DNA from: a virus
Taxonomy: Duplodnaviria; Heunggongvirae; Uroviricota; Caudoviricetes
IMG/VR virus record: IMGVR_UViG_2541047502_000013
Coordinates: 1 to 7,490 of that record
DNA: 7,490 nucleotides
Strand: one strand, 5' to 3'
Positions 1 through 7,490 of this stretch are shown here, piece by piece. The notes below the pieces were generated by a model. That model ran no database searches, was not told the DNA's origin, and saw only the letters and a list, made by a program, of their open reading frames with translations. Each line of letters begins with the position of its first letter. Position 1 is the stretch's first letter. The position numbers and the translations under genes are program-made.

Positions 1-6795: not shown

Positions 6796-6824
6796 ACTGA
6801 TTTCTGAATGAAAGGAACTGATTT

Positions 6825-7091
6825 ATGGGATTGTTTACGACCCGCCAGTTACTCGGTTATACCGAACAAAAAGTGAAATTTCGTGCGCTGTTTCTGGAGC
6901 TGTTTTTCCGCCGTACGGTGAATTTCCATACCGAAGAGGTGATGCTGGACAAAATTACCGGAAAAACGCCGGTGGCGGCCTATGTCTCCCCGGTTGTTGA
7001 AGGAAAAGTGCTGCGTCATCGCGGTGGTGAAACCCGCGTGTTACGTCCGGGCTACGTCAAGCCGAAACACGAATTCCCCTGGAGCCGGTAA
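6825..7091 (+). pseudogene. E: Major capsid protein E (lambda gpE-like), 5' fragment only (~83 homologous codons of ~340), truncated by an internal prophage deletion
   Basis: The 88-aa ORF matches the lambda gpE N-terminus (TT.QLL...[33 protein letters not shown]). Homology ends at ~7073, followed by 5 junk codons and a stop. RBS AAGGA at 6812-6816. Confidence 0.85.
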
Positions 7092-7490
7092 AAGGAGCCG
7101 GTACCACCCTGTGGGTTTATAACGGTCAGGGTGACGCCTATGCAAACCCGTTGTCAGACGATGACTGGCAGCGACTGGCTAAGGTGAAGGATCTGACGCC
7201 GGGCGAGATGACGGCAGAATCCTACGATGATAACTACCTGGATGATGAAGACGCGGACTGGACCGCGACCGGGCAGGGGCAGAAATCTGCAGGTGATACC
7301 AGTTTTACGCTGGCCTGGAAACCGGGAGAGGAAGGCCAGAAAGGGCTTATAGGCTGGTTTGAAAGCGGCGATGTCCGGGCCTATAAAATCCGTTTTCCGA
7401 ATGGCACGGTGGATGTGTTTCGTGGCTGGGTCAGCAGTATCGGTAAGGCCGTGACGGCGAAAGAAGTGATCACCCGCACGGTGAAAGTCA
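7085..7490 (+). pseudogene. V: Major tail protein V (lambda gpV-like), 5'-truncated (starts at about codon 9, no start codon), continues beyond the window end
   Basis: The frame-2 translation [85 protein letters not shown]...[37 protein letters not shown] is near-identical by eye to lambda gpV residues ~9-135. There is no ATG/GTG/TTG in frame between the upstream stop (7028-7030) and the start of homology. It was absent from the ORF track because it has no start and runs off the window. Confidence 0.85.

Follow-up and report, generated by a model that had tools for sequence, protein, structure and literature searches.

Results

Organisation of the late region

The window, by which we mean the whole 7,490-nucleotide stretch of DNA analysed here (positions 1 to 7,490 of the IMG/VR virus record IMGVR_UViG_2541047502_000013), opens with a copy of the IS110-family element ISEc20 on the minus strand (1..1444), which is 99.7-100% identical to annotated ISEc20 copies and matches the Pfam families DEDD_Tnp_IS110 and Transposase_20. 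The element is inserted 264 nt into the terminase large-subunit gene A, whose remnant occupies 1445-3109, and identity to strain EDL933 begins at 1445. On the plus strand the Pfam matches run from an N-terminally truncated terminase A through gpW, portal, S49 protease/scaffold and decoration protein D to a fragment of the major capsid gene E and the tail-tube gene V. For A, W, B, C, D, E' and V' (the last two being the remnants of E and V) both the order and the protein families are those of phage 21 and lambda (Nu1-A-W-B-C/Nu3-D-E-FI-FII-Z-U-V-G-T-H...), but the window is without 2.5 kb of that arrangement, comprising the 3' three-quarters of E, FI, FII, Z, U and the 5' end of V. Phage 21 is 96-98% identical to the window at the nucleotide level from A through codon 84 of E, whereas its V is a different allele with 81% identity, the V of the window being nearer to the type found in UTI89, 204576 and VT1-Sakai (95-98%). 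Beyond the window, the annotation of EDL933 shows intact tail genes G, T, M, L, K, I and J and a frameshifted H; in SS52 H is annotated as intact.

A perfect GC-rich palindrome with a SacII site (CAGGCCACCGCGGTGGCCTG, 6776-6796), conserved in phage 21, lies between the stop codon of D and the start codon of E. Its RNA has a folding energy of -19.4 kcal/mol (z = -2.8 versus shuffles), and it may represent an intercistronic hairpin acting on the stability or translation of the D/E mRNA.

The capsid and tail-tube remnants

The retained 5' part of E (6825..7075, plus strand) comprises 83 codons and 2 nt, about 24% of the gene, and keeps its own RBS and ATG. Its open reading frame (6825-7091) has 88 codons in total, of which 83 encode residues colinear with residues 1-83 of lambda gpE (57% identity). 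These are followed by FPWSR and a stop codon at 7089-7091, confirming the first-pass annotation in its claim that E terminates five codons past the junction. This out-of-frame tail (7076..7091, plus strand) is V sequence that supplies the last base of the F codon, PWSR and the TAA. The match to the capsid family is significant (PF03864 Phage_cap_E, 54.2 bits, E = 1.5e-14, with a cut-off of 22.9 bits), and it covers only profile positions 1-80 of 329 rather than the whole profile that a capsid shell protein would be expected to span. Major capsid protein E has 342 aa in the intact relatives, close to the approximately 340 aa of a full-length protein, and the E remnant is flagged as a partial pseudogene by PGAP.

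The 5'-truncated tail-tube gene V enters at codon 6 and runs past the end of the window (7076..7490, plus strand). Its product is 87% identical to lambda gpV over residues 6-143 and matches PF16461 Phage_TTP_12 with 221.5 bits over profile positions 1-126 of 135 within the window, so that the N-terminal domain is present. The V frame is -1 relative to that of E' and is open from 7031, after a TGA at 7028. Frame analysis bears out the claim that V lies in another frame than E and is without a start codon: before 7130 the V frame holds no ATG, GTG or TTG, the only near-cognate triplets being ATT at 7073 and CTG at 7079 and 7109. The native start signals of V (GAGGAcgatATG) fall within the deleted interval, and the frame is preceded neither by an RBS nor by a canonical start.

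RefSeq/PGAP nevertheless lists V' as an intact gene for a 246-aa 'phage tail protein' (WP_029208397.1), beginning at ATT 7073 (L001 20249-20989) and overlapping the E' pseudogene. Since no Shine-Dalgarno sequence precedes ATT 7073, the native GAGGA...ATG having been deleted, we regard this start as an annotation convenience rather than as evidence of expression.

A further break is annotated in the Sp4-like V' of SS52 (L010 20100-20761), which is split into a frameshifted tail-tube fragment and a separate ORF with an Ig-like domain; the Sp14-like copy of the same genome is not broken. Either this one copy is still decaying or the frameshift is an error of sequencing.

The junction at 7075/7076

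Alignment to intact relatives, proposed in the first-pass annotation as the way to locate the endpoints and any microhomology, maps both ends to the base. Five intact relatives were aligned: phage 21, phage 204576, PhiR12_2* and the prophages of UTI89 and strain 120899. Base by base, E-side homology reaches 7075 in all five and ends there, with a nucleotide identity of 96-98% to phage 21, 204576, PhiR12_2* and the UTI89 prophage, and V-side identity starts at 7076 at the latest in all five (81% to phage 21 and 95.7-97.6% to the other four); the V of 204576, PhiR12_2*, VT1-Sakai and UTI89 is 95-98% identical to that of the window. The position of the junction and the end of E are thus as first described, and the description of the locus as the 5' end of E fused by deletion to a 5'-truncated V is supported.

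Two details change. The first-pass annotation had V homology begin at about 7085 and left an 11-nt junction (ttcccctggag) between the two genes, but alignment to the close relatives places the start of V at 7076, and the bases from there onward are V itself rather than filler. In these relatives V begins ATG GCA ACA CCA AAT CCC CTG GAG CCG GTA AAA (MATPNPLEPVKG), and TCCCCTGGAG corresponds to their V codons 5-8, unlike in lambda, where V begins MPVPNPTMPVKG. The 11 bases looked unassigned because the comparison had been made with the lambda V start. Every base at the join is accordingly assigned, both flanks are colinear with the intact relatives, and the join is clean, with neither filler nor, as already noted at first reading, an IS.

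At the position of the junction (7075..7076, plus strand) the UTI89-type arrangement has a further 2,522 bp (L007 957-3478), as does PhiR12_2*, and phage 21 has a further 2,554 bp; the figure for phage 204576 is 2,512 bp, from a record that has indels. The earlier estimate of roughly 2.5 kb of lambda-equivalent sequence therefore holds at 2,512-2,554 bp, depending on the relative. From the annotated phage 21, PhiR12_2*, UTI89 and lambda, the lost interval comprises E codons 84-342 (approximately 76% of E), the genes FI, FII, Z and U in full, and the RBS and first five codons of V, in agreement with the gene list first given (about 75% of E, FI, FII, Z, U and the first codons of V).

At the crossover the two parents share an imperfect patch of microhomology (7066..7075, plus strand), in which AACACGAATT on the E side and AACACCAAAT on the V side agree at 8 of 10 positions. 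Ungapped similarity on the V side extends back to 7066, and T7075 is the sole base common to both parents at the crossover itself. An exhaustive count of 2.1 million breakpoint pairs on the intact UTI89 locus gave a patch of 8/10 or better in only 0.07% of them when one side was considered and in 0.14% when either side was allowed. A search with a reconstructed intact query found no intact parent of at least 99% identity, the best relatives being 96-98% identical in the flanks. The 5' end of the parental V, and hence the exact microhomology, is read from these relatives: by this reading the breakpoints would carry an 8/10 imperfect repeat with 1 nt of exact homology at the crossover.

Distribution of the junction

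Searches were made with a 48-nt probe centred on the join, which is unable to seed on either parent alone. The 48-mer is present in 302 records, corresponding to 300 of 5,426 complete E. coli genomes, at a median of two places per genome. Among the matches listed, the junction is 100% identical and every serotyped strain is O157 or O157:H7. Nine IMG/VR contigs carry the junction as well, while a search of 50,697 deposited phage genomes gave no match across it and one of the GTDB species-representative genomes gave no exact 48-mer. The intact E-to-V region, searched with the reconstructed intact query at a coverage of at least 80%, is present in 1,531 genomes with the usual annotated genes E-FI-FII-Z-U-V. 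V-like sequence as such occurs at 4-8 places per genome. Two of the 592 places at which the junction was found are on plasmid-labelled records, where either the label may be wrong or a plasmid may carry a piece of prophage.

Two prophages carry the same module

Positions 1445-7490 of the window (6,046 nt) are 100% identical to the late region of an EDL933 prophage that adjoins serX/hya and carries tccP2 (as a pseudogene). We take this prophage to be CP-933M, the equivalent of Sp4 of strain Sakai. The second copy per genome lies in a prophage beside yodB that carries tccP and espJ, presumably CP-933U/Sp14. The yodB-site copy of FORC_044 differs from the window by one mismatch (99.98%) and has the same junction. 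The serX-hya and yodB-side copies are practically identical over the window, and the window holds no chromosomal flank. The Sp4/CP-933M and Sp14/CP-933U copies are thus alike both in sequence (100% and one mismatch, respectively) and in their E-V junction; they differ in their insertions, in that Sp4 of EDL933 and SS52 has ISEc8 in nu1, the Sp14-like copies have neither ISEc8 nor ISEc20, and the window has ISEc20 in A.

The near-identity extends well beyond the window. A stretch of about 9.3 kb that begins at nu1 and reaches mid-way into the tape-measure gene H (L001 14131-23450 versus L005) shows 3 differences between the serX site of EDL933 and the yodB site of FORC_044; beyond it, divergence jumps to 4-10%. 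Within SS52 the two copies share 12.7 kb at 99.5% (L010 13903-26581 versus L009), and identical accessions are assigned to the H, M, L and K proteins of both. The right-hand boundary of the shared block therefore lies in mid-H for EDL933 versus FORC_044 and past K in SS52, and this dependence on the strain suggests that gene conversion between Sp4-like and Sp14-like prophages has taken place repeatedly. The E-V scar lies inside this block of about 9-13 kb, which reaches from cos/nu1 into the tail genes and is common to both prophages.

The insertion in terminase A is a separate lesion

ISEc20 is absent from the corresponding position of gene A in the O157-type copies of EDL933, FORC_044 and SS52 and in four IMG/VR contigs, these being the four of the nine junction-bearing contigs that reach that part of the gene (the other five stop short of it). 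The full-length ISEc20-A junction was found in two complete genomes only, those of the cattle strains SMN013SH2 and OkiPb01679, with 1 mismatch and 1 gap over 1,862 nt (window 1-1450 and A remnant; L006 7642-9493 and L012 7642-9493). The related prophage in these two strains has a different and larger deletion, A'-to-J', which takes A straight into the tail-tip gene J, so that the E-V region is gone. The combination of the ISEc20-A junction with the E-V scar was found in no complete genome searched. Since the scar (in 300 genomes, with ISEc20 missing from the O157-type copies examined) and the insertion (in genomes that have no E-V region) occur apart from each other, they represent two separate events, and the deletion is, as the first-pass annotation had proposed, a second and independent lesion.

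Discussion

A single deletion of probable short-homology origin

The join at 7075/7076 is best read as the scar of one deletion of about 2.5 kb in a lambda/phage-21-like late operon of the O157:H7 lineage, probably of short-homology origin and copied between Sp4 and Sp14, to which we assign a probability of roughly 0.95. Because only about 0.1% of alternative breakpoint pairs have a patch of 8/10 or better, the microhomology points to an illegitimate event guided by short homology. Such an event would have joined E codon 84 to V codon 5/6. The sequences involved would have been AACACGAATT within E and AACACCAAAT where V begins, and either replication slippage or RecA-independent recombination between them fits the junction. 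At its penultimate position the patch is mismatched, which suits a simple slippage model less than ideally. Compared with other short-homology deletions of decaying prophages, the junction is alike in its clean join, its freedom from IS or filler and its imperfect 8/10 homology at the crossover, but it differs in that exact homology at the crossover amounts to 1 nt only. An intermolecular join, between sister chromosomes or between two different prophages, would leave the same scar as an intramolecular deletion.

The finding of the same scar in both prophages suggests that the defect arose once and was copied between them, and since the scar is part of a stretch that the two have exchanged, one deletion that was later copied is the simplest reading. 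Inter-prophage recombination or gene conversion could have carried the scarred module into the second prophage. Both Sp4 and Sp14 are scored 'D' for head and major tail in Table 1 of Asadulghani et al. 2009 (PMC2669165). The same study reports that the cos and Nu1 sequences of Sp4 and Sp14 are identical and that Sp4 DNA is still excised and packaged, and it attributes the terminase function to Sp14 and the virion proteins to other lambdoid prophages (PMC2669165). The lesion is thus an ordinary prophage-decay deletion in prophages already described as defective. What is added here are base-level breakpoints for a head and major-tail defect that had been published for Sp4 and Sp14 only as a 'D' in a table, and the observation that the two prophages carry one common scar. 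The record WP_029208397.1 is likewise flagged, as RefSeq presents a decapitated V as intact. The locus is a compact and tidy illustration of decay and homogenisation in the O157 prophage pool, whose members still rely on neighbours for virion proteins.

The module by itself would be unable to build the capsid shell, to join head to tail or to finish the tail tube. Any packaging of these elements must rely on the structural proteins of other resident lambdoid prophages, as has been reported for Sp4 (PMC2669165).

Alternatives to a silent deletion scar

It is conceivable that the remnants are not inert, V' being translated from ATT (or CTG) and feeding tail-tube subunits into the particles of other prophages, or the 88-aa E' acting as a dominant negative on phage-21-type capsid assembly. 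In favour of such activity, V' can be read without interruption for 246 codons and still encodes the complete Pfam tail-tube domain, E' retains its RBS and ATG, and the prophages of O157 complement one another's structural defects (PMC2669165). If the remnants were indeed active, the keeping of two identical copies per genome would signify more than recent history. However, the ATT at 7073 has no Shine-Dalgarno sequence upstream, the native GAGGA...ATG having gone with the deletion, and an intact ORF would be expected anyway in so young a lineage. Moreover, the V of the SS52 Sp4-like copy is already frameshifted, and 7031-7091 offers no slippery heptamer that would shift E' ribosomes into the V frame. 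Taken together, these points leave active remnants as an outside chance, and an inert scar as the preferred reading.

We also considered whether ribosomes might undergo a programmed frameshift that takes them from E' to V. Neither frame has a stop codon within 7031-7088, but an X XXY YYZ heptamer is absent there, and this candidate was rejected.

An assembly collapse or mis-join between two lambdoid prophages deserves consideration, since O157 genomes hold many near-identical lambdoid prophages, a classic source of mis-assembly, and V-like sequence at several places each (4-8 per genome). It is nevertheless effectively excluded, as the same 48-nt junction recurs, in most cases at two distinct loci, in 300 complete genomes that many laboratories finished independently of one another, and again in the nine IMG/VR contigs. 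Moreover, in EDL933, FORC_044 and SS52 both flanks continue colinearly into the remainder of the prophage. The first-pass annotation had named an assembly collapse as a finding that would overturn the deletion, and the recurrence of the identical junction, normally at two loci per genome, speaks for a genuine deletion instead.

The other finding so named, a lineage in which a short E-like protein is naturally followed by V without any deletion, fares no better. It draws some support from the RefSeq/PGAP model of V as an intact 246-aa protein from ATT 7073 (WP_029208397.1). Against this, E' matches the capsid profile at positions 1-80 of 329 only and its last five codons are out of frame, PGAP itself marks E as a partial pseudogene, and V has neither a Shine-Dalgarno sequence nor an ATG, GTG or TTG. 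The full E-FI-FII-Z-U-V set is present in 1,531 genomes and in all related phage records, and the junction is in no phage record. A short E-like gene with a V beginning ...ACACGAATTCCCCTGGAG directly downstream was accordingly rejected as the natural order, as none of the intact relatives has a short E followed by V, all of them having E-FI-FII-Z-U-V instead. A natural arrangement of this kind is thus scarcely credible beside a deletion.

Restriction sites at the junction

The EcoRI site (GAATTC, 7071..7076, plus strand) and the KpnI site (GGTACC, 7100..7105, plus strand) pointed out in the first-pass annotation are both present, and their proximity to the join is coincidental, as had been guessed. 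The parental sequences at the breakpoints are GAATTt in E and cAAaTC in V, neither of which is an EcoRI site; the site was created by the junction, with GAATT from E and C from V, and it is therefore a product of the join and cannot be its cause. Although a GAATTC exactly on the junction and a GGTACC 25 bp downstream might bring to mind a laboratory artefact, in which a cloned fragment was cut with EcoRI (or KpnI) and religated, this is the least likely of the explanations considered and practically negligible, as digestion and ligation of parents without EcoRI at the breakpoints could not give this join, and the junction is found in natural isolates worldwide. The KpnI site is native to the V lineage, being present in the V of the intact relatives 204576, PhiR12_2* and UTI89.
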